64,000 nucleotides of DNA from Tetramitus jugosus (taxonomy: Eukaryota > Protista > Heterolobosea): positions 248,001 to 312,000 of the forward strand of contig OW569351.1 of assembly GCA_937625935.1 (NCBI GenBank). Reading direction: 5' to 3'. The position numbers and the translations under genes are program-made. The notes beneath the pieces are model-generated. The model saw only the letters and a list, made by a program, of their open reading frames with translations. It made no database searches and had not been told where the DNA came from. Of this stretch, positions 1 through 64,000 are shown piece by piece. How positions within the stretch are numbered: the first letter of the stretch is position 1; the number at the start of each line of letters is the position of its first letter.

Positions 1-87
1 GCTCAATATAAAAGAATGGATTACACTCAAATGTTACAACAGAATGGGCTGTTTTTATTCCATGCATGTATCGCTCAAGAGATCCAG

Positions 88-2631
88 TTAGCAAGTACCA
101 ATCGACTTCAGGGTACTATTCGAGCAGCAGTAAGCACTAGGATTGTAGCATGCTCCTCCACACTTCTGAGTTCCAGTTGGACACAACATCTTGTCATAAC
201 AAGTGAAGGCAGAAGGATTGTAGCACGCTCCGTTGCAGCAGCTCAGTCCACTTGAACATTGAGTAGTCTGACATGCTGTGTCAGTGGATGTCGATGGAGT
301 AGGACTTGGACTGGGAGATGGAGAAGAACAAGCTCCCTTGGCAGCAACGGTGCTTCCAGAGCAACACTCGTATGAATCCGTATTGTAGCAAACATTTCCA
401 CAAGCAGCTGTTCCACTACCACAGGATGGGCAAGTCGAGGAAGATGGGGAAGGTGATGGTGATGGAGATGGAGTTGGGGAAGGAGAAGGTGATGGTGTAG
501 GAGATGGAGAAGGGCTTGGTGTGATGGAAACTCCATCAATATCTGCAAATGGACTTGCTCTCTTTGATTGTCCATTGGATCTTGTGTACAACCAATATAA
601 GGTGTTAGTCTTTGTGTTACCATCATCATAACCAGTCAGAGAGAGAATTTTGGATGTTGCACCAGAGACATCAAAGTTAGCTTGAGCACACAATAAGATG
701 CCTAACCATGCGTCAGTAGCAGTGCTATAGGCAGACTTGAACACTTGATAACTTTCTGTGACCCAACTTGGAGCAAGTAGATCTTCAGCAATTGGAGTTA
801 TAGGAAGCATTTGAATACCATGGATATACTCAACATTGGCACCGAAGAATGTTGCATAATCAACCTTTGTTTCCCAAGCAATACCAACGACCTTGTTGCT
901 AGTAAAAGGTGCATCGTAAATAGTATCAGCAGACTTAATTTGCCAGTACTTTTGAGCAGAACGGATCTCAGTCTGAAGTAAGATTCGACCCATATCCATC
1001 AAGTTCTGATCTTGATAAACTAAACCAAGCAAGTACATTCCATAGTAGGCATTGACTGCCTCAGAAGTGGACTCTTGATTTCTTGAATCAGCAAAAGCGA
1101 AGAGACCAGCAGCAAATGAGTGACCAACAAACCAGTCCTTGTGTCTCAACTTTGTAAAAGCTGGATCAGAAGAGTTTGGATTAGCGTAATCTCTCACAAG
1201 TTCATATATCTTCTCCTTATTCTGTGTACCCCATGTTTGATCCTTCTTGATAATACAAGCAGCAGCATAAACAAAGTACCCATAATGGAAATGGTGATCG
1301 TTGTAATAGTATTGACCGTAGTCAGCAGTTGAAGAGCCAACGGAGTTCTTGCTGACAACACCGCCATAAGTCTTTTCATAAACAAATTTGTTGTCAGAGG
1401 AAGTGTAGCCAGTTCCTCCCAACCACTTGTTAAAGTATGTCTTCATGTTCGTTCTGACAGTGGATGCAATGGATGTCTGTCCCAATTCATCTGCAATCAC
1501 AGCCAATCTACCAAGTCTGGCAACGGCTTTTCCTCCAAAGTATGGATCTGTGGGCGTTGGGTAAGAGTTCTGATCGCCTTGCAACGCAGAGATCAATGAT
1601 GTCTTTGCTGCGGTATTCACAATCTCATATCGACCATAGAAGCCAACATCAGTGATTAATGATTCGATCATTGTCCATGTGTCACCAATGACAGCATCTG
1701 TGTAACCCTTGATGCCTCTGTATCTGATCTGAGGAGACGCATAGTTGGCATTCTGGATAATATCTCTGTGATGAGGCAATGAAAACATCAACAAAGAACC
1801 AGTTCCCTTCTTTTGCCAATTGAACTTGATGGTGGCCTTATCGTTCGCGACAGTGTAAGTCACTGTACCTCCTGTTGGATAGGCGGTGCTGTAAGTGTCA
1901 TACAACGATTCCTGGGTTGTTGGGTCAAGGACCATAACTGCTCTCAACCATCCATTGAATGCACCAGTGGCAGTCAGAGTGCTACCTGATTGCGTGAAGG
2001 TGATTGAAGTGGAGGCATAAATGATCCAAGTCTGTCCATTGTTCATCGTAAGCTTCATCTTGGTTCCAGACAAGGAACTAACACTCAGAATGGCGTGTAT
2101 CGTGGAAATCTTTGGTGTGAGACCACTGTAGACTACAGTGTGATAGGTTTGACCTCTCACAATTGGACTGCTCATGTAATTGCTACCGGAGCTCAATTGA
2201 ACTGTAACAGATAGATCGTCGTGACTGGTAACTACACGCTGACCTAAAGATTGAGTGGCACCCATGCTCAAATTATCAATCATCGTATTGAAGATGTATG
2301 TTTGAGCAGTAGTTCTACCAGGATAGCACAAGGTGAATTGAGTATCAACACGAACTAAGTATGGGAAAGTAACAATTGGATTATTACCATCCAATACCAG
2401 ATTTTGCCACCAGGAATTGGTTGGATAGGGAGTCTTGTAATTAGGACCCCAGTTGTTAGTTGGGGCATAGGAATGAGTCGAAGCAGTGGACTCAAATGTG
2501 GATGACGCGGTGCCGAACGCATCACCGAGTGCTGCATGGCATGCATCAGACAACAGTAGCATTAGTTGTGCTACAGCGAGGAATGTAATCAATAACTTGA
2601 TTACTCTTTGACCAATTCTATTGGTGTTCAT
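88..2631 (-). CDS. Secreted GH81 endo-1,3-beta-glucanase with Pro/Ser/Thr linker and C-terminal Cys-rich carbohydrate-binding (CBM52-like) repeats
   Basis: Signal-peptide-like N-terminus. GH81 motifs YPTNSWWQN, YYNDHHFHYGYF, RNQESTSEAVN and EYIHGIQMLPITP. (PS/PT)n linker, then CGxxCYNxxxYxCC repeats. First ATG at 2631; the ORF track begins at a TTG. Confidence 0.92.
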   Translation of the reverse strand: MNTNRIGQRVIKLLITFLAVAQLMLLLSDACHAALGDAFGTASSTFESTASTHSYAPTNNWGPNYKTPYPTNSWWQNLVLDGNNPIVTFPYLVRVDTQFTLCYPGRTTAQTYIFNTMIDNLSMGATQSLGQRVVTSHDDLSVTVQLSSGSNYMSSPIVRGQTYHTVVYSGLTPKISTIHAILSVSSLSGTKMKLTMNNGQTWIIYASTSITFTQSGSTLTATGAFNGWLRAVMVLDPTTQESLYDTYSTAYPTGGTVTYTVANDKATIKFNWQKKGTGSLLMFSLPHHRDIIQNANYASPQIRYRGIKGYTDAVIGDTWTMIESLITDVGFYGRYEIVNTAAKTSLISALQGDQNSYPTPTDPYFGGKAVARLGRLAVIADELGQTSIASTVRTNMKTYFNKWLGGTGYTSSDNKFVYEKTYGGVVSKNSVGSSTADYGQYYYNDHHFHYGYFVYAAACIIKKDQTWGTQNKEKIYELVRDYANPNSSDPAFTKLRHKDWFVGHSFAAGLFAFADSRNQESTSEAVNAYYGMYLLGLVYQDQNLMDMGRILLQTEIRSAQKYWQIKSADTIYDAPFTSNKVVGIAWETKVDYATFFGANVEYIHGIQMLPITPIAEDLLAPSWVTESYQVFKSAYSTATDAWLGILLCAQANFDVSGATSKILSLTGYDDGNTKTNTLYWLYTRSNGQSKRASPFADIDGVSITPSPSPSPTPSPSPSPTPSPSPSPSPSSSTCPSCGSGTAACGNVCYNTDSYECCSGSTVAAKGACSSPSPSPSPTPSTSTDTACQTTQCSSGLSCCNGACYNPSAFTCYDKMLCPTGTQKCGGACYNPSAYCCSNSTLKSIGTC

Positions 2632-3487
2632 GGTTGCAGATAGTTCTCCAAACAAATAGATAATATGTACAAGTGATTGCTTGTTCTTAAGTTACAGGGT
2701 AAAGTTGCAGGTTACAAATGGAATAGGCCAATAGTTCTCAATAATTGTCGTATTGATTAAAGCTAGTACAGAGTAGTAATGGTTGTGTTGTTGAAAGAAT
2801 AAACACCACTGGATCATTATCTCACTTCTTAAATACTTGTTGGATCCGGATTCCTAACAAGCGAGTCCGATTTCGAAACAGATTTCTTGAAACCTTCAAA
2901 AGTAAGTATTTGACGTAGATTCTTCCTTTGTATTCCCTAACATTGAGCCCTCCGATAAGAAGTGTCTGTTCTCTCACTGACAGAAGTTTCCTGTCATCGG
3001 AATAATCTGCTTACAGCGGGGTTTTAGTGTCTACGATTATTGTTCACTCGCCATCATGTGATTTTGCTCATACCACACAATGTAGTAGATATGGACAGTT
3101 TGGTCATTTAATTCATTAATTGATTCTGGTCTTCACAATTTCTCATGAATTGCATTCTCCTGAGAGTTATCGCGCTGAGTGTGACGTCATCACCCAACAA
3201 AAAAAACACTTGTCTTTTGCTTGTGCAGTTGTGGAGCAGGTTCTCCGGAGAATTCATCAAACACACTGATTTGCAATCTGATCCATATTTTAGGATAAAT
3301 GCAGAGCTCTTGGTGATGCCCATTCGATTTTTGCGACTCTCATGGCTAAACTCCCATCACACAAACACTCGACAAAAATAAAACAACAAAACAGTCAATC
3401 AATCAAATCAAACAAACAACCACAACAACCTTATCAATCCATACAACATACAACGTACATACATATATAAATACATACAAAAATAAA

Positions 3488-5617
3488 ATGATCTACATCG
3501 TGTATGCATCTGCGACTGGAAATGCAGAAGTGATCGCAAAGAGACTCTACCAAGAAGCCATCTCCCCAGACAAGAATTATCAAGCTCAATTGAGCACACT
3601 GAACGATCTCAAGAAACAATTGGCTGTGAATGAAAATTGGGAACGTTTCAATTCCTGTCAGAACATCATCATTTGTGTGTGCAGCACAACAGGCAATGGT
3701 GATGTACCTGAGAATGGTGATTTGTTTTATCGTTTTATGAAGCGATGCAAGAATTTGGATTTGTTGCGCAGTGTGCGGTATGGTGTACTGGGATTGGGTG
3801 ATACCAATTATGACAAGTTCAACATGGCAGCCAAAGTGATTGATAAGAGAATGAATGAGTTGGGAGCTGTTCAATTCTGTGAGAGAGGTGATGCAGATGA
3901 TGCAACAGGGTTGGAACAAGTGGTGGAGCCATGGATTGTTGAAATGTGGAATCAATTGGACTTGCTATTGTCTACTACTGCTACTGCTACTACTGCTACT
4001 GCGACTGGGACTGCTACTGGGACTGCTAGTGATGCAGCTAGTAGTAGTAGTGATGCAGCTAGTAGTAGTAGTGATGAGTCGATGAAGAGTGTCAGTGGAA
4101 ATGGTAGTACGATTGTAGTGCCCAGTGATGCTACAATTACTACAGAAGCAACAACAGTTCACGTGTCTCCTAAAAAAGTGGAAAATGCGCCAATGATTGA
4201 AACTCAAAGTTTGTCTGCTGTGACGGATGCGACTTGCCCTTCATGTTTTATTTCGTGCACTGAGATTGACAGTGCAATGGAAGCAGCATTGTCGGACAAT
4301 AATGGCAGCAATACTACACAATCGACTGCCATGCTCAATCACAGTGAAAAATCATTGCACTTTGCCAATATTGTAGGCGCAAAGTATTTGACTAGCACTG
4401 CTGCGGACAAACAAGTGCTTCACATGGAGTTTGATATTGCAAACAGTGGTATTCAATATTCACCAGGAGATGCCATTGGAATATATTGTCAAAATGATGA
4501 AACTGAAGTGTTGGAGCTGTTGAATCGATTGAATGTGAGTCCATTGTTGCAAGTGAGACTGGGATGTAGTGATGAACGATATGTGTCATGTTATCCCTCT
4601 CATCTCTCTTCTCTCATGGGAGTGACAATCAATGTGCGTGACCTATTTTTGAATCGTGTGGATATTACGGCTCCTGCTTCACCTAGTTTGTTGCGCGTAT
4701 TGGCTCAATATTGCTCCGATATGAGAGATAAGTCTCAGCTCATGATGCTAAGTGCTCCCATCTCGCTTCAAGGCGCATACAGAGTCCAAATTCAACAACA
4801 GAGGGCGTCCCTATTGGATGTACTGCAATGGTATCCTTCTTGCAAACCTAATCTAGCTCACTTGTTGCAGGTGTTGCCCATGTTGCAGCACAGATACTAC
4901 TCTATTGCATCTTCTCAACTCAAGTACGCTGATCAAATCCATATTGCCCTGACAATTGTAGAATATGTGAGTCCACCCCCTCACCGAATTCAACGCTCTG
5001 GTGTCTGCACTCGGTGGCTCAAACTCATGGCAGCCAAGTTTTTGAGAGGCGAGAACGTTTCTGTTCCATTCTTCTTGAAATCAACACCAGAGTTCCGTCT
5101 TCCACGAGAGTTGCACACTCCGATCATTATGATTGGACCAGGAACTGGTGTCGCACCATTTAGAGGCTTCTTGCAACATAGAGAAGCTATGATGGTGAAT
5201 GAAAAACAAATGAAAAAGCAGGACAAGAACACAAACTGGTTGTTCTTTGGTTGTAGAAAGAGGGACAGAGACTTCCTGTACAAAACCGAGCTTCGCAATT
5301 TTGAGAAATATTCCCCACTTCAATTGAACCTCTTTGTTGCCACTAGTCAAGAATCAAACTCCTCTCGCGGTTTGTGGTACGGTGGTTCCTATGTTCAAGA
5401 TTTTCTCAGGGAATGTGGCGCTGTTTTGGTTGACGTTTTGCAAAATCGAGGTGGTTATCTGTATATATGTGGAGATGCGGCAGGTATGGCACAAGAAGTG
5501 CACAGAGTAATGAGATCTCTGGTAGAGGAAGAAGGCAATCAAACTAGAGAGGAAGCAGAACAGTTTTTACTCACTTTAGAAAAGGAGGGACGGTATCAGA
5601 AGGATGTGTGGTCATAG
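3488..5617 (+). CDS. MTRR: Methionine synthase reductase-like diflavin (FMN/FAD/NADPH) oxidoreductase
   Basis: Flavodoxin motifs YASATGNAE, STTGNGDVPEN and LGLGDTNY. FAD motif RYYSIASS, NADPH motifs MIGPGTGVAPF and YICGDA, C-terminal DVWS. No N-terminal membrane anchor and a long hinge, which favours MTRR over CPR. Confidence 0.8.
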   Translation: MIYIVYASATGNAEVIAKRLYQEAISPDKNYQAQLSTLNDLKKQLAVNENWERFNSCQNIIICVCSTTGNGDVPENGDLFYRFMKRCKNLDLLRSVRYGVLGLGDTNYDKFNMAAKVIDKRMNELGAVQFCERGDADDATGLEQVVEPWIVEMWNQLDLLLSTTATATTATATGTATGTASDAASSSSDAASSSSDESMKSVSGNGSTIVVPSDATITTEATTVHVSPKKVENAPMIETQSLSAVTDATCPSCFISCTEIDSAMEAALSDNNGSNTTQSTAMLNHSEKSLHFANIVGAKYLTSTAADKQVLHMEFDIANSGIQYSPGDAIGIYCQNDETEVLELLNRLNVSPLLQVRLGCSDERYVSCYPSHLSSLMGVTINVRDLFLNRVDITAPASPSLLRVLAQYCSDMRDKSQLMMLSAPISLQGAYRVQIQQQRASLLDVLQWYPSCKPNLAHLLQVLPMLQHRYYSIASSQLKYADQIHIALTIVEYVSPPPHRIQRSGVCTRWLKLMAAKFLRGENVSVPFFLKSTPEFRLPRELHTPIIMIGPGTGVAPFRGFLQHREAMMVNEKQMKKQDKNTNWLFFGCRKRDRDFLYKTELRNFEKYSPLQLNLFVATSQESNSSRGLWYGGSYVQDFLRECGAVLVDVLQNRGGYLYICGDAAGMAQEVHRVMRSLVEEEGNQTREEAEQFLLTLEKEGRYQKDVWS
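3973..4075 (+). repeat. Coding microsatellite/minisatellite in the MTRR hinge
   Basis: ACT/GCT runs followed by two copies of the 21-nt unit GATGCAGCTAGTAGTAGTAGT, encoding DAASSSS twice. Confidence 0.85.
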
Positions 5618-8200
5618 ACGCACAAGTTTATTGTTCTTAAGTAATAAATCGATTAGTTGTCTGTCGACAGCAAAATTGACTGTTTTGTCTTGTTGTATCG
5701 TCGCAACTATATCTCTCAGGCGATAAGCTTGCATTTCTGGATAAATAAAGTGACTTGCCCGGACGAACAGGGTTTCTGCGAATGCGATCAACTTTGACAT
5801 GGACGAGCCATGGTCTGTCTCTTGTACCAACTCCACGATTGTCTTTGCCAATACTTCGAACAAAATTCTGTCAACTAAGTTCTCTCCTGACAATACTTCG
5901 GTTCCAAGTTCAATCAGTCCGACAATATCCCTATTCAGCTTATACAGAGGTATAATCGTTGTATAAGCTATTTTGTCCAGAGTGTACTTCTTTCGCATTG
6001 TTTGCGAGACTTCGAGCGCTTTCTGACCTTGATTTGAGGAATAAAGGAAGCCTACAATAGATGTTAAAGTATCTAAGCTTGGTGGGTTTGGAGAGAGAAG
6101 GGATTGTTTGATAAGATTCATCACTACGTTTGTGATCGCTGGAGGAACGGTATGTTCCTTCGTGGTACGCTTAAGCAACTGTACGATCGAGTTGATTGTG
6201 TAGTCGTCTGGTTGAATGTTGTCTTCTATCATCATATCGAGTAATGTATCATAGGCGTCGTGCTCGATTGTGTCTTCATTCAAAATGGACCGAATGAACA
6301 CATTGTAGAGATCAACAGATGCTTGTCCCTCAGATCGCAAGAATTGCAAATATTGCATCCTTTGATCCCTATCATGGTATTGTAATAGAAGGAACGTTCG
6401 TACTATTGCAGCAAGCATCTTTTCATCTGTTTCAACTTTCTGAGATTCGATTATGCCTAAAAGTGTTTTTGTTTCATTCAGATCTCCTAATGCGGACAAG
6501 ATGCTCAGCAATGTAGTATAGAGTTGCTTGTGCGGTTTGATAGGAAACTTACTCAGCACTGACAGATAATAGCGTACAAGTTCTCTGTCGTACGTGTTTT
6601 GCTTTTTCGATTTAATCTTACACGATGCGAGGGCAATATTAATGGTATCAGGCCCAATCAACTCGAGAGCCTTTGGATCATTACATATTTGTTCAACAAT
6701 TCTCTTGACTTGCAGTGGTTCATTCACTCTGGCATACGCCAGCAACACATTATTGTATGACATGCGAGTGAATGGAATACAGTTCCTGGCCTTCTCTACG
6801 CAAGCGTCAACATAGTATCTATCCTTTGCTCGCGTCGCTACACAGTGCAGATACATTGGTATCACATAACTAAATATTTGAGCGTGATTCCTTCTCTTCA
6901 AATTCATTATATCGTCGAACAGTGCATCAACTACACTCTCGTCCCTTCCAGCAAACGCCGTCACCAAACTCTTGTACGTCTTGAACTCTCTATTGTTGAA
7001 ATCATAAAACTGTTCCATGAATTGACACTGGGCACACGTGGATGAGTCATGTGGTGGATGACGACCCAAAATCGAGTTCATGTGAGGTCTCATCTCATTC
7101 ATGTACAAGTCTCGTGCCCTGGACAAGGAAGCAGATGATGAAGCAGTAGAGAGCTCTGTATTGACAATGATAAATTCCACATAGGGCACCATGATTCCAC
7201 TATAATGTGGCTTCAATCTCTCAATCATAATCTCACGATACGCATCATACACTTGCACTGCTCTCACATCATCATTCGACAACAACAGGTGCAAGCACAG
7301 TTTTGTTCGAATGGCAATTGCCTTGAACACTTTTAAATCACTCGTGTTTGGTGGCGGCAGTCGCATCCTCTGTACCGTATTCTCACCACCACTATCATTC
7401 GCACTCTTCTCCAAACCAAAGTTATCATTCAACAACAGCAACTCTGGTGAGATAAAGGAACAGAATGACATGAGTTTCATTTGAATGTCAAACAATTGAT
7501 TCACACTCCACATTTGTCTCTGTGATTGCAGTGTCATGAACAATGTGATTTGTCCAATGAGTTTCATCAGTCGTTGAAAACATGCGTGTTTCTTGATGAT
7601 TGAATCATGCAATTGTTGTTGTTGTTGTTTGTCTTCTTCGAGTTGTTCATCATTCATTGGAGTGACTACTGTTCCTTCTCCCATGAGTTCCATGTGTAAT
7701 CGCTTGTACGATGGCATCAATACACTGTCAATCAACTCTGAATATTGATCAAAATTCAATCGAGAAATTCCTGCGTGCATATTGTCTAGAATGACATCAA
7801 ATTTTTTGAGAATCTCTACTGTTGGTAGTGGTAGTGATGGTAGTGATGGTGGTAGTGATGATGGCGATGATAATTTGGATGCAGTGGAGAGTTGTTGATA
7901 TCGTCGACGATGATCTTGCAATCGTTGTTGTTGTTGATTCACATGATTCTTATTTCTGCCATGATGATGATTATGAATAGTGTTCAGAGTGTTGTTACTG
8001 TTCTTATTATTGTTATTATTGGTATTACTATTGTTGTTGTTGTTGTGATTATTATAAATGGAGTGTGTGGTGGTGGTGAAGAAGAGTGTTGTTGTGCATG
8101 GATGATGGTGGTGGTGATGATGTTGTTTGAGGTGCTTGATGGGTGATGATGATGATGGCGATGACTTGTGCAATAGCGAGGACAGAGTGTTGCTTCTCAT
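5612..8200 (-). CDS. Pentatricopeptide-repeat (PPR)-like protein, probably mitochondrial
   Basis: Degenerate ~35-aa helical repeats (SYNNVLLAYAR, LYTTLLSILS, LYNVFIRSIL, IQPDDYTINSIV, AYTTIIPLY). Ser/basic-rich N-terminus followed by H/N/Q tracts. Confidence 0.75.
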   Translation of the reverse strand: MRSNTLSSLLHKSSPSSSSPIKHLKQHHHHHHHPCTTTLFFTTTTHSIYNNHNNNNNSNTNNNNNKNSNNTLNTIHNHHHGRNKNHVNQQQQRLQDHRRRYQQLSTASKLSSPSSLPPSLPSLPLPTVEILKKFDVILDNMHAGISRLNFDQYSELIDSVLMPSYKRLHMELMGEGTVVTPMNDEQLEEDKQQQQQLHDSIIKKHACFQRLMKLIGQITLFMTLQSQRQMWSVNQLFDIQMKLMSFCSFISPELLLLNDNFGLEKSANDSGGENTVQRMRLPPPNTSDLKVFKAIAIRTKLCLHLLLSNDDVRAVQVYDAYREIMIERLKPHYSGIMVPYVEFIIVNTELSTASSSASLSRARDLYMNEMRPHMNSILGRHPPHDSSTCAQCQFMEQFYDFNNREFKTYKSLVTAFAGRDESVVDALFDDIMNLKRRNHAQIFSYVIPMYLHCVATRAKDRYYVDACVEKARNCIPFTRMSYNNVLLAYARVNEPLQVKRIVEQICNDPKALELIGPDTINIALASCKIKSKKQNTYDRELVRYYLSVLSKFPIKPHKQLYTTLLSILSALGDLNETKTLLGIIESQKVETDEKMLAAIVRTFLLLQYHDRDQRMQYLQFLRSEGQASVDLYNVFIRSILNEDTIEHDAYDTLLDMMIEDNIQPDDYTINSIVQLLKRTTKEHTVPPAITNVVMNLIKQSLLSPNPPSLDTLTSIVGFLYSSNQGQKALEVSQTMRKKYTLDKIAYTTIIPLYKLNRDIVGLIELGTEVLSGENLVDRILFEVLAKTIVELVQETDHGSSMSKLIAFAETLFVRASHFIYPEMQAYRLRDIVATIQQDKTVNFAVDRQLIDLLLKNNKLVRL

Positions 8201-8298
8201 CTTGAGGCGATAATCATTAAATAATCCTCAAGAATCAAATTGTTTGTTTGAAGAAAAAAAATGTGAAATTCGCGGAGGAAATTGGAGGCTTGCAACTT

Positions 8299-10368
8299 TT
8301 AGCACGGAGGCTTGAAGCCCATAGACTTGCCAGCCTTAAAGTCCTTGACGACTGTCATTGTACCTGTGATGAGCAACAGCACAGAAGAGAGGGCAATGCA
8401 GAAAGCCACTGTATAAATCACCAAGGATGTCTTCTTGAATTTGCTAACGATCATGTTGACAACAATTTGACCCAGAAGACCAGACACCAGACCAAACGAA
8501 ACGTACCACAAGCTATAATCAACAGGAAGTGCTCCAAGAAAGGCAAATTGAGCTACCGTGCTAGAACCCGTGAAGAAGATCATGAATGCAGATGTAGCGA
8601 CGACAACTTGAGGATTCATTCCCAGTTCCAAGAGAAGTGGCCCAGTAACCATACCGCCTCCGATACCCAAGAGACCAGCAGTAATACCAGCAGTCAGGAA
8701 CAACAAGGGCAGAAGTGCAACATTTCGCAAACTCCACCGGATATCACCATCGGCAAATTTGTACTGCAATCGTACCTTCTTCTTGTACTCGCTGTAGAGA
8801 TAGACACCAACCAAGGCAGAAAAGCAAATCATAATTGGGTACTGTATCGCACTCAGTGTCCACCAAATAGCACTACATTCCGTCACACCGATAATACTAG
8901 GGATCTTTTTACTGCCCTTCAAGATACTGATACATCCAACAATGATCCAAGCAACAGCGAGTAGGAATAAAATCAAAATTGGGTATTGAGTCCGTTCTCT
9001 TTTCGCGATTCTCTGCAACGTGAGCTCATCATCACTGGATAGCATTTCATTGGAAGTGAGTCCATTGTTAGCTACAAGGGTACCTTTAGCATCCTCGAAT
9101 TGTTCGCTCGGATCTGTTTCCACAACTTGTCCTGAGGAGTGTATCACAGGATTATCTGCATAATCTGACGCACTGGTGTTGATATGATGCAACCGAGGAG
9201 TTAAGTTTTCCTCTGATGCTTCGGTAGCAGTTATTTGTTGATCGCTAGTCTCTTGATTTGGCACTGTACTCTGGTGATGAAGATCCCACTCTTCCTTCTC
9301 CTTCTTGCTCAAGGCTCTTCCCTTTACAAACGACCGATACGAACTAACTAACAGCAATACAAATAACAAAATCACCAACAACCAATTCGGTAAAACAACA
9401 TTCAACAGTACACCCATGGTCGTTCCACATAAGATGATCGGTTGCAATATAAGACAAGCAGCATAGTCAATGAGCGGACGATCGGCCGATGGATGCTTCT
9501 TTGGCGCCAAGAGTGCCACATTTGCAATCGATGCACCAAAGATCATCACAGTCGATATGGGAACTGCAAACTGAGGAGAGTATCCAGCAACAAGAATCAA
9601 AACAGGAACATAGATTCCTCCTCCACCAATACCACTCGATGCAGCCAGTGCACCACCCACAAAGCACAAAACGGTTGCAGTCCAATCTCTCCAAGTCGGT
9701 GGAAACAAATCCTTTTGCTTGCACATTTGAACTTGAACCTTCTCTGGTGACATGACTCTCTGGACACCAAACTGTGCATTCATAGAAGCTGCAGTTGTAT
9801 TGCTCCGATCTACCACAATGATTGCACTCTGACAAGTGTTCAACGGATAGCCAGTGCACTGCTTGCTGTGTTCACAACTGATACACACACCACTCTCTTC
9901 ATCATTATTGTTCAATGTAGATCTCATAAGATTGTCCATATCCCAATCAATATTATCGATATCCAAAACAGTGACAACATTATAGTACGATAATGTCATG
10001 TTGTAATAAACATTCATGGGCACACAAATGAATTGACCATTGCCACATTGATCTGCCTTCTTTGGATTGCATGTACTATTGTAGATTGTATTGTAATGTT
10101 CATGATTTTCAAGCACACCTACAACATTCTTGTTGTTGAGTCGCCAGGCAGAAAAGAATGAGTGCTGCTTTTGTTGTTGTAGCCGACTCCAAAAAGACCG
10201 ATCGCGATGGAGAGAATGCTGATCGTTTATGGTGCCAAAAAACAACAACAAGAGCACAACCAGGGACGACATGGAGATCACAATGAAAGACAATGTCGTC
10301 TTTGATCGAGTCCATGATGATGATGATGATGATAGTAATTGTCCACTACTACGGGGTAACCATGTCAT
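8299..10368 (-). CDS. TauE/SafE (sulfite exporter-like) membrane protein with Cys-rich luminal N-terminal region
   Basis: Duplicated Gly-rich motifs SSGIGGGGIYVP and GLLGIGGGMVTGP, plus RPLIDY and multiple TM helices. Confidence 0.88.
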   Translation of the reverse strand: MTWLPRSSGQLLSSSSSSWTRSKTTLSFIVISMSSLVVLLLLFFGTINDQHSLHRDRSFWSRLQQQKQHSFFSAWRLNNKNVVGVLENHEHYNTIYNSTCNPKKADQCGNGQFICVPMNVYYNMTLSYYNVVTVLDIDNIDWDMDNLMRSTLNNNDEESGVCISCEHSKQCTGYPLNTCQSAIIVVDRSNTTAASMNAQFGVQRVMSPEKVQVQMCKQKDLFPPTWRDWTATVLCFVGGALAASSGIGGGGIYVPVLILVAGYSPQFAVPISTVMIFGASIANVALLAPKKHPSADRPLIDYAACLILQPIILCGTTMGVLLNVVLPNWLLVILLFVLLLVSSYRSFVKGRALSKKEKEEWDLHHQSTVPNQETSDQQITATEASEENLTPRLHHINTSASDYADNPVIHSSGQVVETDPSEQFEDAKGTLVANNGLTSNEMLSSDDELTLQRIAKRERTQYPILILFLLAVAWIIVGCISILKGSKKIPSIIGVTECSAIWWTLSAIQYPIMICFSALVGVYLYSEYKKKVRLQYKFADGDIRWSLRNVALLPLLFLTAGITAGLLGIGGGMVTGPLLLELGMNPQVVVATSAFMIFFTGSSTVAQFAFLGALPVDYSLWYVSFGLVSGLLGQIVVNMIVSKFKKTSLVIYTVAFCIALSSVLLLITGTMTVVKDFKAGKSMGFKPPC

Positions 10369-10652
10369 GTTGCGTTTTTCAGAATAGTAATAAGAATAAT
10401 GTCGATATTCTGTTCGTCTTGTTTGTTGTGGTTGGTTTGGTTATGTTTTTATAATTGTTCTCCCTCAACTCTGGAGAGTGGTGTTTTTTGTGTGAAAAAG
10501 GCAGTGGACGAACCAGAGCTCTTCGAATGCCGAGGATAGCTGCGAACACGACCCGAATAGGAAATAGATCGAGTAAACTGTAAAATGGATGTGTCCGAAT
10601 GTCATGCGATGTTGTGCGTGCCGGTTTTTGGAAGGGTCCATATGGGCGAGTT

Positions 10653-11708
10653 TTAAACGAGAGTTTTCTGGTTCATATACAATTTGGTAAAGTATTCATA
10701 GGTGGCCAATGCAAGGGCTGCAGACGGAAGCACACGCAGCGTGTGAGACAGCATTCCCTTGTACAGGCCCAAGAATCCCTCACTCCTAACTGTTTGCCGA
10801 CAACAATCAATAACACCACTGTAGATGGATCCCTTTTCTCTGAGCCGAGTCTTGATCAAGTCCTGTGGATAAGTCAACGTAAGTGATGTCATCTTGGATA
10901 TAGCTGTGAGCAGCACTGTGTGACCGAGTGGAATATGAGGAGATTGAGCGTTGGCTTGACCTGTTGCCCCTTGCACTTCTGCGTCTTCTTCTAGAACATA
11001 ATACAAGTGATACCGTCGTTTCAATTCTTCAAACAGTGTAAAATAAATAATCGTTTCCGAGATGCCCAAATAACTGGCCATGATTCCACTGTAAAACGAT
11101 CGAATGCCCTCTGTCCTGTACACCATCTTCACTGCTTCCCAATACCGAACACTGTTGACTCTACTCTCGAGAATGACTCTTGTCTTGATGAAACTGATTG
11201 GATTGACAATCGTGTTGATCAGAAAGGAAGCAGAAGCAGCCGATAGAGCATGAATTCCCAGCAAGCTCTCATTACTACTACTACTACTATTACTATTGTC
11301 CTTTGTCAGATTGTTGTTTGAGGCAAGACCATTCAATGTCATTCGATCTACACCATTCATCCGATACAAATGACTCTTGATATTGTCATACAGTGAAAGA
11401 TAGAGGCCTCTCGCAGGCAAACTCATCATCAAATCCGGCAACAGTCCTCTGAACAGTGCTCTGTAGCCATGTTGTCTGTACAGGTGAGACATGAGTTGAA
11501 GTGGTGATGTGGCAGTCGCAGCTGAAGATGATGAAGATGTCGTAGTTACGGTCGATGATGCGAGTGTCGATTGAGAGTATAGCTTGATGACTTCACATGG
11601 TTGTGTCAGTGTGGTGCCCACGAGTGCTCCGATGGCAGCTGATCCAAATTGAACAGCTAATAATTCAGCTGTAGATGTTGTGCTGGTTGTGGTAGTAGTT
11701 GTTGTCAT
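10653..11708 (-). CDS. Mitochondrial carrier (SLC25A33/36, Rim2-like pyrimidine nucleotide carrier)
   Basis: Three carrier-signature repeats (QPCEVIK, NPISFIKTR, YPQDLIKTRLRE). FYSGIMASYLGISET resembles the Rim2/SLC25A36 subfamily. Confidence 0.85.
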   Translation of the reverse strand: MTTTTTTTSTTSTAELLAVQFGSAAIGALVGTTLTQPCEVIKLYSQSTLASSTVTTTSSSSSAATATSPLQLMSHLYRQHGYRALFRGLLPDLMMSLPARGLYLSLYDNIKSHLYRMNGVDRMTLNGLASNNNLTKDNSNSSSSSNESLLGIHALSAASASFLINTIVNPISFIKTRVILESRVNSVRYWEAVKMVYRTEGIRSFYSGIMASYLGISETIIYFTLFEELKRRYHLYYVLEEDAEVQGATGQANAQSPHIPLGHTVLLTAISKMTSLTLTYPQDLIKTRLREKGSIYSGVIDCCRQTVRSEGFLGLYKGMLSHTLRVLPSAALALATYEYFTKLYMNQKTLV

Positions 11709-11886
11709 ACTGTGTGCTGGTTATGCTGTGGTTGTCCGTTCTTGTTTGTTGCTCGTTCTTGTTCTTGTTGCATGATAAAAAATCAAATCCGGACAAAAAC
11801 TTTTTCCGGGATATTGTTTTGCCAAAGCTCGAGAACGCGAAAATGGTGACTTTTGGTGGCAAGTTCTTGGGCCGCGTGTGAAGAAT

Positions 11887-12217
11887 AGCTGATGCCATGA
11901 CAACAATTATCACAGATATCCTTCAGCTTTCTTCGAAGATTGGATATCTGTGAAAGTTGGAGTAGCTGGCCTCTATCTATTGTTAGGTTTTATTTCGTTT
12001 CAATCTCAAGCTGGTGAATGGTTGAGGTTTGTTTGCCCTTAGAGGGTGTGCTCTAGATGGCATCCCACTTTCTTGTATAGGGTTACTACAAGAATGAGTG
12101 TTCTCGTTCTACGTTCCCGAGCAAGTTATTTGCTACCCAACAAACAGGACACCTTTGCGATATTGAAGGAATAAACTTTGATTAGCCAAGTGCTTTCGAT
12201 TGATGTGACATTCAGCT
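11887..12217 (+). ncRNA. Candidate structured non-coding RNA (~330 nt), family unknown
   Basis: Nested stems: closing AGCTGA 11887-92/TCAGCT 12212-17; perfect 12-bp stem 11910-21/11942-53; TTCTTGTA/TACAAGAA 12070-77/12087-94; several shorter hairpins. G-U wobble pattern favours the + strand. Confidence 0.45.
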
Positions 12218-12256
12218 GCAGACAGAGATTTGAAAGAGATATCAGATTTATACGAT

Positions 12257-14635
12257 TTACAATTCGTCATGAGCAGGAGCAGAGTCAGCAGGCTTGCTTT
12301 CTTGTTCATCCAAGTGTAAACCAGAAGACATCATTGCAAAGATTCTATCAGCAAATTCAGCCTTCTCTTCGATGTCATAGCCAGATCTGAGCAATGCAGT
12401 ATCGTACAGCAATTGTGCCATCTTCTTAGCGACTGGATCGTTAATATTTTCCTTCACTCTTCTGTTCAATTCAATAATGACTGGATGTTCTGGATTGATT
12501 TCCATCATCTTCATTTGTGCCATTACCTTGTATGGATCGTTGGATCCAGTACCTAAAGCTTGAGCCTTCATGATTCTGGCCATATTTGCAGAAATACCGA
12601 AGGTTGGTGTGACAAGTACACAAGGAGAGCTGCTGGCTCTTCTTCCAACATAAGCCTTTTGGATCTTCTTGTTACCCAAAATAAGTCCCAAGAAGCTGGT
12701 CAAAGAATCAAACTCTTTGTCATAAGCCTCCTTCTTTTTCTTTTCATCTTCGCTGTCTTCGTCTCCAAACTTCAATCCTTCACGTGTGATGGATTCCAGA
12801 TTCTTTCCATCATATTCTCTGACTTGTTGAACCATGTATTCGTCGATAGCGTCAGTTAAGAAGAGAACTTCAAATCCTCTCTTCTCCAAAGCTTCCAAGA
12901 ATGGAGAGTTCTTCACTTCCTCAGTTGATTCACCAGTAATATAGTAAATATACTTTTGATTCTCTGGCATTCTGGAAACGTATTGTTCCAAGCTGATCAG
13001 TTCGCCCTCAGACTTTGATGATTGATATCTCAAGAGAGGAATGAGCTTATTCTTGTGCTTTTGATCTTCCAAGACTCCAAGTCTAATATTCTTTCCAAAT
13101 TCGTTCCAGAAGACATTGTACTTGTCTGCTTGTTCCTTCTCTTCTTTGTCAAGTTTATCCAACTCCTTCTTTTCATCTTCGGATAGTTCCTTTGCAGCTC
13201 TTTCTGCGTCTCTGGCTTCCTTGTTCTTCTTGTACTCTTCAGTCTTTGCGTTGGACAAATCAGCCAAATCTTGAATCATTTGAATAGCCTTACCAACCAA
13301 CTTCTTCTTGATCAAATTCAAGAGCTTGGATTGCTGCAATTGTTCTCTAGAGACGTTCAATGGCAAGTCATCACTGTCCACTATACCTCTAATAAAGTTC
13401 AAGTATCTTGGCAAAAAGTCTTCTACACTCTCGCTGATGAAAACTCGCTTGACATAGAGCTTAACCTTGGATTTCTTTTCAGTTGGATCAAACATATTTT
13501 GAGGTGCCTTTGGCGGAATGTAGAGAACAGATGTGAAAGCAACATTACCCTCGGCAGTAAAGTGGATATGAGTCAATGGATCTTCGAATTCAGCAGACAA
13601 TGATCTGTACAATTGATTGTACTCCTCTTGGGAGATTTCAGAGGTTGACTTTGTCCAGATTGGTTTGTTCTGATTGACTTGATTCCATTCGTTGATCACC
13701 TTCTCAACCTTCTTGGTCTTTGGCTTCTCTTCTTCACCAGCTGGCTTCTCTGATTCGATATCAACCTTCTCTTCGCCCTCCTCAGCTGGTGTCTCAGCTG
13801 GCTTCTCTTCCTCACCAGACGCAGTAGTCTCTTCCGATTCTTCGACTGGTACTTCCTCAGTTTCTGTTCTCGTCTCGTACAAAAAGATTGGGAAATGAGT
13901 GAATTCGGAATACTTTTGAATCAAATTCTTCAAATAGTTGGCATCCAACAATTCCTTGGCATCGTCCTTCAAGTGCAAAACAATCTCTGTTCCTCTGCCC
14001 AAAGAGTCGCCAGTTGGATCTTCCATGACAACAAACGAGTTGTCAGCCTTTGACTTCCAAACCCATTGCTTATCATCATTGTTCTTGCTTCTGACAACAA
14101 CTTCATCAGCCACCAAGAATGCAGAGTAGAAACCGACACCAAATTGACCAATGAGGTTGGATCCTTCACTGGACTCCTTGACCTTTTCAAGGAACGCCTT
14201 TGTTCCAGACTTGGCAATAGTACCCAAATTGTTCAACAAGTCATCCTTGGTCATACCGACACCAGTATCTCTAATGATCAACACATTTCTGTCCTTGTCA
14301 GCCTGAATTCGAATCTCTAGCTTATCACCAGTGTTGAGAACATCCTTGTTGGTCAGTGCCAAAAATCTGAGCTTATTCAGTGCATCACTCGCATTAGAGA
14401 TCAATTCTCTGAGGAAAATGTCTCTGTTGGAGTATAGAGAGTTGATGAGAATGGATAGAAGCTGACTAATCTCAGCTTGGAATTGGAATTGTTCTCCCTT
14501 TGTGTCCAATGCTTCTTTCAGAATTGAGTCTCCATTGGATGTTTGTTGTTGTTGTTGAATGGTTGCAGAGAAAAAGGTAAAGAATACAATTGCGCCAAGA
14601 ATGCACAATACTAATTTTTGCGACAATCTCATCAT
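12257..14635 (-). CDS. HSP90B1: Endoplasmin/GRP94 (ER Hsp90)
   Basis: Signal peptide, Hsp90 motifs FLRELISNASDAL, IGQFGVGFYS and DLPLNVSRE, and C-terminal ER-retention signal HDEL. Confidence 0.97.
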   Translation of the reverse strand: MMRLSQKLVLCILGAIVFFTFFSATIQQQQQTSNGDSILKEALDTKGEQFQFQAEISQLLSILINSLYSNRDIFLRELISNASDALNKLRFLALTNKDVLNTGDKLEIRIQADKDRNVLIIRDTGVGMTKDDLLNNLGTIAKSGTKAFLEKVKESSEGSNLIGQFGVGFYSAFLVADEVVVRSKNNDDKQWVWKSKADNSFVVMEDPTGDSLGRGTEIVLHLKDDAKELLDANYLKNLIQKYSEFTHFPIFLYETRTETEEVPVEESEETTASGEEEKPAETPAEEGEEKVDIESEKPAGEEEKPKTKKVEKVINEWNQVNQNKPIWTKSTSEISQEEYNQLYRSLSAEFEDPLTHIHFTAEGNVAFTSVLYIPPKAPQNMFDPTEKKSKVKLYVKRVFISESVEDFLPRYLNFIRGIVDSDDLPLNVSREQLQQSKLLNLIKKKLVGKAIQMIQDLADLSNAKTEEYKKNKEARDAERAAKELSEDEKKELDKLDKEEKEQADKYNVFWNEFGKNIRLGVLEDQKHKNKLIPLLRYQSSKSEGELISLEQYVSRMPENQKYIYYITGESTEEVKNSPFLEALEKRGFEVLFLTDAIDEYMVQQVREYDGKNLESITREGLKFGDEDSEDEKKKKEAYDKEFDSLTSFLGLILGNKKIQKAYVGRRASSSPCVLVTPTFGISANMARIMKAQALGTGSNDPYKVMAQMKMMEINPEHPVIIELNRRVKENINDPVAKKMAQLLYDTALLRSGYDIEEKAEFADRIFAMMSSGLHLDEQESKPADSAPAHDEL

Positions 14636-14775
14636 GATTTAAAGTTTCGAGCCAGATCAAAATATCTGTTTCTTAACTGAGAATTGTTGTTGATGTTTTT
14701 GTTTGCTTTTTGTTGTTGCAAAACAAAAAAGTTTTCTGCGGCAGATGAGCGCTTTATGTACAGAAGATCATGTTT

Positions 14776-14788
14776 GTTGGGCCACGTG
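14776..14788 (+). promoter_or_regulatory. ERSE-II/UPR-element-like motif in the GRP94-sHSP divergent spacer
   Basis: GTTGG-G-CCACGTG is one mismatch from ERSE-II (ATTGG-N-CCACG) and lies in the middle of the 277-nt spacer. Confidence 0.45.
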
Positions 14789-14912
14789 TTTCCTTGCATG
14801 TTCAATTTTGTAAAATAATTCCGTCGGAAATTCATGTGATCTGTGCAATACAACAAGAGATCTTTCTGGTTGGCTGTGATCATTTCACAACTAACTGAAA
14901 AATCAAATAAGA

Positions 14913-15755
14913 ATGAAGTTATCACTCAAGGTATATCTCATTGCACTTGTGTTGGTTCTCCTTTTCTCGGTCTCTCTGGTTATTGGTAAGGAAGAGGAAA
15001 TCACAGTTGAGAAAGAGAATCTTTCCGAAGAACATAGTCATGCTCAGTCAGTGAAGCCCACTCCTCTATCCCCACCAAAAACTGTGGACTATGGGTATGA
15101 GCCCAAGAGGAGTAGAAGCAGAAGACTGTCTGGTGGAAGAGGAAAGAGGTCTCTGTTCGATAATTGGAGGGACAGAGAAGACTGGATGGTACATCCATGG
15201 AGAAAAATGAACAAGTGGGTTCACTCAATGTTTGAGTCTCCCGAGGAGTCAGAGAATTATGAAGACACCAGGTATCCATTGTCTCTCTATGATCGAGACT
15301 ACTATGACAAGCAGCCATACTGGTATGACTACCCATCCTTCAAGGATACACTGTTGAGACCGCAAGACAAACAAGTTGGATTTGGTAACTACGGTTTGTT
15401 TGCAGAGGATTGGATGAACATGATCCCATTTCGTGCAAGATTCGACAGGATTGCTTCTTCAGTCAATGAAAAGGACGATAGATACATATTCAAGGTCATC
15501 AATGTTCCAGACATTTTGAAAAAGGAGAACTTGAGTGTCAAATTGAGTAACGAAGGAGGACGAGATATCTTGGATATCACTTCAAAGTTGGAAACTGCCG
15601 AAGAGAAGGATTTCTTTGAGAAGAAGTACATCTTCCCAAAGGGAGTGGACAGAAAATCCATCAAGGCAAAGTTTGACGACAAGGAAAGAATATTGACTGT
15701 GGAAGTCTTCAAGAAGAAGGGAGAAGACAATCTGATTGACGTGAAGATCGAGTGA
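14913..15755 (+). CDS. Small heat-shock protein (alpha-crystallin domain) with signal peptide
   Basis: Hydrophobic signal peptide. C-terminal ACD motif FEKKYIFPKGVDRKSIKAKFDDKERILTVEVFKK and an IxI/V tail (IDVKIE). Confidence 0.8.
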   Translation: MKLSLKVYLIALVLVLLFSVSLVIGKEEEITVEKENLSEEHSHAQSVKPTPLSPPKTVDYGYEPKRSRSRRLSGGRGKRSLFDNWRDREDWMVHPWRKMNKWVHSMFESPEESENYEDTRYPLSLYDRDYYDKQPYWYDYPSFKDTLLRPQDKQVGFGNYGLFAEDWMNMIPFRARFDRIASSVNEKDDRYIFKVINVPDILKKENLSVKLSNEGGRDILDITSKLETAEEKDFFEKKYIFPKGVDRKSIKAKFDDKERILTVEVFKKKGEDNLIDVKIE

Positions 15756-16105
15756 ACCTCATGGAAGTGATCGGATCTGATCTACCCACCCGTTGTAAAT
15801 ACACTCAACATCAAAAATAAATCACTGGCGTCTCGTACCGTTTCAACAAGAACAACAATGTTGCGACACGATTTTGTTGTATTGCGCTGTATTGTTTGTG
15901 ACACAAAAGGTCACTGGCAGATTCTAATTTAGAGGTTCTGTTCAATAATAGGTCACATCAAGAGTGATCTCTCCAAGAGATCGGACAACTCACGATCTGT
16001 GCACCAGTGTCACAATATTTCCAGTGTGATAGTTTCGCTCTGAAAACACTTTGAACAAAACAACACACCTATACCTCAACAAATCAATTAATCAATAGGC
16101 ATACC

Positions 16106-17260
16106 ATGGTAGAAACAGAAAAAGTCGTTACTCAACCAAAGGAGGAGTTTGCAGCACCAGTCAAGGAGAGAGCATCTATCCCATTGTTTATGACTGCGGC
16201 GGTGACTAAACAATTCGACGCTGAACATCCGGCTCGTTGCGTAGAACTGGTCAAATCGTACAAGGGACCAGAAGACGAAGAATTGAAGGCTGATGAAGTG
16301 TTGGTCAAGATGCACTGGTCCAGTATCAATCAGATTGACTTTAAACTCAATACAGGAAAGATTCCCATGGAATGGTTGACCGTTACACCTCCATTCATTG
16401 GAGGAAGAGATGGCTGTGGAGAGATTGTAGCTCTGGGCTCAGAGTCCTCCAAGCACTTTGCCATGCATGACACCGTCCTGGGTATCTGTGAAAATTACAA
16501 GTTTGGAACCTTTGGTCAATACAGTATTTTCAAGTGGAAGGACATTTGCTTGAAACCTTCGAGTGTGTCCATGGAGCACGCCGCTGGATTGCCAATGGTA
16601 TTAATGACTGCTTGGCAATGCTTTAGTCGTATCAGAGAACCAAGAAGTGGATTGAAGCGTGTTTTGATTCACGGTGGAAGTGGTGGAGTTGGCAGTTGGT
16701 TGATTCTGTTGGCCAAGTACTACTTCCATATCCCACATGTGATCACCACTTGCCGTGGAGTCAACTGTGATTATGTGAAGCAGTTGGGAGCAGATGAAGT
16801 CATTGACTATCTCAGTGATGTGAAGTTTGATGACTGTTTGTTTGACAAGTACTCAAAGGAAACCTCCATTGTTGACTGTGTGTTCGACACTGTAGGTGGA
16901 GACGACATCATGGAGAGAAGCTATCGCTTATTGAACAGAAACGGTTACTTCATTACCACTGTTCCTATCCAACACTTTGACACTGAACACTCTGTTCCAA
17001 AGGAGTTGATTGGATACACTTGGACCTTTATGAAGAACAAGTTGGCATCGGTGTTTGCCAACAAGCCATCCTTCTACTCAGTCATCTACAAGTCCGATGG
17101 AGAGCAATTGAAAATGTTGGTCGATTGGATTGTCCAGATGAAGCTCGACTCAAAGATTCAAAATATCAAGTATCCTCTGAGGGAGATTCAAGACGCTTTG
17201 GAAATGAGTCACTCCGGTCATGTCGATGGCAAAATTATTATCGACATGTCTGACTTGTAA
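16106..17260 (+). CDS. MDR-family NAD(P)H quinone oxidoreductase-like protein (RTN4IP1/ceQORH-like)
   Basis: SINQIDFK, GRDGCGEIV, Rossmann motif VLIHGGSGGVG, LGADEVIDY, GHVDGKIII. Catalytic Zn ligands are absent. Confidence 0.88.
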   Translation: MVETEKVVTQPKEEFAAPVKERASIPLFMTAAVTKQFDAEHPARCVELVKSYKGPEDEELKADEVLVKMHWSSINQIDFKLNTGKIPMEWLTVTPPFIGGRDGCGEIVALGSESSKHFAMHDTVLGICENYKFGTFGQYSIFKWKDICLKPSSVSMEHAAGLPMVLMTAWQCFSRIREPRSGLKRVLIHGGSGGVGSWLILLAKYYFHIPHVITTCRGVNCDYVKQLGADEVIDYLSDVKFDDCLFDKYSKETSIVDCVFDTVGGDDIMERSYRLLNRNGYFITTVPIQHFDTEHSVPKELIGYTWTFMKNKLASVFANKPSFYSVIYKSDGEQLKMLVDWIVQMKLDSKIQNIKYPLREIQDALEMSHSGHVDGKIIIDMSDL

Positions 17261-17358
17261 ATATCGTCGCTCACAGTTCGTCAACTTTGTGAACTTCAAT
17301 TCTGCAATTTCTTGATCCCAAAGTGAACGAAAACAAAACAAATCGAGATTGCAGTAGT

Positions 17359-18030
17359 ATGAAGAAAGCAGCATCATCCTCATCGGCAAAGGACAATAAT
17401 AAAGGAAAGGGTCGTGTCTCATCCAATTCAAAAACCAACAGTAGTAGTAATAAACTGGCAGCAATTCCATTGATAGACAACAGTGCATGTTGCATCATTC
17501 CTCCGAAATCAGTCTGGCACCAGATCAATGCAATTCGTTCACAGTATGACAAATCATGCAACAGATGGCCACCTCACATGAACCTGTTCTTCCCTTTTGT
17601 GCCTTCAAATCACTTTGACGAAGTCTCGCACGAGCTCACAAGGCAATTGCAGAGAGTGGAGCCGTTCAGTGTCGAGTTGAATGAGATTGCATGCAACGAG
17701 GACAGCAAGTATTTATTTCTTGTGCCAAAGATTACTCATACCACGAACAACAATCCGTTTTATGAAATTGTGCAAGTGATCACGAAAACTCTGCCACAAT
17801 GCCAGAATGCAATGACAGGCAAGTTGCCGACAAATCTCCAGTGCTGGACTCCGCACTTAACTCTTGGCCAGATTGCCAAAGAGGACATTGGTACGATAAA
17901 GCGACAACTGCAATCCGAATGGGAGAGTATTCAGTTTGAAGTCAACGAGATATCTCTCATTTCTCGCAGCGGAAGAGATGACATGTTCAAAACGCTGGCA
18001 ACAATAAAATTGGGACAAACAGCTCCATGA
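17359..18030 (+). CDS. 2H phosphoesterase (2'-5' RNA ligase superfamily, LENG9-like)
   Basis: Two His motifs, RWPPHMNLFFPF and WTPHLTLGQ. First ATG at 17359. Confidence 0.8.
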   Translation: MKKAASSSSAKDNNKGKGRVSSNSKTNSSSNKLAAIPLIDNSACCIIPPKSVWHQINAIRSQYDKSCNRWPPHMNLFFPFVPSNHFDEVSHELTRQLQRVEPFSVELNEIACNEDSKYLFLVPKITHTTNNNPFYEIVQVITKTLPQCQNAMTGKLPTNLQCWTPHLTLGQIAKEDIGTIKRQLQSEWESIQFEVNEISLISRSGRDDMFKTLATIKLGQTAP

Positions 18031-18037
18031 ATCCTTA

Positions 18038-19131
18038 TTATTGCATCATCATTGGTCCTATATTCACATTATGGTGCGTCAATAGCACGCCCACGAGTCG
18101 CTTTAGGAGTGATTGATAGGTCACTGGATCGTTTCGATCCAAAAAGTGATACTGGAACACAAATCGGAAGGAGTGACCAACAATCAACACCGCTATCGCA
18201 AGCAGCATATTGGCAACCTTGTGAGTACAATCACCATGTAATTGCAACACATAGAATGCAATCAAGCTTGCTGATATGTGAAACAGGGTAATCGCTAGGA
18301 CAAAGGTCGACGAATAGTGTTCCTTCCAGATAATCATGGGCACATATCCTACGAGTACAAAATTAGACAACAGTGTCGCTAGAATTAAATGTGAAATGTT
18401 GGTCACATTCTTGCGATCATTTCGACAGAAAAGCAGCATACACAGATATCCAGAGATCAACACACCCAGACAATAGCTCAAATTTTCCAACGTTGACTTG
18501 ACTAGAATCATGAAAAAGATGTCGGCATCTCTCACAAAGTTGTACTTTCTTTTCGATTCATTCTCAAACACTCCAAATTTCACATCTAATACGTCATTTC
18601 AATTCTGAAGGTCAGACAAAATGCAACGCACACAAAAAATATCGATCCCAAAGCATGAGAGTACACATACATGTAAACAGCAGGATACCAAACAGAGACA
18701 ATCGTATCAAATTAGAAAATGATTCATAAAAATTTCTGAATCGATTGAACAACAAGTGTCTAAATGCTTGTGGCCTGTGCAGCAATAGATCCAATACAAT
18801 GATCACCATTTCATATTCCACGTACTTGTCAGCCACATTGCCACATTTTTTCTGTCATGGTGTGTCCACAGATCACGATCAACATATTCAAAATGAATTC
18901 AGTCAGATAAATGATCGTCTTTAAAGCTCACGGGTACCACAACAGAACAGGGGAAAAAAACAACCAACTTACACAATCAGACAAGTAAACATTAGAGTAT
19001 TGATGAGTATAAATGTGTTTCATGGGACTGCCGCACTCTGTACAGACGTAACTCGGCTTGATGAAGGCTCGATTACTGGAGTTGGAGTGATTGGCAGGCA
19101 CATTGGTGTCAATCTTGAGTTCTTTGTGCAT
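18038..19131 (-). CDS. ARV1: ARV1-like protein (3 exons: 19131-18973, 18851-18671, 18585-18038)
   Basis: Zn motif CTECG...CKKCGNVADKYVEYE and IVLDLLLHRPQAFRHLLFN. GT-AG introns join in frame, followed by TM helices. Confidence 0.88.
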
Positions 19132-19183
19132 TTTTTATTTTTTTTTGTGTTTGTTCGCTGGACTCAAATCTGATGGAGGTATT

Positions 19184-19970
19184 TTACACGTTTCTGGAGT
19201 TGATGTGCTCGTAGAGGACAACTTGCAAGTATTCACTTGTATGAATGACTTCTCTCCGAGATTTATCACCTGGGGAGGTTGCCTTGGGATCAACATCAAT
19301 TGTTTTCCGATCTCTTCGATGCTTAAAAAGTAATCCTCGTTCCGTGTCAGCGATCACCTGAGATTGTTGGTGTGAGTTGTTTGTGTTCTCAATCCAGGTC
19401 AAGAAGATAATGTTAACTTACTGTAAAGGTTGTTGAGTTATTGTGGCGAAGAGTTTGAGTTTTCCAGTTCCAATAACTCAAGTCTGAAGTCTTAGGCATA
19501 AACCTTTTCTTTCGGGTAAAGTACTCTTCGAACTCTTCTGTCTTCAACCGATGACCATAGTCGATATAGCCACTAACTTCGTTACCCTTTGCATCAAAAT
19601 CTCTAATAAAGATAATTACGCTCTTCTCTCCATTTCGTACAGCAGTTTCTCTATCTGCCAGCCATTTCAAGAATGGATAGTCCGTCAAATTCTGACCGTA
19701 AGAGGCCATCCTCTCTCGTTTCTTCTTGTTCTTTTTGAGGACGTTGAGAGCACTCTGATTCACAGCATCCATATTTTTCTTTTTCAAGTCTTCAAATTGC
19801 TGTCTAGTCAACATGTTCTTTCCTTTGTATCCCAATTCGGCGATGTGTCTCGCAAGGTCTTGATTCTCCAAGTAAAACATGTCCTGAGGAGTGATTTGTG
19901 TGTCCAGATAGTCCTCATAGGTTGCAAAGTTGTGAACAGCATTTTTCGTATTGACTAAACTGGAATTCAT
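19184..19970 (-). CDS. CFAP299: Cilia- and flagella-associated protein 299 (C4orf22 family; exons 19970-19422, 19357-19184)
   Basis: FATYEDYLDTQITPQDMFYLE, IIFIRD, EVSGYIDYGHRLKTE, GLLFKHRRDRKTIDVDP. 64-nt phase-0 intron. Start placed at ATG 19970; the upstream ATG at 20105 is also in frame. Confidence 0.85.
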
Positions 19971-20123
19971 CTCGGACACAATATTGTTGTTTCCCAGAAC
20001 AAATTTTTGAAGAAACGTTTCGAGATTTCCGTAAAGGTGAAGAACGCGGGAATCATCCAGTCCATCTTTATTTTTGTTATTGGCAACACATTCAGAGTCT
20101 CCCATTCTTAAAGGCTCTCTAAT

Positions 20124-20752
20124 TTATAAGCTCATGGAGTAATGATCACATTCTGCATCATCCATCGATGACTCACTACCATAGGCTTCTTGTGAATTTA
20201 CACGTGTAAACTTTCTTAGTGTCGTACTCCATTCAAATGAAAAGCTATTGTTATCGACAACGTGAATCTTTCCTGGCACATATCGAGGTGATGTATACTG
20301 TCTGTGCGCAATTTGAATAAAACCATCAACAGAGCGTCTCTTCATAGTCAACTGCGAGGCATCAGGAAGATAAAAGCTAACTAAGGAGAAAAGAGAAAGA
20401 AGTCAGACATTAGAAAAAGAAATCATCACACCACATGCTAAGAATTAAATAAATAATAGGAACTTACTCTTTCCACAGGGGATGCTTTCATCACCAGTTC
20501 TATTGCGCTCAACAGTTCAACAGGTTAGCTTTTCATGCATAGTAATAACAGAAAAACGAATATTCCATGATAAACTTACACCTTGTATCCTACGAAATGA
20601 TTATTGACATAGTGAACTTCAACAATTTCAATTCCATTGCGACCATAGTCTCCCAGCCACATTCCACTGAGATCTATCATTTCATCATTTCCAGTGACGC
20701 ACACTCCAACATTGTTCACGGGAGCAGTCTCTGTTTGTGTTGTTGATTGCAT
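20124..20752 (-). CDS. Stand-alone DUF3506 / FBXO31 C-terminal (cyclin D1-binding) domain protein, 153 aa (exons 20752-20580, 20499-20468, 20380-20124)
   Basis: Manual splicing of two GTAAGT...AG introns gives LSGMWLGDYGRNGIEIVEV..GYKVTGDESIPCGKISF..GFIQIAHRQYTSPRYVPG..FSFEW..KFTRV. This follows the G-W-G-YG-G-E / KxTGDxxVPxG / G-IA-xxP / F-W-F-R pattern of the family. Confidence 0.75.
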
Positions 20753-21107
20753 TTTGATCTGGATCCAGATTCTTGTTCATCAAACTGATTTTTTTTTATG
20801 TGGGGAACAAGCGGTTCCTGATGCGAACCAAAAAAGAATGAATGTCTCGCTCTCAGTCGAGGGTGTTGTGTTGTTTTCAATGACTCCTCTTTTTTGTATT
20901 ACGAAAGGATGCTGGCCCACCCAGACATCCCAACGTTCCATTTCTCCAGAATGGGAGGTCAGTATTAAATCTTCAGCTTGATCTCTTTCCGTCCTGAGCA
21001 TGGGGTGATATTCATAATGTGGATTTACCCAACGATCTTGAATGAAACCAAGATTGTCATATTCCTTCGTGTAGAACTGGATTAAAAAGTTTATACTTAA
21101 CTCTGAT

Positions 21108-22790
21108 TTATTCTTTGTCTTTTTGAAGGGAAGCAGCTTTTGGGTTTTCAATGTCCTTAGCCAGAATGAAAGAGATTGCGAACGATAAAACCGTGAAGAC
21201 ACAGAAAAAGGCGAATGGAATATTCACATTCACAGCAGGTATCTTTGATCCAAGATTAATCGAAGAAGCAAGAAGAGGACCAGCCACCAATGGGGCAACT
21301 GTTCTTGCAATAGATCCGAGACTGTTGGATATACCCTGAACTCGACCCGATGCTTTCTCTTCTGCGGAGTTGCTGATCAATATGAGAGAGGCAGTAAACG
21401 TTAGTGTGCCTGTGAAAGCTCTAATTAGTGAATAAACCACGAAACCTGTCCACAACCATGGTTTCGACGGCAATAGAGCTAACTGAGGTGTGAAAACTAA
21501 GACTACAATCCCTATAAAACCAACCCGAAGGCATACAAGATGTCCAAACCATTTCGATAATGTGGGATAAATAACAGGAATCACTAAGTAGAGTCCACCA
21601 AAGATGGATTGTACGATACCAATCTGGTTGGTCGTGAAGGACAAACCACCCTCGGACCGCTCAATCATGGACCAGAGAGGCAGTAATTCATCCTGAAATA
21701 TTTCAATCATGATACAAAAGAAACCCAATGCAAGACTCGTTACTATTTCCTTGCTCCATAAAATCGATACTGTTTCTGATAATTCTCGACGAACTACATT
21801 ACCAAGCTTTGAAACCAGAGGTGCCTTGACGGAGATCTCTATTTCATCTCCAACCTCTTCTTCATGTTGTTGTTGTTCCTCTTGAGCATTCTCCTCTACA
21901 GCGTTATTCATCTCAATGTCTGTTTCTTCTTCCAGTACTTCTGTGGAAAGTGGAGCACGCTTTACGTCCTTCATGAATACGAGAACAATTACAAAGTCAA
22001 TGATCATCACAACCGCAGCAATCAAGCATGGCAATAAATATGGAAATGTCTTAAAGAGAGTAATATGACCGAACACTGACGGATATTTTGTTGCAGGTGA
22101 TGACAAGAATCCACCAATGGCAGGTCCTGCAATAGCTCCCAATCCCCATCCTATAGTGATAAGACTAAACGCCATGGCTTGATTCGATGCATCCGTAATT
22201 TCAGTAATGTGTGCCCTCGTTGTCACAATGGATCCACTTAGAGCACCATTCAATGCCCGCACAAACAAAGCGCTCACATATCTCCTGCAAAAGCCAAATC
22301 CAATAACCGTCAGTCCGCATCCTAATGTACTCGCCAGGATGACTCGTTTCTTCGATACTTTGTCTGCTAATGGACCATAAACAAATCCAGCAAAAAATTC
22401 TGCAATGGCAAACGCACCAGTCAATACACCGGCATAGTACCCTGCGTCCTTTGCATCCTTGACCAATCCAAAATCCAATATCATGTAGCCCATGAACGGA
22501 AAGATGAATGAATAGACAAAGCCTTCAACCATGAATATCGTTACAATGGCAAATATACTTCCCATTGGCAATGGAGTCATGGATGTTGCCTTGTCATTGT
22601 TGTCACTGTTGCCACTCTGTTTGTTATTGACAGAATCTGTATCCTTCTTGTTTTGAATTGACTCAACTTGTTCTTCTTCTTGTTCATTATTGATAACAAT
22701 GGACTCGTCCGCTACGGCTGACTCTGCAGTAGGAGAGTCATTGGACACAACATAATGCTGTTCGAGTTCTCTCTGAGGTCCATTCATCAT
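21108..22790 (-). CDS. MFS transporter (ZIF-like/Tet-type drug:H+ antiporter)
   Basis: About 12 TM helices, GPLADKVSKK motif A, WGLGAIAGPAIGGFLS, FPYLLPC. First ATG at 22790. Confidence 0.9.
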   Translation of the reverse strand: MMNGPQRELEQHYVVSNDSPTAESAVADESIVINNEQEEEQVESIQNKKDTDSVNNKQSGNSDNNDKATSMTPLPMGSIFAIVTIFMVEGFVYSFIFPFMGYMILDFGLVKDAKDAGYYAGVLTGAFAIAEFFAGFVYGPLADKVSKKRVILASTLGCGLTVIGFGFCRRYVSALFVRALNGALSGSIVTTRAHITEITDASNQAMAFSLITIGWGLGAIAGPAIGGFLSSPATKYPSVFGHITLFKTFPYLLPCLIAAVVMIIDFVIVLVFMKDVKRAPLSTEVLEEETDIEMNNAVEENAQEEQQQHEEEVGDEIEISVKAPLVSKLGNVVRRELSETVSILWSKEIVTSLALGFFCIMIEIFQDELLPLWSMIERSEGGLSFTTNQIGIVQSIFGGLYLVIPVIYPTLSKWFGHLVCLRVGFIGIVVLVFTPQLALLPSKPWLWTGFVVYSLIRAFTGTLTFTASLILISNSAEEKASGRVQGISNSLGSIARTVAPLVAGPLLASSINLGSKIPAVNVNIPFAFFCVFTVLSFAISFILAKDIENPKAASLQKDKE

Positions 22791-23011
22791 TGAGGTACCG
22801 GCCGGTGGTGTTAGTTGAATCTGTTTTTGTTGCTGCCCCACCACCAGAACCAATAATCCTCCTCACACAAACATTCATGCAAGCCCTTGAATGTAAGGAG
22901 TTTTTCTGTTGTTGTTCCGCATATCTCCGAGCGACCTAATTCCATGATTCGCTGGAACCGCCCGATCAAAATCTTCAACAAAGGGATCAAAAAAGCCTGT
23001 TTGTGGAAATC

Positions 23012-23713
23012 ATGATGAAATCATCATCAATACATCTCCTGCTTCTGCTCCTGTCGTTGGCTGCAATTAGTCTATGCCACTTATCCGTGTGTATTCAACC
23101 TGGTGATGTCATACCCATCTCCCATCGTGTCCAATTCAACGAACAACGAACCAAGTGGTCAACCATGGAATTGTCGTTGAATCCACGCTTTGCCATGACG
23201 AAGCAAACAGAGATTAACGGGATCGTTCCCCTGTTGAGAGCTTTTTTCAGGCAAGAAGACGAAACACAGAGACAATTGGACAATGTGAATCTGAATCAAT
23301 TGTTGGGCAGTTTTGGTATGAGCGACAGCGAAAGTGTCAAGATTGCGTTTGCCATCGAAAAGTATGATTTTTTAACACCGTGGTTGACTGTGATGAGATC
23401 GACAATCGAAGAAGAGGACAAGAAGAAGCAGGGCAAGACGAGTGAAACTGCAACTGTGGCTCACTTCTTGTCTCGTGTCGATTTTGAGTTCAAGTACACT
23501 GGTGATCGCATATTAAAGGTGAAGCACAAGGTTCATTACACGAGTGTGAATTCGAATGAACCTGGTGCTGCCATTCCAGAAACGATTCAACTGAGCTATC
23601 ACTGGGAAGAAGTACCAGCTAAGGATGCCACTGCAGGTCTAACTCTATTGTACTTTTCGTCATTTGTTGGTGGTCTCGCTGTTCTCGTGATTATTATGCG
23701 TGACTTTTTGTAA
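23012..23713 (+). CDS. Type I membrane protein resembling plant NPU (No Primexine and plasma membrane Undulation)
   Basis: Signal peptide, then PGDVIPISHRVQFNEQRTKW, FLTPWL, FKYTGD and YHWEEVPAKDATAGL before a C-terminal TM. These parallel the recalled plant family pattern PGDIVPM..GQ..RT.W / Y.W.E...D...G. Confidence 0.55.
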   Translation: MMKSSSIHLLLLLLSLAAISLCHLSVCIQPGDVIPISHRVQFNEQRTKWSTMELSLNPRFAMTKQTEINGIVPLLRAFFRQEDETQRQLDNVNLNQLLGSFGMSDSESVKIAFAIEKYDFLTPWLTVMRSTIEEEDKKKQGKTSETATVAHFLSRVDFEFKYTGDRILKVKHKVHYTSVNSNEPGAAIPETIQLSYHWEEVPAKDATAGLTLLYFSSFVGGLAVLVIIMRDFL

Positions 23714-23778
23714 AGAAATAAATGAAACTAGTAGCTCGTGCGTACACTTTGAAATCACTCACTTTATTACTCATGTGC

Positions 23779-25109
23779 TCAGAAGAACAAGTGCTCATGA
23801 ACATCGTCAATATTGAAGTAGACTCCACGTACATGACGAGCTCCCTTGAATGGAGTTCTCGCATGGAAGCATTTCCAATTATCATACAACACAGCATCTC
23901 CTGAATTCAATAAAAACCTGTATTGGTTCTTTTTATCTCGAACTAATTCGGCAAAGGTGTTGTAGCTATCAATTAGGGCTGAATGTTAGTACGAAGAATA
24001 ACTAATATTTCACATATTCAGGTAATACTTACGCTCTATAATATGGCTCCATCAAATCAAAATTAATCAAGTGGGGCGCATAGGTAAAGTAAGAGTATCT
24101 GAGTTGAACGATTTCTCCAGCTTTGTTCAATTCTATAATTGGTCGATTTTGAATGCTCTCGAATTTGGCCTGTTTTCTGTGGAATGAGACCGGAATAGTG
24201 GACAAGAGTTGGAATGCATAAGGATCTGTCTTCCTCAAGCACAGTGCTGCCCTCTGAGAATCTACAATGTAGTTCTCTCCACCTTCATCGGCAGGAGTAA
24301 TGCTCCTAAAATTTCAATGAACATGTTAGATGTGATGAACATAACAAATTGTTTTTGGGTTTGAGTTTGCTGTACTCTACTTACTGGAGAAGTTGCATTC
24401 CAGGAGGAAATTCGATAAAAGGCTGGTCTGTGTGAAGATCGACACCAGCGTTCGTATAACCCAACTGGTCAGTATTTACATTCGTTGTATTGTCTGTTCT
24501 CAAGTCTTCGATTCTTCCAAAATGCGTTGAAACAACTTCTTTTCCCTCAGGCAACAAATCACCAATGATTGACTCGGTGTCCAATCCTCTGTTCTTCATT
24601 ACTACCAAACCGTGTTGCTTCAGTACCTGTCCCAACTTTCTTCGATACTCTATTTGTCCTTGGTCTGTCAACTTGGATGGCTGTTGTGGATCAGCGTACT
24701 GCTTCAACCATTGGCTATAGTCCACAATGACACTAGCTACGTCTGAAGGGATATGATCCATCTCTTGTCTGTTCACAGCGTATGCATGCTTCTCCAACCA
24801 TCTCCATTCATACACACTGGAGTGCACAGTGTCTGTATCTTCTAACTGGGCAATGGCTGGCCATTGAATCTTCAGCACTCTCTCATTGTTGATGATTGCA
24901 GTTTCAACAGCCAATGGAGTAATGTTCAATGGTACCTCAGAAGAGTCAATAATTCTCTCATAGGTTGCTTCATGACGGCAAGCAGGCTGACAATCACAAT
25001 TGTGTCTCAACCAGAAGTAGTGGTAGTCAGAATACTTGACTTGCTTCTCATCGCTCTGGTTAGAAGGGAAGTAGATGCGGATATACTTGTCAAAAGAAGA
25101 GAATAGCAT
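23779..25109 (-). CDS. Gamma-butyrobetaine/trimethyllysine dioxygenase-like 2OG-Fe(II) enzyme (exons 25109-24385, 24305-24033, 23965-23779)
   Basis: N-terminal Zn motif WLRHNCDCQPAC and HSSVYEWRWL. Fe ligands LHTD and FHAR, plus EGGENYIVD and RHVRGVY. Introns join in frame. Confidence 0.85.
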
Positions 25110-25216
25110 GCTGTTATCTGGTGTGATCGTATTATTCTAGATGTGTGAAGAGATGGAACTCGACACTCTTATCCTAAGCCACACATAATCAAAGAGCGAA
25201 CCCTTGTTCATGAAAA

Positions 25217-25310
25217 TTCCCGCCCAGGTTCCCCTTCGCTTGTCATCTGTTCGGAAGCTTTTTTGTTTGCCGCCAAAAATTTCAAAAATTTTATCGTTGG
25301 ATTTCAAAAA
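25217..25310. promoter_or_regulatory. E2F-like plus CHR-like (TTYRAA) motifs upstream of NDC80
   Basis: TTCCCGCC at 25217-24, CCGCCAAAAATTTCAAA at 25270-86, and another TTTCAAA near 25302. Confidence 0.4.
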
Positions 25311-25420
25311 AAATCGGCCTGTCGTTTGTTTCGCCAAACTTCTGTAATCTCCAAGGAAAGCAAACAAAACACAAATCCTATTTATTGACCTAAGTTGAAA
25401 TCACACAGCTACACACAAAC

Positions 25421-27547
25421 ATGTCTCAGACAGATAAGCGGTCTTTTGGAATGCCTCTATCTGAGAGTCAACTCAACTCCAGATCCACACTTAACAACAA
25501 TCGATTGTCCCTGTACTCTAATCCAAAGACTCCAAAATCAATCCTTAAACAACCAGCAACCTCTCAAAACAACAACAGTAGATTGACATTAGGAGCCAAT
25601 CAACAAGCACTGAACACTTCATTAAACAGTAGCAGAATGAGCAACGCACACAACATGAGTCTGAACAAGTCGTTTGACAAGATGAATACATCCAAAACTT
25701 CCAGTGCTCGTTCCAACAACTCTGAACAAACATTTGATGTCAACAAATTGAGCAAATTTATGCTATCGTATCTGTCTCAAAAGGGCTATCCTCATGATAT
25801 TAACATTCAAAAACTTAAATTGCCAACAGCAACAGAATTTTCCATGATTTTGGAATTTTTGGTTTCACAGTTGGACTCTGGACTGCGTATGAAACTTCCC
25901 ACACCTTCTCAGCTGAAAAAGGAAACTGAAAAGATGGAGAAGGAAATGGCAAGCAGAAGGAGAACAACATCATTCAAGTCAAACACCTCACTATTAAATT
26001 CAGTGAAGGATCAAAAGACCTCTGTGAATGGATTCGATGAACAACTCTTTTTGGATTTAATTAACTACTTTAAGCATCCATCTCCACCCAATAACAAGTT
26101 TGTTGAAAAGTCAGCCTTTACTCCTCGAGGTTGGCCAAAGTTACTTTCTGTGATTACATGGCTCGTCGACTTGTTGCGCTACTATGAGTTCAAGAGTGAG
26201 AAGTTAAGAGTTGAACTTCAAGAGGGTCATGAAGGTGTATTCTTTATGTACTTGCATCAAACATATGGTCTCTGGCTGAATGAAGATGAAGAAGGCATGC
26301 AGAGAGTAGTAAATGAGTGGCAAAAGAACTTTTTCCTCAAGGCACAATCTATCCAAGTTCAAACAGAAGAATTGAATGGAAAGAACCAAGAGGCTCTAGC
26401 AAGAATTAATTCTATTATTCCTCGCTTGCAACAGCGTAAGATTTTCGAGAGTCAAAAGCAGGACTTTATTGCTGACTTGTCCAAGTTTGAGGCAGTAATC
26501 CGGGAGCTGCACAACAGCAAGAGAGAACTTGAGGATGCAGTTGCCGTTGATGAGCTAGAGTTATCTAGTCTTCAAAGTGAACTTGTTAAAATTTCTAGAG
26601 AAAGAGAATCGTTAAGAATACAAATCGAACATCAAGAACTGAGGCCACAAGATGTGTTAAGAATGAACAAGAACCGTGCTGCTTTGGAGGATGAAATCAG
26701 AAAGGTTGCTGAAGAGAGAGATGCCAAGAACAATCAGTTGTTTAGTCTCGAGAATGAATGTCGGGTTGAAATTGATAAGATGATGAAGAATGTGCAACAA
26801 TACAATCAACTAGCTATGCTATTGCCTGTTGATACAGAGGATGAGATGGACGAGGATGCAAATTCTCTGAGCAGCTTTGATCTGATTGTGACACAAGAAC
26901 AAATGAAGGATTTAATACCTGCTGTTGATCATATTGACTGCTCTCAACCAGAAACTAACTCGATGGATGATACCCAAACTCTATCATTCGCTGTTTCCAA
27001 TTTCCCATCGAATCCAATTGTCTATCAGCCAAATATTGATTTGTTTGAGGTAGACTCGAAGATCAAGCGCTTAAAGGACGAAATGGTATCATCGACCAGG
27101 TCCATGCAAGATCATGTTTACGAGTTGAACGAAAAGTATGATTCCGTTGATGACATGTGCCAAAGACAGGAAGAGAAGATCAAGGAGTTGGAGAGAAAGC
27201 TCGACAAGGAAAGAGTGTCTCTTGCAAGCAGTAAGCAGGACTGGGATAGTGAAATACAAAGAATACACTTGGAGATTGAAGAAGTAGAGCAAGAGACCAA
27301 AACAGCAAGAAACAACAATCACAATCTCTACTCACAACTCGCTGAGTCAGAACGGAGGATACAACAACTGTACAAGGAACAACAGCTGATGGAGACACAA
27401 TTTGAAGCAGAATTAATTGAGATGAATAAGCTTCTTCTCAAATCGGCTACCTCTGTCTACCAGCACAAGGAATTCATCCAAAAGAGCCTGACTAAGGTTC
27501 AAGATGACAGAGCAAAAGTCATCGAGAGGACGTCGTTTGACCAATAA
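25421..27547 (+). CDS. NDC80: Kinetochore protein NDC80/HEC1
   Basis: Basic Ser-rich tail, CH-domain motifs LKLPTATEFSMILEFLVSQLD and WPKLLSVITWLVDL, FFMYLHQTYGLWL, long coiled coil with QELRPQDVLRMN. Confidence 0.9.
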   Translation: MSQTDKRSFGMPLSESQLNSRSTLNNNRLSLYSNPKTPKSILKQPATSQNNNSRLTLGANQQALNTSLNSSRMSNAHNMSLNKSFDKMNTSKTSSARSNNSEQTFDVNKLSKFMLSYLSQKGYPHDINIQKLKLPTATEFSMILEFLVSQLDSGLRMKLPTPSQLKKETEKMEKEMASRRRTTSFKSNTSLLNSVKDQKTSVNGFDEQLFLDLINYFKHPSPPNNKFVEKSAFTPRGWPKLLSVITWLVDLLRYYEFKSEKLRVELQEGHEGVFFMYLHQTYGLWLNEDEEGMQRVVNEWQKNFFLKAQSIQVQTEELNGKNQEALARINSIIPRLQQRKIFESQKQDFIADLSKFEAVIRELHNSKRELEDAVAVDELELSSLQSELVKISRERESLRIQIEHQELRPQDVLRMNKNRAALEDEIRKVAEERDAKNNQLFSLENECRVEIDKMMKNVQQYNQLAMLLPVDTEDEMDEDANSLSSFDLIVTQEQMKDLIPAVDHIDCSQPETNSMDDTQTLSFAVSNFPSNPIVYQPNIDLFEVDSKIKRLKDEMVSSTRSMQDHVYELNEKYDSVDDMCQRQEEKIKELERKLDKERVSLASSKQDWDSEIQRIHLEIEEVEQETKTARNNNHNLYSQLAESERRIQQLYKEQQLMETQFEAELIEMNKLLLKSATSVYQHKEFIQKSLTKVQDDRAKVIERTSFDQ

Positions 27548-27611
27548 AACATTATTTTCGCAATACAACCGCCAAATTTCAAACAAGAAAAAAAAACCGC
27601 GAACAAAAAAC

Positions 27612-30600
27612 ATGCCAGCAACACCAACGAGCAATCAAATGACAACCAACAAGAATCATGACAATAATCGAGAGGATGAACCAATGATAGCCTCTGATTT
27701 ACTAGATAGTGAAATTAAGCAATTTTTAGAGCAACCAGATCATCCATCACCACATCATCAACAACCACAACCATCATCAACAACTATACTATCGAACAAT
27801 ACAAGTGCAACGACTGCTACGACGAGTCCAACCAATGAATTCTTGTCATTGTTGAGTGGTGCCACAATCACATCATCAGCATCAGCATCCTCTTCTTCTT
27901 CTTCATCATCATCATCACCAGGACAAGAATCATCATCATCATCATCATCATATAATCCATTGCCTCATTCACCATCGATTCGATCCCTTGTACAAGGCGC
28001 AATTGGATCCAAAACGAACAGTATTGTTTCAGAGGCACTCAATACGATTGAAATGTTGAGAGATGATCCCAACACCATTCTAGAGGAGGACTATAATGAA
28101 GATGCGAGACTGAGCGAACAAAAGAGACAAGATCTTGCAGCACCATCATCATCATTATCGTCATCCAACAACAACAATAACAAGAAATTACAACAACAAA
28201 AGGCAAAAACACCAGTGACAAGAGTGGGTAAAATGTCATCGCATTCCAGTGCACTCACAGCAACAACTGCATTTGGCAAGTACGATGACAGTAGTGATGA
28301 TGATGACTCGAGTAGTGGATCAGACAGTGGTGAACCGTATACGGCTGATGAATTGAAGCAGATTTATGGGCCTGATGATGAGTTGAGTGATGAAGATGAC
28401 TTTTCTGAACTGTTTGGCTCGTTTGGTGCAGCCAAGAGAAAGCAGAGAAGACTCAAAGGAAAGAGTGTTCGTGGCTCTCGAAAAAAGATTCCGGACAATA
28501 TTGCCAAACTGATTGGACAAGCCAATATGAACTTTATTAACAAGGAATTTTCAAAGGCAGTGGAGCTATTGTGTGAAGCTGTTCGATTGAAGCCCAATTT
28601 ACCGGATCCATACCACACATTGGGCTTGGTGTACGAAGAACTGAAACAGCAAAAGAGGGCACTAGAGTTTTACATGATTGCGGCTATTTTGACACCAAAG
28701 GACGCAAATCTCTGGAAGAGAAATGTCCAATTGTCGATTGAAGCTGGCAATATTCAACAAGCCATTTACTGCCTCACACGAATCATTCGGTTACAACCGA
28801 ACAATCACAGTGCGATATTCGATCGTGCACTGTATCACATCAAACTCAATAATAAGAAGAAGGCAATCGAGGATTATAAATTGCTTCATGAAAAGTTGCC
28901 ATCGGATGGTGAAGTCGTCATTCAGTTGGCTACTCTTTACTATGAAACAGGTCAGCCTGAGAATTCAATAGAAGTACTCAAGCGATGCGTGGAGCAAAAT
29001 ATTGCACATGCCAATTTGACAATGGTGAACATGCTGTGTGAATTGTTTATGGGACAAGCACAGTATCAAAATTCAATCAAGATTATAGAGGACGTTGCTC
29101 AAGCCACTCATGTTCCTTTAGAGATTATGCCTATTGATATCAAGGTCAAATACGGAATATGCAAGTCCTACGAAGGGGAACTATTAACTACGGGTCAAAA
29201 GATTTTTCATGATATTATAGATAGTTATGAAGCCGATCAAATTCGAGATATCTTCTTGGAGATTGCAGAGACATATTTTGCTCTCGAGGAATATCAACAG
29301 GCCATTGCCATATATAAGCGAGCATTGACACCGACCTATCAGAAGGATGCTGTTGTTTGGGCAAAAATTGGAAAGTGTTACAAACTGTTTGGTGATTATT
29401 TGAGAGCAGCTGAGCATTATGGAGTTGCAGTTGCTTATGCTCCAGATGATATTCACTCAAAATTAACACTTAGTGACATTTACAAGGATTTAGGAGATCA
29501 TGACAAGGCTTTGCAGGTATTGGATATGTCTGTGACACCCGACGGAAATGATGCATCAACCATTTCTCTTGTTGTTAAGAGATTACTGGAAAGAGACGAC
29601 GCTGAATACCAAGAAAGTAAAATGGATGACGTCGAACCTTATTCAAGGGGTGAAAATGAAGATTCCTCTACTGACTCCTCTGATGACGAGAAGTTTGATG
29701 AAGCATCAGATGAAGAATATGACAGTGATAAAGATCCTGACTATAAGCCGAATGGAGATGAAATGGAGGATGTGGTCGACGCTTATGACGAAGAGCTGGA
29801 GCCTGAGCAAGAATGTCTAAATGATTCCCCCAGACCTCAACTTAGAAAGAAGCGTCAAAGGGAAAATAGGAAAGAGAATGTTGAAGATATTCGTGTTATC
29901 GCACGAAAGGGATGGATTTTGTTTTCAACCAAGCGATACGAAGAGTTCATCCGAATTTGCTTCCCGTTCATCAAAAGCATTTTGGATTTAGATTCAATGG
30001 TTTATGTTGTGAAACCCTCTTACAAGAGGAGACGTTTGCTGGATCTACAAGCACAATACAAGGTCCATATTAAGAAAACAAAAACTAGATGGGATGAAGT
30101 TGAGAAAAAGGTGAATAGAAGACGGGCGCCTAATGAACAATGGACATGGAATGAGGCTCTGTATGCCCTTGGAAGCCAAGAGCTGTTTTACTTTTTATTA
30201 ACTACATGCAAAGCATTTGCTTATACTGGTCGGTATGCTCAATTTGTTCAAATTATGGACACATTGCTCAAATCACAAAAGGATACGAGGCTCCTCTTTC
30301 ATTGGAACGAAGAAAAGTCTGAAAAAATTCATCAGTTGAGATACTTATATATTGGAATTGCATTTAATAACCAAGACTATGAGCGAGCATACAAGCATAT
30401 TACACATATTATCCGAGAGATTCCATATAATATATCACTATGGAATTTGTTCAATATGATTGTGAATAGAGCAAAGAATTTGACTCCGAGTGCCAAATTT
30501 GCGATCAGATTACTTGCAAAGTTTCCATCATCAGTACCTTTGATGGTGTTAGTTGGTCATAACTGTTCAATGAGTGGGAGCTATCGGTTGGCCTTAGGAG

Positions 30601-31139
30601 AATACTTCAAGGCTTATCGTACCATGCCCAACGAACCCATCATCTGCCTCTGTATTGGTATTAATTATTTGAATCTTGTGATGAATAGAAGAACTGCAAA
30701 TCGACATTTACTTGTGATGCAAGCATTCACATTCTTGTACAAGTACTATCAGCTGCGGAATGGAGATCAAGAAGCCAATTTTAACCTTGCGAGAGCGTAT
30801 CACCAAATTGGAGTTAACTATCTCGCAGTTATCTATTACAACCGAGTATTGGAACAGTGTACTGCAACTTCGAAGGAGCCCCTTTCGACAACATCTGGTC
30901 TCCAACAAGATATAGATTCTGCCCACTACATGACAAAGGAGAGATTGGAGGACGAAACGAATGACAAGGAGCATGATGTGCTCAGTGATGACGAAGACGA
31001 AGAAACTGAGACGCCTCAGCTAGATGATGAGTCGAATAATTTGTGTAGAGAAGCAGCCTACAACCTTTGTCTCATCTACAAAAAGAGTGGTAACTTGGCC
31101 ATGATCGATCAGCTCATGAAACAGTACTTGACCATCTAA
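27612..31139 (+). CDS. GTF3C3: TFIIIC TPR subunit (Tfc4/TFIIIC-102)
   Basis: TPR array (PDPYHTLGLVYEE, EFYMIAAILTPKDANLW). C-terminal EANFNLARAYHQIG and REAAYNLCLIYKKSGN...YLTI. Likely start at ATG 27612, since 27504 overlaps NDC80. Confidence 0.92.
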   Translation: MPATPTSNQMTTNKNHDNNREDEPMIASDLLDSEIKQFLEQPDHPSPHHQQPQPSSTTILSNNTSATTATTSPTNEFLSLLSGATITSSASASSSSSSSSSSPGQESSSSSSSYNPLPHSPSIRSLVQGAIGSKTNSIVSEALNTIEMLRDDPNTILEEDYNEDARLSEQKRQDLAAPSSSLSSSNNNNNKKLQQQKAKTPVTRVGKMSSHSSALTATTAFGKYDDSSDDDDSSSGSDSGEPYTADELKQIYGPDDELSDEDDFSELFGSFGAAKRKQRRLKGKSVRGSRKKIPDNIAKLIGQANMNFINKEFSKAVELLCEAVRLKPNLPDPYHTLGLVYEELKQQKRALEFYMIAAILTPKDANLWKRNVQLSIEAGNIQQAIYCLTRIIRLQPNNHSAIFDRALYHIKLNNKKKAIEDYKLLHEKLPSDGEVVIQLATLYYETGQPENSIEVLKRCVEQNIAHANLTMVNMLCELFMGQAQYQNSIKIIEDVAQATHVPLEIMPIDIKVKYGICKSYEGELLTTGQKIFHDIIDSYEADQIRDIFLEIAETYFALEEYQQAIAIYKRALTPTYQKDAVVWAKIGKCYKLFGDYLRAAEHYGVAVAYAPDDIHSKLTLSDIYKDLGDHDKALQVLDMSVTPDGNDASTISLVVKRLLERDDAEYQESKMDDVEPYSRGENEDSSTDSSDDEKFDEASDEEYDSDKDPDYKPNGDEMEDVVDAYDEELEPEQECLNDSPRPQLRKKRQRENRKENVEDIRVIARKGWILFSTKRYEEFIRICFPFIKSILDLDSMVYVVKPSYKRRRLLDLQAQYKVHIKKTKTRWDEVEKKVNRRRAPNEQWTWNEALYALGSQELFYFLLTTCKAFAYTGRYAQFVQIMDTLLKSQKDTRLLFHWNEEKSEKIHQLRYLYIGIAFNNQDYERAYKHITHIIREIPYNISLWNLFNMIVNRAKNLTPSAKFAIRLLAKFPSSVPLMVLVGHNCSMSGSYRLALGEYFKAYRTMPNEPIICLCIGINYLNLVMNRRTANRHLLVMQAFTFLYKYYQLRNGDQEANFNLARAYHQIGVNYLAVIYYNRVLEQCTATSKEPLSTTSGLQQDIDSAHYMTKERLEDETNDKEHDVLSDDEDEETETPQLDDESNNLCREAAYNLCLIYKKSGNLAMIDQLMKQYLTI

Positions 31140-31304
31140 TTCTTCGTAGTTGACTGATGATGTCGGATAAATTAATTTCTACGGTGCTATAAAAAAAATC
31201 AACCAATTTATGTTCTCTTGAAGCTTTCGCGTCGCGAAACCACACAAAAATCAAACAACAAAAAAACAATATCATCAACATATCAATCAATAGTCATACC
31301 AACC

Positions 31305-33379
31305 ATGAATATTTTCGCAGCTATCAACAACAATAATAATAACCATATTGATACTACCCCAAAAAGCGAAGAGAGAAATCATTTGACTGACTGTCATTTC
31401 TTTCTCATCTCCAAATGTACAAAAGTATGCTTCATCATTCATCAAAAAACAATAATATAATCAAAATACATACAGGCTGTGGGCCCTCACACAGCGCTTG
31501 AATACTGCTAGACCACCACGACTGCATCAAAAAAGCTTTCCGTTTGTTCTGAGCAAAATGAGAACAAAAAAATGGAATTTCCATTTTTGGTTGTTGATGA
31601 CGGTTCAATGGTGATGATGACGATGATTCCGCAAGTGTGAAAAGGACGACTCATTATTGCGCTCTCCCTACTACTTTTACTTGCTTTTTTTTTCCGTTTT
31701 TTGTGTTCATTTTTTGTCTTTTTTTGTTGAGTGTCTCCTGGGAGAGAGACAAAGGTGTGTCATCGTCGTTCTTCATCGTCATTATCAATGTTTTCATCTG
31801 GTGGATAGTCTTTCTGATTGGTGGTTGAATTCAAATGAGAGAACACATCATCACCATTGAACCACTGCCATTGAGTATATTCAATGATTGGCAGTTCATC
31901 AATGTTATTGACAATAATAACAGCAACAACAAATTTAGTAGTAGCAGCAGCAGCAAGCAGTAGTGTGGTCATTATCACCTCTCGTGAATGAGAGACGATG
32001 ATGATAATTACATTTATTCCGCGCACTGTGCGGACACAAGGGAAAATAATCGAACTTGGACACTAAAACAAATACTTTTCTTTGATCGCATCGCAACCGT
32101 GCCTGTTTCCTTCGAAAACAAACTTGAAATTTGATGCTTCTGCCTCCTCAATCACACAAAAAGGGTGCACAATGTCCATTTAGACACTGTGAAGCTGCAA
32201 AGTACAATACTCGCATTTGCAAGTTCTGGATGAGTGGTGAATGCAATTTATCTAGTTGCAGCTTTAGACATCCACCAATGAAACCAAAAGTATGTTTATT
32301 TTTTTGTGTGTATATGTGTGTGTGTAGTTTGTGAGCTAACCATTGTTGTTGTTGTTGATGATGATTGATAGGTTGATCCATCGAGAACCCTGTGCTACTT
32401 TTATAGCATTGGTGCGTGCACAAAGGGTGATTCCTGTGAATTTTTGCATGAGATGCCAGAGGAGAGCACTCCTCATCAGATGAAAGCAACAACGAACAAT
32501 CACACCAAGAGCACTGATACAAGATTGGAAGTAGCAGTAGAAAAGAAGACAAAGACAACAACTTCTGTTTTTGGCACCAGTGCAACCGCACAGCCACACC
32601 AGAGTAAATCTATGGCTACTACTGCTACTGTTGTACAGAGTGGATTCAACACTGCTCCAAAAACAACATCATTGGTTTCAGCATTTGCTGGCATACAGAA
32701 CAATACCAATAACACAACACGTGTCATTCCGTCCAATAAGCAGCAAAGCCCTGTCAAGAAGAGTGATCAAAAGCAAATTTCGAAAACAAACAATGCACAA
32801 AATACTAATAGGACTACTACTTTGGCTACGAGTACAGCAATGAAGCTAAAAGCCAAAATAAGGGAAATTCAAGCCACAAGAGCCTCGGAAAAAGTATTAA
32901 TCAATGAAACGACCAAAGATGAAAAGGAAAACAAGAAACAAGCAGAAGAACAACAACAACCACTTTCTCCAACTGAGGAAGGAAAATCAAAACGAAGAAA
33001 GATTAAGAGACCAGATTTAAGCTCAATCAACAAGGAAGTCGAGAAGCAATCATTGAAGGAAGAACCAAAGGAGGTGGATACAATCAAACCTCAATCAGTG
33101 ATGGACATTACCGAACCGCAGATTTCAACTGAACAATCGAGAGCGCCAACGATTCCTGCAGTCACTCAACCAACACTTGTGAAGCAACCAACACCTGTTG
33201 CGACTTCAAAGAGACCGAGACCTGCTGAAGGTGTAGAAAAAGAAGCACCTCCAACAAAGAAAGCAAAGGAAGTAGTGGAAGTGGTCGCAAATGTAGTGAT
33301 CCCAACACCAATTGCACAAACACCTCGTGCAAAGACCTTGGAAGAGGAGTTGGCCGAGTTAGAAAAGCTGCTCGAATAA
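31305..33379 (+). CDS. Triple CCCH zinc-finger protein, ZC3H11A-like (exons 31305-31424, 32164-32289, 32372-33379)
   Basis: Spliced product DCHFFLISKCTK|GAQCPFRHCEAA..CKFWMSGEC..CSFRHP..|..CYFYSIGACTKGDSCEFLH matches the ZC3H11 finger pattern. Acidic C-terminal helix LEEELAELEKLLE. Confidence 0.8.
31476..32050 (+). ncRNA. Highly structured RNA element inside the 739-nt first intron (31425-32163) of the ZC3H11-like gene
   Basis: Perfect 18-bp inverted repeat 31602-19/31846-63, closing stem 31511-25/31957-70, and at least six nested or adjacent hairpins. Confidence 0.5.
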
Positions 33380-33399
33380 ATTGTATCATATCTTTTTAT

Positions 33400-35631
33400 T
33401 TACCCAACATTTCCTGTTGAATCGCTCAGATCACGACCCTCTGGCTTCTTGATCTGGCCTGTCTTTAATGCCTCGGTGATGAACAGGTTCAGCGTTGTCA
33501 GTGGACCCTTAAAGTCAGTGTTCTTTGGGCACTCCGGCAAGAATTCGCGTTGAATGTAAAGGAGCACCTTCATGAATTGTTTTCGATATTGCACACATAG
33601 AGCCCATCCGGCAACATTAAGGAACGTATCCAAAATGGTGGCAGAAATATCTGTTGGTTTGGTGTTCAAAAATTGGGCCAACCATGACCATGCATGATCA
33701 ATGCGATAGAAGCGATTACCTGCTTGTCCGGGACTGTCCACCTGAAGGAATGCAGCAAATAAAGCAATGATTCCGGCCATTCTATCATAGTATGCAGCTT
33801 GACGTTCATCTGGAGCAGAATAACCCAAGCAATTTACAAGGAAGTCCTCGTTAGACATTGTGGTTGATCTACCCGTATAATATTGAGGAACTGTATAAAT
33901 ACAGGCCTTGTTCAATACGCCTAGGAATATATCGAGGCAGTCAGGGAATTTTTGGCAAAGGAACATCATTAATGAGGCATAAGGGAAGGCAAGACGAGCT
34001 GTTTGGGCGCTAGCTAGCTCCGATGCAATCAAATTTCCGGCAGTACTCACAACTCTCTCGGCAAGCACAATGAGACAATACTTGTACTTCATGTCTTCAT
34101 TCTTGTATTTGTTAATCAACTCATGGAGAGTGGTAGCTTTCTCTACAACAGCAATCTTTGCACATGATAGCTGATTGACAAATTTAAATATTTGTTTCCG
34201 AACAGGTAACATTTCATCCTTGAACAACTTGTCCGTCTTAAACAAATCCATTGCTTTGTATGCCTCATCTAATTTCGCTAAACGTTTCTTTGATGCTGCA
34301 TACGCTCTGACTGAGCTTGATATATTGGCAGGCACAGCCACTGGAGTAGAAGGCGTTGTGGTTGCACCGACAGTCAACGTCTTCGCCGTTGGTGCTGCCG
34401 CAGCAGCAGTCAATTGTTGTTGTTTCTTCAATTGCTCTGCTTCTTCTTGTTGCTGCTGTTGTTTCTTCCTCTCAGCTTCCGCTTCCACTTCCTTGCGCTT
34501 CCGTTCTTCTTCATCTGCTCGTTTCTTGGCCTCTGCTTCTTCTCGTGCCTTTTGCTTGCGCTTCTCTTCTTCTTCGATTCTCTTTCTTGTTGCTTCCTCT
34601 TCCATTTTCTTCCTTCTGATCATTTCTTGTCGTTTTCTCTCTTCTTCTTGTTCGTACTGCTGTATGGCGTTTGCTGCAACAGTAATTCTCGTCCGAAAAT
34701 CATCGACTCTCTCCACTGCTCTGTCCATTGCATCGTCCCACACGGCTTCATCCTCCTCGAACAATCTCTGATACCAATCATCAATAAACGCGAATTCATC
34801 CACCGTGTCTTCTGATGATTCACGATACAGCGATGCAGCATGATCTTGCTGCTCCCTCCGTACTTGATCTTGAATCATGGACTCAATCGATTGAACATTC
34901 TTCCACACCATTTGACTATTCAACTCGTTTGACTCACAAAGATATTGACTCATTTGAGCCTGGTGCTTCAGGTTACATTTTGAGTCGTAGTATTCTTCTT
35001 GTTCATCACCATGAAACTCTACACGCAACAACAAGTCTTGTATCAAACTCTCATCATAAATTTCATCTGCTTCTTCTTCTTCTTCTTCTTGATTATCATC
35101 ATACAATTCATCATCGTCATCTTCTAACAAAAATGATGATAATGATGATCTTGATGATGGAGAATACTTTTCTTCACTTGTTGTTGTAGATTCTTCATCT
35201 GAAGCATCAATATCGTCTTGCTCTTGCGCTTTTTCATCATCATCATCATCACTATGATCCCAAACATCAGATTGAGAAAACATGGATTGGAATGAGAATT
35301 GTCCAGGGACTTTTGTTGATGATGGTGGTAGTGCTTTTGTTCTTTTTGTTCTTATTGTTTGTTTGGTTGTTGTTGTTATTGGTTTGGAGTGCATTTTTTC
35401 AGCTTGTTCATGATCAGAATAATCTTCGTCATCATCATCATCATCTTCATCACTGCTGCAAAGACCAAATGAGCCATTTCCAATGTGATGATATTGATGA
35501 GACAGCAATGATGTTTTGAGTACTCCATAATTCTTTTTCGAGGTGGTCAATGTGCGTTTGTTGTTGGGCATCGTAGGATACAAACAACGTGGTGGTTGTG
35601 TTGCTGATGGAACGGCCACAGTCATCATCAT
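33400..35631 (-). CDS. GLE1: mRNA export factor GLE1
   Basis: Acidic N-terminus and charged coiled coil. GLE1 domain motifs ACIYTVP, YYDRMAGIIALFAA, AWSWLAQFLN, FLNVAGWAL..YRKQFMKVL. Start uncertain (first ATG 35631). Confidence 0.9.
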   Translation of the reverse strand: MMMTVAVPSATQPPRCLYPTMPNNKRTLTTSKKNYGVLKTSLLSHQYHHIGNGSFGLCSSDEDDDDDDEDYSDHEQAEKMHSKPITTTTKQTIRTKRTKALPPSSTKVPGQFSFQSMFSQSDVWDHSDDDDDEKAQEQDDIDASDEESTTTSEEKYSPSSRSSLSSFLLEDDDDELYDDNQEEEEEEADEIYDESLIQDLLLRVEFHGDEQEEYYDSKCNLKHQAQMSQYLCESNELNSQMVWKNVQSIESMIQDQVRREQQDHAASLYRESSEDTVDEFAFIDDWYQRLFEEDEAVWDDAMDRAVERVDDFRTRITVAANAIQQYEQEEERKRQEMIRRKKMEEEATRKRIEEEEKRKQKAREEAEAKKRADEEERKRKEVEAEAERKKQQQQQEEAEQLKKQQQLTAAAAAPTAKTLTVGATTTPSTPVAVPANISSSVRAYAASKKRLAKLDEAYKAMDLFKTDKLFKDEMLPVRKQIFKFVNQLSCAKIAVVEKATTLHELINKYKNEDMKYKYCLIVLAERVVSTAGNLIASELASAQTARLAFPYASLMMFLCQKFPDCLDIFLGVLNKACIYTVPQYYTGRSTTMSNEDFLVNCLGYSAPDERQAAYYDRMAGIIALFAAFLQVDSPGQAGNRFYRIDHAWSWLAQFLNTKPTDISATILDTFLNVAGWALCVQYRKQFMKVLLYIQREFLPECPKNTDFKGPLTTLNLFITEALKTGQIKKPEGRDLSDSTGNVG

Positions 35632-35759
35632 GTTGCTGTTGTTGATCAATTTTTTGTGGTGTGTTTGACTATTTTTTTTCGAATTCAATTGCTTTCAAAC
35701 AAACTGAAAAGTTATTGAATGTTGAATTTCTTACTCTGGCTTGCTAAGCATTGTTTTTA

Positions 35760-38144
35760 TTATTCAAGATCACCAAACAAGTCTTCTTCTTCGTCGCCTG
35801 TGAGTTTTGGAGCCTCGACAGATTCGACTGGTGCTGCCTCGAGTTGTTTGTGCAAGAAGTCCTTTGCCATCTGAGGAGTTACGTCATCAATGTCATCAGC
35901 TTCTTCCTCTGAAATGAGTGTAATGTTCTTATTTACAATGTATTTCTCCCAGAATTCAAACCTTCTGTTTGTCGGAGATGAGTACTGTCTCTTCAATTCG
36001 CGCAAGAAGTTGTTAAACTTTTCAGCTTCTTCTTCCTTGATACATCCTGTGCGAAGTGCGAGAATGCAATCTTGACACTTTTGATAGTATTGGTCATTGA
36101 TTGATTCCTTGATGAGTTTCATAATTACAATAGTCATTTGTGATATGGCCTTATCTACCAAATCGATATCTCTTCTTGATACCATTTCGTTAAAATCTTT
36201 GGCAGGGTCTGTTGTTCCAACATCGTCTGCCTTATCGTTGAACAAGTTTCTGAGAGCCACTGGATTACCTTCGAAGTTATCATCGTCTTCATCCGTAGGC
36301 TTTAATCTCTTGGCTTGCTGGGCAATCGCAACATTCGCTTCGAGAGGGTTGACATTCGCACTCGTCGTATTGTAAGAATCTAAACTAATTTCATTGTTAG
36401 TAGCAAACCAATATTTCCTCTTTCCGAGCGTTGATGTTTTTTCGATTCTCTTGAGTGGAAATTGTTGTTGGAAGCTTTGGAACGCAGGCTCACATTTTTG
36501 CACCAACTTCGTATAAAAGGAATCTGAAGCCTTCTCGGGATAGCAAGCACGGAAAAATGACTCATCTAGCGGTGGGAGAGGATCATTGGGGTGAAGGGCT
36601 CGATAGTGTGTATACGTTCTTATAGCCTCCGCGACAGGATTAAGTGTTTGAGTTGGTTTGAAAGCTTCGAACTTGTTTCCCATGTCATCCTCTGCTCCCA
36701 TCAGATCCATTGATCGAATCAAATCTTCAGCTGCTTGAAGTTGGTCAGATGGTTGGTCAGCTGCAAGAGACTTAAATGTGTAATGTCGACAAGCAAATGA
36801 GAATGGCAGATCATGACGTATGAAAAAGTCGCGATCTGGCTTTGTAATGGGATAGAGTGCACAGAGCTTGGTAGTGGTGCCAGCTCGGTAACAGTATCGA
36901 ACAATCGCCACTTGGTTCAGTTGAGCTAATGCCCGAATCAGAGCTGTCAGTGCTTCATTGGCATGCTTGTCGCCCTGTCTTGCGATCACATAACCGGAAG
37001 TACTTTGTAAACTGTGTCTTGGTATGGCTGATTCATCAGAAAAACCGAGGACCTTTAAACACTTTTGGTTAGGATAGGCCAAGATGTGTTTGTCATTGTC
37101 ATGCACAGGGACAAAATTCTTTCCATACCTATATCCCTTAACCAAATCAGTAACTTCCAAATCAGGATTGTCTGAAGAAGTCAAGCGAGTGAGACGTTTG
37201 ACCTTGACTTTTAACAGAGGGAGATCTTCTTTGAGTGCCTCTGCAGTTACTGGAGTCAAACCTCTCGTGTACAAACCACCACGTGTGAACGATGAAACTG
37301 GAATTTGAATCGAATCACCAATCTCCAAATCAAACTTTGCGGGACGCATGATAGCAAGTGGACGAGGTCTTGGTTGGTTTAGCATCTCTATTGCTTGAGC
37401 TGGACTAATCACAACACCACCTGAAAGCCCACATAATTCTTGCAAGAATTGCTCATTCTTCTGCTTTGGGGTGATTTTCTTCTTAGAGTCCTCCTGTTTC
37501 ATATTGGATTCATCATCTATATCGTCAAACTCGATGCCAAACACATCAAATTGAATCTTCTTCTTCTCAGCAATCTGTACAATCATTCCTCTATCCTCCT
37601 CTGAAAGTTCATATCCACCTGCATCTGTCACAATAAATATTCTCTTCTTATGAACTCTTTTTGCAAATCTCTTCTCCAACACGTCAGCTGCCACAATAAT
37701 CGCACCAAATAAATCCGTTTGAGCACCACATCCAGTCTCTTGTGTGTTCAATGAGTCAATACACTTAAAATGGTTGATATCTGCATGACCCACTTCAGCT
37801 GCTTCAAAAATATTCAGGTATTCGTCATGAAACGTTTCATTTTGTTCATTTTTTGTTGCTTTGGAGCCAAAATAGAAGACACCCACTTCATCAACTGAAG
37901 AGATCTAAACGTTAGATCCATCATCATCATCATCATTATTTTCGAATAAAGGAATGAGGAGTGAGCACTGCTGAAATACGATACACAACAAGTATACAAA
38001 AAAATAAACACAAACTTGCGACTGTACCTTTCGTTGAATGAAGGTGCTGGTGGCTTTTTTTGCTTCTTCGATGACGCTCGATGGGCGCAAGTTGACTGAT
38101 TTTCCAATGTCAAGCAATATGATGATTGCGTTCTTCTGAGACAT
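35760..38144 (-). CDS. XRCC5: Ku80 (exons 38144-38028, 37904-35760)
   Basis: vWA motifs IIILLDIG and RIFIVTDA. Ku core KGYRYG, CLKVLGF, VAIVRY. Ku80 C-terminal domain VGTTDPAKDF..ALRTGCI..FNNFL and the DNA-PKcs-binding-like tail EEDLFGDLE. Confidence 0.92.
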
Positions 38145-38348
38145 AACTGTTGTGTTTGAGTTGTACCAGTTTGATGTGTGTTGTTGTTATTTGACGACAC
38201 AAACGGATGTTGTTTTTGTCCACAGTCGTTCTTGCTTTTTGAGAGCGCATTCCCCCAAAAAATGGAAGAATTTTTTCTTTCCGACAGACTCCGACATTGT
38301 AGCCGTTCCACACAGCAAAAAAGCAATCAACGAACAACGGAAGCACAA

Positions 38349-39506
38349 ATGTCTGATCAACTACTCAATCCAACAATCCCAAACGCTGATAAATTAAATG
38401 ATGATGATGTCATTCTTGTGACTGGAGGAACAGGTCTCTTTGGTAAGGGTGTCGAAGCAGCCAAGAATCAGTACAATTTGAAGGGCAAGTGGATCTTTTT
38501 GAGCTCAAAGGATGGTGACTTGAGAGACAAGGCTGTCTGTGACCAATTGTTTGCCAAGTATAAGCCAACTTATGTGTTGCACTTGGCTGCTTTTGTAGGT
38601 GGCTTGTTCAGAAACATGAAATTCAAGGCTCAATTCTGGTTGAACAATGTCAACATGAACAACAACATTTTGCAGAATTGTTATGACTATGACGTATGTG
38701 TGATCTTGATTTTTTTCTCATTCCCCCTTCGTTTGAAAGACACCAGTATTTGTTTGAGCATCACACAAAAAAATATGTGTGATCCCATCAAAAAAACATG
38801 AAAACAACAAACTCACGCGAAACAATCATAACAGGTGAAGAAGACTGTGAGTTGCTTGTCCACTTGTGTCTATCCTGACAAGGTCACATACCCTATTGTC
38901 GAGTCTTCCTTGCACTTGGGTCCTCCTCATGTCAGCAATGACGCCTATGCTTACTCTAAGCGTATGCTTGACTTGTTTGGTCGTTGGTTGAACGAAAAGC
39001 ACCAAAATGAACACGGTGAATCCAAGGTTAGATTCACCTCTGTCATCCCTACCAACTTGTTCGGTCCTAATGATAACTTTAACATTGAGGATGGTCATGT
39101 CTTGCCTGGTTTGATGCACAAGGTGAAGCTTGCCATGGACAATAACTCTGACTTTACCATTTATGGTACTGGAAAGCCATTGAGACAATTCTTGTACAGT
39201 TTGGATGCTGGTCACATGATCATTTGGGCCATGTTGAACTATGAGAATGAGGAGCCAATTACGATCAGTGTTGGTGAAGAGGATGAGATTTCTATTGGTG
39301 AAGCTGCCCACACTGTGTTGAACAAGTTTGAATTCAAGGGCAATGTTGTTTATGACACTTCCAAGAGTGATGGACAGTTTAAGAAGACTGCCAGCAATGA
39401 GAAGTTCAAGAGCCTCTACCCAGACTTCAAGTTTACTCCATTTGATGTCGCCATTGGTGCAACTGTCAAGTGGTTCCTTGACAATTATGAGACATGCAGA
39501 AAGTAA
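38349..39506 (+). CDS. GFUS: GDP-L-fucose synthase (exons 38349-38693, 38835-39506)
   Basis: VTGGTGLFG, HLAAFVGGLF, SCLSTCVYP, YAYSKR, PTNLFGPNDNF, GTGKPLRQF, DGQFKKTASN. 141-nt GT-AG intron. Confidence 0.95.
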
Positions 39507-39613
39507 ACTTTCAAGAGTTCGAGCATTTGAGAGAATTGAATAAAAAAAAAACAGAATTTATCAAAAAACGACAACCACATGATCTGTGATTGAAACACTC
39601 AGCAACAGACAAG

Positions 39614-40990
39614 ATGAGTCACAATGAAAACCAACAACTGCTAAGCATACCATTGCTCGACGATGATGATGAAGATATTGGTGATGATGGTCACAATGCG
39701 GAGCGTGTTCCTCCCAACACACAACAAACAGTCAAGGATCTGTTGGACACGTTTAGACGCGAGAGAAGAGCAGAACACTTGAGTGAAATTCGTCAAATTC
39801 GAGACAACTTGCCCGAACAGCCCAAACAATTGAGTCCTACGAGTGCAACAACGTTTGCTTCTACTTCTGTTGTTGCTGCTGCTGCGACACCTTACCGAGT
39901 ATCGAGATCGGCCGTGTCATGTCCCTCGCCGACCACTCCCTCTCCGTCCAGTTCTGTAACTGCATCTGGAAGTGGAAACAAGCTTCGTGGTACATTCAAG
40001 CTCATTTCCTATCAGCAAGCATCTGCCAATGCGGCTGAGCTGAAGCGTAACAGTCCTCAACAACAACAAGTGAGTCCCATATCATCCACGTCACCTGGCT
40101 TTACTACTGCTGTTGGAAATTCTCCTCGTGTTTCTACACCGAGCTCGGTTAGTCCTCGTGTTTCGACACCAAACACTACTAGTCCTCGCGTTAACATCAC
40201 AACAACGAATAGCAGTCCGAGCAGTTCTGCTGTTTTGTTCAAGGGATCTCAACCAATACCTAGTGATGCTTCCACTGTGTTTGTTAGCAATAGACAGAAG
40301 GGAAATCCCATTCTTCAACACGTATCCAATATTAAGTTAGAGTATCGTGGTGATCTTTTGCCGGATTATATAATGTCTGAGCACATTTGTGCATTTTATA
40401 TTGCCTGTGATTATCATTTGAAAAATCCTCAGTACTTGTGGACCAGGATGGAACAATTGGGCAGTATGTTCAAATTGCGAGTGATTTTGTGTCATATAAA
40501 TACTGAAGAGCACGAAAAAGCAGTGATGGATATAACGAAGCTATGTATGGCTGCTGATTATACTCTGATATTATGCTTCAGTACCTTTGAGGTAGCGCGA
40601 TACATTGAAACCTATAAATTGTATGAGAATAAGTCTGCTCGAACGATTCAAGTCAAAATTGATGATCAGTTCATGCCTAGGTTAACGGACGCAATTACAT
40701 CTGTAAGGAGTGTGAACAAAACTGATGCTGCTACTTTGATCAACAACTTTGGTACGCTGCAAAATGTAATGGGAAGCTCGATTGAGGAACTATCGATTCT
40801 ACCTGGGTTTGGTGAGAAAAAGGTGAAGCGGTTCTATGAAATATTGCATGCTCCCTTTATTCCTGGGAGTGCAAAGAAGAGCTCCAAACCCTCACCTGGC
40901 ACGAAAAAGCAGACAAGCATATTATCGTTTTCTCAGCCTTTAAGTGGCTCGCTTCAAGAGGACAGCAATCCTGATGGAGACGAAGAGTGA
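39614..40990 (+). CDS. ERCC1: DNA excision repair protein ERCC1/Rad10
   Basis: VSNRQKGNPIL, EVARYIETYK, HhH2 motifs SVRSVNKTDA and PGFGEKKVKR. Confidence 0.93.
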   Translation: MSHNENQQLLSIPLLDDDDEDIGDDGHNAERVPPNTQQTVKDLLDTFRRERRAEHLSEIRQIRDNLPEQPKQLSPTSATTFASTSVVAAAATPYRVSRSAVSCPSPTTPSPSSSVTASGSGNKLRGTFKLISYQQASANAAELKRNSPQQQQVSPISSTSPGFTTAVGNSPRVSTPSSVSPRVSTPNTTSPRVNITTTNSSPSSSAVLFKGSQPIPSDASTVFVSNRQKGNPILQHVSNIKLEYRGDLLPDYIMSEHICAFYIACDYHLKNPQYLWTRMEQLGSMFKLRVILCHINTEEHEKAVMDITKLCMAADYTLILCFSTFEVARYIETYKLYENKSARTIQVKIDDQFMPRLTDAITSVRSVNKTDAATLINNFGTLQNVMGSSIEELSILPGFGEKKVKRFYEILHAPFIPGSAKKSSKPSPGTKKQTSILSFSQPLSGSLQEDSNPDGDEE

Positions 40991-40998
40991 TCATTTAC

Positions 40999-43900
40999 TT
41001 AGAACTTGTCATTTATTTGTGACAAAAGTTCAGCATTCGGCTTTTTACCTCCTGTTAATTTATGGATGAGAGAATGGATTTGGAGATAGTCATGCAGTTC
41101 CTTGTCCTTAATGGATATTTGAGAGTTCAAGGTTTGATTTTGATTTTTCATCGACTCAATCTGTGAATTCAAGTCCACATAAACCTGATTGTGATTCAAG
41201 GTTAGTTGGTCAATCTCGCTTTTGTAATTTTGCAGTTTTGATGTCAACTCAGCTATCTGATGTAGGTGGTATTCTTTGGACGTGGTCAGCTCCTGGCAGT
41301 ACTGCTGTAATTTCTGTAGTTTAGCTTCAAATTCGATACGACTTGTTTTCTCTTTGTTCAGTTCATTTTCGATGCTTCGTATTGTCCTTGATGATGATTC
41401 TCGATTCTCCATCATCTTCTTATGTATTGTTGTTAACATAATTAGCTTTTTGTAGGTGTCTTCCAATCTGATAAAAGTGGATTAGTAGCTGAAGAAACGT
41501 ACAAGGTCATTCATAAATTCTCATACTTTTCGCTCTTTCCTGTCAGATCTACTCTGCACTTTCCCAGTTCGGAGATAGTAGTTGTATGTTTGAGCTTTGT
41601 TTGTTCTAACTCAGATCTTAAGTTTTGGTTAGTTTTTTCCAGTTGCTCGAATGTTTGTTGTTGTGTCATGTTGGCTTGTTCCAAAGCAAGACTTAGTGTC
41701 TTGTTTTGCATTTCAAGTTCCCGAATTCTCTTTTCCAGAGCTATCTTCTCTCCTGTGTTGCTGAGATGATTTGCTTCCTCTTTCTTCTCCACTGTCCTAA
41801 GTGCAGATATGTTGTTGGATTGGTATTGTTGGAGATGGAACGCACAAGATTCGAGTTCTTGCATATTGAATTCTCCCAGATATTGAACACAATACAGAGC
41901 ATTTGAAAGGTTGGTCCTATTGATAATATCAGTGCAAATGATAGTCTTCATTTGATTGCCTTTGTGTACAATGAGCGCACCTGATAATATTTCTGAAAAT
42001 TTTGGTGCAGTTAGGGTATGCAATAGTTCATCTTCTTCCATTATATCGGATTTGATAATTAGGCTACAAGTACTAATGGCAATAGGCATGTTCTTAGTGG
42101 AAATGCTAAAATAGAACATTTTCTTAAGTTTGTCAGTGTACTTTGATTGTATTTTTCGCTTGGTAGACCTCGAAGCGAATAGAACAATACCTATTATAAT
42201 GATTGGTGAGTAGGTGTTGAGTAGTGAATGGAATGAACAAGCACATACTTTGAAGTAAAGTGACTAGCATGGCACATAAACCGCAATGCATGGAGCTCAT
42301 TGTTCTAGAATGATAAGTTATTTCAGATGATGATTGCGTTCTCAACCGCTCTAAACAGTGATCAATTGAATCAAAAATTGTTGATATAGAGTCTTGCATT
42401 GGCGGATCTAATTCACTACCAATAAGCTGATCACCTAGGTTCTACAAGGACGTTAGTTGTTGTAGTTATTTCAAATATAAAATTTCAAGCCATACCTTGT
42501 ATAATAGTATTAGAAGTTGTGCAGAAGAGATTGCACACTGCAAGTAGTCAATACTCTTTCGTTTACAGACACTGCACTGCTCTGCACAAGTAGATATCAT
42601 CAAGATTAGGTTGGATACGAGTCGAGATATAAGTGTTTCATCATTGTCTTTGTATCTGAGACAGGAGACGACATAATCAACCGTATCGGTGTTCTCTAGA
42701 AAGGCATTAATAACTACGATATTCTTCGATAATAAGTTCGGACAATCTGATTCTGACAGAAGTTGCAGTATTCTCAAAATGTTGGCATCCAAGTTTTGAT
42801 ATTTGGATAACAATGTACCTGTTGAGGGATTGCCTAAAAAACATCGTAACATATTAATAGCATAGAATGCTTGCTCATATCGAATGGGTGTTATGACTTC
42901 GATGCATGGCTGTGGTTCAAACGGATCAGTCATGGCAGACAAGAGCCGAAAATTCAACTGAAAGGTTTGTTGAATATTTTGCTTACTGAACACTTTTTCA
43001 CCTAGTTGTGTGGCCATCGATATTGCTGATGTGTTCTGCTTAGAAGCTTCTTGTACTTCTGCAATATATGATTGATTATCCTTGTTTCTTAATGTAAGGG
43101 CCGAGAGGCATGTTAGAGCGTAGATTACAATGCTATGGAAAGAGAGAACTGTGAGTAATGTTGAAATAGCTTATTGCCTGAGTACATAAACTTACTTGAT
43201 ATTTTGTGCTGTTAGAAACTGTATGAGAGCTTTGTACAGATTTGTGCGTGTATTCTCAGGGAACTGATCAATATAAAACGTCTGGAAATGATATCGATTC
43301 TCTGTTGTGTTATTGAAAGATACAATGTGCGCTAAAATTGAGAGTGCTCTATGTTGAAGGCTAGATGACAGTAGTCAGCAATCTATTGTCTCGAAAAAAA
43401 AAGACAAGTTGGAAAAAGATTACTTACCAGTTGTTATCATTGCTCGTGATTAAGTCCAACAATGAGTTGATAATTGCATGACTCATGTCCGTATTCAACA
43501 CATGGCTATAAAACTCGCGCGTATAATAGTGACTCCACACTTGAATAAAAGCGAGAATGCGGTTCATGAACAGCAATGTTTCATTCGAATGAGACACCTT
43601 TGTATTTGCGTGAGTTAAATCGACCAGTTGATTGTAACAAAAATACAACATGTTATAAAACTGATCTGTTGTTGTCATCAAATAATGACAGAGATAAGGC
43701 TCGTTTCCAATCAGAAACACTAAAATAAATAAGGAATTGGAAGCAAATCGATGAACGAGGCACATTTCGAGCACTAACTTCAAAAAGGATTGAATCACCT
43801 CTTGCACTTCAACATTTTGTTTCTGTAGACAAGATAAAAACACAAGTATTCAGTAAATGTAGATCCAACAACACTGCATAACCGATAACATAAACAACTT

Positions 43901-44236
43901 GTGGATCCTTACATGAATTTCATCATACAATTGTATTGCATTCTTCATTGTGAGCATTCCCAAATGTTCTCGTATGACCACACACAACTCGGACAATCTC
44001 TCATCTAAAATATTCAAAGAATCTGGTGTGCCGTTCTTTGTCACACTCACATAAGCACTCACAACTGATCGAATCGCATCAACAAACGCACGTTCAGCCA
44101 CAGATTGCAGGTTGCAGCTTTGACCACGTCTTCTCCGCCTTCTGGTCGTACTGGGAATAAAGGATTGGTTGATTCTGGATACGAGTTTTGTTCCACTGGG
44201 TGGTGTGAGCAAAAGACTCACGGAATCGTCGTTCAT
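40999..44236 (-). CDS. CIP2A: CIP2A-like armadillo plus coiled-coil protein (7 exons: 44236-43913, 43822-43428, 43360-43196, 43132-42496, 42441-42249, 42190-41527, 41467-40999)
   Basis: Six GT-AG introns join in frame. IVIYALTCLSALTL..GEKVFSKQNIQQTFQL and C-terminal IHSLIHKLTGGK match recalled human CIP2A segments (VVFALSILSSLTL..GEKLF..NIHQTFQL; MIHSLSGGK). Confidence 0.78.
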
Positions 44237-44276
44237 TCTTTTTCTTTTTCTTCAAATTTTTGTTCGTTACGCATTT

Positions 44277-44327
44277 GCGCGGGAAGCGAGATTTGAAGGA
44301 GATTTTTGGCGGGAGATATTTCGCGAA
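44277..44327. promoter_or_regulatory. Cluster of E2F-like and CHR-like motifs upstream of the CIP2A-like gene
   Basis: GCGCGGGAA 44277-85, TTTGAA 44292-97, TTTTTGGCGGGA 44303-14, TTTCGCGAA 44319-27. Confidence 0.45.
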
Positions 44328-44338
44328 TCATTGAGACT

Positions 44339-47300
44339 TTATTTGAGTTTGGTTTTCCAAAAGTGAGCCAACAAGAGATAGTCACCTTCAAGGCAGCCCT
44401 TACGACTAATTTCTTCGATGTGCTTGTCTGTGAGTACTCGTTTTGCTTTGTGATGCACCTTAGTGAAAGGGTCGGTTTCCGCGAGGAGATGAGAAGGTGA
44501 CCGTGGAAGGTTAGGTATCTCCTTACTCATCAATTGCATTAGTGCATCAAACACTATGTCGTTGTCAGAGATACTGCCTAGTTCGTATTTGCCATGAATT
44601 TGCAATGTAATGAATGAGTGGTTATGCTTCTCTGGTTTGAGTAGGCCAATGAGCTTGGAGATGATGTCATCAGTGTCGTTGTACTTGGAAAGAACATAGA
44701 CAATTGACTCGATTGCATTCCTCCGAATATCGATATGGTACTTGGAGTCTCCAACTGTTTCGATAATGTAAATCATATATCGTTTCGTGAGTGGCAAGTG
44801 GCGAAGTACCTTGGCACATGCTATGCGCGTAGAAGTGTCACGGTGGTTATGAATCAGATTGATCACATTGATAATCACACTATTCATGGTTTCGTCTGAT
44901 AATAGACAATTGTTGAGAAGCCATGTTAGTACAGTTGGAAGTTGTTCGATTATTTCGGCTTGCACAAAGTCATTCGAATCTCGTGAGCTCTCTTGAATAC
45001 AAGAGAACACGACAAGGTTCGCCATTTGAATTTGGAAGTCAAAGACAGTTTCAGGATGTACGATATTTGGATTAAATAATAAGTCTGAACAAGCTCGTAT
45101 CGCCTCTCTTCGAACATCGAACTTCTCATGCTTTGTGCAGTTCATAAGTATGCCAAGCAACTCTCGATCATGCGATGGACGGGTTACTTGATGAATTAGA
45201 AATATTAGTGTGCTTAGGCACTTGAGGATTGAACACTCAACATTGTTGGTATCAATCATCCGAAAATAGTGCATGGCCATATCTGTGACTAACCCATCAT
45301 CGTGAGATGGCATTTCCAGAAGACAGTTGACAGATTTATCTCGGATAATCCAATCTCTCGGGAATAAAGCAAGTAACTTCTGTTTTACCTCTCGTTCTTT
45401 GGTCAAATGGAAGCCAGAACGTAACACTATCGATAACGCATCGCACATATGCATCCAGAAAGATCGATCTTTTCGGAGATCGGAGCTTAAAAACATATCA
45501 ACAATCTCTTGATCTTCGTTTAGAGCATGCTTGATCGCACCGAGTGCATATCCACATAAACTGTAGGGCTCACCAAATGCTTTATAGAGAGCACTTGTAA
45601 TTCTCGTTTTTTGTTCGTCATTAGAGAAAAAGATAGCTCGTCTCTCGATTAATATCGACAAGATTTCATATCTGGTGTGGAGCTTAAACGAATCTAAACT
45701 CTTATAGTCCAGGAGGGAGATATTCAGAGATGTTAAAAATATTTCGACAATCAATTTGCAACACTGCTGACTAATATTGCTTGCGCAATACTTTAGACAG
45801 ATTACAGCTGCCTCTTCACTGGCAAATGTTGTCCATCGATAATGGGGACTATTCCTAATGAACGTAATGAGTACTGAAACAAGGCGTTTAACGAGATCAG
45901 TATATTCTGGAGGACTCAAGTCCAGTTGACTCAAAATGCGTAATATCATAGTCACTCGTTTCAGATAACCCTGCCTAAGAGTTTGTTCTGTGGGAGGAGT
46001 TTCACTTAGAGTATTTATGCCATGCGTTATCAATACTGACACATTTGCTTTCGTACCCAACAATATAAAAAAGTCAGCTAAAGCATCAGCATGTACTCCA
46101 TTATCATTTCCTTTCGATAGTGCTAACTTGTATATAATCTCAGATATTGAGTTGTGGGAGTTGTAAAGATTCCACATTGAATGTGTTAACCTCCTTATGT
46201 TTTGGTTGTGATGCATGATACCATCAATAATGATTCGTTGTTTCCTCTTCGATGATAGATGGTATATAATTTCGCGCATAGAGTGTTCGTTTTGTCTTTG
46301 ACTATCTTGGATGAGTTTAAGAAGCACACTTTCATATGTAAAATCGTGTTTCTTGGCCGATAGGAGTGCATAACAAAAAACCACAAACTGATGAACAGGA
46401 AGGTCCTGGGACAAAAATATGAAAACCTCTTTGTACCATACATCTGTCACAAATTTCACAACCTCATTCACAGTTTCGAGATGGACCTTTGGCAAGCTAT
46501 CTTTGAATGAGATCGCTTTGAAGAAGTCAGAGAAACTCACTTGGCGTTTTCTAGTATGCCTCTCTATTCTTTCTTCACTTTTCTCACCTGCGCCTTTCAT
46601 CATTTCTTTTATGATCCCTCGTTTCCATTGCTGAGACACTAAATACTCTTGAAATGATAAGTGTGAGAATCGATACCGCTTTTGTTCGAATGAAGGAGTA
46701 GGGGTAATAATTGCAAACTTGCCATCATCAATCATCTCCTGAATATCACTCCAGATTTGTTGTAATTCTTTTGGACACTCAAGCACCTGTTCTTCTGAAA
46801 AGTATACCATCCGACGAGTGTGAAGAATCTCGGAAAGAGCAATAATAAGCTCATAGATCCTAGTTCTTTGCTTCTTCAACTCATCCGCTTGTACTCTAAC
46901 TGCACCGATAACCCTCAATCTTTTGAAATGAGCATTTAACATGCTTTCTACAGCTTGATGATATATTTCTGATCTATTTGTGGGTAAAGCCTTTTCAGCC
47001 TTATATAAATTAATAAGGAGGGAGAGTAACATTGGAGTGCGTGCGAGATCAGAATATAATCCACTTCGTAGCACACTCAAAAATTCTTCCTCAGTGACAC
47101 CTCTCTTCTTTGACACTTCAATTTGCATATCAATCGATAGTGGTAGTAATTTAGCAGTAACAAATCCCATGTGAGATAATTGAGAGCTAATTCGAGATGT
47201 AATTATCAAACGATGCTTTGTGTGCGTGCCAATGAATTGTAGTAACCGTTCCTCAATTAATCGTTTGGCCTCTCTCGAGCAGGATTCGTCAAGACCATCA

Positions 47301-49612
47301 CACAGCAACAAAATGCGTCCCTTAGTGATCGACCGTAACAGAAATGATTGTATCTCTTCATTGTATTGTATTTGGTTGACTGAATGAAGAACTTGAATAT
47401 CGAACTCAGTTTCATCATTCAATTGTTGTGACAGGAGCGACACACTCAGCAAAATAGGAACATAATAATCATTGTTCTCAACGTCTCGATTGATCTGCTT
47501 CTCTGTCAGATATCGTTTCGCTAGATTGTACATGACCATACGTAGCAACGTAGTTTTTCCGCTCGCTGGCGAACCATAAGCCAGAACAGCTCTGTTCTGA
47601 TTATGGATAATAAAGTCAGCTAAATTCAACACGGAAATGCTATTTACATTCTCTGAAGTATCTAGCAGAATATTAGGATCAACATCCATATCTGATTCTG
47701 TTTGCTCACCGGTTGACTCGGATTCTGTGAATCCATAAAAATCAGCAGAAAGCGCTTTATCTTCGGTCGCTAACGAAGTCTCTACAGGATACACCTGAGA
47801 ATCACTCGGAAGGAATACTTCTAATGGAATGCACTCATCTTCTATTGACAATTGTCCATTATTGAAAATATCTCGGATGTATCCATCGTGCTGTACAATC
47901 ATTTTCATATATGCATCGAATGTGTTGTTATATTTCTCGTCACTAATTTCTTTTGGGACAATGATAGAATCGCGACAATTGCCTGAATCTCCATACTTTT
48001 CTACTTTCTCCAGCAACAGAGATGTGAAAGGAAATCCATATCGCTCACAACACTCTGAAAAAACATAAATTGTCACGTATAGTTCACCATTCTTGCGTTC
48101 AGAGGCAAGTAGTTTTCTCAATCCCTTATTACAAAGGCCATTCAAGCGCCCAAAGGCAGCACAGTATGATGAATGAAAAAGTCCCCAAGATAAATTATCT
48201 CGCACATCACTGCTCTCGAAATGACGAACCCAAAAGCTCCTGGCTTCAACCATTTCATAGAAAAGGGAATCTATCGTACTCACAAGTAATGGAGCTGAGG
48301 ACCATTCATAATTCATTGAAGGGCGCTGGTCTTGAGTTGATATCTCATCCTGAATTGGAGTATGGGGAGTCGAAAAGCTTTTGGGATTCACATTAATGTA
48401 TGCGCGATGAGGATCATCGATATATTGTACAATTTCTGAGGCATTGACTCGATCAACTGGGTTGTATGCCAAACATTCGAACATTATATTACACAACTTT
48501 TGAGTCTGGTCACAGTATAGATAATTATACAACTGGATGCGTTCTTTTTTGTTCGTTTCCTCGAACGTCAGTTTCATTCTGTGTTTGTTCAGCACTGAAA
48601 GCAACTCCAGGTCAGAATACATGAGCCGATTTGATTCCATATGATTTGCCAACAACAATTCTAATATAATCATTCCTAATGACCATATATCTGTTGAACT
48701 GTCATGACCGAGAGCTCGTGCATTTTCGGGTGATTGATACAGCGGCGTACCCGTATTTGTCAATGCTAAATCGCTCAATAGTTGCTTTCCCATTCCAAAA
48801 TCTGCAATTTTAATCTGGGACCTATTTAGGTTATCTTCAGTCCAATTAACTCTGAATTCTACTGTTTGTGGTGAGCTGCTCCCTACATCACTCTTTCTTG
48901 GGTAAAATATAATTAAATTCTCTGGTTTGATATCTCGATGAATAATTTCGTTCTGATGCAAATAGTTTAATCCCAATGCAATTTGACGCACCCATCGAAC
49001 AATATGATGAACATTGTAGTGATGCCTCTTCATGAATGTTTTTAAATTTGGTCCATCCACATATTCCATGCAGTACCGTATCATTGTACTCGTAAAATAT
49101 TCATCTTCATCGCTATTGGTTGCTTCTTGTTCTTCTTCTTCGTGTTGTTGTTCAATCCCATCATCATTCGTTTTCTCTTCCTTCTTCGAATGAGCGGCGG
49201 TCGTACTTTGTCGTTGCTGGAACGTAAACAATGAATGTTCATTCTCCCGATACTTTTCATACCAATACGCATAATGTTCAACAATATTCTCATGTCTCAA
49301 GCTCAATAAACGATCATTGAATTTGGAATAGTGTCCCAAGAGAAGATGATCCGTGGAACAATCAACTGTTTTGATGGCTACAAGTTTTGTCATTTCACTC
49401 TTGTTCATCTCCACCTCCACATTGTTTTCGTTATCCGTCATTATCATTGTTTTGAATGGATTGTGTGGTGGTGATGGTGAGAGAGGGAGTTCTTCGTAGA
49501 GTGACACACCACCCTCTCTGCCCTTTCCTAGTCTCTTAACGAATTGAAAGCTACGTCCATTGTGAGTGAGAACTAACGAAGAAGAACTGCTGTTGTTTGT
49601 CGTGATGGTCAT
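44339..49612 (-). CDS. NLR-like STAND protein: Ser/Thr kinase - EF-hand-like - NACHT NTPase - HEAT/ARM repeats
   Basis: Kinase: GKGREGGV, VAIK, HRDIKPEN, DFG, GTPLYQSPE, DIWSLG. NACHT: Walker A GSPASGKTT, Walker B LLLCDGLDE, LIITSR, LARTPMLL, RFSHLSFQEYL. HEAT-like: VRREAIRAC, TRIACAKVL, IRRNAIESI. First ATG at 49612. Confidence 0.88.
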   Translation of the reverse strand: MTITTNNSSSSSLVLTHNGRSFQFVKRLGKGREGGVSLYEELPLSPSPPHNPFKTMIMTDNENNVEVEMNKSEMTKLVAIKTVDCSTDHLLLGHYSKFNDRLLSLRHENIVEHYAYWYEKYRENEHSLFTFQQRQSTTAAHSKKEEKTNDDGIEQQHEEEEQEATNSDEDEYFTSTMIRYCMEYVDGPNLKTFMKRHHYNVHHIVRWVRQIALGLNYLHQNEIIHRDIKPENLIIFYPRKSDVGSSSPQTVEFRVNWTEDNLNRSQIKIADFGMGKQLLSDLALTNTGTPLYQSPENARALGHDSSTDIWSLGMIILELLLANHMESNRLMYSDLELLSVLNKHRMKLTFEETNKKERIQLYNYLYCDQTQKLCNIMFECLAYNPVDRVNASEIVQYIDDPHRAYINVNPKSFSTPHTPIQDEISTQDQRPSMNYEWSSAPLLVSTIDSLFYEMVEARSFWVRHFESSDVRDNLSWGLFHSSYCAAFGRLNGLCNKGLRKLLASERKNGELYVTIYVFSECCERYGFPFTSLLLEKVEKYGDSGNCRDSIIVPKEISDEKYNNTFDAYMKMIVQHDGYIRDIFNNGQLSIEDECIPLEVFLPSDSQVYPVETSLATEDKALSADFYGFTESESTGEQTESDMDVDPNILLDTSENVNSISVLNLADFIIHNQNRAVLAYGSPASGKTTLLRMVMYNLAKRYLTEKQINRDVENNDYYVPILLSVSLLSQQLNDETEFDIQVLHSVNQIQYNEEIQSFLLRSITKGRILLLCDGLDESCSREAKRLIEERLLQFIGTHTKHRLIITSRISSQLSHMGFVTAKLLPLSIDMQIEVSKKRGVTEEEFLSVLRSGLYSDLARTPMLLSLLINLYKAEKALPTNRSEIYHQAVESMLNAHFKRLRVIGAVRVQADELKKQRTRIYELIIALSEILHTRRMVYFSEEQVLECPKELQQIWSDIQEMIDDGKFAIITPTPSFEQKRYRFSHLSFQEYLVSQQWKRGIIKEMMKGAGEKSEERIERHTRKRQVSFSDFFKAISFKDSLPKVHLETVNEVVKFVTDVWYKEVFIFLSQDLPVHQFVVFCYALLSAKKHDFTYESVLLKLIQDSQRQNEHSMREIIYHLSSKRKQRIIIDGIMHHNQNIRRLTHSMWNLYNSHNSISEIIYKLALSKGNDNGVHADALADFFILLGTKANVSVLITHGINTLSETPPTEQTLRQGYLKRVTMILRILSQLDLSPPEYTDLVKRLVSVLITFIRNSPHYRWTTFASEEAAVICLKYCASNISQQCCKLIVEIFLTSLNISLLDYKSLDSFKLHTRYEILSILIERRAIFFSNDEQKTRITSALYKAFGEPYSLCGYALGAIKHALNEDQEIVDMFLSSDLRKDRSFWMHMCDALSIVLRSGFHLTKEREVKQKLLALFPRDWIIRDKSVNCLLEMPSHDDGLVTDMAMHYFRMIDTNNVECSILKCLSTLIFLIHQVTRPSHDRELLGILMNCTKHEKFDVRREAIRACSDLLFNPNIVHPETVFDFQIQMANLVVFSCIQESSRDSNDFVQAEIIEQLPTVLTWLLNNCLLSDETMNSVIINVINLIHNHRDTSTRIACAKVLRHLPLTKRYMIYIIETVGDSKYHIDIRRNAIESIVYVLSKYNDTDDIISKLIGLLKPEKHNHSFITLQIHGKYELGSISDNDIVFDALMQLMSKEIPNLPRSPSHLLAETDPFTKVHHKAKRVLTDKHIEEISRKGCLEGDYLLLAHFWKTKLK

Positions 49613-49844
49613 GTTGTTGTTTGTTTGGTGTTGGTACCTCCAAACACAAAGTGTACAGTGCAATAGATTAGCTAAGTGGAGTTGTTTGACTGTGTGATGT
49701 AGTGGTGGGAGTGATCTCTTTTCTCGACACCTGTTGCGAGCTTTCACTTGGCTTGTCAAACGAGGAACACGCCCCGAAATCGTCATTTTCCCGAACAATA
49801 ATAGCTATTTGGTCCGGAATGGAGTTTCTTTCCAGAGCAATAAA

Positions 49845-50771
49845 ATGGTGGAGGACGAAACGAAAAGTGCACCTTCCCCGAATGATGATGATGTGCTACT
49901 ACACTTTAGTGAAACATGTGTCATCTGTTTGAATGATGAGATTGAGGAGCCTTGCATGTTGCTTCCCTGCTATCACTCGTTCTGTTGGAGCTGTATTCAA
50001 TCTTGGCTTCGACAACAATCCTTTTGTCCCTTGTGCAAGACACGACCTACACATCTGATTCACAATATTCAATCATCCGACCGTTATGAAAAGAGGATTT
50101 TGTTGTCACATGGGACTGACACTTCAAGATCACAAACTGTTGTGTCAAACACAGATCAGAGAAGAGAGATTGCAGAAGACGAAGAAGGGAGTCTTGAGGA
50201 TGATGAGGACATGTATGATGACGATGATAGCTATGGGTACAATGATAGCTCTGATGAGTACGATTATGCGTTGGCAGAGTCATACGATGATATCAAAGAA
50301 CACGACGATACTGGTAATGCGAGCGGCAATAGTGGCGGTGCAAATCGTTCATATATGGATCATAGAAGACAAGTGTACAGGCAGAAACTGCAGTGTGTTG
50401 TTGATGTCGATCGTGTGCATAAGTTAATGAAAACACAACGTTTTTCAGTGTCGTACTACAAGCGCATGGAACCAGTGATTGGTCCAAAGATTCGAGATTG
50501 GATCAATAGAGAACTTTGTGTGATCAATGATGACTCAATGTTGCCCGGCATCAATGACATGTTATGCAATTTGGTTGTATCCCTTCTGAGTCGCATCGAT
50601 ATCGTTACACAGAGTGAAAGCTTTCTTGCACAGCTCCAGAGCTATTTTGTGAATGAATCTGATGCACAGATATTTGTGCGAGAACTAAGTCTTTTTGTGC
50701 AGAGTGACCTCTCCATCAAACAGTATGATCATGCCTGCCAATACAAAAACCTGCTTGAGTGTCAGAACTGA
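49845..50771 (+). CDS. Topors-like C3HC4 RING E3 ubiquitin ligase
   Basis: RING CVIC..PCYHSFCWSCI..CPLCK followed by LIHNIQS. RRQVY, IRDWINREL and FVRELSLFVQSDLSIKQYD are typical of Topors-like proteins. First ATG at 49845. Confidence 0.82.
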   Translation: MVEDETKSAPSPNDDDVLLHFSETCVICLNDEIEEPCMLLPCYHSFCWSCIQSWLRQQSFCPLCKTRPTHLIHNIQSSDRYEKRILLSHGTDTSRSQTVVSNTDQRREIAEDEEGSLEDDEDMYDDDDSYGYNDSSDEYDYALAESYDDIKEHDDTGNASGNSGGANRSYMDHRRQVYRQKLQCVVDVDRVHKLMKTQRFSVSYYKRMEPVIGPKIRDWINRELCVINDDSMLPGINDMLCNLVVSLLSRIDIVTQSESFLAQLQSYFVNESDAQIFVRELSLFVQSDLSIKQYDHACQYKNLLECQN

Positions 50772-50831
50772 GCCCTGATCTCTCGAGAATCGGAAAAAAA
50801 AATCAAGAGTGAATGAAATCATCAGGAGGAG

Positions 50832-51275
50832 ATGAATGATGAGTCGTTTGAAGAGGATCATATTTGCCATGAGTACGTATCTCAGTGTCTCGCTGATATT
50901 TTGACCATTGAGAACAAGAACAAACTCAGGATCAAGTTTGAGAGTGGATCGTTGTCCTTGGACGATTTTTGTCGATTGATCTCTCAGTCGTATGAGCCAT
51001 TGATGAACCAAGGTGAGCTTTCATATTTGCAGCAACTGCTTCGAGTGCTGTTGAAGGGTAAACGTTTTCGTTTCTCCAAGGTTGATGCTGCCAAAGCACA
51101 CATGGAAGAACTTCCAAAGGAACCTATAGGGCAAGAAGCGGAACCAATGGATCCAAGCTCAGTCTATTGGTGGAGAAGACTGGGACAACCAAGTCACAAG
51201 ATACCCACGTGGGCACGAAGGGCTGACATTGAGCTGAAACCTAATTACACAGTCTCGGATAAATTCCTCTGTTGA
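50832..51275 (+). CDS. Hypothetical protein (147 aa)
   Basis: ATG-initiated ORF filling the gap between the RING and CCP genes, with globular-looking composition. No motif recognised. Confidence 0.6.
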   Translation: MNDESFEEDHICHEYVSQCLADILTIENKNKLRIKFESGSLSLDDFCRLISQSYEPLMNQGELSYLQQLLRVLLKGKRFRFSKVDAAKAHMEELPKEPIGQEAEPMDPSSVYWWRRLGQPSHKIPTWARRADIELKPNYTVSDKFLC

Positions 51276-51384
51276 GCTCTTCGCCATTTTTGCCGCCATT
51301 TTGCCGTGTACGAGCCAGTTTCTGTGCACTCACAGGAAGGTGTTGTGGATTGGTGTTGTTAAGTGTATATAACACGTATGTGAT

Positions 51385-53165
51385 ATGATCCAAAGAAAGC
51401 TACACATACAGCGCAGAAGCAACAACAGCAATGGATCAACTGGTGCTAGCAAGAATGCACCTGGTAGTTCATCTATCAAAAGCATTGGCACCTCCATTTC
51501 GCATCAATTATCACAGCAGCATCAAGCATCTTTGCCTTCCTCCCTACACAGCTCTCGCTTCACTCTAAGGTCCACTCCGCTCACGTCCACAACATCTCCG
51601 CCTCCAACCACTTCCAACTATGGCATCAGTAACAACAGTAGTCCTTCCACTGCTGTGCCCATTTCACTCAAGCCTACCTATGCTTATTCATCACCATCTG
51701 CGAGTCACACACCAGTCAAAGAGCGTAACTCTTCATCATCGCCTCGTCCCACGACTAGAGAGCCCAGCAACAACTCCAATAGCAATTCGAATTACGCGGA
51801 ACGAATCGTGAACATTCCCTATCAAGAGCAACAACAAGCTTATCATCAGCATCAACACTATCGAAAAAGAAAACGAGGTGAATTGATATTCCACAGTAAT
51901 TTTGAGTCTGGTAACTTGGGAAAAGTGAAAACGATCAAGGCAGAGTGTGAATATGAACTTTCTATTCGCCCAGACACAAACAATCCAAACTATAGACTAT
52001 GGTACTATTTTAGTGTTGAAAATTGTAAGAAGAATCAAAGAGTAGTGCTATCGATTGTCAACTTTTCAAAAGCAAGAAGTCTGTATCGACAAGGTATGAC
52101 CCCATTGGTCAAATCAGATCAGAGACCATACTGGGAACGAATACCAGAGAAGCAAGTATTCTATTATCGCAATCCGAAATCAAAGTCATATATATTGAGC
52201 TTTGTATTTGTGTTTGACCGGGAAACCGACGTCTATTACTTCTCATACAGTTATCCCTATACGTAAGTTTCTCGTTGTTAAAGAGTTACATAAAATGCTC
52301 TTAGTGCTAACACCTGTGATATCTGACACATTTTAGTTATTCGGACCTGCAGCAGTTCCTATTTAATCTGGATTCCAAGAACCTGGACTATTATCGACGG
52401 GAATTATTGACAAAAACTGTGCATCAAAGAAGGCTCGACCTTTTGACGATCTCTGACTCTCATCCACTGAATCCCATGGGCACAAAGAAACAAATTGTGT
52501 TCATCACAGCTAGAGTTCATCCTGGTGAAACTCCTTCATCGTATATGGCTCATGGCATGATATCCTTCCTCGTCAGTAATCACCCAGACGCCAAGTTATT
52601 ACGAGAATATCTAATCTTCAAAATTATTCCAATGCTGAATCCAGACGGAGTCTATCTTGGAAATTACAGATGTTCTTCGTTAGGTCAAGATCTGAACCGG
52701 TTCTGGTTAAATCCAGAAGCTTGGGCCCATCCAACTATCAACGCCACGAGATCACTCTTGTTGGAGCTAAAGAACAGTTCGGATGCCTTTTTAGACTTCT
52801 TTATTGATATGCACAGTCACTCTGCTGCCACAAATGGCTTCATGTTTGTGAATCAGGTTGGAGACGACAAAAAGGATGATCAGCTGCTGTACCCAAAGTT
52901 GCTTGACATCAAAGCCAAAGAGTTTTCATTTTCTGACACTCGCTACTGCAAGGATGCATCCAAGTTGGGAACAGGAAGGAGAGCACTGGGAGAGATGTTG
53001 CAAGTCGCACCACACTGCTACACGCTTGAAGTATCCTTCTTTAGCTTCACTCAAGACATGTCGAAAAACGTGCCATTCACACAAGAAAGCTATCTCAACT
53101 TGGGTGTGAACGTAGCACTGACATTCATCGACTATTATAGATTGACCCATAAAAAGAGAAGATGA
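51385..53165 (+). CDS. AGBL4: Cytosolic carboxypeptidase 6-like tubulin deglutamylase (exons 51385-52262, 52337-53165)
   Basis: FESGNL, WYYF, YPYT|YSDL, ARVHPGETPSS, PMLNPDGV..GNYR, DLNR, DMHSHS, YTLEVSF. 74-nt intron with a CTAAC branch site. Confidence 0.88.
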
Positions 53166-53204
53166 TTTTGCCCATTGACATCCACACAATAACTCACACA
53201 TGCA

Positions 53205-53783
53205 TCATTCGTCTCCATCTTCAATGTCCTCGTCATCATCTCCATCATCCTCATCCCCATTCTCATCATCCTCCATCATATCATTCAAAATCTTAATCTT
53301 CAACGAACAACCATTACAGTTCACAATCATTGAATCAAATGAAATATCACCCGTCTCATTGTCCACTATGCGATCATCCAACAACAACTCATAGTGACTG
53401 CTGCACCTGCATGACCACTCAAACGTTTCCACCTTCTTGTCATTTACCTCTCTCAACTGCATCTCACTCAATTTCACATACTCTGAAATTTCACCAACCA
53501 TTGACTTGTGATGCTCAAAATGAGACTTTTCCAAATCTTGATTGTAGGCCCTCCGCTTTTGCGCATCACCCAGAATTTCAAATGCGTGACGAACCGAGAG
53601 AAACTGTTGCTCTGTTTGTTGTGAGCCTAAATGTTGGTTGCGATCTGGATGGTACAGCATCACCAATTGTCTGTACTGTTTCTTGATGTCTTGTTGTGTG
53701 ATTGTTGGCGAACCATTCTTTTGTTCATGGAAACTTGGCAATTGTAATACTTGATACAAATCTGTTCTCGAGGTCGTCATCAT
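53205..53783 (-). CDS. DPH4: Diphthamide biosynthesis J-protein DPH4/DNAJC24
   Basis: J-domain with HPD, and CSL Zn finger CRC...CNGCSL. First ATG at 53783. Confidence 0.88.
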   Translation of the reverse strand: MMTTSRTDLYQVLQLPSFHEQKNGSPTITQQDIKKQYRQLVMLYHPDRNQHLGSQQTEQQFLSVRHAFEILGDAQKRRAYNQDLEKSHFEHHKSMVGEISEYVKLSEMQLREVNDKKVETFEWSCRCSSHYELLLDDRIVDNETGDISFDSMIVNCNGCSLKIKILNDMMEDDENGDEDDGDDDEDIEDGDE

Positions 53784-53953
53784 GTAGTTTGCCTGGTGTG
53801 AAATTGTTTTTTGAGTTTCATCCAAAGAGAAAACTCCGGAACATCGCTTTTTTGGAAGAAGAAGAACAGTTTCAGAACTACAACAACAATGAGACCAGAG
53901 CATAAGTTTTTATTGTACCGGATTCCACATGAACCCCCATTAGGTTTGTTACT

Positions 53954-55642
53954 TTAGTGGTTGGTGTTGATTAAATGGTTTTCGATTTTGAGAACCCTGT
54001 CAGACATATGCGACATCATCTGGTCCATTCTGTCAAAACGCATCGTCATGGTGCTGTGCAAGTCAGAAAGAAGGGAGTAAAGTGAGTCAATGTTGTCCAG
54101 AGGACGAGTGGCAGCTCCTTGTTGTAGCTCAGTCGGTGAAATGAGGGAGAACGAGTGTAACACAAGGTCAGAGTATTTGAATCCTGTGTGCAGCGGGGCA
54201 AAAAAGAACGCACTCGCATTCTTTTGGTTCACATGCTTTGCTCCAGTTAAAACGAGTAGTTGATTCTTTCGTTTTGAGCTTGGAGGATATTCCGAACAGC
54301 TTAATCCTATAATCTTTCGCTTCTCATCTTCTATTGTCGACTGCACTGTCACGGTCTCTTCTTCGTGCTCCATTTCCAACGATCCCTCAAAGGAATAATG
54401 AAGTGGGACGAAACAAATCGAGGAGACAAAGTGATTAGCCACAACGACATGAAAATTGAATGTATCCTCACTCGTTGTTGTTGAAGGCCACTGCCTGGGA
54501 AGCACCATAGCAAAATCTGGATCGATTACGCTGCAACGAATTTCATTGGACTGAAACACGATATTGGAAGAATCCTTGCGACCAACAACTGAAATATAAC
54601 ATCCACTTTCTGAAAATTGTTGCTGAGCATTTAACTCGGAGAACGTCAGAGTTCCAGGCTCGAAAATCTCATTACTCTCCACAGCAGACAACGACAAAAC
54701 ACCCAACCCATCATCGTGGTTCGTATGCAAGTGATTCGCCAAAACACTGGTGCTGTTGCTTTGCCGGACCATGATCCACTTAGGAGGAGTCTTTTGGTTG
54801 TCAGAAACCATAGGATCCAGACTCACAATCTTCTGTTGATTAATGAAACCAAACAAGCACTGATTCATCGATAAGCAATCAATAATGATATTACCGTGTA
54901 CATCATTGCCATACAGTCGATAGAAAGACACGTGACCACTGTTCCACATGACACACAGCTCATTTCGATACAGTGAGCTACACGCATTGACACCCTTCTT
55001 ATCACATTGATCTGGCTCGATTAAACCCACCTGCCGCACTTTCGTTCCACCTTCATCAACTTGAAGAATAATAATTCGATCTTGTTTGCGTTTAGAACAA
55101 ATAGCTATCAAACTTTTTCGGGTAGAACCGTGTGATATCGCTGGAGATGATAGCACAACGCATGAAAAGTCAATTGGAACAAATAAAGAGGAAGGTAGAG
55201 ATATCTCCAGAACTTGAATCGCAGATGTGGTTGCGCAGGTCAATAAAGGGGAAAACAAGAGCACACGTAGTTTAGAACTGGACTGGTCCTGCTGCAATGC
55301 AAGTAAGAGCTGGCATTGTTCGATTTTGTTGCCCAAGCTTGCTACAGGCACGATGATGCAGTCAATAAACTTCTCATTCGGAGATGGGTCATAGCGAATG
55401 GTTTCAGCCACCTGTGGATGAGCCGTAGTTCCGTTCGGAGTATCACCAAAGTTGGCGCCAATTGTCTCAAAAGAGAACGTTTCTGTTTGAAGCAAAATGG
55501 AAAGTTGTTGAGGGTTTTGAAAGGAAGTGTACTGGTGAGATAAGATATTTGGATGGTGAGTTTTCTGAACCAAGATCTGAGAGTTTTGGTTCAGTAGTGG
55601 AAGACGAGTGCTCTTGTGGCTCTGTTCGTCAATGATCATCAT
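53954..55642 (-). CDS. Beta-propeller-like protein with C-terminal coiled coil, possibly WDCP (C2orf44)-like
   Basis: Beta-strand-rich body. DPDFAMV..VVVAN and LLVLTGAK..AFF loosely recall WDCP. Heptad C-terminal helix. Likely start 55642, since the upstream part overlaps PIG-F. Confidence 0.45.
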   Translation of the reverse strand: MMIIDEQSHKSTRLPLLNQNSQILVQKTHHPNILSHQYTSFQNPQQLSILLQTETFSFETIGANFGDTPNGTTAHPQVAETIRYDPSPNEKFIDCIIVPVASLGNKIEQCQLLLALQQDQSSSKLRVLLFSPLLTCATTSAIQVLEISLPSSLFVPIDFSCVVLSSPAISHGSTRKSLIAICSKRKQDRIIILQVDEGGTKVRQVGLIEPDQCDKKGVNACSSLYRNELCVMWNSGHVSFYRLYGNDVHGNIIIDCLSMNQCLFGFINQQKIVSLDPMVSDNQKTPPKWIMVRQSNSTSVLANHLHTNHDDGLGVLSLSAVESNEIFEPGTLTFSELNAQQQFSESGCYISVVGRKDSSNIVFQSNEIRCSVIDPDFAMVLPRQWPSTTTSEDTFNFHVVVANHFVSSICFVPLHYSFEGSLEMEHEEETVTVQSTIEDEKRKIIGLSCSEYPPSSKRKNQLLVLTGAKHVNQKNASAFFFAPLHTGFKYSDLVLHSFSLISPTELQQGAATRPLDNIDSLYSLLSDLHSTMTMRFDRMDQMMSHMSDRVLKIENHLINTNH

Positions 55643-55692
55643 CTTGTTTTTGTGGGCAACAACAACAAAAATAGCTGAACAAAAACACCATA

Positions 55693-56334
55693 ATGAAAAA
55701 GCTTTGGATTCAAGTGTTTGTTCATGTGTTGTGTGCCAGTTATATGACAATGAACTTGCTGCTATTGGGCACACCGATCTCAATTGACAACTACCAGGAA
55801 AGAATTACCAGCATCTTGAAGTTTATGGCTCCTTTGATTCTGTTGTTTGAAGCTGGATGTGTAATCATGTCATCGATCAACAAGCTACATCTAGTGATGA
55901 GAATGTTTGGCGCAATTCTGTTCGGTCCTCTTGCTTTCCTGATGCTTTCCTTCTTATTCTCTGCTCCAATGAGCATTCAATCAGCTTACTGGAGCGTTGT
56001 AATGAGTTGTAGCATACTGTTGCTGCCTGGATCACTTATCGATTACCAATTCTCAAAAATGACACCTCTAATCACAGAGGATCAAAAGGATAGTGCCAAA
56101 CGGCCAAGTATCGATTCTCTTGTGGAGAGAATGGCGATGGTCCAAATTGCCCTACCTGTTTTCTGCGTGTGGGCCAGCGCGATTGTCATTCCATTGGATT
56201 GGGATCGCCCATGGCAGTTGTGGCCAATATGTGGCACCTATGGTCTGTTGTTCGGCACAATATTAGCCAGTGTATATTCTGTGTGCTCCCTCGTGTTTCA
56301 CACCTTGATCACCGCCAAACCCAAAACCCAATGA
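55693..56334 (+). CDS. PIGF: GPI biosynthesis protein PIG-F/Gpi11
   Basis: Multi-TM protein with FLFSAP and the hallmark WASAIVIPLDWDRPWQLWPI. Confidence 0.92.
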   Translation: MKKLWIQVFVHVLCASYMTMNLLLLGTPISIDNYQERITSILKFMAPLILLFEAGCVIMSSINKLHLVMRMFGAILFGPLAFLMLSFLFSAPMSIQSAYWSVVMSCSILLLPGSLIDYQFSKMTPLITEDQKDSAKRPSIDSLVERMAMVQIALPVFCVWASAIVIPLDWDRPWQLWPICGTYGLLFGTILASVYSVCSLVFHTLITAKPKTQ

Positions 56335-56404
56335 GAAAGCATCTCCCCTAAAATAAGAAACTGAACAAACAAAAATCACACGACCAAAAACTCACAAAAA
56401 AAGA

Positions 56405-57804
56405 ATGAGAGCATCAAAGATAGTTTCATCTTCTCTGCAACAACAACAACAAAAGAGATCCTTCTCCACAAGAGCTGTCTCTCAAATTCACCACAACAAA
56501 CACAATGTATGACTCATTTCTGTTCAAACTGCACCTTCGATTGGGTGAACATCATTTGCTTGTTTCGTTTCATTTTCCCTATCATATGATATTAACACAC
56601 GTTTGATGAAAAAATACCCACATAGAGCGTTGTGATTGCGAGTGCAGTGAGAACTCCAATCGGTTCATTCAACGGAGGCTTGGCCTACTTTAGAGCTCCT
56701 CAGTTGGGTGCGTTGGCAGTGAGAGGTGCCATGGAGCGTGCAGGTGTTTCCAAGAGTGAAATTCAAGAGGTGATTCTGGGTAATGTTTTGTCTGCTGATT
56801 TGGGTCAGGCACCAGCTAGACAAGCAGTGATCGAAGCAGGTCTCTCTCACTCCACTGTCTGTACCACAATCAACAAGATGTGTGCATCTGGAATGAAGTC
56901 TGTAATGTTGGCTGCACAATCTGTGATGCTCGGTCATAACAATTGCATGATTGCTGGAGGTTTTGAGAGTATGAGCAATGCTCCATACTATGTTCCAAAG
57001 GCACGTTTTGGATACAAGTTGGGAGATGGTGCTTTGGTTGATGCAATTTTGAAGGATGGATTGTTGGATGCCTACAATGGAAAGCATATGGGATGGTGCG
57101 CAGAACAAACTGCAAGCAAATACAGTATTACACGTGAGGATCAAGATAACTATGCCTTGGAATCTTACAAGCGTGCACAAGAAGCAACAAAGAATGGATC
57201 ATTCAAGCATGAAATCATTAGTGTTGCTGTTCCAGGCAAGGGTGAAACAAAGTTTGTCAATCAGGACGAAGAACCAACCAATATCAAGTTTGAGAAGGTC
57301 CCAACCTTGAAACCTGCATTCTTGAAAGAAGGTGGTACAATCACTGCTGCCAATGCTTCTACTTTGAGCGACGGTGCAGCTGCTCTTGTTATCATGAGCG
57401 AGGACAAGGCCAGAAGAGCCGGTTTGAAGCCAATTGCACGTATTAGAGGTTTTGCTGATGCTGAAAGAGATCCTGTCGAGTTCACTATCGCCCCTGCCGA
57501 TGCTATTCCAAAGGCATTGAAGAATGCTGGTGTCGAAAAGAAGGATATTGCTTACTATGAAATCAATGAAGCATTCAGCGCTGTATCATTGGCAAATATG
57601 AGATTGTTGGACTTGGATCCTAGCATGGTCAACATTTATGGTGGTGCTGTCTCTCTGGGTCATCCTATTGGCTGCTCCGGTGCTAGAATCATCTGTACAT
57701 TGATCAGTGCCTTGAAAAACAACAATGAAACTCTTGGTGTTGCTGCTATCTGCAACGGTGGTGGAGGTGCATCCAGTGTTGTCATTGAGTTGATCCACAA
57801 CTAA
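56405..57804 (+). CDS. ACAT1: Mitochondrial acetyl-CoA acetyltransferase (exons 56405-56506, 56626-57804)
   Basis: Exon 1 encodes a presequence-like MRASKIVSS..KRSFS. Thiolase motifs NKMCASG, EINEAF, GHPIGCSG, ICNGGGG. Confidence 0.95.
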
Positions 57805-57983
57805 GTCAATAAAACTTGCCTGCCGCCAAGTCGATCCAACCCTTTTCGGTTCATTATTCCACCATTCTCCGGTAAAGCGGACAAATTTCACACAAACTTT
57901 TTTCGGTCAACAAGTGGAAGAACAAAAAACAACGCAACAAGCATCAACAAACACTCATTCCACCATCTATAGAAACGAGCTCA

Positions 57984-59447
57984 ATGAACAAATTTCTCTC
58001 ATGCCACTCACACAAGAACAAAATTTTCCGGTTTTTTGGCGCCAACAACCATCTACGCTGTGCGCGAACGGAACTCGCCGCCCAAAATCAACATTACGCG
58101 CAACAACAGCACTATCATCAACAACCAATTTTTCTCTTTGGTGATTTCTTTGATAAGGCCACGAATGAAGGCCGTCGTTTCCTATCACCTGATCAAGATG
58201 ACAATGACATTGACATTGATGATTTTGATGATATCTATGCGAATAACAACAATCACAACAAAAGCATGAACAATAGCAAGAATAATAGCAAGAGAAGATC
58301 ATCATCGATACCATCGTCGTTTGATAACGAAGAAGACTTGTTTGCTTCGTTGGTCTCCCCTTCCTATGCTCTTCCCAATTACAGTAGTGCCAATGGTGGT
58401 GTTCAAGGTGCGATCAATATTCGGCCGACTGGTGATAGAGACTTTACTGGAATGAGAATCATTTTTCTGGGCACTTGTGCAATGAGACCGAGCAACACTC
58501 GTAACGTAACATCGATTGCGCTTCAGCTACAGGGAGAAACTTGGATTTTTGATTGTGGAGAAGGTACTCAGCATCAATGTCTTCGATATGGTCTGCCCTA
58601 CAATGTTTCTAATGTGTTTATCACGCATTTGCACGGTGATCATGTCATGGGATTGCCCGGTTTGGCTACGCAGCTCAATGTCGATGGAAGAAACAGTCCT
58701 TTGCCACTGCAAGTGTTTGGGCCGTATGGACTCAGAAGGTATTTACACACGTCATTGTCTTGCACATCGGTTCGTCCGTTCAAGAAACTAGTTGTCTCGG
58801 AGTTGTTGCCCAGGGGAACAATGGGCGACAATGGTATTTATCCTGATTCGGACAATGTGTATCAAGTGCTAGAGACAGATACGCTGACTGTGAAGGCGAA
58901 GCTTATTTTGCATAGTGTGCCTTGTTTCGGTTATGTGATCGAGGAGAAGGAAGTACCTGGAACACTCAATGTAGAAAAATGCAAATTACTAGGTCTAAAC
59001 CCAGGAAGAGAATACAAGGATCTAAAGAATGGAAAGGACGTTACGCTTCCGAATGGAACAACAATCTATGCAAAGGATGTTGTTGGCGAGTCACAAAAGG
59101 GAAGAAAGATTGTTATCCTGGGTGATACATGTGATGCGAGCTCGATCGCCGAGCTTGCAAAGGATGCCACAATTGTTATTCACGAATCAACGCTGCCCGA
59201 TCAGTACAAACAAATTGTTTACAAGAGAGGTCATGCATGTCCATCCATTGCCGGATCATTCGCAAAGAGTGTGAACGCTAAAAAGTTGTTCATTACGCAC
59301 TTTGGTGGTAGATATGCTGATGATCCAGAGTTTATTCAATCAGTGATGGTACCACAAGCACAAGCGGCATTCGGAAACCTGGATGTCACAGCCGCAGAAG
59401 ATTTCCTCGTTTACAACGTACCTAGAGTAAAACCAAATACAATTTAG
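57984..59447 (+). CDS. Short-form ribonuclease Z (tRNase ZS) with N-terminal extension
   Basis: FLGT..PSNTRN, FDCGEGTQ, THLHGDH, flexible arm GLNPGREYKDLKNG, GDT, HEST, ITHFGGRY. Confidence 0.92.
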   Translation: MNKFLSCHSHKNKIFRFFGANNHLRCARTELAAQNQHYAQQQHYHQQPIFLFGDFFDKATNEGRRFLSPDQDDNDIDIDDFDDIYANNNNHNKSMNNSKNNSKRRSSSIPSSFDNEEDLFASLVSPSYALPNYSSANGGVQGAINIRPTGDRDFTGMRIIFLGTCAMRPSNTRNVTSIALQLQGETWIFDCGEGTQHQCLRYGLPYNVSNVFITHLHGDHVMGLPGLATQLNVDGRNSPLPLQVFGPYGLRRYLHTSLSCTSVRPFKKLVVSELLPRGTMGDNGIYPDSDNVYQVLETDTLTVKAKLILHSVPCFGYVIEEKEVPGTLNVEKCKLLGLNPGREYKDLKNGKDVTLPNGTTIYAKDVVGESQKGRKIVILGDTCDASSIAELAKDATIVIHESTLPDQYKQIVYKRGHACPSIAGSFAKSVNAKKLFITHFGGRYADDPEFIQSVMVPQAQAAFGNLDVTAAEDFLVYNVPRVKPNTI

Positions 59448-59480
59448 GTAAATATATACAACGAATGAACTTTATCACCA

Positions 59481-61997
59481 TTATTCAGCCTCCGATCCAC
59501 TGCTTTCATCCTCATCTTGGCTGCTGGTGAAGCTTTTCTGTCTTTCTCTCTGATTCCAATTGAATATGTTGGTCAAATTCATGAACCATTCGCTAGTTTC
59601 CTCCGTTTTACAAATGAGTGGAACTGGCCAGATGGAGGTGGTAACAATGATTGCATCACCACGCTGCAATTCTTGGCGACTCTTGCCATCAAAACTGATC
59701 CATGCTGTAGCTCGACTGTCTTGCGGCACTTTGATTGTCAAAATGGTAGAGTCAGGCAAGATAATAGGTCTAAAACTCAACGAATGAGGGCAGATTGGCG
59801 TAAGAAGCAAGCAATTCACATTTGGATGCACAATTGAACCACCAGCACTCATTGAATAAGCGGTGCTTCCTGTAGGAGTGGCCAGAATGAGACCATCTGC
59901 TTGAACTGTTGTAATATGTACATTATTGCAATAGCAATCCAAATTACACAAGTACGGACTTGGACCTCTGTCGACAACAATTTCGTTGAGCACCTGATAT
60001 CGATGATTCTCTATTGTGCCATCCTTTCTCCTAATTTTGCAAGTCAATCTCATGCGCGTTGACAAATACACTGATCCATTAAACACATGAGTAATATACT
60101 CCTTGTATCTCTTAACATTAAATGCAGTTAAAAATCCAAGAGAGCCCATATTGAATCCTAATATTGGAGGAACAGCAGATGGAAACATGGATGCCGTATG
60201 CAAGATGGTCCCATCTCCTCCAAGACAAATAATTAAATCAATCAACTTGTGAAGATTTCGATAACCTGGTTGTTGATGGGTCAACGCAGCAGAGGATGGA
60301 TTGTTCGTATCGTTTGACGATGATTCTCCAGCACCAGTCGTTGTCGATGCACTACTACTCGCACTACTGGGTCCGTTCTGTTGTTGTGTTGCACCACCGT
60401 TGCTCAAATTCCTGCCCTGAACAGAATTGAGATAGTCTGGGAACGTTTGAAGACATGGCCACTTCAATTTCTCATACACCACTGGCTCCACATACACGCT
60501 CACCTTCTTTTCATTGACCAAATAATCTACAACTCTCTCAAACTGCTTATCCGTCCTGTCCGTATGTATCTGTTTCATCACCAGTACTCTCTCTGGTCTG
60601 CGATCCCAATGCAATTCGATCGATCCTGGTGACATGATCGGGTTTCGAATATTGGCATCCTTGTACTTTTCAAACACGTACTGTGTATTGATTTGTTTCA
60701 CGAGTTGAATTCCGACTTTGCCAACATTGGGACTCGGTGGTATCAATTCCATTGGATTGATAAATCTTCCACTACCCATATTATTCACATTACTCTTACC
60801 ACTAGTATTTGCACTGGGTCCACCTGTCGCATCCAATGCATCACTCGATTGAGAATGAACAAGAGTAGAATGACCATCTGTTCCTGTTGCTGCTGCTGCT
60901 GCTGTATCCTCTATTGAAATATGGGGATTCATCGCACCAGAGTACCACAAGTGATCATCTCCATTCTCATCTTCATCATCATCATCTTCCAACAATGCAT
61001 CCGTGTGTTCCATGTGTTCATCCACAATTGAACTAGTCTTTTTATCAAATCCACTACTGCTGCTGCTACTACTGCTACTACTACTATTACCACTATTCGC
61101 AGTATAGTTACTGCCACCTAGTTTCTGTTGTTGTTGTGATTGCTGTTGTTGCTGAGAGCTTTCGTTTGTTGATTGATGTGGTTGAGAGGAATCACTTGCT
61201 TGTTGTTGTTGTTGTTGACTGTTGAGTGCCTTGTTGCTTCTCACAATGACATGAGTCGTATCTACATTCTTACTCTTGTAGTGATAGGCAGGTGCTGTGA
61301 TGGGTGTTGGTGGTGTGGTCGTTGAAGTTGCTGCTGTTGTTGTTGTAGTGGATGGTGGTGTTGTTGTTGTTGAAATGGTGGTTGATAGTGGTGGTGTCAC
61401 AGCAATAATGGCCGATGGAGGCAAGAGACTCACATCTGTGCAATAACTCCGTCTATGTTGACTTCCACTGGCATCAATCATTGTTGGTTGTTGTTGTTGT
61501 TGTTGTGAATGATGATCGAAATCAAATGGATCAATCAACAGAGAACATGAAGATGCAGGTGATTGAACAATTTGCTCTGCTGCACCCAATGCAGCAATAG
61601 GTATGGTGGTTGTGGCGGCCGTCATGGCACCCAATAGCTTTCGCTTCTTGGTTTCAATTTTTTCAGGCACGCGAATATCGTCCAATTCATTCGAGTAGTG
61701 TGTGCGCTTGCGTTTCTTTGCTGTTGTTGCTGTTGTTGAAGGCTTTGCATCTGTTTTTGTAGTATTGTCGACACTTGATGTCGTGTTGCTACTGTTATTG
61801 TGATGGTTGCTCATGTTGTTACTGTGGTTGGTTGTGGATGTTGTTGTTGTTGTTGTCGTGTGGTCACCAGTCACTATAATATCGGGATTGGTTGTTGCTA
61901 ACTCTACGATGGTTTTGTGGTTATTATTGTTGTTGTTGTCTGGGACAACAGAGGCAGTGGTTGTGGTGGCTTCGACACCCGAATCATGATTCGTCAT
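59481..61997 (-). CDS. NADK: NAD kinase with long low-complexity N-terminus
   Basis: LGGDGT, GSLGFL, VLNEIVVDRG, ADGLILATPTGSTAYSMSAGGS, ICPHSLSFRP. Confidence 0.95.
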   Translation of the reverse strand: MTNHDSGVEATTTTASVVPDNNNNNNHKTIVELATTNPDIIVTGDHTTTTTTTSTTNHSNNMSNHHNNSSNTTSSVDNTTKTDAKPSTTATTAKKRKRTHYSNELDDIRVPEKIETKKRKLLGAMTAATTTIPIAALGAAEQIVQSPASSCSLLIDPFDFDHHSQQQQQQPTMIDASGSQHRRSYCTDVSLLPPSAIIAVTPPLSTTISTTTTPPSTTTTTAATSTTTPPTPITAPAYHYKSKNVDTTHVIVRSNKALNSQQQQQQASDSSQPHQSTNESSQQQQQSQQQQKLGGSNYTANSGNSSSSSSSSSSSGFDKKTSSIVDEHMEHTDALLEDDDDEDENGDDHLWYSGAMNPHISIEDTAAAAATGTDGHSTLVHSQSSDALDATGGPSANTSGKSNVNNMGSGRFINPMELIPPSPNVGKVGIQLVKQINTQYVFEKYKDANIRNPIMSPGSIELHWDRRPERVLVMKQIHTDRTDKQFERVVDYLVNEKKVSVYVEPVVYEKLKWPCLQTFPDYLNSVQGRNLSNGGATQQQNGPSSASSSASTTTGAGESSSNDTNNPSSAALTHQQPGYRNLHKLIDLIICLGGDGTILHTASMFPSAVPPILGFNMGSLGFLTAFNVKRYKEYITHVFNGSVYLSTRMRLTCKIRRKDGTIENHRYQVLNEIVVDRGPSPYLCNLDCYCNNVHITTVQADGLILATPTGSTAYSMSAGGSIVHPNVNCLLLTPICPHSLSFRPIILPDSTILTIKVPQDSRATAWISFDGKSRQELQRGDAIIVTTSIWPVPLICKTEETSEWFMNLTNIFNWNQRERQKSFTSSQDEDESSGSEAE

Positions 61998-62254
61998 GTC
62001 TCTAGTGTTGTTGTCTATTTGGTTTGTTGTTGTTTTGGTGGCAAGTTGTAGTCGCTTGTGAATTGTTGTTTTGGGGCAATTTGATTCTTGTTGTTCGGGA
62101 GAAGTAGTTTTTGATAGGTTTATGATTGGGTGGGATCACAATGCAGTTCGAGTGCGCACTTCACAGTGGACGGTCCATTGTAATAATGGAAATTCAGGCC
62201 AAACTTACATTGAACGAGCGTGTTCCTCCGCAATAGTGTTGGATGAATAAACGT

Positions 62255-63419
62255 TTATTCATCTTCTTCCTCAAATTCTTCATCTTCGTCTTCGTCATCC
62301 TCCATTTGGTTCGTGCTGGCTGGAGCGTAAGGTTGTTGTTGTTGCTGCGGTGACATTTGTTGAGGATTGAATTGTGGCGTGGGTGAGGGCAAAACAGGGA
62401 AAGCAGAAGGCAGCTTGGAGTTAGGACTGGGAAGAGGGAATAAAGACGATGACGGTTGAGGCAGCTTTGGAGTGCTGACCATTGGCAAACTTACACCAGA
62501 TGTCGGCGTTCCTCCCATACTCAACCTTGGAGGCAGAGCGGTCGGTCCACCAGTTGCAGCAGATGGTGCAAACGGAAGAGGAGTAGGTCCACCACCAACA
62601 CCTCCACTGGCACTAGGAATAGGACGCATTGGCAATGGAGTCTTTTCACCACTACCACCACCAACGGCAGTTGGTTTAGGAACAGCCTTTGGCAACACTG
62701 AAATCGGTTGTTGCTGTTGTTGTTGTTGTTGCATGTGAGGTGGTTGCGATAAGTGCGCAGATGATTGTTGCTGCTGCTGCTGTTGCTGCAGTGGACTCTG
62801 CTGTGGTAATTGAGGGTGCTGCGTTTGTTGCTGTTGCACTTGTGCTTGTTGCAATGCCATTTGTTGTCTCTGTATGTTGACTGCACTGGGTGTGTTGGGT
62901 GTGCTGCCCGTTCTAGCTCTCGATTGCGCAAAAAGCTTTCTCTGTTCTTCAATTAGCTCTTGCTCCGTCATTCCTGTGTCCTTATTCTTTCTGGCATTCT
63001 TTGATTGTCTTGCAGCTTCAATCTTGTGAGCTCCATAGGCATCTTCCACTTCGTTTATATAGTCTGCATATCCCAAATTCTGGATTCAACAACAAATTGA
63101 TCAAAGCATTCCATGTTTCGATCGGAAAAAAAGGAGAATGGGTTAATGGTCAAGGACTCACAAGGCAATGTGGGGTAGATTAGCAATAGAGATAACGAAC
63201 CTTCAGTGCTTCAATCACGTGCTCTGGTGATATGGTTTTTTTGTTTCCTTTCAAGCATACGCCGTTTGATTCAGTGGCGATCATTTGTATGAATTCAACA
63301 CAACAGTCACATATCAGTGTAATGATATCGTTGGAACATCTGACATTTTCTCCGAGTAGATTGTCCTTGATCACTTTGCTGACGGTTGCTTTGGGTAGAC
63401 CCAGTTCATCATCTGACAT
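62255..63419 (-). CDS. DR1: Negative cofactor 2 beta/Dr1 with Q/P-rich tail (exons 63419-63201, 63079-62255)
   Basis: Histone fold LPKATVSKVIK..CCVEFI..KKTISPEHVIEALK|NLGY, and EQELIEEQRKLFAQSRAR. 121-nt intron. Confidence 0.9.
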
Positions 63420-63755
63420 TGATTCTGCTTCTTTTTCTTCGTTTTTTTTCTTGCACAAAAATGATGGTTCGGGGTATTATGATAGTGATACGGGATCGTT
63501 CATTGTTGTGGGTTGAGACTTATTTGTGTCCAGTCAGCTGATTGAACCATTGCGAAAAGGTGGGAGAGCTTGCACAACATCCTGCCAATTAACCAGCAGT
63601 AGGGAATTTGGTCAGGAATTCCCGCCATCGCGCAAAGATTCTTCGCATGCCACATCGACATTCTTTCGTCGTGCTATCATGAAACGTTTACCCCAACGAA
63701 CAAAAAACATCAAACAAACAAACAACCAAAAATCAACAACAACAATTAATTAACA

Positions 63756-64000
63756 ATGACTACATCCTTTGATTGGTTGCTAACGAGAGAGACGAGCTAT
63801 TTGCATCCTTTTCCAAACTATTATCTATTAACGGTGTCTCTATCGTTTTGCTTCTTCGCAGTGCTATACTTTGTGAGTGGATGGCTATTGCCTGGATATG
63901 CAAAATTAAAGAAGAACTGCTCACCTGGAGAGCTCAAGGATTTGAAGTCGAGAGTCGTGTCGAACGTACATGCTGTTTACGCAGTGGCCGCTGCGTTTTA
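63756..64000 (+). CDS. TLC-domain membrane protein (TMEM56/TLCD4-like), truncated by the window edge
   Basis: Open frame from ATG 63756 to the end of the window: a TM helix followed by SRVVSNVHA, the typical start of a TLC domain. Confidence 0.65.
   Translation, partial: MTTSFDWLLTRETSYLHPFPNYYLLTVSLSFCFFAVLYFVSGWLLPGYAKLKKNCSPGELKDLKSRVVSNVHAVYAVAAAF

Follow-up and report, generated by a model that had tools for sequence, protein, structure and literature searches.

A putative NACHT-gated kinase with a Cbl-type EF-hand pair and a HEAT solenoid in a small gene family of heterolobosean amoebae

It is still largely an open question how free-living protists that feed by phagocytosis sense giant viruses and intracellular bacteria. 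Tetramitus jugosus is a soil heterolobosean amoeboflagellate that feeds on bacteria (PMC11106597), and a single gene on C8 of its assembly, within the 64,000-nucleotide stretch of DNA analysed here (the window), may give this question a concrete form. An earlier note had read the gene as an NLR-like receptor with a built-in Ser/Thr kinase, resembling bacterial NACHT proteins and possibly devoted to sensing pathogens or giant viruses. Is this one gene, is its centre a NACHT, where does that NACHT come from, and what might the protein do? Our genome-wide searches covered the 26,350,207-base T. jugosus assembly.

One transcribed gene with four predicted modules

The open reading frame runs on the minus strand from ATG 49612 to the stop at 44339 and encodes 1757 aa with neither an internal stop nor an intron, in agreement with the earlier description of an intronless ORF of about 5.3 kb. 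Contigs of two soil metatranscriptomes cover 44444-49646 with no joints, and in both flanks of the gene RNA depth is zero although the DNA runs are covered there. A single RNA contig (46593-49147) spans the kinase N-lobe, the HRD, the linker, both Walker motifs and the winged helix. This transcript evidence, consisting of contigs with short flanks, speaks to coverage and joints, not to strand, level or exact ends, and the bulk soil RNA, which comes from at least two studies, to presence and not to induction. Kinase and NACHT belong to one gene and one expressed transcript; that they might be separate genes, as the earlier note had allowed, is contradicted by the contig joining them. An artefact or a fused gene call can likewise be set aside, given the lack of stops, the RNA contig bridging kinase and winged helix and the identical domain order in all homologues, as can bacterial contamination: the GC content is that of the host, the neighbours are eukaryotic and the assembly is chromosome-level. 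A TTG at 49798 is an unlikely start because the RNA contigs start only at 49646, which is 34 nt upstream of ATG 49612; the stretch in question also overlaps a RING gene. The neighbours of the gene in the window are housekeeping genes, with the RING gene (head-to-head) and a CIP2A-like gene nearby. No neighbour, the RING and CIP2A-like genes included, is common to the nine homologue loci, most of which have little upstream DNA.

The features of the gene are listed below, with the basis of each assignment in brackets. The Gly loop, HRD, DFG, SPE, both Walker motifs, ITSR, FSHLSFQEY and the pre-NACHT segment, all named in the earlier note, lie where it had placed them. Its order, kinase then NACHT, was right, but it left out the predicted EF-hand pair at aa ~442-540.

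44339..49612, minus strand: whole gene, kinase - EF-hand pair - NACHT (NBD, HD1, WHD, HD2) - HEAT solenoid, subfamily A (ORF, RNA contigs, tree)
48419..49549, minus strand: probable NEK/ULK-like Ser/Thr kinase, aa ~22-398 (Pfam Pkinase E 8e-31; motifs; PDB sequence matches)
49528-49511, minus strand: Gly loop (motif reading)
49381, minus strand: VAIK (motif reading)
48940, minus strand: HRD (motif reading)
48802, minus strand: DFG (motif reading)
48733, minus strand: SPE (motif reading)
47993..48289, minus strand: predicted EF-hand pair of Cbl-TKB / STAT-linker type, aa ~442-540 (family conservation; model; structure searches)
47807..47941, minus strand: pre-NACHT helix and hairpin, aa ~558-602, including LSIEDECIPLEV (alignment, model, profile matches)
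47851-47816, minus strand: pre-NACHT segment named earlier, LSIEDECIPLEV (motif reading)
47123..47617, minus strand: predicted NACHT nucleotide-binding domain, aa ~666-830 (Pfam, motifs, fold alignment)
47575-47549, minus strand: Walker A, aa 680-688, K686 (fits GxxxxGK[ST])
47311-47285, minus strand: Walker B D772-G-L-D-E776, aa 768-776 (fits hhhhD[GAS]hDE)
47203, minus strand: ITSR, sensor 1 R807 (motif reading)
46253..47122, minus strand: predicted HD1, winged helix and HD2, aa ~831-1120 (model, fold alignment, NAIP-like signature)
46669-46643, minus strand: FSHLSFQEY of the winged helix, aa 982-990 (NAIP-like signature)
44342..46252, minus strand: predicted HEAT-type alpha-solenoid and C-terminal helices, aa ~1121-1757 (model, fold alignment, family profiles)

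Pfam recognises the central domain at the borderline: NACHT PF05729 scores 23.2 bits (E 7e-5) in hmmscan and 27 bits in the genome search, around the curated cut-off of 26.7, and the paralogues described below score 30-36 bits. HEAT_2 is faint in this protein (E 0.02). PADLOC and NCBIfam scans returned generic kinase matches and a weak EruA NACHT match far below its cut-off, and a single-sequence PDB search with the NACHT was blank. These ambiguities are resolved because the fold model matches NLRC4 and NOD2 as well as HEAT solenoids. When aa 560-1757 are modelled with AlphaFold (mean pLDDT 69, 22 sequences in the alignment), residues 560-1120 superpose on NLRC4 97-580 with Z 19.5 and rmsd 5.8 over 424 aligned residues, as well as on NOD2 (Z 19.0) and on NLRP3; the rest of the model resembles the HEAT solenoids of importin-beta, CAND1 and SF3B1 with Z 14-15.6, which for helical repeats indicates fold class only. 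The solenoid region further aligns with P0025 (E 8e-14), itself scoring E 7e-20 for HEAT_2, while self-comparison gave no self-hits within this divergent region. The several hundred residues of HEAT/ARM-like repeats noted earlier are therefore best described, by fold, as a HEAT solenoid. Walker A GKT is kept in all full-length family members, and Walker B of one paralogue (C11) ends DGLDA. The winged helix conforms to the FhHxxhQE[YF]hxA signature of NAIP-like NACHTs (PMC12258605), its final Ala being Ser in this gene and Ala in most members. Judged by its predicted fold, the protein is a true NACHT laid out as effector, NOD and repeat on one polypeptide, so the NLR/STAND layout and the NACHT identity proposed from the letters hold up.

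Between kinase and NACHT lies a segment that is conserved across the family and is modelled with pLDDT above 90 over its core. Of 48,161 solved chains compared, the closest to it in structure is Cbl (residues 182-264 of 6xar; Z 8.8, rmsd 2.6, 81 aligned), the next reaching Z 7.3 and Dictyostelium STATa (1uus) Z 5.8. Cbl also comes first in Foldseek (E ~0.2), in the atlas (TM 0.44) and in nearly all hmmsearch rows (E ~0.3), and hhalign to the genome's own Cbl-like gene is weak (E 0.012, probability 3.6%); an atlas feature search with the domain was blank. The single scores are modest, and it is their agreement that points to a Cbl-type EF-hand pair. The second EF loop is without canonical Ca2+ ligands, and the acidic ligands seen in the loop of the C20 Cbl-like gene have no counterpart in the family; we infer a structural or docking role. 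An SH2 domain after the EF-hands is absent from this protein by Pfam scan and model, and the sole SH2 match in the genome is the C20 gene, with the order Cbl_N2-SH2.

The kinase had been called apparently intact. This is true of its motifs (Gly loop, beta3 K81, HRD D227, catalytic-loop N232, DFG D271 and SPE, with Thr present in the activation loop at 285/287/289) but apparently not of helix alphaC, where Phe98 seems to stand in place of the Glu that pairs with the beta3 Lys. Counting back from the HxNIV motif in few sequences, this position is F, Q or S in the three readable subfamily A kinases (F in this gene), E in the C7 paralogue, in Naegleria fowleri and at the P0028 locus, and D in Willaertia, suggesting that subfamily A kinases may be weak or differently regulated. 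Inserts in this kinase are large, with an acidic one at aa ~130-175. The best PDB kinase matches are NEK1, ULK1/2, STK33 and MEK1 (ULK1 for this gene, NEK1/ULK1 for the C7 paralogue), and no RIPK appears among the best 60. By sequence, the kinase is most readily classed as NEK/ULK-like and not RIPK2-like (TKL), and the single-chain version of NOD-RIPK2 signalling proposed earlier is for this reason only an analogy. In the kinase tree the family did not come out as a single group, and so the subfamily A kinase could have a separate origin.

The missing alphaC Glu of subfamily A and the large inserts in this kinase, together with the integrated kinase domains known in plant and fungal NLRs, would also suit a kinase that is a pseudokinase or integrated decoy, most of all in subfamily A; it would lure microbial effectors aimed at host kinases, or act as a scaffold, and leave the output to the NACHT ring and the EF domain. 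We consider this very unlikely: K81, HRD, Asn, DFG and the activation-loop Thr are all kept, the kinases of subfamily B are canonical, and the kinase sits in the effector position of a protein with no other effector present.

A small family whose closest NACHTs appear to be protist

Three members of the family were found in T. jugosus, namely this gene, a gene on C7 that has no introns and shows clear HEAT repeats (HEAT_2 E 1e-31; 24% identical to this gene) and an intron-bearing gene on C11. The search used NACHT, NPHP3_N, NB-ARC and family profiles; its counts are lower bounds. No large NLR repertoire was found, the other NACHT-family matches that we read being Orc1/Cdc6-like (L009) or Walker A-only, and the NACHT-repeat set detectable in T. 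jugosus seems to consist of these three genes. Elsewhere in the same genome, C43 carries a kinase-STAND fusion resembling the hybrid histidine-kinase type, which serves stress signalling in fungi.

One member each, with the same domain order, was found in Willaertia magna (KAL9652529), N. fowleri (XP_044561468) and Naegleria lovaniensis (C9374_000651), so the heterolobosean distribution is shown for three vahlkampfiid genera (Tetramitus, Naegleria and Willaertia). Some 15 environmental contigs also hold homologues of the same order, several with introns and eukaryotic neighbours; spliced homologues (the C11 paralogue, L085 and others) were searched and placed exon by exon. The family forms one clade (SH-aLRT 99; 97/97 in a second tree built on HD1-HD2), which divides into subfamily A, containing this gene on a long branch (support 96/93), and subfamily B, containing the C7, Naegleria and Willaertia genes (87/97), while the C11 gene shifts between trees. 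T. jugosus has one A and one B gene, and because three other samples also each hold one A and one B at matching contig GC (25/27%, 47/46% and 38/39%; GC being what attributes each pair to one organism), A/B suggests an old, retained pair. In searches that were incomplete, neither Naegleria nor Willaertia yielded a subfamily A gene, so that B would seem able to do without A. Walker A/B and the kinase K, HRD and DFG are kept in members on contigs of 25-47% GC.

As to the source of the NACHT, the sequences nearest to the family (SH-aLRT 87-88, in a tree confined to sequences fetched for this analysis) include one protein of a picozoan, one from MMETSP and, among eukaryote-like proteins, kinase-TPR, RCC1, ANK and U-box ones; the domains of these eukaryote-like neighbours are TPR/LRR, RCC1, ankyrin, UBA or U-box. 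NACHT-HEAT proteins of cyanobacteria, archaea and fungi fall elsewhere. The pre-NACHT segment, which had been likened to bacterial NACHT proteins, turned out to match these neighbours best (Picozoa P0180, E 7e-9; P0049, E 2.5e-6), and its profile matched none of the bacterial NACHT-HEAT proteins compared. The resemblance claimed for the NACHT and HEAT pairing is weakened: bacterial NACHT-HEAT proteins are homologous in the NACHT but are not its nearest relatives in the tree, at this moderate support. No close relatives were found in viral contigs or, by a scan for close relatives only, in GTDB genomes. The nearest NACHTs thus appear to be those of other protists, not bacterial ones; an ancient bacterial origin, like the one proposed for the NACHTs of eukaryotes at large, could still underlie the family.

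Strain differences show purifying selection, HEAT region included. The 37 listed for the ORF comprise 25 synonymous and 12 nonsynonymous changes (pN/pS about 0.13), and pN/pS in HD2/HEAT is 0.11 on 25 listed variants; the variants come from the 40 best-supported of ~130 differences, a partial sample that a few selected sites could escape. The paralogue expansion and diversifying selection that the earlier note proposed to look for did not appear: there are three members, no near-identical repeats, the repeats not being homogenised, and no diversifying selection in the listed variants.

Another reading is a fast-evolving receptor for pathogens or giant viruses, recently acquired from a bacterial NACHT-HEAT defence gene and working as a single-chain NOD-RIPK2. 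Bacterial NACHT-HEAT and kinase-NACHT proteins do exist, are homologous in the NACHT, and some bacterial NACHTs are antiphage. Against such a receptor stand the lack of expansion and of near-identical repeats, the HEAT pN/pS of 0.11, NACHT neighbours that look eukaryotic, the lack of close relatives in the GTDB and viral scans, a kinase that is not RIPK2-like, an EF domain of eukaryotic type, the host GC and the introns of homologues; we hold it to be the least probable of the readings considered here.

A STAND-gated kinase and its possible cue

Because the family is small, old and common to Tetramitus and Naegleria, the protein resembles a conserved switch in signalling more than a pathogen detector under fast evolution. 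We favour, at a probability of roughly 45%, a STAND-gated kinase of a small, old heterolobosean family that would sense a conserved danger cue, A possibly serving as an accessory sensor for B. By analogy with NLRC4, NOD2 and Apaf-1, the HEAT solenoid and HD2 would keep the NACHT closed and ADP-bound; a ligand at the solenoid would trigger nucleotide exchange and ring assembly; and the ring would gather the N-terminal kinases, which could then trans-phosphorylate the activation-loop Thr and, subsequently, their substrates. Activation of the kinase by oligomerisation, as suggested earlier, is in this sense plausible. The EF-hand pair would lie between kinase and ring as a spacer or docking domain that works without Ca2+. 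The cue might be a slowly changing danger signal, either a conserved molecule of microbial origin or a host protein that is guarded, and not a variable effector, which would suit a bacteria-eating phagotroph. More speculatively, this A gene could be a low-activity accessory sensor beside the better-conserved B kinase, like NAIP with NLRC4.

The last idea can be taken further, to an inflammasome-like kinase ring in which a divergent, catalytically weak A sensor, on detecting a virus or bacterium inside the cell, seeds a ring of B kinases, so that a sensor-helper split resembling NAIP/NLRC4 would have evolved independently in Discoba, with the Cbl-type EF-hand coupling ring to kinase. We regard this as a bold and quite improbable extension.

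The same STAND-kinase switch could instead be housekeeping or developmental, coupling an endogenous signal (nutrient, organelle or cytoskeleton) to encystment, the amoeba-to-flagellate change, autophagy or the cell cycle. Low copy number (one to three per genome, retained in Tetramitus, Naegleria and Willaertia) and purifying selection fit such a non-immune role equally well, and the RNA in soil of at least two studies, the housekeeping neighbours, the NEK/ULK-like kinase and the C43 fusion of the hybrid histidine-kinase type are in line with it. However, HEAT is the least conserved part (pairwise identity 20%, vs 33-40% in NBD, HD1 and WHD), the paralogue and orthologue identities of 24-46% overall (55% between Naegleria and Willaertia) are low for a core gene, and a NAIP-like NACHT with repeats is mostly defence-linked where studied, as are most studied NACHT proteins. 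We hold a housekeeping switch to be possible but somewhat unlikely. Of the outcome foreseen in the earlier note, a conserved housekeeping orthologue whose known role is non-immune, one half applies, the conservation of the gene.

For the STAND-gated kinase, the practical consequence is that the question of how such protists detect bacteria and viruses comes down to one to three genes of amoebae that can be cultured, since the three genes appear to be the whole NACHT-repeat set and have orthologues in Naegleria and Willaertia. The built-in kinase would give a direct readout, autophosphorylation, for ligand finding. Should the role prove non-immune, the family would be an added case of an NLR-type switch in ordinary cell signalling.

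Comparison with known systems

We found no paper on this family or on NACHT receptors in Heterolobosea in the searchable literature, outside which most subscription papers lie. The earlier supposition that a kinase-NACHT-HEAT protein is new to such protists is to that extent sustained, but each of the two pairings, kinase with NLR and NACHT with HEAT, has precedents in plants, fungi and bacteria. Within the same searchable literature, what is new is the four-part architecture with a Cbl-type EF-hand, the conserved heterolobosean family and the A/B asymmetry. The layout is NLR-like and the protein is a candidate member of the immune NLRs, with neither a diversifying repertoire nor a RIPK2-like kinase found.

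Animal NLRs (NLRC4/NAIP, NOD2 and NLRP3) share with the amoeba protein the NBD-HD1-WHD-HD2 fold (Z 17-19.5), the Walker B D-G-h-D-E, the winged-helix signature and the order effector, NACHT, repeat. They differ in carrying LRR and CARD/PYD/BIR where the amoeba protein has HEAT and a kinase with EF-hand, at 12-16% identity. In Cbl TKB and the Dictyostelium STAT linker the EF-hand pair has the same fold and the FW...V.W..F pattern. However, in Cbl, STAT and the C20 Cbl_N2-SH2 gene an SH2 follows the EF-hand, whereas in the amoeba family its place is taken by a NACHT and the Ca2+ ligands are absent; EF-hands without SH2 ahead of a NACHT are a domain graft that we could not find described.

Bacterial NACHT proteins include kinases among their effectors and HEAT among their sensors (Kibby et al., 10.1101/2022.07.19.500537). 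They share the NACHT clade signature, and in the atlas the look-alikes, which score 0.88-0.91, are Pkinase(-NACHT) clusters of bacteria; however, identity is 23-29% over the core only, the EF domain is lacking, they are not nearest in the tree, and antiphage activity is not transferable by analogy. NAIP-like NACHT with HEAT is known in fungi and Rickettsiales, and the fungal N-NACHT/HEAT NLRs likewise occur in few copies per genome, with sesB-like as the only canonical N-terminus in Sordariales (PMC12258605). PKinase is a rare N-terminal domain of fungal NLRs, whose repeats are hypervariable (PMC4986451), in contrast to the amoeba HEAT region with its lack of internal self-similarity; the Neonectria and Clonostachys N-NACHT/HEAT examples are far from the amoeba family in the tree and without an EF-hand domain. 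In plants, the Cbl-N NLRs carry the Cbl four-helix bundle, not the EF-hand, and the Pkn-NLRs (moss kinase-NLRs and wheat Tsn1, whose kinase signals HRD-dependently) place a kinase in the N-terminal effector position (PMC11218826). There the kinase is joined to NB-ARC and LRR in an independent fusion, whereas the amoeba family joins it to NACHT and HEAT.

Neighbourhood and strain variation of the kinase-EF-hand-NACHT-HEAT gene

The gene directly adjoins a coiled-coil gene downstream and a RING gene upstream, with ordinary neighbours beyond.

Neighbours (window coordinates; strand where assigned)
39590-40990: ERCC1/Rad10 gene
40999-44236, minus: coiled-coil gene of several exons, immediately downstream; its CIP2A_N match is weak (E 3.6e-4)
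49734-50771, plus: RING (C3HC4) gene, head-to-head with the kinase-EF-hand-NACHT-HEAT gene
51385-53165: cytosolic carboxypeptidase, split into two ORFs
53205-53903: DnaJ-CSL zinc finger gene (Dph4-like)

The RING gene likely starts near 49845, ~230 nt from the ATG (49612) of the kinase-EF-hand-NACHT-HEAT gene, and its C-terminal part has what we take to be a TOPORS/Psh1-like appearance. No RING gene was seen adjoining the homologues, at loci with little upstream DNA. Wild strains carry in-frame 3- and 6-base deletions in the focal gene (49469, 49121-49130 and 47782), all within low-complexity inserts or linkers.

Genes elsewhere in the T. jugosus genome

L005:4450-7059: C11 paralogue
G000:C20:454634-457906 (L040:472-2265), plus: Cbl_N2-SH2 gene
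G000:C29:463568, plus, and C29:13440, minus: two kinase genes, toward opposite contig ends
G000:C43:151561-155403 (L046), minus: kinase-like and STAND open frame, 1919 aa

The C11 paralogue, which is unstably placed in trees, ends its Walker B in DGLDA rather than DGLDE and has a long kinase insert ahead of DFG. The C20 gene, the sole SH2 match of the genome, encodes a helical region, a Cbl_N2 EF-hand and the SH2 in that order; its predicted product is a Cbl-TKB-like protein, in which Pfam detects no RING. The C29 pair have identical kinase-domain sequences, and numerous further kinase ORFs of ~1200-1300 aa suggest an expanded kinase family.

Sister group and a further STAND protein

A sister group of the family (proteins P0051, P0099, P0113, P0007, P0043, P0049, P0063, P0172; loci L163, L041) consists of eukaryote-like NACHT proteins whose domain partners differ: C2-kinase-TPR-NACHT-LRR, TCAD9-NACHT-RCC1, NACHT-ankyrin, bromodomain-U-box-NACHT and NACHT-UBA. 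These are possibly an undescribed protist NLR-like radiation. Beside the kinase-EF-hand-NACHT-HEAT family, the C43 protein was the sole further STAND found in our T. jugosus genome searches. Its kinase-like domain, without HRD/DFG, precedes an NB-ARC/AAA-type STAND domain and a helical region. The protein resembles bacterial/fungal hybrid Ser/Thr kinase-ATPase-histidine kinases in their N-terminal portion.
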